In this document: in pieces, positions 1 through 14,424 of the stretch
Position numbering within the stretch: the first letter of the stretch is position 1
How the letters are laid out: every line of letters starts with the position of its first letter
Origin: a bacterium
GTDB lineage: Bacteria > Eisenbacteria > RBG-16-71-46
NCBI GenBank assembly: GCA_043779265.1
Contig: JAYWEM010000018.1
Coordinates: 1 to 14,424 of the forward strand
Length of the DNA stretch: 14,424 nt
Direction: 5' to 3'
Made by a program: the position numbers and the translations under genes
The notes under the pieces: model-generated
Told to the model about the DNA's origin: nothing
Databases searched by the model: none
The model's input: the letters and a program-made list of their open reading frames with translations, nothing else

Positions 1-19
1 TGACCTCGTAGCGTCGCAT
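1..19 (-). CDS. First codons (MRRYEV) of putative IS5-family transposase, partial
   Basis: ATG CGA CGC TAC GAG GTC on the minus strand, preceded by GGGGGA. Only 6 codons are visible. Confidence 0.55.
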
Positions 20-97
20 CCGTTCGGTCCCCCCAACCCCGCCATCCTTGGCGAGTTGGCAGCATCGTACGGCTTGCGACTGTTCTCAGACAGAGCC
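1..97 (-). mobile_element. Left end of an IS5-family-like insertion sequence (runs off the window)
   Basis: Minus strand from 97 reads GGCTCTGTCTGAGAACAG, resembling IS5-family terminal inverted repeats, flanked by TAA (98-100). Inside is a G-rich RBS and ATG at 19 giving MRRYEV..., like the MRRYELTDxQW start of IS5 transposases. The boundary coincides with the truncation of the neighbouring gene. Confidence 0.65.
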
Positions 98-100
98 TAA

Positions 101-328
101 TGCCCGGATTGTCGCGGGGTGTGGCTCGATCGCGGAGAGCTCGACAAGATCATCGAACGCACGGCGCCGGAGGGCGTGGCCAACGCGAGCCCGAGGCCAC
201 CTCAGCGTGATCACGATGCGAATGATCGACGTGACGGCGAATTCCGCGACGACGACGACGACCGCTACCGCCATGGGAAGAAGAAGAAGAAGGGCGGATT
301 CCTGGGCGAGATCTTCGACTTCGACTGG
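101..328 (+). pseudogene. 5'-truncated zinc-ribbon (zf-TFIIB-like) small protein
   Basis: Reads CPDCRGVWLDRGELDKIIER...DDDDRYRHGKKKKKGGFLGEIFDFD, the typical C-terminal two-thirds of this family. The first CxxC and start codon are missing and an in-frame TAA lies at 98-100. TGG stands at 326-328 where the family usually stops, so the frame runs on to 457. Confidence 0.75.
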
Positions 329-386
329 AACCGCTCGGGCCGAGCGCTCCGGCGTCAGCCCGCGAGGATACTCCGATTGACACGCA

Positions 387-433
387 AGGCCCCCTGGGTC
401 GCGTCCCGCGCGACTCAGGGGGCCTCTCGTTTC
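387..433. terminator. Intrinsic terminator-like hairpin between convergent units
   Basis: 17-bp stem AGGCCCCCTGGGTCGCG (387-403) / CGCGACTCAGGGGGCCT (409-425) with one G-U pair and a 5-nt loop. Followed by CTCGTTT on + and TGCGTGT on -. Confidence 0.75.
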
Positions 434-502
434 CCGGTCCTTGCAGTCCTCGAGTGACGGCGTTCCCTGCCGCCACGGCGGAGACTCACGCGTAGCCCGG
501 GG

Positions 503-559
503 TCAGCGCCGGATCCACCACAGGAGATCCAGCAGGACCATCACTAAACCGACGTCCAC
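503..559 (-). CDS. Candidate 18-aa hydrophobic peptide MDVGLVMVLLDLLWWIRR
   Basis: GGGAGG (570-565) lies 5 nt before GTG at 559, with TGA at 505-503. Hydrophobic core followed by WW and a basic C-terminus. Too short for the ORF track. Confidence 0.5.
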   Translation of the reverse strand: MDVGLVMVLLDLLWWIRR

Positions 560-670
560 GGATTCCTCCCTATTGAGAGGGGCCCGCTTCGGCAGCGCGG
601 GGTCAACCGGACGGATTGTCGGCCGCCCGTGGGTTGGCTGCGCGGGCGGGGAAGCCGGCATGTTGTCGGC

Positions 671-3139
671 TCACCCCTTCATCTCGGCAGGTGGGGCCGC
701 GGACTTGAGTGCTGCATGACCTCCCGTGCGGAACGCGGGTCGTGACAACTGTTTGAGGACCACGACCGTGAGGTCGTCGAGCGGCTCGTCGGCATGCGCG
801 CGCACCGCCCGGAGCAGCGCCTCCAGGATGTCCCCGGCCCTGCGATGCCCGTGCCTGGCGAGCACGGCGCCGATCCCCTCGGTGCCGAACTGCTCGCCCT
901 CGCGCATCGCCTCGGTGAGTCCATCGGTGTAGAGCAGCACCACGTCGCCCGCCGCGAGTTCGAGGGTCGACGTCTCATAGCTGGCATCAGGCGAGACCCC
1001 GAGCAGGATCCCGCTCTCGGCGTGCTCCTCCAGTGTGCGGGCGGCGCGCCACACGATCGGCGGCGTCAGGCCGCCGTTGGCGAAACGCACGGTCGCGGTC
1101 GCGGCGTCGACTCGCGCGCACAGGAGTCCCATGAACTTGTCGGGCTGCTGAAGGGCGACGAGGTCGCGATTGAGTACTTCGAGCAGTTCGCCCGGATGGC
1201 GCGTGCGCGTGGCCTCATCGCGGAAGCGCGCCTGCACGCCGGCCATGACGAGCGCCGCCGCGACGCCGTGGCCCGCGGCATCGCCGACGGCGAGCACGAA
1301 CTCGCGTGGTCCGGTCTCGATCACATCGTAGTAGTCGCCACCGACCGCCTCGCTCGAGAGCGTCACGGCGGCGCAGTCGAGCGTCGGCAGCACGGGCAGT
1401 CGGCGCGGCAGACGATGCATCTGCACCACGTGCGCCTCGGCCAGTTCACGCTCGAAGGTTCCTCGATGCGTGCGCTCGCGGCGGAGTTCGATGTGCTCGA
1501 GTCCGACCGAGAGGCGATCGGCCAGCTGCCGCAGGTCGCGCACCTCGTGCACATCGATCCAGCCGCCGGTCAGCCGCCTCCCCAGGAGGATCACGGCCGC
1601 GTGAGGACCACCTGCCACCGGCACGAGCCAATGGACATTCGAACCTTCGAGCGCGTCGCGGTCCTCGTGCGCCAGATCGAGGTCGGCGAGCGCGATGGGG
1701 CCACTCGCGCGCTTCAGCGCATCGGCGAAGCCGGCCCCGAGCACCGGTGCTCGCCTCATTCCCGCGTGCGCCACCGCCTGTGTCGGGCCGAGCCGGAGCG
1801 CCGAGACCCCGTCGAGTCGCAGTGAAGTCATGATCGCCTCGCACGCCTCTTCCATCGCGAGTCGCGGATCGGCGCCGCGAGCGGCCTCGGGACTCGGCGC
1901 CCAGCCACTCAGGGCATGTTCGCCCGCGATCGGCACCATGCGCTCGCCGACCTGGCTGAGCCATGGCCGGGCGGGGCCCGCCAACGAGGCGACCAGCACG
2001 AGGAACGCGAGCGATGCCCCGGCGACTCCCTGACTCGCGCCGGGCAGCAGCGTCGGCGCCAGCGTCTCGCCCGCGATCGCGATGGCGAAGGCGAGTGCCC
2101 CTGCGATGGCGAGCGCCAACCCGGCCCGCAGCGCCACGCGGAAGTCGAAGACGCGGTGGACCGCGATCGCCCACGCGAACGAAGCGGGCATGAGCAGCGT
2201 GGCGACCACGGCCATGCGCTCGCCCGGCAACTGATCGTCGGTCGACAGGTTGCGAAGCGCGACCAGTACCGCGAACGGTGCGGCGCCGAGCAGCGTCCCG
2301 AGGAAGGCCACCCGCAGACGCCGCCTCGCATCGGCGCTCTTCGCACGCGCCAGGGCTCCCGCGAACAGCACGAGGCCGCCGAGGAAACCTGCGGCGAGCG
2401 TGAGTCCGGCCGCCGCGCTCAGCCACGGCCTCGCGACCAGCGCCAACTGCCCGGCACCGAACTCGTCCTCGAACAGCACGACGCCCCACGCGAGAAGCGA
2501 CAGTGCGCCCGCCGCATAGCAGGCTCGCACCCACACGCGAGCGCGTGGCCTGTCACCGGGCTCGGGGAACAGCGCGAAGAAATGCGAGAACAGCGCGGGG
2601 ATGAAGAGCTGGACGACGAGCAGCGAGAGTTGGTGCAGCGCTGCGGCAGCGCCGGTCAGCCGGGGCGGCGGCGCGAGCCATCCGGCGAAGCACAGGCTGA
2701 GCAGGAAGAACACGGCGGTCAGTCGGTCGCGACGCTCGCTCCACACCCAGCCACCCAGCAGGAGGAAGCCGCAGGCCACGGCGTACAGGAGGGACTTGAA
2801 GCGGCGTTCCTCGACCGGCAGCGGTTCGGGCGCGATCCAGACTTGCGAGCGCTCGGCCAGTCGCTCGCGCTCGAGCACCAGGGGCCGGCCAGGCGTGGCC
2901 ATGGCGAGCGGGCCCATCGAGAGCAGCCGGGTCCGCTCACCCGGGCGGTGCAGCAGGTCTCCGGGGCGCAGTCCGGCACGGGCCCCGGGGCTACCGGGCT
3001 CGATGGTGACGATTCGATCTCCCTGCAGCGTCAGGCCGGTCCAGCCGTGACGAGGCAGGCTCAGAGCCGAAAGCAGGAGTGCCGCCGTGGCGGGGACCAG
3101 AAGCCACGAGAGCGCTCGCATCTCACCGGGACGGCCCAT
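671..3139 (-). CDS. Membrane-bound PDZ + multi-TM + GAF-like + SpoIIE/RsbU-family PP2C serine phosphatase, 822 aa
   Basis: N-terminal hydrophobic segment, PDZ signature ([18 protein letters not shown]) and several TM helices. PP2C motifs [23 protein letters not shown] and DDLTVV are intact. SD GGAGGA precedes ATG 3139. Confidence 0.92.
681..708 (-). promoter_or_regulatory. sigma28 (FliA/SigD/WhiG)-type promoter inside the 3' end of the phosphatase gene
   Basis: TCAAGTCC-N12-GCCGAGAT (TCAA-N16-GCCGAGAT). Same -35 octamer and spacing as the csrA promoter. Confidence 0.65.
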
Positions 3140-3169
3140 CGATCCTCCTCCCGCAGGAGAACGAGCAGC

Positions 3170-3198
3170 AGACTGGCAGCCGACCGCGCGAGGGTCAA
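3170..3198 (-). promoter_or_regulatory. Possible sigma70 promoter for the phosphatase gene
   Basis: TTGACC (3198-3193), 17-nt spacer, TGc-CAGTCT (3175-3170). The -10 is imperfect. Confidence 0.4.
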
Positions 3199-3245
3199 GC
3201 CCCAGTCCCCTCTTGGCCTCCGGGCACGCCCCCGGCTATTCTCCG

Positions 3246-3273
3246 TCAAGTCCTCTCGTGCATTGGCCGATAT
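3246..3273 (+). promoter_or_regulatory. sigma28-type promoter of csrA-flgM
   Basis: TCAA-N16-GCCGATAT, a near-consensus SigD/FliA promoter, 65 nt upstream of csrA. Confidence 0.85.
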
Positions 3274-3281
3274 GCACATCA

Positions 3282-3327
3282 CATGGATGCGGTGCTGCAT
3301 GGCTACTCTTGCTTCAGGGAGCGGAGG
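3282..3327 (+). promoter_or_regulatory. Putative CsrA-binding sites in the csrA leader
   Basis: CATGGATG (3282-3289) matches CANGGAUG. CAGGGA (3315-3320) abuts the SD GGAGG (3323-3327). Confidence 0.55.
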
Positions 3328-3338
3328 TCAGACCCACG

Positions 3339-3566
3339 ATGCTGGTCCTGACAAGGAAGTTGGGCGAGAACATCCGGATCGGAGACTCGGTGAAGATCAC
3401 CGTGTTGGAAGTCCGTTCGGGCCAGGTCAAACTGGGCATCGACGCTCCACCGGACGTGAAGGTGCACCGCGAGGAGATCTACGCGCGCATCCAGGAGGAG
3501 AATCGGCGAAGTGCCGCGGGCGGCAAGCCCCCGTCACCGCCGGATGCCTCCGCGGGTAAGCGCTGA
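3339..3566 (+). CDS. csrA: Carbon storage regulator CsrA, 75 aa
   Basis: [48 protein letters not shown] is the canonical CsrA sequence. Start at ATG 3339 after GGAGG. Confidence 0.97.
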
Positions 3567-3609
3567 CCGCACGGAGGTGGCGAGCCACCACCGGCGATCG
3601 CGAGGAGAC

Positions 3610-3816
3610 ATGCCGAGCCCAAGTCGCCGGAGCAACTCGAAGGGGAACCCGGATGCGAGCGTACCCGAGGTGAAGCCCGTTTCCGCGCAGGCGAAGATCC
3701 TCAACCTGTCCAAGATCGACGCCGTCCGCCGTCGCATCGCGAACGGCTACTACGATCGGGACGAGGTGCGCGACCGTCTCGCCCATGCCGTGCTCGAGGA
3801 GCTGCGCGAGGACTGA
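3610..3816 (+). CDS. flgM: FlgM-like anti-sigma28 factor, 68 aa
   Basis: Disordered N-terminus, then KIDAVRRRIANGYY-x(6)-DRLAHAVL, matching the FlgM C-terminal pattern (KVxxxKxxIxxGxY...IAxxLL). SD GAGGAG. Lies downstream of a sigma28 promoter. Confidence 0.75.
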   Translation: MPSPSRRSNSKGNPDASVPEVKPVSAQAKILNLSKIDAVRRRIANGYYDRDEVRDRLAHAVLEELRED

Positions 3817-3894
3817 GTGGAATCGGCGGCTACCCGCCTTCCCCCCGGACGTGCATAATGCTCTCGACTCGCGATGGACCGCGAGGACAAGCCC

Positions 3895-5097
3895 ATGCCC
3901 ACACGCCCCGCGCGCCGAGAAGGCGCATCCCCGCTCGCTGAGCTGGTCGACGCGCTCATGGAGGACGCGGCGACGGCTGTCCTCATCGTGGCGTCCGATG
4001 GCTCGCTCATCCGCCACAATGACGCGGCCCCCCGACTGTTCGGACTCTCGACCGCTGCGATGTCGCGCGCGACCGGGAGTGATCTGCTGCGGACGGTGGT
4101 GGCGGGCGAGGACCTGTTGGGCGATGCGCAGCGCGCCGTCCGCACCGAACGCGAGGCCGTGCTGGCGACTGCCAAGGCGGGCGACATCCCGGTGCGGGTG
4201 CGCAGCCACCGGCTGGGCGACCCGCCGATCGTGCTCGTCACCATCGAGGACATGACCCAGACGAGACGGACGCAGCAGGACCTGCGTCGGCATGAGCGGC
4301 TCGCCACGCTGGGCCAACTCTCGGCGGGTGTGGCGCACGAGATCCGCAATCCGCTCGCGGGCATCGGCACCAGTGCCCAGGTGCTGCTCCGACGATTCGA
4401 GGCCGGCGACGAGCGCGCCCGCTTCGTGCAGGTGATCCTCGATGAGGTGGCGCGGCTCGACCGCATCGTCTCGAGCCTGTTGCAGTACGCGCGGCCGCGC
4501 ACACCCGAACTGCGCCCCTCCTTGCTCGCGGACTGCGTGCAGCGCGTCGTCGCGCTCTCAGCCGAGATGACCATCAAGGCCGAGGTGCAGGTCGAGGTGG
4601 TCGCGGCGCCCAAGCTGGCGCACCTGTGGATCGACCCCGATCTGGTCCAGCAGGTCCTGCTCAACACCACGCTGAATGCCGTGCAGGCGATGCCCGAAGG
4701 TGGGACCCTGCGGATCGAAGTGCGCAAGGTGCGTCACAAGCGACCGCCGCGCGGCCCCGGGAGGCGAGCCGAGGATCTCTCGGGCGAGCGAGCGCGCGAC
4801 GAATCGGGATGGATCGAGTACCAGCAGATCCGCATCAGCGACACCGGCGTCGGCATCCCCAAGGGGGTGCTCGCCAAACTGTTCGATCCCTTCTTCACGA
4901 CCAAGGCCACGGGCACCGGGCTCGGGCTCAGCATCTCGCAGACCATCATGCAGGAGCACGGCGGTTCGATCGCCGTGGACAGCCGTGAGGGACGCGGGAC
5001 CACGGTGCTCATCGACTTCCCATTGGAGAAACGCCATGGATCGAGGCGACAGCGTGACACGAGCGGGGACGGCGCAGAGTCTGCTCATCGTCGATGA
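3895..5097 (+). CDS. Cytoplasmic PAS-domain histidine kinase (NtrB/FlrB/FleS-like), about 400 aa
   Basis: PAS-like N-terminus, H box AHEIRNPL, N box NAVQAM, DTGVGI, FDPFFTTK and GTGLGL. Start at 3895 (SD GAGGA) or 3874. Confidence 0.93.
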   Translation: MPTRPARREGASPLAELVDALMEDAATAVLIVASDGSLIRHNDAAPRLFGLSTAAMSRATGSDLLRTVVAGEDLLGDAQRAVRTEREAVLATAKAGDIPVRVRSHRLGDPPIVLVTIEDMTQTRRTQQDLRRHERLATLGQLSAGVAHEIRNPLAGIGTSAQVLLRRFEAGDERARFVQVILDEVARLDRIVSSLLQYARPRTPELRPSLLADCVQRVVALSAEMTIKAEVQVEVVAAPKLAHLWIDPDLVQQVLLNTTLNAVQAMPEGGTLRIEVRKVRHKRPPRGPGRRAEDLSGERARDESGWIEYQQIRISDTGVGIPKGVLAKLFDPFFTTKATGTGLGLSISQTIMQEHGGSIAVDSREGRGTTVLIDFPLEKRHGSRRQRDTSGDGAESAHRR

Positions 5098-6460
5098 CGA
5101 GCGCACGCTGCGCTTCTCGATCGGCGAATGGGCACGCGATCAGGGCTTCACACCCATCGAGGCCTCCACGGGTCGCGAGGCGCTCGAGGCGATGCGCGAG
5201 CAGAGCGTCGATGCGGTGCTGCTCGACCTGCGCCTTGGCGACGAGGACGGCATCAAGCTGCTGAAGCACCTGCGGGAGATCGACCCGACCGTGCCGGTCG
5301 TGATGCTCACCGGCCACGGCACCGTCGAGCACGCGGTGCGCGCCATCAAGATGGGCGCCTATGACTTCATGCTGAAGCCGCCGGACCTCGATCACCTGGC
5401 GGTGGTCCTCGAGCGCGCCATCGAGCATGGGCGGTTGAAGCAGGAGGTCTCCCACCTGCGGCAGCGCACCGCCCAGTCCCAGACGATCATCGGTGCCAGC
5501 GCGAGCCTGGCGCGCGTGTTGCAGCGCCTGGAGCGCGCAGCGCAGGCGCCGACCGCCACCGTGCTGATCCACGGCGAAACGGGGGCGGGCAAGGAGTTGA
5601 TGGCGCGCTATCTGCATGACCACTCCGCGCGCGCCGAGGGCCCGTTCGTCGAGCTGAACTGCTCGGCGATCCCGGAGTCGCTGCTCGAGAGCGAGCTCTA
5701 CGGTCACGAACGCGGCGCTTTCACGGACGCCAAGCGATTCAAGAAGGGTCTGTTCGAAGTCGCGGACGGCGGGACGTTGTTCCTCGATGAGATCGGGGAG
5801 ATGGCGCCTGCGCTGCAGGCCAAGCTCCTGCGCGTGCTCGAGACGCGGACGTTCCGCCGCGTCGGTGGACATGCCGACATCACCGTCGATGTCCGCGTGG
5901 TGGCGGCGACCCACCGGAACCTGCCGAAGATGGTGAGCGATGGCGGCTTTCGTGAGGATCTCTACTTCCGTCTCAATGTCGTCCCGATCGAGGTGCCGCC
6001 CTTGCGCGAGCGTCTCGATGACATCCCGGTGCTCGCTGAGCACTTCGTGCAGAAGCTGGCACGTGAACTGGGCCGCCCCGCCGTCCGGCTGACGCCCCAG
6101 GTGGTGGCCGCGCTGCAGAAGCACCGCTGGCCCGGCAACGTGCGTGAGCTGCGCAATGTGCTCGAGCGCGTCGTGCTGCTCGAGGCCGACGATGAGATCC
6201 TCGTCGAGCACCTGCCGCCCGAGTGGCTCGTCGGCTCGGCGAGCCCGCGTGCGGCTGCGGCGGGGGTCAGCTTCACGGGGCAGGAGGTGCGTCCGCTCGA
6301 GGAGATCGAACGCCTGGCCATCGAGCATGCACTCAGGCTCTGCGGCGGGAACAAGACCCGCGCCTCCGAGAAACTCGGGATCTCCCGCCAGACCCTGAGA
6401 ACGAAGCTCAAGGATCTCAAGCTGAGTGACGATGCAGAGGGGGAGTCGGACGAGGGCTGA
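5036..6460 (+). CDS. sigma54-dependent response regulator (REC-AAA+-Fis HTH; NtrC/FlrC/FleR family), 474 aa
   Basis: IVDD and LLDLRL receiver, Walker [39 protein letters not shown] and a C-terminal HTH. ATG 5036 follows GGAG and overlaps the kinase end by 62 nt. Confidence 0.96.
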
Positions 6461-6702
6461 CGCTGGCAGAAGTCGCACCACCCGGACCCCCGGGCTGGTG
6501 CAGGACTGAGCGGCCGGGCGCCTCGCGCCCGGCCGTCGGTGTGTCCGGGCAGCCCCCCCCTGAGGCGGCGCCCGAGGCCCGGGGCGATTGCCACGATGAC
6601 CGCCAAGTGATGATTCCCGAGTGACCTAACGCGCCAGACGCTTCGATTCGGAGCCGGTGGGCGGGTCCTCGAAGGCCCCCTCGACAGGGGCGGGTTCTGC
6701 CG

Positions 6703-6718
6703 TGGCATGCGGACTGCA
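6703..6718 (+). promoter_or_regulatory. sigma54 (-24/-12) promoter
   Basis: TGGCATGCGGACTGCA = GG-N10-GC with near-consensus flanks. It sits 19 nt before ATG 6738, at the end of a ~280-nt intergenic region with room for enhancer sites. Confidence 0.75.
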
Positions 6719-6737
6719 AGACAAGCAGGACGAACGC

Positions 6738-7172
6738 ATGACGCCGTCCTCCCCAGAGCCACCGGAGCCCACACCGATGCCGCATCTCCTGATCGTGGAA
6801 GACGAGGCGAGCACCTCGTGGGCACTGGCCGAGGGCCTCTCGGATGACGGCTATACGATCGACACCTTCCGCACCGCCGAGGAAGCGCAGCGCTGGCTGC
6901 GCCGCGGCACGAGCGACCTGATCATCTCCGACCTGCGGCTGCCCGGGATCTCGGGCCTCGAGTTCGCGCAGAAGCTCTCGCGCGGTCGTCACGCCCAGCC
7001 GGTCATCCTCGTCTCGGCCTACTCGCTCGATGGCCAGAGCGAGGAGCTGAACGCAGCCGGCATCGTGGATGTGTTCTCGAAGCCCTTCCAGATCGACGCG
7101 CTCCGCCGCTCGGTGCGCCGCGCGCTGCTCACCGCGACGCCGCGCCGGGTCCCGGCACGGAGGGCCGCGTGA
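6738..7172 (+). CDS. Single-domain response regulator (CheY-like receiver), 144 aa
   Basis: LLIVED, ISDLRLPGISG, VSAY and FSKPF all intact. ATG 6738 follows AGGA (alternative ATG at 6777). Confidence 0.92.
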   Translation: MTPSSPEPPEPTPMPHLLIVEDEASTSWALAEGLSDDGYTIDTFRTAEEAQRWLRRGTSDLIISDLRLPGISGLEFAQKLSRGRHAQPVILVSAYSLDGQSEELNAAGIVDVFSKPFQIDALRRSVRRALLTATPRRVPARRAA

Positions 7173-7408
7173 ACCGCCGTCTGCCGGATGCCGTTCGCGC
7201 ACTCCCCGAGGCGGTGCGTGCCTCGGCCGCGATCGAGACGCTGACGCCGCGCGAGCGCTCGGTCCTGGCACTCATGCTGATCGAGGGTCTCTCCCCGGTC
7301 GAAGTCGCCGGCGCGCTCGGTACGTCCGCCCGTCAGATCGAGCGTCTCTACAGCGCGGCGCTCGGTTCGGTCTCACGTGAGATGCACGGCGTCCGGAGGG
7401 CGGCATGA
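7169..7408 (+). CDS. Stand-alone sigma70 region-4 (HTH) protein, 79 aa
   Basis: IETLTPRERSVLALMLIEGLSPVEVAGALGTS aligns by eye with the FliA region 4 in this window (IDQLPEQERLVVALYYYEHMTLKEIGRTLGIS). GGAGG SD and GTGA coupling. Confidence 0.8.
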   Translation: MNRRLPDAVRALPEAVRASAAIETLTPRERSVLALMLIEGLSPVEVAGALGTSARQIERLYSAALGSVSREMHGVRRAA

Positions 7409-7638
7409 GCTGGAGCGCCCCGATGACGCCCGCGGCGGATGTCCGTCGTCCGATGCCCGGAACGCTCCAGGAGCGTCTCGCCGCGGCGGATCGTGCGGTC
7501 GCCTCGCTCGTCATCGAGCAGCAGCTGGCCGAGGCCCTGCACGCCGAGGTGCCGCAGGCACGCTGCCACCACCAGCTCCGCTACTGGCGCTTCGTCCGCA
7601 ACGTCCTGGCCGCGAGCAGCGGGGAGGTGCGGGCGTGA
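7405..7638 (+). CDS. Hypothetical helical protein, 77 aa
   Basis: ATGA overlap upstream, GTGA overlap downstream, GGAGG SD, high-GC3 codon usage. No family recognised. Confidence 0.7.
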   Translation: MSWSAPMTPAADVRRPMPGTLQERLAAADRAVASLVIEQQLAEALHAEVPQARCHHQLRYWRFVRNVLAASSGEVRA

Positions 7639-8531
7639 ATCCGTCCGAGCCGAACATGCGCGTGGTCGCCGGTGGTGAGGGCGAGGCCGTGCTCGGCGCT
7701 GGTCATGCCGCCGAGATGAGCCGTCCGCGCACGCGCACCATCGTCATCGCGAGTGGCAAGGGCGAGGTGGGCAAGTCGAACCTCTGCGCGAATCTGGCGC
7801 TGGCGCTGGCCGAGCGTGGCGCTCGCGTCCTGCTCGTCGATGGCGATCTGGCGCAGGCGAACCTCGACCTGATCCTCGGCGTGCATCCGCGCTGGGACAT
7901 CTCGGATGTCCTGAAGAACGAGCGCACGCTCGACGAGGTGCTGGTCTCGGTCGCGCGCGGCGTGCAGTTGGTGCCGGCCGCCTCGGGCGCCCCGGAACTG
8001 GCCGAACTCGACGACATGCGTCGCGAGACGTTCCTGCGCACGATCGGCTCAGTCGATCCGGCGCCGGATCTGGTGCTCATCGACACGGCCTCGGGTGCTT
8101 CGCGTCAGACCACGGCGCTGTGCCGCGCCGGGCACGAGACGATCGTCGTGACGACGCCCGAGATGCCCGCCTTCTCGGAGGCCTACGCCCTGGTCAAGCT
8201 GCTGCATCAGCAGGGCCTGGCGCAGGCCCCGCGCGTCGTCGTCAGCATGGCCAACTCCGACGAGGAGGCCCAGGAGACGTCGCACCATCTTCGTCTGGTC
8301 GCGCGCCGGTTCCTCCGCATCGAGCTCGAGTGCCTGGGGGTCATCCCGTATGACGCCTCGGTGCCGCGTGCGATGCGGCAGCAGGAGCCCGTGCTGAGCG
8401 CGTTCCCCGATTCTGCCGCGGCACGTGCGTATCGCGCACTGGCCGCGCGTTGCTGGAAGGGCCCGTCGTCGGGGCCGCAGGAAGCTGTCGCCACGAAGTC
8501 CGAGATGAAGCCCCAACGTCTCGTCGCCTAG
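7635..8531 (+). CDS. flhG: FlhG/FleN-like MinD/ParA ATPase, 298 aa
   Basis: IASGKGEVGKSN, VLLVDGDLAQANLDLILG, LVPAASG, VLIDTASG and VVTTPE. Directly upstream of fliA. GTG 7635 follows GGAGG. Confidence 0.85.
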   Translation: MNPSEPNMRVVAGGEGEAVLGAGHAAEMSRPRTRTIVIASGKGEVGKSNLCANLALALAERGARVLLVDGDLAQANLDLILGVHPRWDISDVLKNERTLDEVLVSVARGVQLVPAASGAPELAELDDMRRETFLRTIGSVDPAPDLVLIDTASGASRQTTALCRAGHETIVVTTPEMPAFSEAYALVKLLHQQGLAQAPRVVVSMANSDEEAQETSHHLRLVARRFLRIELECLGVIPYDASVPRAMRQQEPVLSAFPDSAAARAYRALAARCWKGPSSGPQEAVATKSEMKPQRLVA

Positions 8532-8542
8532 GAGGTCACCCC

Positions 8543-9415
8543 ATGCCCCGTGCCGCTTCGCTCCCCGCCCGTCGCACCGCCAGCAAGACCGCCGCGCCCG
8601 CCCGTCGTCCTGAACTGAAGGTCGTCGCGGGCCGCAAGCCCGCTGCGGCGCCGATCGCATCGGTCGCCGTCGCGGATGCACCGACCCCGGTGACGTACGA
8701 CAAGAACAACCTCCTCAAGCGATTCGCGCCGCTCGTGCGGCATGTCGTCGAGCGCGTCGCGGCGACCCTGCCGCGCAACGTCGATCATGAGGACCTCTAT
8801 TCGGCAGGTGTGCTCGGGCTGCTCGACGCGCATGCGAAGTTCGACACGGGTAAGGGCGTCAAGTTCGAGACCTACGCCGTGTGGCGCATCAAGGGTGCCG
8901 TTCTGGACCAGCTGCGGGCGCTCGACTGGGCTTCGCGTTCGATGCGTCGCAAGGCGCGCAACCTCGACGGTGTGACGCGCAAGCTCGATCAGAAGCTGGG
9001 ACGGGCCGCTTCCGAGGAGGAGGTCGCGCGCGAGCTGAAGATGTCGCGCGAGGACTTCTATCGTCTACTGGATCATGTGCGCGGCGCGGTGCTCGTCTCG
9101 CTCGACGAGTCGCGCACGCAGGACGGCGACGACCAGGGTTCGCTCTCGGATCATCTGGCCGACCCGAGCGCCCCGGATCTGGAGGAGCGCCTCGAGACCG
9201 AGCAGGAGCGCCATCTGATGATGGGTGTCATCGACCAGCTGCCCGAGCAGGAGCGGCTCGTCGTCGCCCTCTACTACTACGAGCACATGACGCTCAAGGA
9301 GATCGGCCGCACGCTGGGGATCTCCGAGTCACGTGTCTCCCAGGTCCACACACGGGCCATGTCCCGCCTGCGCCTTCGCATGAACAAGGCGATGTCCCTG
9401 GATGAGGCCGCGTGA
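8543..9415 (+). CDS. fliA: RNA polymerase sigma factor FliA/WhiG family (sigma28), 290 aa
   Basis: EDLYSAGVLGLLDA, KFETYAVWRIKGAVLDQLRALDW and LKEIGRTLGISESRVSQVH. ATG 8543 follows AGGAGG. Confidence 0.95.
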   Translation: MPRAASLPARRTASKTAAPARRPELKVVAGRKPAAAPIASVAVADAPTPVTYDKNNLLKRFAPLVRHVVERVAATLPRNVDHEDLYSAGVLGLLDAHAKFDTGKGVKFETYAVWRIKGAVLDQLRALDWASRSMRRKARNLDGVTRKLDQKLGRAASEEEVARELKMSREDFYRLLDHVRGAVLVSLDESRTQDGDDQGSLSDHLADPSAPDLEERLETEQERHLMMGVIDQLPEQERLVVALYYYEHMTLKEIGRTLGISESRVSQVHTRAMSRLRLRMNKAMSLDEAA

Positions 9416-9807
9416 GCGAAACGCCGCCCTCGTCCTCCTCATCACCACCTTGGACGGTCCTGCACGCGAAGGTCTCCGAACTGACCGATCGATGCGCCGC
9501 TCGAGGTGAAGCCGTGGCGGTCGAGGAACTCCGAACACTGTTGGACGATTGGTGGATCACGCAGCAGGCCTGGGATCGACAGGCTGCCGAGACGCTCGAA
9601 GCGCATCACGACATCAACAATGCACTCGTGGGAGTGCGCGGCAACGCGCAACTCCTGATGAAGAACCCCGTCGCGCAGGCACCCGTGGTGCGCGATCGTC
9701 TGGAGGTCATGCTCCGTGAGTCCAGCCGGATCCAGGAAGCGGCAGGACGGCTCCGCACCCTCCGTGCGAGCCTCGGTGGCTCGGTTCCCCACAACCGCGC
9801 GGCCTGA
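9412..9807 (+). CDS. Stand-alone HisKA/DHp-like protein without ATP-binding domain, 131 aa
   Basis: HHDINNALVGVRGNAQLL...RDRLEVMLRESSRIQE is a DHp helical hairpin. GTGA-coupled to fliA. Confidence 0.8.
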   Translation: MSETPPSSSSSPPWTVLHAKVSELTDRCAARGEAVAVEELRTLLDDWWITQQAWDRQAAETLEAHHDINNALVGVRGNAQLLMKNPVAQAPVVRDRLEVMLRESSRIQEAAGRLRTLRASLGGSVPHNRAA

Positions 9808-10771
9808 GGGCGGGGCGCCCGAAGCGGCGCCCACACCTCGTGGCCGGCGTGCCGATGGGGGAAGCGGCACCGAATCGCCCGCGCGCACCGATCGCCGTGA
9901 GGCGGCAGGTTCGCTGTGGGCTGCGTGCGAGGCGCTGCTCAGCGCGTCGCACGACCGTGAGGCGCTCCCGCGTGCACTCGACCAGCTCATCGAGGCGTTC
10001 GGATGTGCCGGTGTGGCGTTGCACGCGGTGGGTGCGAGCGGACAGCTCGAGCCTTGGTGTGCACGCGGCGAGTGGCAGGAGGAGCCGGGCGATCTCCGGC
10101 CGTGCATGGGTGTTCCGCTGTTCCATGGCCGCGAGCGCGTCGGCGCCCTCGATCTGAGGGGGCATCGCCAGCAGCGCTGGAAGCCCGAGCAGCACTCGCT
10201 CGTCCGCACCGCGGCGGGGGCTCTCGGAGCGGCGATGTCCGCACGTCTCGAACTCGAGCGGCTACGCCGCCAGCCGGGTCGCGACAGCAAGACGGGTCTC
10301 GCGGATTCGACGTCGTTCCACGGCCGACTCCTCGAGGAGGTCGGGCGCGCCGAGCGCATGGGCACGCCCGTCGCGGTCGTGAGTCTCGATCTCGATCACT
10401 TCGAAGGTGTGAACTCGAAGTACGGCGCCGATACCGGGGACGCCGTGCTCGCCGAGTGTGCGCTCGTCCTCAAGGTGGCGCTGCGCGATGGTGACTTCCT
10501 GGCCCGGCTGTCGGGTGATGAGTTCGGCGTGATCCTGCCGGACTGCGACCTCGCCCCGGCTCGCCGGCTCGCCGAGCGTCTCCGGCACGCGATCGAGTCG
10601 CATCGGTTCGCGCGCGTCGGGAATCTGAGTTGTTCCGCGGGAGTGGCCGCCGCGCCACGTGATGGGCTGGATGCCACCGAATTGCTATCCGCGGCCGAGC
10701 AGGCACTGGGTCTCGCCAAGAAGGCGGGACGTCGGCGCACGGCAGCTGCAGGTCCGAAGCACACCCACTAG
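9716..10771 (+). CDS. GAF-like + GGDEF-domain protein, degenerate (SGDEF), I-site intact
   Basis: DSKTGL, DLDHF, RDGD-x5-SGDEF, SAGVA and AKKAGR. Start uncertain (GTG 9716 with GGAGG, or 9764/9776). Confidence 0.88.
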   Translation: MSPAGSRKRQDGSAPSVRASVARFPTTARPEGGAPEAAPTPRGRRADGGSGTESPARTDRREAAGSLWAACEALLSASHDREALPRALDQLIEAFGCAGVALHAVGASGQLEPWCARGEWQEEPGDLRPCMGVPLFHGRERVGALDLRGHRQQRWKPEQHSLVRTAAGALGAAMSARLELERLRRQPGRDSKTGLADSTSFHGRLLEEVGRAERMGTPVAVVSLDLDHFEGVNSKYGADTGDAVLAECALVLKVALRDGDFLARLSGDEFGVILPDCDLAPARRLAERLRHAIESHRFARVGNLSCSAGVAAAPRDGLDATELLSAAEQALGLAKKAGRRRTAAAGPKHTH

Positions 10772-10789
10772 TCCCAGCTCGAGGCTCCC

Positions 10790-12514
10790 TTGTCCGAACC
10801 CGCGCACCTGTCGTCGGATTCCCCCGCATTGACCCCGCAGCCGGCTCGCGTGCTCGTCGTCGAAGACGACGAGACGGTGGCGGACGTGCTGCGCGAGGCG
10901 CTTGCCGACGCGCGATTCTCGTTGGAGTTCGCCGTCGACGCCGAGTCGGCCGTGCGCTCGATCGACGAGCGTCCGCCGGATCTCGTGCTCACGGACATCA
11001 GCCTTCCCGGCCGCTCCGGCTTGGACGTGATGCGGCACGTGCGGGGTCGCGACCCCGAAGCCGCGGTCATCCTGATGACCGGCTACGCCACGACGCAGAA
11101 CGCGATCGACGCCCTTCGCGAGGGCGCGTGCGAGTTCATCACCAAGCCATTCGACGACATCGCCAAGCTCCCCGACATCCTCGAGAAGCATCTCGGGAAT
11201 CGCCGTCTGCGACTGCAGAACACCGCGCTCATGAGCGAACTGCGGGAGAAGAACACCGTCCTCGAGCACCACGAGCAGGAACTGCGCGAGCGCGTCGAGT
11301 TGGCCACAAGGCAGATGGCGACGCTCTATCGCGTCGCGATGGAGATCGGCACCGATCTCGGACTGGCGCCCAGGCTCGACCGGATCAACAAGGTCGCCAT
11401 GCAGCAGGCGGGTGCGAACGGTTCGGGCGTCTGGCTGTTGCACGAGGAGAGTGGCGAGTTCGCGCTCATCTCGCATGCCGGTGCCGAGCGCGCCGAAGGC
11501 GAGGAGGAGGCGCATCGATTCGCGTCCGGCGCCGGACCGCTGGGTGCCACGGTGCAGACTCGAACGCCCATGCGACACGCGACGTGCGAGTCGCTTCCCG
11601 GCCTGATCGTCCGGCGCGAGACCACGCTGATGGTCGTGCCGTTCGTCCAGGGCGATACCTGCTTCGGCGTGATCGCGGTGTGGGGGAAGCTCGGGGGGTT
11701 CACGGCCGACGACCAGGAGTTCCTCTCCCTGTTCGCCTCGCAGGCCGCGGTCCAGATCCGCAACTCGCAGTTGTTCGAGCACACCAAGAGCCTCGACCGT
11801 CTCAAGTCCGATTTCGTCGCCGTCGTCTCGCATGAGATCCGAACGCCGCTCACGTCGGTCAAGGGCGCGGTGGAACTGCTGTCCGACGATCGTTATTTCC
11901 AGAACAACGACCAGCAGGGCAAGCTCCTCACGATCGCGCATGCCAACGCCGAGCGCCTGCTCCTGCTCATCAACGACATCCTCGACTTCAGCAAGCTCGA
12001 GTCGGCCTCGCTGTTCATGACCATCGAGCGTCAGCGACTCGAACCCGTCGTCATGCAGGCGAGCCAGAATCTCCGCACGCTCATCGAGGAACGCCGCATC
12101 CGCGTCGACTTCGAACTGAGCGAGGAACTGCCGGATGTCCTACTGGATGCGCACCGCATCACGCAGGTCGTCACCAATCTGCTCTCCAACGCGATCAAGT
12201 TCTCGCCGAGTGATGGCGCGATCGAACTTCGGGTGCGTGAGGCGGATGGCATGGTCCGAGTCGAGGTGACCGATCGGGGCGAGGGCATCGCGCCGCGCGA
12301 CCTGCCCAAGCTGTTCCGCAAGTTCCAGCAGGTGGACTCCAGTTCGACTCGCAAGGTGGGTGGTACCGGTCTCGGACTCGTCATCAGCAAGGGCATCGTC
12401 GAGCAGCACGGCGGCACGATCGGAGTCGAGAGCGAGTTGGGTGAGGGCAGCACGTTCTGGTTCACGCTGCCGGTCGCCGAACGGACGGCGGGGGAGAGCG
12501 CACTGCGCGCTTGA
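10790..12514 (+). CDS. Hybrid histidine kinase REC-coiled coil-GAF-HisKA-HATPase, 574 aa
   Basis: VVEDD, LTDISLPG and ITKPF receiver, GAF (FTADDQEFLSLFASQAA), SHEIRTPL, NLLSNAIKF, DRGEGI and GGTGLGL. TTG start after GAGG. Confidence 0.94.
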   Translation: MSEPAHLSSDSPALTPQPARVLVVEDDETVADVLREALADARFSLEFAVDAESAVRSIDERPPDLVLTDISLPGRSGLDVMRHVRGRDPEAAVILMTGYATTQNAIDALREGACEFITKPFDDIAKLPDILEKHLGNRRLRLQNTALMSELREKNTVLEHHEQELRERVELATRQMATLYRVAMEIGTDLGLAPRLDRINKVAMQQAGANGSGVWLLHEESGEFALISHAGAERAEGEEEAHRFASGAGPLGATVQTRTPMRHATCESLPGLIVRRETTLMVVPFVQGDTCFGVIAVWGKLGGFTADDQEFLSLFASQAAVQIRNSQLFEHTKSLDRLKSDFVAVVSHEIRTPLTSVKGAVELLSDDRYFQNNDQQGKLLTIAHANAERLLLLINDILDFSKLESASLFMTIERQRLEPVVMQASQNLRTLIEERRIRVDFELSEELPDVLLDAHRITQVVTNLLSNAIKFSPSDGAIELRVREADGMVRVEVTDRGEGIAPRDLPKLFRKFQQVDSSSTRKVGGTGLGLVISKGIVEQHGGTIGVESELGEGSTFWFTLPVAERTAGESALRA

Positions 12515-12540
12515 CGCATCGCGGTGCGGTTCACTAGGTT
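12511..12540 (+). promoter_or_regulatory. sigma70-type promoter overlapping the kinase stop codon
   Basis: TTGACG (12511-12516), 18-nt spacer, TAGGTT (12535-12540). Confidence 0.55.
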
Positions 12541-12544
12541 GCAG

Positions 12545-12579
12545 GCGGCCTCTGATGGATCGGGGGCCGCTTCCTTCTT
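12545..12579 (+). terminator. Terminator-like hairpin with a GGA loop
   Basis: 11-bp stem GCGGCCTCTGA / TCGGGGGCCGC (two G-U pairs), loop TGGA, followed by TTCCTTCTT. Confidence 0.6.
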
Positions 12580-12623
12580 CCGCCGTGCGGACTCCTCGCT
12601 GCCCGGAAAGGTCCTCTCCGACG

Positions 12624-14402
12624 ATGCGCGCCATGGATGACGCCGCTTCGCAGTCCCGTGCTGTTCCCGATCGTTCCGCCCGGATCGCCCTGCTGCTCGT
12701 GGGAGCGTTGGCCGGTGCGATTCTCGCGATCGGGCTTGCGCCCCGCTCACTCGCACGTTTCGAAGTGCGTCTGCCGTGGGCCGGTGCATCGCTGACCGCA
12801 GCCGACTGGCCACGCGATCCGCTGCCTGGCGAAGAGGCGATCGTCCGAGTCGGTGCGAACGGCATGGAACTCGTCGTCCGCGCCCCCGAGGCCGCGATGG
12901 CCGAGGCGCTCGCACGGGAGATCTCCGCGCAGCAGGTCAGCGCGCTTCCTCTGTTGCGCGAGATCGAGGTCGAACTGCGCGCGGCGTGGCGCCTCTCGGT
13001 TCCACACGGGCCCTCGCTGCCGATGACGCGCGAGAGCGAGGTCGCGGCGCTGCTCCTGGGTGAGGCCGCGCTGCGCCGCGATCTCGCGCTGCAGTTGCCC
13101 GGTCCCTACGCGGCGGCCCCGGCCGAGCATCTCGCGGTCCCGAGCCTCGCCGTGCTCGAGCGTCAGCAGGAGCTCTCGCTGGCGATTCCCGCCGCCGATC
13201 CCGATCGCATCGAACAGTTGCTGATCACGGCCGCAGCCGATGAGTCCGACTGGCTCGCCGCCAGTGGCGTGGCCGGCAGCTCCGCGAGCGAGCGCGGCTC
13301 GGCGTGGCGTCGCTGGCAGCTGGCGCGAGCCGATTCGCTCAGCGTCATCGCCGAGCGATTGCTCGAGAGCGAGACGGCGTTGCAGCAGTCGCTCGCCGCG
13401 TGGGCGATGCCCGCTCAGCGCTCCGCGCTGGGCGAGACCCGTCGCTCGTCCTATCTCGCGCTCGCGCGTGCACAGGTGCCGCCCACGGTCCCCGGCGCCG
13501 GTCCGATCGCAGGCGTCTGGGCGATGGTGATCGGCATCGGCGCGCTGACCGGTGCCGCTGCGGCCAGCTTCGGCGGGTGGGTCGCGCGTCGCGGCCGCAA
13601 TCGTGGCGCAAAGGCATCGCCGACCGCGTTCCCCGGCCGTGATCCGGGAGCGACGGAAGCGTGGCTGCACGTCGTCACCGGACCCGATCGCACGTCGATC
13701 GCGCGCGCCGTCCTCGAACTCGCCTCACACACGCTGGCGAGGGGAGAGCGCGCCCTCATCATCGACGCGAGCACGCGCCTCGCCCTGCACGAACGGCTCG
13801 GCCGCGAGGCGCGCTGGGGCCTGATGGAGTGCCTGCACTGCGACATGCCGGTTCTGGGACTGGTGCAGTACGGTGGATGGCCGGGGCTCTATCTGCTCGC
13901 CCATGGCGAGACCAAGCGGGCCTCGGCGGGCTGGTCAGGGCTCGGCCGGCGGTTGGATGAAGCGAAGCCGCACTTCGGGCGGATCCTGTTCTGCGTCGAC
14001 CAGGCGGCGCCGCGCGAGCTGGGGGAGGCGCTGATGGGTCGGCCGCTGGAGGGCTGGTGGGCCGAGTCCGGGGAGCGCCTGCCGAGGCAGGCGGACGAGC
14101 TCCCGGGCCGACTCGGTATCGCATTCTCCTGCATCGACATGCGCCACTTCCCGGAGGTCACGCTCGAACGGCTCGGGGAGCGCGCCGCAGCGCTGGCGCC
14201 GAGCATCCAGGTCGAACCGGCACCAGTCGTGACCCCGGCGCCGATTCCTCCGGCCGAGGTGGCCGTGGAGATCCCGGTGATCCCGGAGGGTCCGGTCGTG
14301 TTGGACTGCGACTTGCAAGTCCAGCAGCGACTGCGGTTCCTGGCGTGGATGCGCCGGGTCCAGTCCGAGAGCCGCCGCGAGGAACTCGAACCGGTCGCCT
14401 GA
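12624..14402 (+). CDS. Wzc/GumC-like membrane protein with degenerate P-loop (BY-kinase/MinD-like) C-terminal domain, about 590 aa
   Basis: Two TM segments flank a long helical region. Then LHVVTGPDRTS, LASHTLARGERALIIDAS, GLMECL, PGLYLLAHG and HFGRILFCVD follow the CpsD/Wzc motif order without catalytic residues. Start at 12624 or 12633. Confidence 0.65.
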   Translation: MRAMDDAASQSRAVPDRSARIALLLVGALAGAILAIGLAPRSLARFEVRLPWAGASLTAADWPRDPLPGEEAIVRVGANGMELVVRAPEAAMAEALAREISAQQVSALPLLREIEVELRAAWRLSVPHGPSLPMTRESEVAALLLGEAALRRDLALQLPGPYAAAPAEHLAVPSLAVLERQQELSLAIPAADPDRIEQLLITAAADESDWLAASGVAGSSASERGSAWRRWQLARADSLSVIAERLLESETALQQSLAAWAMPAQRSALGETRRSSYLALARAQVPPTVPGAGPIAGVWAMVIGIGALTGAAAASFGGWVARRGRNRGAKASPTAFPGRDPGATEAWLHVVTGPDRTSIARAVLELASHTLARGERALIIDASTRLALHERLGREARWGLMECLHCDMPVLGLVQYGGWPGLYLLAHGETKRASAGWSGLGRRLDEAKPHFGRILFCVDQAAPRELGEALMGRPLEGWWAESGERLPRQADELPGRLGIAFSCIDMRHFPEVTLERLGERAAALAPSIQVEPAPVVTPAPIPPAEVAVEIPVIPEGPVVLDCDLQVQQRLRFLAWMRRVQSESRREELEPVA

Positions 14403-14424
14403 CCGCGAGAGCCGAACCGCGGTC

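Follow-up and report, generated by a model that had tools for sequence, protein, structure and literature searches.

A conserved octapeptide gene beside a putative receptor-phosphatase: a candidate peptide-receptor pair in an uncultured bacterial phylum

Results

Organization of the locus

The stretch of DNA analysed here (14,424 nucleotides, hereafter the window) carries a csrA/fliA cluster in which the promoter sequence TCAAG-N15-GCCGAGAT occurs just twice, at 708-681 on the minus strand and at 3246 on the plus strand, the first site mirroring the csrA promoter, as a preliminary description of this DNA had noticed (Table 1). The mRNA expected from the minus-strand site consists of a structured leader of about 115 nt, a ribosome-binding site (RBS) and an 18-codon ORF. 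A zf-TFIIB remnant in the window is convergent to this small gene.

Table 1. Features of the locus, in window positions.
Feature	Positions	Strand	Remarks
3' tail	380..502	-	GGA loops of the preliminary description and GC-rich terminal hairpin (about 427-385); genus-specific
Small ORF	503..559	-	GTG start, 18 residues, MDVGLVMVLLDLLWWIRR-stop; C-terminal octapeptide conserved
Variable-length hairpin, then CCCTC / GGGAGG hairpin	560..601	-	second hairpin covers the RBS (570-564)
Leader hairpin P2 (649-623) and putative H-type pseudoknot	602..649	-	family-specific
Leader hairpin P1	652..672	-	two-sided changes in 7/8 pairs
Putative receptor, 822 aa	671..3139	-	TM1, periplasmic HtrA/RseP-type PDZ, GPCR-like 7TM bundle, GAF-like, RsbU/SpoIIE-type PP2C
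Sigma28 (FliA/WhiG)-type promoter	681..708	-	within the last codons of the phosphatase gene upstream
Second sigma28-type promoter (3246) and csrA (3339-3566)	3246..3566	+
FliA/WhiG-family sigma factor	8543..9415	+	TIGR02479 match over cut-off

The minus-strand promoter is present in all 30 orthologous loci (L001-L030), with varying spacer letters and a spacer of 15 nt in 29 of them (14 in the other). The phosphatase coding tail that overlaps it is disordered in the structure model, and the site is retained in L228 and L229, whose phosphatase gene runs divergently; because it persists in that arrangement, we rejected the possibility that its conservation reflects mere amino-acid conservation of the sensor tail. 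The preliminary description had proposed this sigma28-type promoter together with an independent minus-strand transcript acting as a CsrA sponge. Conservation argues that the promoter is real and that the region has a transcript of its own, but the product would be a small mRNA and not a CsrB-like sponge. Both promoters are presumably read by the FliA/WhiG-family sigma factor of the cluster.

Coding status of the transcript

The transcribed region had been taken to be without a gene; on comparative evidence, however, what looked like an RNA sponge is a gene that had been missed and encodes 18 residues. Its ORF is unannotated, is preceded by an RBS and ends in DLLWWIRR-stop. The RBS, start and frame are kept in 30/30 loci and the stop follows the motif directly in 28 (of the remaining two, one runs one codon on and one ends at a contig edge), while pairwise codon comparisons give 1359 synonymous versus 115 non-synonymous differences, as under purifying selection. 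The 150 distinct natural peptides, 15-51 aa long, share a C-terminal octapeptide with the consensus D-[LI]-[LF]-W-W-[IL]-[RK]-R, in which either Trp can be replaced by Phe or Tyr. The N-terminal part is variable and mostly hydrophobic (mean hydropathy of the peptide +1.2); chromosomal peptides usually begin with M-D/E and show neither a basic n-region nor an obvious cleavage site, and in one genus (L251, L253) the N-termini are acidic and non-hydrophobic. No NCBIfam model matched the peptide (of the 74 members, 17 had the length needed) and no Pfam model matched six longer variants (L333 without its first 8 residues). Chance rows were dropped (L037, L038, L043, L054, L081, L090 and G303), as were L097, L328, L329, L331, L332, L339, L341, L343 and L346, in which the motif ends in Trp and not in a stop, and the doubtful L345.

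The ten minus-strand GGAs counted earlier within 404-569, against about three expected, are indeed there (genome mean 2.7 per 166 nt). At least ten occur in 0.09% of 41,172 genome windows (p = 0.02 with dinucleotide shuffles) for this interval, the bounds of which were set once the GGAs had been seen; for the full 301 nt (680-380), which contain no further GGA, 3.9% of genome windows and 28% of shuffles reach that number. Five of them are explained by the small ORF, belonging to its RBS (569, 566), the start codon junction (557) or codons (Leu-Asp at 530 and Trp-Ile at 516). Folding reproduces both previously described hairpins, the one with the AGGGA loop and the terminal one (whole region z = -2.55); the latter has no U-tract, and the terminator scan returned no terminator-like sites. 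Conservation of the GGA-loop part (499-380), with its looped GGAs at 466-406, ends at the genus, and the 125 nt 3' of the stop hold on average 2.4 GGAs in 114 orthologues versus five in the window. In Rfam, the window (E<=5) gave just a chance snoRNA match elsewhere and 10 related loci gave tRNAs only, with no Csr/Rsm model match in either set.

Structure of the mRNA leader

The P1 (first hairpin) loop holds a GGA in 91 of 117 distinct family leaders, as CAGGA in 73 of these (the copy in the window is without it), and a variable hairpin carries a GGA in 54; this amounts to one conserved loop GGA site per RNA, not many. A GGA in the P1 loop of most leaders fits a CsrA-regulated mRNA, and the conserved CAGGA loops suggest that in relatives the mRNA is a CsrA target. 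Further down the leader, the P2 loop, GCCAACC at 638-632, could form a putative pseudoknot with GGTTGAC at 608-602; P2 shows two-sided changes in 4/9 pairs, whereas the pseudoknot pairs are invariant and thus without covariation support. The leader with the putative pseudoknot is found in 72/88 genomes of the same family and in 0/13 from the order's two remaining families. The Shine-Dalgarno sequence (SD) is predicted to be paired (>0.5) in 30/30 loci, a figure obtained on GC-rich sequence and without a control.

These observations bear on the original idea that GGA loops in the transcript titrate CsrA, either as its sole function or in addition to its coding one, which we regard as improbable. 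The idea draws on csrA lying 2.7 kb away behind a promoter of the same type, on the absence of a FliW match in G000, on the loop GGAs of the leaders and on the tail's looped GGAs being kept within the genus (in G002). It is nevertheless at odds with the coding ORF, the unconserved tail and the blank Rfam search; leader GGAs number just 2-3 per RNA (the window's RNA has 6 A(N)GGA), the leader is missing from other families that retain the peptide, and G050 and G052 have the peptide gene and its neighbouring sensor although the CsrA search found none. The top 12 A(N)GGA-dense stretches of G000, mostly coding sequence, include no evident CsrB-like RNA, and neither the RNA nor the peptide recurs elsewhere in G000.

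The leader also recalls the timP mRNA, whose translation is controlled by a pseudoknot and a sequestered RBS, according to PMC11228461. A type I toxin-like membrane peptide behind a timP/tisB-like leader would agree with this anatomy, with the short, hydrophobic product and with its copies on mobile elements, but we consider it highly improbable, given a single copy fixed beside one sensor phylum-wide, a scan of 1-1200 that found no sigma70-type antisense promoter, no visible antitoxin, and a C-terminal motif that is sequence-specific while the N-termini vary freely, some being cleavable.

The neighbouring putative receptor-phosphatase

The PDZ domain of the adjacent protein is of the peptide-binding HtrA/DegS/RseP type, keeps a G-Y/W-T-G-L-like loop and sits between TM1 and TM2. 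Sequence searches of the N-terminal domain against solved structures gave PDZ matches only among the best 60, and the full model gave, among the Foldseek matches listed, PP2C domains only. For the membrane domain, all 50 fold matches listed were GPCRs or resembled them, with Z from 11.7 to 14.6, rmsd from 4.1 to 7.1 A and some 200-250 residues aligned; Z of about 12-14 at rmsd 4-5 A is close to what the tool warns may be reached by any helical bundle. Matches in the ESM Atlas were clusters of PDZ-membrane proteins without a name, from Acidobacteriota and Chloroflexota, one of them having HisKA_7TM in 12% of its members, and the sensor had no match to the ComP/AgrC family. A C-terminal Arg-Arg, as in the octapeptide, is atypical as the end of a PDZ ligand.

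Linkage of peptide and sensor across the phylum

Among 206 genomes of the phylum, in which relatives are labelled Ca. Eisenbacteria, the octapeptide followed by a stop occurs in 100 (reversed control, 1) and the sensor domain in 140. Both occur together in 95, where the gene of the PDZ-7TM-GAF-PP2C protein lies next to that of the peptide, in either tandem or divergent orientation; in the five other peptide-positive genomes, all drafts, the sensor was not found. The peptide is absent from the 54 genomes of families f10 (8), f13 (5) and f11 (41), as is the sensor save for one weak match; since kin are not independent, the joint absence represents about three lineage events. A peptide variant adjoins the sensor in 19/26 sensor loci and in 17/20 further flanks (one of which recovers a miss among the 26), and the pair persists through the switch to divergent orientation, at a sensor identity of 25-29%. 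Searches around the sensor gave no peptide within 10 kb in G054 or within 7.5 kb in G106. In the family, flagellin (PF00669) occurs in 10/36 genomes versus 32/36 for the element; FlgH/FlgI are present in G055, the phylum being diderm.

The tandem Trp codons right before the stop could also mark a tryptophan-sensing leader or a ribosome-arrest peptide, the more so as the next gene is trpA in G015 and, on visual inspection, in many members of the family. We find this extremely unlikely: trpA is convergent (G015) instead of lying downstream, the ORF has neither a conserved gene after it nor an attenuator, Phe or Tyr can take the place of either Trp, and in other families the neighbours are bacA or other genes.

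Copies in phages and small genomes

Of 28 distinct viral contigs matched, 19 contain genuine short ORFs ending in motif and stop, whereas codon-reversed controls gave 0 and 11 matches (the latter representing 2 distinct sequences, none with a stop plus SD and start). Six phage or phage-like ORFs (L102, L137, L213, L333, L337, L344) encode a predicted Sec-type signal peptide with an A-x-A site ahead of the motif, as called by eye and by simple heuristics; the predicted cut falls immediately before DIFWWLRR (at its Asp) in L333 and before LDLFWWLRR in L344. The motif also occurs in 4/151 small genomes around Ca. Kerfeldbacteria, the four carriers being ~1-Mb, putative Patescibacteria-type genomes without the full sensor. 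The one complete phage tested has no detectable sensor, and in the phage flanks examined the peptide stands alone.

CsrA exceeds the cut-off in 3/4 of the small genomes and 3/6 of the phage contigs bearing the peptide, which, with the missing FliW match in G000, would suit a cytoplasmic peptide that binds CsrA or the sigma28/anti-sigma pair in place of FliW. Such a role is very unlikely, as G053 and G055 have the peptide alongside FliW, as the peptide was not found in G057 (with CsrA and a FliA-type match and no sensor), and as forms with predicted signal peptides would be exported.

A cell-autonomous role, in which the peptide never diffuses but remains in the inner membrane and serves the phosphatase as a small feedback subunit, in the manner of MgrB for PhoQ, fits all the linkage evidence equally well. 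It also accords with the hydropathy, with the N-termini of most chromosomal forms, which are hydrophobic and have no cleavage site, and with the fact that phage genes can act within the infected cell. Even so, we judge it rather unlikely, since the signal-peptide fusions would free an 8-17-mer, the N-termini of L251 and L253 are acidic and non-hydrophobic, and the peptide is found in separate small cells without the sensor.

Discussion

Proposed mechanism

We think it reasonably probable that the locus encodes a peptide-receptor pair with feedback, mimicked by parasites; the peptide's expression, export and binding are steps that we infer. In this scheme, the cluster's sigma28 would transcribe a short mRNA, whose leader fold would cover the RBS and gate translation, probably by way of CsrA in most relatives. 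The variable hydrophobic N-terminal part would serve as an export or membrane-anchor leader, and the octapeptide would be presented outside the cytoplasmic membrane, as the phage signal-peptide fusions suggest. Judging by gene linkage and domain anatomy, it may bind the neighbouring PP2C protein there, at the PDZ and 7TM region, and so alter the phosphatase activity of that protein. RsbU-type phosphatases act via a STAS/anti-sigma partner switch; here too the phosphatase would act through such a switch, for which the genome has five candidate STAS proteins, and the most likely target of the feedback is the sigma28 regulon with its motility and c-di-GMP genes. In phages, and in a few cells of the Patescibacteria type, the receptor-less peptide would serve to manipulate the host circuit.

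The peptide-sensor linkage and the parasite copies suggest a form of peptide signalling not described before, with parasites as its imitators. As a more far-reaching and tentative proposal, the octapeptide could be a near-universal pheromone of the diderm Eisenbacteria-type phylum, sensed by a PDZ and GPCR-like 7TM receptor fused to PP2C and driving a sigma28 lifestyle switch that outlives the loss of flagella, its gene having been captured for spoofing by phages and Patescibacteria epibionts. Two observations run counter to the peptide-receptor scheme outlined above: the C-terminal Arg-Arg would suit a cytoplasmic (positive-inside) end, and the motif varies little phylum-wide, whereas pheromones can diversify into pherotypes.

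The locus offers a defined 8-residue candidate ligand for a large orphan sensor class. A peptide circuit, if true, would explain why sigma28 and CsrA persist in most family members in the absence of flagellin. That the gene has been captured by many phages and also by one small ~1-Mb clade suggests signal mimicry and would predict the parasites' hosts, so that, if pheromone spoofing holds, the peptide variant would be a sequence tag for the host lineage of uncultured parasites. Among the non-subscription papers listed for the motif, for peptide quorum sensing in Eisenbacteria, for PDZ, PP2C and GPCR-like 7TM receptors and for CsrA in Patescibacteria, we found none that describes this system.

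Comparison with known systems

Several known systems share individual traits with this locus. The loops of CsrB/CsrC/RsmY/RsmZ sRNAs have the consensus CAGGA(U/A/C)G, which the hairpin-loop GGA resembles, and csrA is nearby; in contrast to those sRNAs, the locus is coding, has few sites, a GGA-rich tail that is unconserved and no Rfam match. With timP/tisB it has in common 5' hairpins, a putative pseudoknot and a sequestered RBS ahead of a short hydrophobic ORF (PMC11228461 for timP), but it differs in its sigma28-type promoter, its strict sensor linkage and the lack of a visible antitoxin. Unlike the trpL attenuator leader, it is neither upstream of nor co-directional with trp genes.

Phage-borne signalling peptides of the RRNPP quorum-sensing type can change host development, according to bioRxiv 10.1101/2021.07.15.452460; those described there comprise a propeptide and an intracellular receptor in Firmicutes phages, whereas the peptide here travels alone. 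The streptococcal pheromones ComS/XIP and SHP are, according to PMC5131902, encoded by tiny unannotated ORFs adjoining the receptor gene, with a variable N-terminal leader, active C-terminal 7-8 residues with WW, a promoter of their own under positive feedback and control of an alternative sigma factor. The short ORF, variable leader and conserved C-terminal octapeptide (with WW as in type II ComS) are alike, but ComR/Rgg are cytoplasmic HTH-TPR proteins of monoderms, the organism here is a diderm in which the neighbour is a PDZ-7TM-GAF-PP2C protein of the membrane, and the peptide has basic C-terminal residues. An adjacent HTH-TPR (RRNPP) receptor was not found, a TPR-only gene lying two genes off just in L057, L060 and L079.

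MgrB is a small membrane protein that gives feedback on PhoQ, and the peptide could likewise be a regulon-induced small membrane peptide tuning a sensor, although it is much shorter, exists in forms with a cleavable signal and also occurs in phages and in other cells. In the ComX-ComP, AIP-AgrC and CSP-ComD systems, a peptide is sensed at the membrane by a multi-TM receptor, and here too the peptide gene is linked to a multi-TM sensor (with no maturation enzyme or exporter seen beside it in three annotated clusters); the output, however, is a SpoIIE/RsbU-type PP2C instead of a histidine kinase with its response regulator. Membrane-receptor peptide signalling has been described mainly in monoderm Firmicutes, via histidine kinases or RRNPP proteins, whereas the candidate ligand-receptor pair described here would be of a different build (PDZ, GPCR-like 7TM and PP2C) and belongs to a diderm, uncultured phylum.

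Results

A conserved short ORF downstream of the sigma28-type promoter

The region 380..708 had been interpreted, in a preliminary description, as a GGA-rich RNA without a long gene, driven by sigma28 and a candidate CsrA sponge. The sigma28-type site is indeed present, with a twin upstream of csrA at 3246, and predicted folding agrees with the hairpins that were named, but the region contains a short conserved ORF. When 61 related genomes were searched at the DNA level, 32 of the 36 from the same family matched. In the 30 loci fetched, on which conservation was judged, the conserved block comprises the promoter, a ~115-nt leader and the short ORF, and stops at the stop codon. RBS, start and frame are preserved in all 30 loci, and pairwise differences in the last eight codons are overwhelmingly synonymous (1359, versus 115 non-synonymous); this ORF almost certainly codes for a peptide. 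Among 206 genomes from the phylum, 100 contain its relaxed codon pattern followed by a stop, against 1 for the reversed control, and the peptide is the universal part of the locus. It is not a trp leader and, on present evidence, probably not a type I toxin.

The GGA excess holds over a short distance only: ten GGAs lie in 404-569, a count reached by just 0.09% of the 166-nt windows of the genome (mean 2.7), but over the full 301-nt region the same count is ordinary, being matched by 3.9% of genome windows and 28% of dinucleotide shuffles. RBS or codon-junction letters account for five of the ten, the looped-GGA stretch (499-380) is common, among the 30 loci, only to the window and a single same-genus genome, and the Rfam check suggested for the sponge gave no family match in the window. 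The transcript is not a Csr sRNA.

The window's genome has similar promoter sites upstream of several signalling genes (names assigned by eye) as well as of csrA and a flagellin-family gene. Sites at C179:1439 (-), C37:7613 (+) and C58:45664 (+) precede genes resembling, by eye, an MglA-type GTPase, an HD-GYP-type protein and a single-domain response regulator. At three loci (L057, L060, L079) the sigma28-type site overlaps a TGGCA-N-TGC, with sigma54-like spacing.

Features of the window
Feature	Position	Strand	Description
Putative insertion-sequence end	1-99		identical to start of contig C64; presumably IS5-like
zf-TFIIB gene (PF13453)	within 1-457		truncated at 98-100 by the putative insertion-sequence end
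Peptide ORF	559-503	-	GTG start, RBS 570-564, product MDVGLVMVLLDLLWWIRR
Sigma28-type site	708-681	-	TCAAG-N15-GCCGAGAT
Sensor gene	3139-671	-	upstream of peptide ORF; TM1, PDZ, membrane bundle, GAF-like part, SpoIIE/RsbU-type PP2C
66-aa ORF	3616-3816	+	3' of csrA; by eye resembles C-terminal half of anti-sigma28 FlgM; no Pfam or NCBIfam support
589-aa ORF	12633-14402	+	closes fliA cluster; no Pfam or NCBIfam match

Leader RNA

Covariation was assessed on the 78 aligned members of a set of 117 distinct leaders, 48 of these 78 rows having been picked by the pseudoknot motif itself. Hairpin P1 shows two-sided changes in 7 of 8 pairs and P2 in 4 of 9, both exceeding the slid controls and every one of 500 shuffles, but the six pairs of the putative pseudoknot are invariant and therefore without covariation support. 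The P1 loop carries GGA in 91 of the 117 leaders (CAGGA in 73) and the variable hairpin in 54; nine leaders, the window's among them, have it in neither. A covariance model detected the leader in 72 of 88 genomes from the window's family, against 0 of 13 from the order's two other families. Given this restriction and the loop-GGA pattern, the leader is a control element at the family level, which CsrA more probably regulates than is titrated by. Second leader copies were seen at G152:C153:68928-69002 and G139:C304:1907-1982.

Sensor and genomic neighbourhood

The sensor PDZ is similar to those of HtrA, DegS and RseP, which bind peptide C-termini, and keeps a G-Y/W-T-G-L-like loop; since it lies between the first two helices, it is probably periplasmic. 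In a structure model of residues 1-340 (pLDDT 86), all 50 matches listed for residues ~105-335 are GPCR or GPCR-like (Z 11.7-14.6, rmsd 4.1-7.1 A), which is only suggestive of a GPCR-like membrane domain, as helical bundles can reach similar scores. Two small genomes encode ~940-aa proteins (G061:C1:441397-442068, G062:C2:56343-56960) weakly matching the 7TM part only. The window's genome has five STAS proteins.

In flagellated relatives the pair sits amid flagellar genes, fliW, csrA and fliA. Among the 36 genomes of the window's family, 34 have CsrA, 35 a FliA-type match and 10 PF00669, most members keeping the csrA-fliA cluster but without PF00669. On C1 (about 51000-78400) the window's genome carries a separate flagellar cluster, which includes three PF00669 genes as well as another FliA (38% identical). 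The zf-TFIIB gene, which reads past the stop position of its C10 paralogue, is a pseudogene and takes trpA's place as convergent neighbour.

Linkage of peptide and sensor

The sensor N-terminal domain occurs in 140 of the 206 genomes; 95 have both peptide and sensor, and five drafts the peptide alone. In families f10, f13 and f11 (54 genomes) no peptide was found, and the sensor gave one weak match. A looser motif located the peptide at 19 of 26 sensor loci, five of the seven misses running into a contig end and one being rescued in a second flank survey; 17 of 20 further flanks had it, the exceptions being G054, G106 and a flank that meets a contig end. In three genomes (G065, G067, G068), with sensors 25-29% identical to the window's, the genes are divergent yet adjoining, two retaining the promoter type.

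From these distributions the peptide follows the sensor and not CsrA, because the pair persists in G050 and G052, where CsrA was not detected, coexists with FliW in G053 and G055, and is absent from G057, which has CsrA and a FliA-type match. Because the genomes are related, their joint absences represent about three events. A functional coupling of peptide to sensor seems highly probable.

The sensors of family f3 (L251-L257, L264) lack some of the middle region and reach only about 750-795 aa, and several of the family's peptides have acidic, non-hydrophobic N-termini and the 7-residue end DLFWWLR; ligand and receptor possibly co-vary there.

Phage and small-genome copies

The motif matched 7 and 22 times in two scans of viral contigs, on 28 distinct contigs in all, 19 being motif-stop ORFs, of which 14 pass a strict filter (strong SD and start); codon-reversed controls gave 0 and 11 matches (two distinct sequences, none passing). 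Neighbouring genes are typical of phages (recombinases, methylases, HNH proteins, a lysozyme). N-termini vary freely; by eye and simple heuristics, six ORFs on viral or phage-like metagenome contigs (L102, L137, L213, L333, L337, L344) appear to have a Sec-type signal peptide and A-x-A site before the motif, L188 is likely a seventh, and cleavage in L333 is predicted to free exactly DIFWWLRR. One viral contig (L338, 1501-1527 -) carries two tandem peptide ORFs, and in L340 and L330 the motif ends longer frames (55 aa or more). One host genome has a second peptide copy on a phage-like contig (L088), which is identical to the small-genome L051 peptide.

Of 151 genomes (0.6-1.6 Mb) grouped around a Ca. 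Kerfeldbacteria record, four carry close copies of the family peptide, each accompanied by a leader of a separate type and by a hairpin that has a U-tract and resembles a terminator. The full sensor was found in none of these four. Three have CsrA, which looks native to the lineage; in two ~1-Mb genomes (L301:3652-4065, L302:3407-3763) it scores above the NCBIfam cut-off, adjoins uvrA and lies near groES. L046, L051 and L070 share a leader with a GTTGG/GCCAAC hairpin, an echo of the host-family GCCAAC-GGTTG pairing, and two of them adjoin a tRNA gene.

Discussion

Sequence comparison establishes the promoter, structured leader, coding ORF, sensor linkage and capture by parasites. In the mechanism that we propose, sigma28 would transcribe the peptide mRNA and CsrA would gate its translation; the peptide, exported and trimmed, would bind the sensor PDZ-7TM domain and so control PP2C activity, and the phosphatase output would feed back on sigma28. 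Action from the outer face is somewhat favoured; true cell-to-cell signalling is a tentative and rather doubtful reading. Against this mechanism, most chromosomal copies have no visible export signal, the basic C-terminus is atypical, ligand diversity is low, and no peptide was found near the G054 and G106 sensors.

ComX-ComP is one of the two closest working likenesses of the peptide-sensor pair, but the receptor here is not a histidine kinase. The other, ComS/XIP, combines (PMC5131902) a short ORF, a WW-containing C-terminal 7-8-mer and positive feedback, features paralleled here (the feedback presumptively), but the receptor here is not RRNPP; for these reasons the locus is a member of neither system. 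Phage-carried signalling peptides are known as RRNPP peptide-receptor pairs (bioRxiv 10.1101/2021.07.15.452460); they are not known to act alone on a membrane phosphatase of the host, as the present copies would. The window-family leader recalls that of timP mRNA (PMC11228461). Searches of the open-access main-text literature found neither the peptide nor its pairing with the sensor described. In kind, the locus would belong to peptide-receptor signalling.

Follow-up and report, generated by a model that had tools for sequence, protein, structure and literature searches.

A flagellar-type sigma54–sigma28 cassette in Candidatus Eisenbacteria as the probable regulatory skeleton of an ancestral flagellar supercluster

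We analysed a window of 14,424 nucleotides, one contig of a Candidatus Eisenbacteria genome (G000), which carries a 9-kb cassette of flagellar-type regulators. Our main conclusion, to which we give a probability of about 80%, is that this cassette is what deletion of the structural genes has left of a 67-kb flagellar supercluster ancestral to the phylum: its regulatory skeleton, in collinear order. Judging from sequence conservation, it probably still functions as a three-tier switch. All genomes compared are metagenome bins, in which absence means that a gene was not found, and promoters are called throughout from sequence motifs.

Results

A regulatory cassette without structural genes

Profile searches (Pfam/NCBIfam) and motif scans located the genes and motifs where a sequence-only reading of this DNA had first put them (Table 1), and profiles and motif conservation together confirmed its kinase, sigma54 activator, flhG-fliA pair, sigma28 promoters and sigma54 promoter, the last heading a receiver-sigma4-orf77-flhG-fliA operon. 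Its remark that flagellar neighbours are missing was likewise borne out: structural flagellar genes were found neither in the window nor in the 30 loci that match it in families f1 and f3, where the cassette frames are open, gene order is kept and the larger genes share ~50–90% identity.

Table 1. Features of the window, with positions, strand and supporting evidence.
Feature	Position	Strand	Evidence
18-codon hydrophobic small ORF	503..559	-	conserved, GGAGG ribosome site
Structured 5' leader of small ORF	604..672	-	covariation, two hairpins + possible pseudoknot
Sigma28-type promoter TCAAG-N15-GCCGAGAT for leader + small ORF	681..708	-	motif; same position in relatives
Membrane PDZ-SpoIIE (PP2C/RsbU-like) phosphatase	671..3139	-	Pfam SpoIIE 150 bits; divergent from csrA
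Sigma28-type promoter of csrA-flgM	3246..3273	+	motif
csrA	3339..3566	+	Pfam CsrA 91.8 bits; NCBIfam csrA above cut-off
flgM, short FlgM-like anti-sigma factor, 68 aa	3610..3816	+	alignment with 106–107 aa FlgM
Sigma70-like -10 element ahead of HK1	3854..3859	+	CATAAT in window
HK1, cytoplasmic PAS-HisKA-HATPase sensor kinase	3874..5097	+	Pfam; same position in intact clusters
Receiver-AAA+-Fis sigma54 activator	5036..6460	+	Walker A intact, GAFTDA loop
Sigma54 -24/-12 promoter, TGGCA-N7-TGCA	6703..6718	+	28/29 loci
Stand-alone receiver domain	6777..7172 (start may be 6738)	+	Pfam Response_reg 77 bits
Stand-alone sigma region 4 (sigma4-only)	7169..7408	+	best PDB matches FliA/WhiG
orf77, helical protein	7405..7638	+	25/30 loci
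flhG-like, FlhG/FleN-type MinD ATPase	7635..8531	+	profiles; after flhF in intact clusters
fliA1, sigma28	8543..9415	+	TIGR02479 251 bits, cut-off 189.6; trees
HisKA-only protein, conserved histidine	9412..9807	+	Pfam HisKA 26.4 bits, just below cut-off; H[DE][IV]NN motif
GAF-GGDEF protein	9716..10771 (start uncertain)	+	profiles
HK2, receiver-GAF-HisKA-HATPase kinase	10790..12514	+	profiles; right end of ancestral cluster

TCAAG-N15-GCCGANAT occurs in the window at 3246 (+) and 708 (-) and in none of 300 Markov resamples of it. The sigma54 motif alone is expected 0.16 times by chance (Markov resampling), and we take the site at 6703 as real because of its conservation, ahead of the receiver gene in 28 of 29 loci, and not because of its rarity. 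The strict sigma28 pattern stands upstream of csrA in 17 of 21 loci, with near matches in the other four, and a TA(T/G)ACT-type, sigma70-like -10 element precedes the kinase gene in 11 of the 12 f1/f3 loci examined.

In the flagellated relative G025 the same locus holds a supercluster of ~67 kb, with trpA and mglA on one side and HK2 and valS on the other, in the order flgF..flgL-fliW-csrA-fliC-fliS-fliD-flgM-..-HK1-activator-receiver-..-sigma4only-fleSR-flgB..flhA-flhF-flhG-fliA-..-GGDEF-HK2. This order is repeated in f7, f10 and f13, and in pieces in f16; five families still carry an intact supercluster at the cassette locus. Intact clusters have flgM between fliD and HK1, and flhG directly after flhF and before fliA; in the window flgM lies downstream of the 3246 promoter, and flhF is absent. 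That promoter was probably inherited, on motif grounds, from a flgN-flgK-flgL-fliW-csrA operon; in G025, TCAAG-N14-GCCGATAC lies upstream of flgN. The PP2C gene is the ancestral flank of the flagellar cluster, adjoining the intact cluster in G077 and remnants in f1, f3, f9, f10 and f13. The receiver and sigma4-only genes, which had been thought to occupy the places of lost neighbours, were already there in flagellated relatives (sigma4-only in f2, f7 and f10).

Conserved sigma28 sites ahead of signalling genes

Sites of the type assigned to the cassette's own sigma28 (FliA1), TCAAG-N15-GCCGATA, are conserved genome-wide ahead of signalling genes, as expected from the earlier claim that this factor controls non-flagellar genes. 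With the spacer left variable, 61 of 79 matches in four non-flagellated genomes had N15 (reversed controls, 11), and a matrix scan of G000 placed 64 of 139 hits in intergenic sequence, which is 8.5% of the DNA. Conserved targets are a HEAT and HD-GYP-like operon (27 of 30 loci carry the site, including 14 of 17 in non-flagellated genomes, against 1/30 for the opposite strand), the polarity GTPase gene mglA (five f1 and three f15 loci among 11 examined), a PAS hybrid kinase, a TPR-DUF4388 pair and DUF6982. For the receiver target C58, just 12 of 29 loci show the site. The N15 peak was absent in G055, G078 and G092, so the regulon is established for f1, f15 and f18 only. These targets and rpoN lie outside the cassette, which is not the self-contained switch once supposed. 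Direct control of pilins was rejected, a weak site being present at one of nine pilin genes; since the other eight lack a site, any pilus link would be indirect.

The most likely output, at roughly even odds, would be a low-c-di-GMP state of surface motility or dispersal in a bacterium equipped with type IV pili. Less likely is an output in development or stress, such as a resting cell or a remodelled envelope, in the manner of WhiG or chlamydial sigma28; it would leave the origin of the cassette and the rest of our explanation untouched. Many sigma28 sites do lie ahead of genes for secreted or envelope proteins (DUF11, a glycosyltransferase operon, a beta-barrel), and the PP2C, receiver and sigma4-only proteins resemble stress partner switches; yet conservation is highest for the mglA, HD-GYP-like and kinase targets, and those examined included no conserved operon for spores, storage or polysaccharide. 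An output in development or surface polysaccharide, as first suggested, has no specific backing among the conserved targets, which are signalling, c-di-GMP-turnover-like and polarity genes.

A 'candidate RNA' proposed in the window does have its sigma28 promoter, located at the end of the PP2C gene, but the unit is a predicted mRNA-like one, with a structured leader and a gene for an 18-residue peptide. The product is hydrophobic and ends in D-x-x-W-W-x-x-R-stop; the ORF is conserved with synonymous variation over 12 aligned loci, and its back-translated pattern was matched by 64 of 125 genomes, in 63 of which it is single-copy (reversed control, 0). In the leader, which was seen in family f1 only and had no Rfam match at E ≤ 1, 92.4% of cells are paired, 5 of 22 pairs show a compensatory change and the covariation score was reached by 0 of 500 shuffles; the pseudoknot helix is invariant, so that no covariation signal is possible there. 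Two other readings of this unit were rejected, a CsrB-like sponge (the GGA loop is not invariant and a peptide is encoded) and a trp attenuator (trpA is convergent on the opposite strand in relatives).

A second flagellum with its own regulators

The idea that G000 has no flagella was overturned by a near-complete cluster on contig C1 (FliE-R, FlhAB, FlgC-J, FlgL, FlgN and two flagellins, with motAB on C107). Completeness is unsupported, as FlgK was not found in G000 (it was in G003, G022 and G011) and the C1 contig ends in flgN; G025 queries did not find FliD, FliS or FliW in G000. The sequence-only reading had set its interpretation against a complete flagellar set with flagellin under the same sigma28 motif, and half of this was found: the C1 flagellin follows a related motif, TCAAG-N14-GCCGAGAC, but the cluster has its own FliA and FlgM and a separate history. 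C1 carries a sigma54 activator, flhF-flhG-fliA2 and flgM2, FliA2 groups with Gemmatimonadales (support 100/99), and flhA was found in just 22 of the family's 70 genomes; the C1 flagellum is most probably a later import.

FliA1 likely cross-reads some C1 promoters, to judge from the motifs. The C1 genes flgM2 and flgL are preceded by TCAAG-N15-TCCGATAC, one base off the FliA1 motif, fliL has a sigma54 site, and FliA1 and FliA2 are identical at the -35 and -10 reading residues. Partial control of the C1 flagellum by FliA1 is conceivable, if somewhat doubtful. These features, and the C1 structural set in the same genome, could also suggest a split flagellar regulon in which the cassette is the plain regulator of that flagellum. 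This is improbable, and as a sole function already contradicted: C1 has its own regulators, the cassette is intact in G016 (99%, 10 contigs), G012 and G004, in which neither flhA nor flagellin was found, and a separate N14-KCCGAGAC class, its pattern derived from G000, has 71 sites (41 in one genus) in the 18 f1 genomes that carry C1-type flhA and 19 in the 28 that lack it, G103 excluded. The cassette is left without cognate structural genes, the type-A set being absent and the C1 set separately regulated. A rule that N14 marks imported and N15 native promoters would be too clean, since native fliC promoters have either spacer and two C1 promoters have N15; TAAAG-N14/15-GCCGA precedes fliC in flagellated G025, G064, G067 and G048, and the strict pattern had no match in the stretches from G077, G041 and G087.

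Loss of flagellar genes across the phylum

FliA was matched in 165 of 172 phylum genomes, flhA exceeded the cut-off in 59 of 172 and flagellin was found in 50 of 125. Among genomes of at least 90% completeness without flagellin, 74 of 75 had a FliA match, which, with the purifying selection described below, upholds the claim of a cascade conserved apart from flagella. In the FliA tree non-flagellated G069, G078 and G088 are (starred) sisters of flagellated G067, G077 and G087, and the flagellated state changes six times, at least five of them forced; FliA1 as a single clade has support of only 86/43. The type-A FlhA tree follows families and type B mixes them; the distinct FlhA of G103, on a 56% GC contig, groups apart and was excluded from counts. 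Relics persist by lineage: fliW in f9 and f10, flgN, fliW and a decayed flagellin in G078, and fliN-fliO in f18.

The reverse history, an ancestral non-flagellar unit into which flagellar genes were inserted in several families, would fit change counts that do not separate gain from loss, a majority of non-flagellated families and a HisKA-only gene common to f1, f3 and f4 and not seen in f2. It is very improbable, since at least five lineages would have had to receive identical multi-block insertions at four or more points, and it runs against the canonical orders flhA-flhF-flhG-fliA and fliW-csrA, the structural relics at the ancestral position in non-flagellated lineages and the family-wise branching of type-A FlhA.

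Constraint and decay in the cassette genes

HK1, the activator, FlhG, FliA, GGDEF and HK2 are under purifying selection (dN/dS 0.03–0.43, eight pairs without flhA), whereas FlgM (0.48–0.81) and sigma4-only (0.23–0.94) evolve fast, on few codons in both cases. FliA retains Pfam regions 2, 3 and 4. The window FlgM has no Pfam match, although 8 of 19 aligned homologues do (best 1.5e-6), and the only PDB match of its profile (E 0.069) is a FlgM; compared with the FlgM of flagellated G025 and G027 it keeps the C-terminal part only. The f1 CsrA has a low-complexity tail where FliW-bearing relatives have a C-terminal helix. FliW was found in none of 46 f1 genomes nor in G000, so that a CsrA-FliW-flagellin switch lacks both partner and tail. 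These decays match, the CsrA tail being lost where FliW was lost and FlgM being shortened. Control of flgM by CsrA through a GGA in the csrA-flgM spacer was dropped, the GGA not being conserved. FlhG has the P-loop GKGEVGKS (relatives, GKGGVGK(S/T)). The GGDEF active site reads SGDEF in the window and GGDAF, GSDTF or similar in most f1, as opposed to intact in type-A flagellated genomes; departing from GG(D/E)EF, the signature of an active diguanylate cyclase, and keeping the RxxD site, the GAF-GGDEF protein is likely a c-di-GMP receptor. The HisKA-only protein is a possible phosphotransfer protein, and orf77 matched no Pfam, NCBIfam or atlas family. That all this marks a decaying vestige with no present function, as the shortened FlgM, degenerate GGDEF, lost CsrA tail, altered P-loop and fast-evolving small genes might suggest, is hardly credible given the open, ordered frames across 30 loci, the low dN/dS of core genes and the conserved promoters and remote target sites.

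Discussion

In the three-tier switch that we favour, sigma70 would transcribe HK1 and its sigma54 activator, as the -10 motif suggests. The phosphorylated activator would open the 6703 promoter, a link suggested by adjacency to a motif that is itself conserved, and yield receiver, sigma4-only, orf77, FlhG and FliA1. FleN is the anti-activator of FleQ, and FlhG probably has this role towards the cassette's activator. FliA1 would then read its TCAAG-N15-GCCGATA sites, which are present at csrA-flgM (negative feedback), the small membrane-peptide gene and some 15–40 scattered genes. The circuit probably survived because part of its non-flagellar arm was already present in flagellated ancestors.

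With no flhA found in most carriers and the N-terminal part of FlgM gone, FlgM could not leave through a hook-basal body in most of them. Tentatively, we favour release by a sigma54-driven FliA pulse that outruns FlgM, together with proteolysis; titration by the sigma4-only protein is somewhat less likely, and a PP2C/STAS partner switch unlikely (in G025 a PP2C/anti-sigma/STAS trio adjoins flgM, and the cassette has no STAS gene). The sigma4-only gene is, by its sequence, derived from a sigma28 (PDB matches at 1e-13 to 1e-11), but has not kept the recognition-helix residues SESRVSQ, which are exact in 65 of 85 FliA rows. Its predicted complex with FlgM scores 0.54 against 0.00 for the best control, with runs agreeing in at least 80% of contacts and partner pLDDT of at least 71. 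In the benchmark 116 of 157 solved pairs attained the mark, as did 2 of 215 mismatched ones; both of these mismatches, but no more than 18 of the solved pairs, did so at ≤0.60, and the prediction may reflect likeness only, because FlgM-sigma28 complexes are already solved. The model thus hints weakly at a decoy that binds FlgM. The locus yielded no FlgM in f11, f14, f15 and f18, and no sigma4-only gene was detected in f13 and f17, which do have FlgM; with the fast evolution, these gaps argue against the decoy as a general device. A phylum-wide lifestyle switch, in which a same-operon decoy replaces the export checkpoint and frees FliA to drive MglA-based polarity, the turnover of c-di-GMP and an 18-residue membrane peptide under leader control through a promoter code (N15-GCCGATA) distinct from that of the re-imported sigma28 (N14-GCCGAGAC), is as a whole rather unlikely. 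We found no report of the cassette or of a stand-alone region-4 FlgM decoy in a literature search that covered mainly openly accessible papers.

The polar-flagellate FleQ/FleN-FleSR-FliA/FlgM hierarchy runs in sigma70, sigma54 and sigma28 tiers with a MinD-type partner. The cassette resembles it in both respects, and intact relatives have fleSR; it differs in a cognate kinase for the top activator and in its reduced form, without export checkpoint or flhF. In PhyR-NepR, an anti-sigma-binding protein with regions 2 and 4 fused to a receiver releases the sigma factor. Like it, sigma4-only is a sigma-like domain without DNA-reading residues and adjoins a receiver, but it is a separate ORF with region 4 and no region 2. 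The Pseudomonas HsbR-HsbA-FlgM partner switch also releases sigma independently of export through an anti-sigma-binding protein (PMC6482189); a PP2C lies beside the cassette, which unlike that system has no STAS.

Retention of regulators after flagellum loss has already been described in Legionella, where flagella were lost repeatedly and non-flagellated species keep fliA-flgM (L. oakridgensis), fliA, fleN and fleSR (L. longbeachae) or fleQ, fleN, fliA and flgM (L. israelensis); flgM there is sigma28-dependent, and FlgM must likewise go without export, degradation having been suggested (PMC5655016). Those are a few species with scattered genes; in Eisenbacteria the regulators are kept across most of a phylum as a single collinear operon skeleton that also holds a kinase, an activator, CsrA, GGDEF and extra small proteins, and some members have imported a second flagellum. 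In Actinobacteria with WhiG1/WhiG2, two sigma28 paralogues likewise share one genome and a flagellar-type sigma28 has been co-opted for non-flagellar targets that include c-di-GMP enzymes and type IV pili; WhiG2 is held by RsiG and c-di-GMP, with FlgM absent and apparently no sigma54 tier (PMC12871210), whereas Eisenbacteria kept a FlgM-like gene and a sigma54 tier, and in them the ancestral copy is the one no longer tied to the flagellum. In Chlamydia, sigma54 (CtcB/CtcC) and sigma28 also serve non-flagellar late genes, but with two targets each, under independent control, in no cascade and unclustered (PMC12282069).

Lifting of FlgM without export, a question left open by the Legionella review (PMC5655016), becomes testable here, with the sigma4-only decoy as a concrete new candidate. 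The analysis also adds an unannotated conserved peptide and leader RNA, and it cautions against predicting swimming from fliA, flgM, flhG and csrA in this uncultured group. One locus displays intact, half-reduced and fully reduced states together with secondary gain of a foreign flagellum, a phylum-wide, repeated natural experiment in which a regulatory hierarchy outlasts the machine that it built.

A conserved cassette without structural flagellar genes

Genome bin G000 (3.43 Mb in 195 contigs, 92% complete, 68% GC; family f1) carries the window as an entire contig (C18), and all the cassette genes and the three promoter motifs claimed by the sequence-only reading were found in it. The order csrA-flgM-HK1-activator-receiver-sigma4only-orf77-flhG-fliA-HisKA-GGDEF-HK2 (HK, kinase; sigma4-only, a stand-alone sigma region 4 protein) was found again across f1 and f3, and none of the 30 matching loci, ten of which are short contigs spanning only part of the block, has any structural flagellar gene, as had been noted for the window itself. 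The nearest atlas cluster to the FlgM-like protein has mostly Ca. Eiseniibacteriota members. Two matches to the strict sigma28 motif lie in the window and none in 300 resamples of it, while chance would give 0.16 matches to the loose sigma54 motif; a sigma54 motif lies upstream of the receiver gene in 28/29 loci, and a sigma28 motif precedes csrA by 80-90 bases in 17 of the 21 loci (strict pattern), the remaining four being near matches. As these motifs are conserved across loci, both promoter calls were accepted. HK1 is preceded by a sigma70-like -10 element in 11 of the 12 loci checked.

Features described in this part and their positions
Feature	Location	Strand	Observation
Structured leader and peptide gene	window 503-708	-	novel; conserved over much of the phylum
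FlhG	window 7635-8531		reads GKGEVGKS where every relative read, also within the genus, has glycine; either a private allele or an assembly error
592-residue membrane protein	window 12624-14402	+	no Pfam or NCBIfam match; kept 3' of HK2 in f1; epimerase-like gene next in relatives
Type B flagellar cluster	G000:C1:50352-83716 (L032, L033)		FlaF/FlbT, short flagellins; patchy in f1, f9, f14, f15
FHA, HEAT-Ser/Thr kinase, two PilT-like ATPases	G000:C1:37273-42438 (L246)		one operon; weaker sigma28-like site ahead
Single receiver	G000:C58:45774-46166		61-93% identity in 58/61 phylum genomes, which is unusually high; sigma28 site in only some
CACGGA-rich stretch	G000:C49:4565-4743	+	intergenic; repeated motifs, some in hairpin loops
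CACGGA-rich stretch	G000:C89:2150-2300	+	as for C49
Decayed flagellin-like gene	L098:4156-4908 (G078)		adjoins flgN-fliW-csrA; no flhA found in G078
fliN-like and fliO-like genes	L085:9646-12675 (G173, f18)		under a sigma28 site, ahead of flhG-fliA; conserved 51-residue ORF of no family in front

The cassette is collinear with a flagellar supercluster

At the locus of the cassette, the flagellated genome G025 (f2, same order) holds ~67 kb bounded by trpA/mglA and valS, comprising (i) flgF,G,A,H,I,J,N,K,L, fliW, csrA, glycosyltransferases, fliC, fliS, fliD, flaG and flgM; (ii) HDOD, PP2C, anti-sigma kinase, STAS, HEAT, HK1, activator, sigma54 site, receiver, cheR and cheY; and (iii) sigma4-only, a fleS/fleR-like pair, flgB to flhA, flhF, flhG, fliA, HDOD, GGDEF and HK2. 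The 9.2-kb cassette corresponds to a collinear part of this supercluster, whose order is also seen in f7, f10, f13 and, in pieces, f16. In other non-flagellated lineages the remnants take other forms: fliW-csrA-flgM in f9, fliN-fliO-flhG-fliA-HDOD in f18 (flagellin in 0/26 genomes), HK1-activator-receiver-fliA in f11, f14, f17, f4 and f5, and flgN-fliW-csrA-decayed flagellin-flgM in G078, a locus we infer to be an intermediate stage of loss.

FliA matches (E<=1e-35) occur in 165 of the 172 phylum genomes at >=80% completeness, and flhA passes the cut-off in 59/172; at >=90% completeness Flagellin_N is found in 50/125, and 74 of the 75 flagellin-less genomes have a FliA match, G026 counting as one row in these tallies and G126 being the sole miss. 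On the FliA tree (55-row IQ-TREE, 30/85 rows having been removed to thin near-relatives), the native flagellum switches between present and absent 6 times, at least five changes being forced by starred branches, and three starred sister pairs have opposite flagellar states. The number of changes gives no orientation towards gain or loss. The structural relics, the canonical gene order and the type-A (native) FlhA tree (FastTree), which follows families, argue for losses. A single clade for the cassette FliA (FliA1) is weakly supported (86/43).

A second flagellar cluster of G000

The sequence-only reading had held that the cassette controls something other than motility, and had named as contrary evidence a complete flagellar gene set elsewhere with flagellin under the same sigma28 motif. 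A flagellar cluster does exist elsewhere: flhA of G000 lies on contig C1 within 33 kb encoding FlaF, FlbT, two flagellins, FlgL, a sigma54 activator, FliE-R, FlhB, FlhF, a second FlhG, FliA2, FlgD-J, FlgN and a second FlgM (flgM2), with motAB on C107. The motif differs: one flagellin has the sigma28-type promoter TCAAG-N14-GCCGAGAC, with N14 and not N15, flgM2 and flgL having TCAAG-N15-TCCGATAC. Half of the contrary evidence is thus present. FlgK was not found in G000, where the C1 contig ends within flgN, and is present in three relatives bearing a C1-type cluster; FliD was not found in the C1 cluster with the query sequence used.

We infer that this type B cluster is not the cassette's cognate, because FliA2 is distant from FliA1 (38% identity) and groups with a Gemmatimonadales FliA (support 100/99), the C1 gene order is common to that Gemmatimonadales locus, FlhA is 63% identical to the Gemmatimonadales one, and the type-B FlhA tree intermixes f1, f9, f14 and f15. 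The cluster looks imported, and flhA is present in 22/70 f1 genomes. On a contig of G103 with 56% GC (L102, C70; f1 loci, 68-75%) lie flagellar genes that are likely either bin contamination or a third acquisition. Three f7 genomes (G048, G050, G045; L148, L149, L150) have a second FHIPEP-family gene in a separate clade, with no flagellar neighbours detected at these loci, possibly belonging to a non-flagellar type III system.

Selection, partner loss and the release of FlgM

In 8 flhA-less genome pairs, dN/dS, obtained by a simple counting method on high-GC DNA and with a flagellin fragment of 44 residues at the end of a contig in one genome (G031), was 0.03-0.43 for HK1, activator, FlhG, FliA, GGDEF and HK2, 0.48 and 0.81 for FlgM, and 0.23-0.94 for sigma4-only, on 60-100 codons. 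FlgM has 63-79 residues in f1/f3 versus 106-107 in flagellated f2, the N-terminal segment being missing. FliW was found in 0/46 f1 genomes, nor was it found in G000, and in 5/6 f3 genomes, one of them G026; the CsrA tail helix, reported to bind FliW (PMC13443453), is degenerate in f1 and retained in f2, f3, f9 and f10. FlgM shortening, and FliW loss with CsrA tail decay, match what loss of partners would produce. In PMC13443453, few Eisenbacteria CsrAs are predicted to act as repressors of flagellin mRNA. Most f1 copies of the GGDEF protein have a degenerate active site and keep RxxD; in natively flagellated genomes the site is intact. Family f3 retains a second fliW-csrA pair outside the cassette (L278, G028:C115), with no flhA found. 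The CACGGA-rich stretches, near which no sigma28 motif was found, are possible CsrA-binding RNAs in a family without FliW.

The sigma4-only profile best matches FliA/WhiG region 4, and the protein is without the recognition helix that 65/85 FliA rows keep exactly. Among flagellated families it occurs in f2, f7 and f10, and among non-flagellated ones in f1, f3, f4, f5, f9 and f10; none was detected in f11, f13, f14, f15, f17 and f18. Its predicted complex with FlgM scored 0.54 versus 0.00 for the best control (contacts shared by runs >=80%; partner pLDDT >=71). The mark is reached by 116/157 solved and 2/215 mismatched pairs, and since 18 solved pairs and both mismatches score <=0.60, the prediction only weakly suggests that sigma4-only binds FlgM as a candidate decoy; as FlgM-sigma28 structures exist, it may mirror likeness only. 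FlgM might alternatively be released by proteolysis, with precedent in Legionella (PMC5655016), or through a STAS partner switch, with precedent in PMC6482189; G000 has 4 STAS and 12 PP2C matches.

The leader and its 18-codon ORF

The promoter at 708 (-), which the sequence-only reading had assigned to a candidate RNA, is followed by a leader sequence, which is conserved, and by a hydrophobic ORF of 18 codons. In two helices of the leader 5/22 pairs carry compensatory changes, a covariation reached by 0/500 shuffles, a control that shared descent can beat, the structure being derived from these very sequences; a possible pseudoknot is invariant. The peptide end occurs in 64/125 genomes against 0 in the control; families with and without flagella both have it, and it was not found in f15, f17 and f18. 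The product is most probably a small regulator in the inner membrane whose translation is controlled.

Sigma28 sites genome-wide

A matrix built from 16 csrA promoters gave 139 matches in G000, 64 of them intergenic though intergenic DNA makes up 8.5%, and most 35-150 bases upstream of a gene. Spacers peak at N15 (12; runner-up 3), and in four flhA-less f1 genomes N15 accounts for 61/79 variable-spacer matches (reversed controls, 11); the peak is also seen in G080 (f15) and G158 (f18) and absent in G055, G078 and G092. Among the 56/61 N15 sites surveyed, common targets were csrA, a PAS hybrid kinase (5 genomes including G000), a HEAT + HD operon (4), TPR-DUF4388 (4), DUF6982 (3), mglA, the single receiver and a DUF11-type protein. 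With the G026 locus excluded, the HEAT operon, whose HD partner has HD and GYP-type motifs, keeps its site in 27/30 orthologous loci (14/17 non-flagellated; opposite strand 1/30), and the C58 receiver in 12/29 (control 0). The mglA site is found in 5 f1 and 3 f15 loci and is missing in G025 and two f11 loci. G000 has 9 pilin-motif genes, one with a weak site and the others with none, and 12 PilT/PilB-like ATPase matches.

In natively flagellated genomes, sites lie upstream of fliC, flgN and fliL, and also of a pilC-like gene, GAF kinases and HK2, so a non-flagellar arm is older than the losses. An N14-KCCGAGAC class, its pattern taken from G000 and kin not being independent, has 71 sites in 18 f1 genomes with C1-type flhA versus 19 in 28 without it (controls 14 in 47), 8 of those 19 coming from two genomes that each carry a second FliA match, and tracks type-B flagella.

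Relation to known systems

Non-flagellated Legionella are reported to retain fliA, flgM and variously fleQ, fleN and fleSR (PMC5655016, a review that includes the L. oakridgensis case); WhiG2 (PMC12871210) and chlamydial sigma28 (PMC12282069) are described as co-opted sigmas, and one survey gives FliA matches in 41% of non-motile genomes. The FleQ/FleN and PhyR/NepR mechanisms are further points of comparison. In the literature covered, PMC12199754 and PMC7064773 included, we found no region-4 FlgM decoy and no report of the cassette in Eisenbacteria, and supplementary genome tables might hold related remarks. Taken together, comparative evidence indicates that the cassette is real and functional. 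The principle of kept or co-opted flagellar regulators is already known; what is new is the scale and the collinear skeleton, together with a second flagellum that looks re-imported, the candidate decoy and the unit encoding the peptide.

Follow-up and report, generated by a model that had tools for sequence, protein, structure and literature searches.

What does a free-standing sigma region 4 do when its gene lies between a single-domain receiver and the gene for the sigma factor FliA (sigma-28)? The window, by which we mean the whole 14,424-nucleotide stretch of Candidatus Eisenbacteria DNA analyzed here, encodes such a protein, 79 amino acids long. An earlier note on this DNA had proposed that the protein and the receiver form a split PhyR-like decoy that titrates FlgM, an anti-sigma factor, and replaces export as the checkpoint. 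We find that the gene is real, phylum-wide, and apparently undescribed, and that its mechanism would be weaker and plainer than proposed. Our tentative reading, which falls somewhat short of probable, is that the 79-aa protein buffers FlgM, that it does so under sigma-54 induction and independently of the receiver, and that this function has weakened in the source lineage.

The genes of the window run in the order csrA, short flgM, PAS kinase, NtrC-type activator and, after a 277-nt gap, receiver, 79-aa sigma4 gene, 77-aa open reading frame (ORF), flhG, fliA, HisKA-like ORF, GGDEF protein, and hybrid kinase (Table 1). The receiver ORF opens at 6738, and its homologues begin at Met 6777. The receiver and sigma4 genes overlap by 4 nt, as do the genes at the junctions at 7405 and 7635, and 11 nt separate flhG from fliA; in flagellated relatives, flhG follows flhF. 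From these overlaps and a common sigma-54 site, we infer that receiver, sigma4 gene, and fliA are co-transcribed, as the earlier note had it. In 28/28 loci (shuffle rate, 0.003), a sigma-54 site precedes the receiver by 52-75 nt; two of 30 loci were excluded from this count, one an ECF locus and one a cut locus. The earlier note does not mention this promoter. Among 31 further loci, 23 have the site upstream of the sigma4 gene, directly upstream where the receiver is absent. The NtrC-type activator is likely, from its position, to act on this downstream promoter. Scanning the plus strand for sigma-70 promoters and terminators found nothing relevant. The sigma-28 promoter previously placed at 3246 is present and visibly conserved ahead of csrA in relatives.

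Table 1. Features of the window (positions count from its first nucleotide)
Feature	Position	Strand	Remarks
PDZ-SpoIIE membrane phosphatase	671..3139	-	Divergent from csrA; syntenic in many families
Sigma-28-type promoter, csrA-flgM	3246..3272	+	15-nt spacer; sigma-70-like site just upstream
csrA	3339..3566	+	Pfam CsrA, 91.8 bits
Short flgM	3610..3816	+	Only two C-terminal helices conserved
PAS histidine kinase	3874..5097	+	Pfam
NtrC-type sigma-54 activator	5036..6460	+	Pfam
Sigma-54 -24/-12 promoter	6703..6717	+	Predicted to head the receiver-sigma4-fliJ remnant-flhG-fliA operon
Single-domain receiver, 144 aa	6738..7172	+	Pfam, 77.4 bits; probable start 6777
Sigma-region-4-only protein, 79 aa	7169..7408	+	GTG start; Pfam, predicted fold, residue mapping
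77-aa helical hairpin	7405..7638	+	Candidate FliJ C-terminal remnant
flhG/fleN-type MinD ATPase	7635..8531	+	Profile matches
fliA (sigma-28)	8543..9415	+	Region 4 intact; TIGR02479, 251 bits, above cut-off
HisKA-only ORF, 131 aa	9412..9807		Coupled to fliA and the GGDEF gene; conserved in families f1 and f3
Large conserved ORF	12360..14402		Closes the island; no Pfam or NCBIfam match

One further observation concerns FlhG, whose Walker A loop (about 7757-7783) carries Glu versus Gly in 16 other matching loci among L001-L030. The substitution may mark an inactive protein or an assembly error.

The 79-aa protein is a region 4 and nothing else, as had been noted. It scores above the cut-offs of two Pfam models, Sigma70_r4_2 (33.6 bits) and Sigma70_r4 (30.3 bits), and no sigma2 or sigma3 domain was found with Pfam and NCBIfam profiles. 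Its predicted structure (pLDDT 89.6) resembles sigma4 domains including 1RP3, with no Foldseek match at E 0.001. The altered recognition helix can be read directly from the translations, SARQIER versus SESRVSQ in FliA. The 79-aa protein shares 13/52 core residues with the FliA of the same genome (BLASTP E, 0.013). Signals of FliA descent differ among methods: profile searches favor FliA, and position scores favor ECF sigma factors. Specifically, the family profile, not the single protein, puts WhiG/FliA first among solved structures and longer proteins, and the single 79-aa sequence scores ECF and PhyR models above FliA. By position scores, for which the control is biased because its ECFs were chosen as matches of the sigma4 family profile, region 4.1 is nearer ECF than FliA in 58/60 rows and the helix-turn-helix in 60/60. 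A tree of 56 columns and 75 rows sets the sigma4 family apart at 94/78 instead of nesting it in FliA.

The arrangement extends far beyond the window. A search of 61 genomes matched 46, and the same cassette occurs in 29/30 loci examined, the remaining locus being an ECF sigma. In 27/29 loci, the start of the sigma4 gene overlaps the stop of the receiver, a figure that depends partly on the choice of start codon, and 20 longer loci keep the whole island as far as their contigs extend. With further loci (40 around flgM, 20 around fliA, and 20 outgroup clusters), sigma4-only orthologues were collected from 60 Ca. Eisenbacteria genomes, 30 in the family of the source genome and 30 outside it. Phylum-wide, the sigma4 gene occupies the first or second place in a sigma-54 operon, by a kinase and an NtrC-type activator and downstream of flgM.

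In tallies of 153 genomes of the phylum, which include the unpublished genome G038 as one row, 147 have FliA, 130 have a FlgM-like gene, and 53 have FlhA. Because FliA and FlgM are so widespread and FlhA is not, most of the phylum must free sigma-28 without export. The sigma4 gene cannot be the full answer to this problem, since no copy was found in the searched genomes of families f11 and f13. In family f11, FliA occurs in 30/30 genomes and FlgM in 29/30, with no FlhA above the cut-off, and the sigma4-only gene was not found in four f11 genomes and one f13 genome searched whole. In the 15 genomes searched whole, we examined 90 of 188 matches; 82 had a sigma2 signal, and the remaining eight looked like ECF sigmas on visual inspection, two being short fragments. 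Both f11 and f13 keep FliA and FlgM; thus, flagella-less FliA-FlgM systems occur without the sigma4 gene, a point against a FlgM buffer. In the searched genomes of f10, f17, f8, and f18, neither the sigma4 gene nor the syntenic flgM was found, and FliA remains; this shared absence speaks for a FlgM buffer. One genome (G138, 92% complete) keeps a divergent sigma4 copy and has another ORF at the flgM site. No FlgM was found in G138, which we count against a FlgM buffer.

We mapped the contact residues described in PMC12784957 and bioRxiv 2020.01.02.893370 onto the family through alignments. Both sources give K213, S224, R225, and Q228 as the DNA contacts of sigma-28. These are kept in 49-52/52 FliA rows versus 6, 2, 8, and 1 of 60 sigma4-only rows. 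The 79-aa protein has V, R, Q, and R there, with none of the -35 contacts kept. Judged by sequence, the sigma-28 DNA contacts are gone from the sigma4-only protein.

The FlgM contacts on FliA region 4 are L187, I191, L200, A203, L204, Y206, and L210 (PMC12784957). Of these seven, FliA keeps 6.95 (57 rows), sigma4-only proteins outside the source family 6.6 (30 rows), those of the source family 5.1 (30 rows), and ECFs 4.9 (81 rows), with conservative substitutes counted as kept, two gapped ECF rows left out, and the anchoring of two family rows adjusted manually. The 79-aa protein keeps four. L187, I191, L204, and L210 are generic sigma4 residues kept equally in ECFs, which counts against a FlgM buffer. 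FliA is separated from ECF by L200 and A203, found outside the source family in 28/30 and 29/30 rows versus 8 and 15 of 71 ECF rows. The source family is FliA-like only at 203; it has an aliphatic residue at 200 in 11/30 rows and Tyr, Phe, or His at 206 in only 2/30. Column entropy is 1.5 bits for the FlgM face versus 2.6 bits for the DNA contacts. An L204 mutation is described as weakening FlgM binding from 2.2 to 422 nM (PMC12784957), and this position is Leu, Met, or Ile in 59/60 sigma4-only rows; literature on FlgM-resistant FliA mutants yielded no list of residues. PMC12784957 has FlgM also binding sigma2, sigma3, and the linker of FliA; the sigma4-only protein is without these sites, which counts against a decoy.

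Erosion of the face in the source family means that its copy probably binds FlgM less well than do those of flagellated relatives, and the window's copy would rank among the poorer FlgM-binding candidates. Leu at 206 may not be a loss, given that the FlgM residue bonding Y206 (Glu104) is Leu or Phe in 53/66 FlgM rows. This equivalence was drawn by pattern, as aligning the phylum's FlgM to the solved FlgM chains gave no match. Separately, genomes G138 and G042 hinted that loss of Tyr206 tracks loss of FlgM; we rejected this idea, as G048 and G045 have Arg206 yet FlgM.

The short flgM is itself divergent, reaching E 0.057 with TIGR03824 and falling below the Pfam FlgM cut-off when taken alone. 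Its profile finds the syntenic proteins of family f2 (E, 1.6e-12 and 1.6e-9), which pass that cut-off; since it is orthologous to these proteins of flagellated relatives, we take the ORF to be FlgM. The FlgM core is conserved in 66 distinct rows. Here only the sigma4-binding C-terminal helices are left, and the N-terminal helices of f2 FlgM are lost. We also predicted the complex of FlgM with the 79-aa protein, a model that the earlier note had proposed. FlgM(20-68) with the 79-aa protein scored 0.53 versus 0.01 for the best of three controls, with contacts agreeing at least 98% and a partner pLDDT of at least 72. The mark used for this score is reached by 116/157 solved pairs and 2/215 mismatched pairs; at 0.60 or under lie only 18/157 solved pairs and both mismatches. 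The model thus lends weak support to a FlgM-sigma4 complex, and the pass may show likeness only, because FliA-FlgM complexes have already been solved.

Taken together, the protein would be an isolated sigma region 4 that has stopped recognizing the sigma-28 -35 element and acts through protein contacts, with FlgM's pair of C-terminal helices as the likeliest partner. Firing of the activator would lead to synthesis of the decoy, in the source lineage on the same message as FliA. It would take up part of the FlgM pool and so lower the threshold for free sigma-28. Such a buffer would be dosed by transcription, with no phosphorylation switch. We infer all three parts of this scheme, namely expression under the neighboring activator, FlgM binding, and the effect of that binding. 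A FlgM buffer would fit the kept face, the complex model, the trimmed FlgM, and co-translation with FliA in the source lineage, and on these grounds we hold it as a plausible if not yet probable account. The FlgM-titrating decoy of the earlier note thus stands in part: the DNA contacts are lost, the FlgM face is mostly kept in the family, and the complex scores above its controls, but the face is eroded in the window's own copy.

A stronger form of the idea is rather doubtful. In this form, a one-domain, sigma-54-activated sigma mimic would take FlgM off sigma-28 in the cell, most flagella-less lineages would have kept it, and the receiver of the source family would be an added phosphorylation gate. 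If true, the one-domain mimic would be an export-independent input to the FlgM checkpoint, with sigma-28 rewired to non-flagellar genes such as that for an MglA-like GTPase.

Export has not been replaced, contrary to what had been proposed. The source genome encodes three flagellins and FlhA in a separate cluster, and FlhA is present in 26/60 sigma4 carriers. Families f2, f9, f14, and f16 have the sigma4 gene embedded in complete flagellar clusters, with flgM-kinase-activator on one side and the rod genes on the other. Nor is the FlgM face better kept in the absence of FlhA (6.5 without versus 6.67 with FlhA, outside the source family). On our reading, the sigma4 gene predates loss of the ancestral flagellum and its product would act alongside export; we reject it as an export replacement.

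The second flagellar cluster of the source genome (G000:C1:50300-83716) has, with its three flagellins, its own flhF-flhG-fliA and a FlgM-like gene; its FliA is 39% identical, and it presumably carries FlaF/FlbT-like genes. The cluster is patchy in the source family (FlhA in 18/60) and was possibly acquired sideways. The source genome also has eight exact sigma-28-type sites with 15-16 nt spacing, versus 0.35 expected, on contigs C18, C37, C58, C60, C101, C163, C179, and C180 (L268-L274), and the flagellar contig C1 yielded none. Behind these sites are csrA and genes for a HEAT-repeat protein, a receiver, a STAND NTPase, a TPR protein, two poorly annotated proteins, and a small GTPase. We take the GTPase to be MglA-like, although Pfam gives only a weak Arf match.

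Among other explanations of the sigma4-only protein, one makes it a brake. The free sigma4 would rival FliA for RNA polymerase, or bind FliA sigma2/sigma3 in trans, and delay sigma-28 transcription during the sigma-54 programme. PMC4598750 has FlgM covering the polymerase-binding determinants of sigma4, so conservation of the face fits both partners, and R199 and E208 are near-invariant. In flagellated relatives, the sigma4 gene stands at the start of an early operon, at a stage when FlgM should still keep sigma-28 inactive, a timing that tells against a FlgM buffer and suits a brake, as does the gene in G138, where FlgM was not detected. However, L187 and L204 are kept though reported to lie off polymerase and DNA (PMC12784957), the sigma2-facing position 209 is lost, and the gene was not found in searched families that have FliA and lack the syntenic flgM. 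We consider such a competitor unlikely.

The source-family gene could instead be a relaxed remnant of a collapsed flagellar operon, kept partly for translation coupling of the downstream genes. Its neighbor appears to be just such a fragment. The 77-aa ORF is modeled as a helical hairpin (pLDDT 93), has no Pfam name, and sits where fliJ would fall once the structural genes were lost. Its profile matched the C-terminal half of FliJ (25 of 30 FliJ loci fetched) at 79% probability and E 1.6e-5; family-f3 members score 17-25 bits in the FliJ match versus at most 7.9 for reversed decoys. Single-sequence comparisons of the ORF with FliJ were not significant, only the profile comparison being so. The hairpin is thus most likely, by sequence comparison, a C-terminal remnant of FliJ. 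It is under purifying selection in the source lineage (dN/dS, 0.24-0.71) and may have a retained role. The alternatives of a sigma2 subunit or an RsiG-like anti-sigma found no Pfam, fold-search, or Atlas support.

FliJ C-terminal remnants occur in several flagella-less lineages (window 7405-7638 and loci L086, L111, L112, L117, L118, and L128). A FliN-domain remnant also precedes flhG in the flagella-less family f11 (L111:9842-10150).

For the sigma4 gene itself, both remnants make decay conceivable. With ratios that run high because synonymous sites are GC-limited, its dN/dS is 0.22-0.79 (six pairs) versus 0.19-0.33 for the receiver (five pairs). Core identity within the source family is 42% versus 89% for FliA region 4, and the FlgM face there is at ECF level. 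Against a relic, 30/30 family rows have an open frame and a conserved core, dN/dS is below 1 in 6/6 pairs, and the Leu or Phe at the Glu104 equivalent leaves Leu206 explicable. This origin is distinctly unlikely.

A stand-alone helix-turn-helix regulator with a new DNA target, alone or as part of a split response regulator, is very unlikely. The helix-turn-helix core is intact, Arg occupies 228 in about 80% of the source family and 52% of rows outside it, Arg occupies 224 in 60% of the source family, the tails are basic, and there is a weak GerE match below the cut-off. However, the recognition helix is variable inside a single family (2.1 bits versus 0.2 for FliA), K213 and R225, which contact the backbone, have been lost, and the receiver is not required.

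The receiver has an intact phosphorylation site, with the phospho-Asp in 49/51 rows and the Lys in 50/51. It probably signals, and nothing ties it to the sigma4 protein. It adjoins the sigma4 gene in 38/60 loci, is separated from it in three by cheR and a second receiver (cheY), an insertion seen in family f2, and was not found in 19. In five loci of families f13 and f17, a receiver precedes fliA without a sigma4 gene. The receiver is an optional co-passenger and no obligate partner of sigma4. The earlier note's split PhyR, which we spell out as an unphosphorylated receiver masking the sigma4 decoy and phosphorylation releasing it to take FlgM, is highly improbable: frequent adjacency, the intact phospho-site, and a PF22233 score of 25.6 bits, slightly below the cut-off of 27, speak for it, and against it stand the loci with either gene alone, the intervening genes, the absence of a sigma2-like part, and, as weak evidence, the lack of a receiver-sigma4 fusion among 10 longer family-profile matches, all full sigma factors.

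A FlgM buffer dosed by transcription can be set beside several known systems. The fold is that of FliA region 4 in FliA-FlgM (PDB 9WSF and 1RP3), with WhiG/FliA at the top of the family profile and the FlgM face largely kept outside the source family. Unlike FliA, the sigma4-only protein has no sigma2, sigma3, or linker, its -35 contacts are lost, and the tree does not show that it descends from FliA. Likewise, the PhyR of the alphaproteobacterial PhyR-NepR-EcfG system combines a sigma-like domain, proposed to titrate an anti-sigma, with degenerate promoter-binding residues and proximity to a receiver and kinase, according to PMC4598750 and PMC8103513. In PhyR, the receiver is fused to sigma2- and sigma4-like subdomains, and the target is an ECF system. 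The 79-aa protein, in contrast, is sigma4 only and unfused; its receiver is optional, the sigma concerned belongs to group 3, and the promoter is of the sigma-54 type. The protein acts like PhyR at most and is not a PhyR member. The two-subunit sigma SigO-RsoA resembles the locus in having a sigma4-bearing protein apart from sigma2 and an adjacent gene for a small helical partner (PMC8103513). Here, however, the neighbor of the 79-aa gene is the candidate FliJ remnant, which shows no sigma2 signal, and conservation does not extend to the recognition helix. RsiG, the anti-sigma for WhiG, is unrelated (PMC7005675).

A partner switch of another kind may exist nearby in the phylum. In family f2 (G037, L053:14937-19946), genes for HDOD, GAF-SpoIIE, STAS, and HEAT proteins follow flgM, resembling an HsbR/HsbA partner switch, and flagellated f2 relatives have a SpoIIE-STAS pair after flgM as well as the sigma4 gene. 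HsbA is of the STAS type, and Pfam gave no STAS match among the window proteins scanned. The textbook route for releasing sigma-28 is FlgM export (PMC3861889). In the HptB-HsbR-HsbA system of Pseudomonas aeruginosa, HsbA sequesters FlgM, so that FliA is freed without export (PMC5085249); it is thus already an anti-anti-sigma acting on FlgM, phosphorylation-gated and not a sigma mimic. A literature search that had most subscription papers outside its coverage found no description of a sigma4-only FlgM decoy. The earlier statement that sigma28 has no described equivalent therefore holds, in the literature searched, for a sigma-mimic FlgM antagonist and fails for FlgM anti-anti-sigmas, so that the new part would be the sigma-mimic form only. 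Sigma mimicry is established for ECF sigmas through PhyR, and FlgM release through export and HsbA. If our reading is true, a sigma4 decoy of 79-100 residues would extend mimicry to group-3 sigmas, with one domain being enough.
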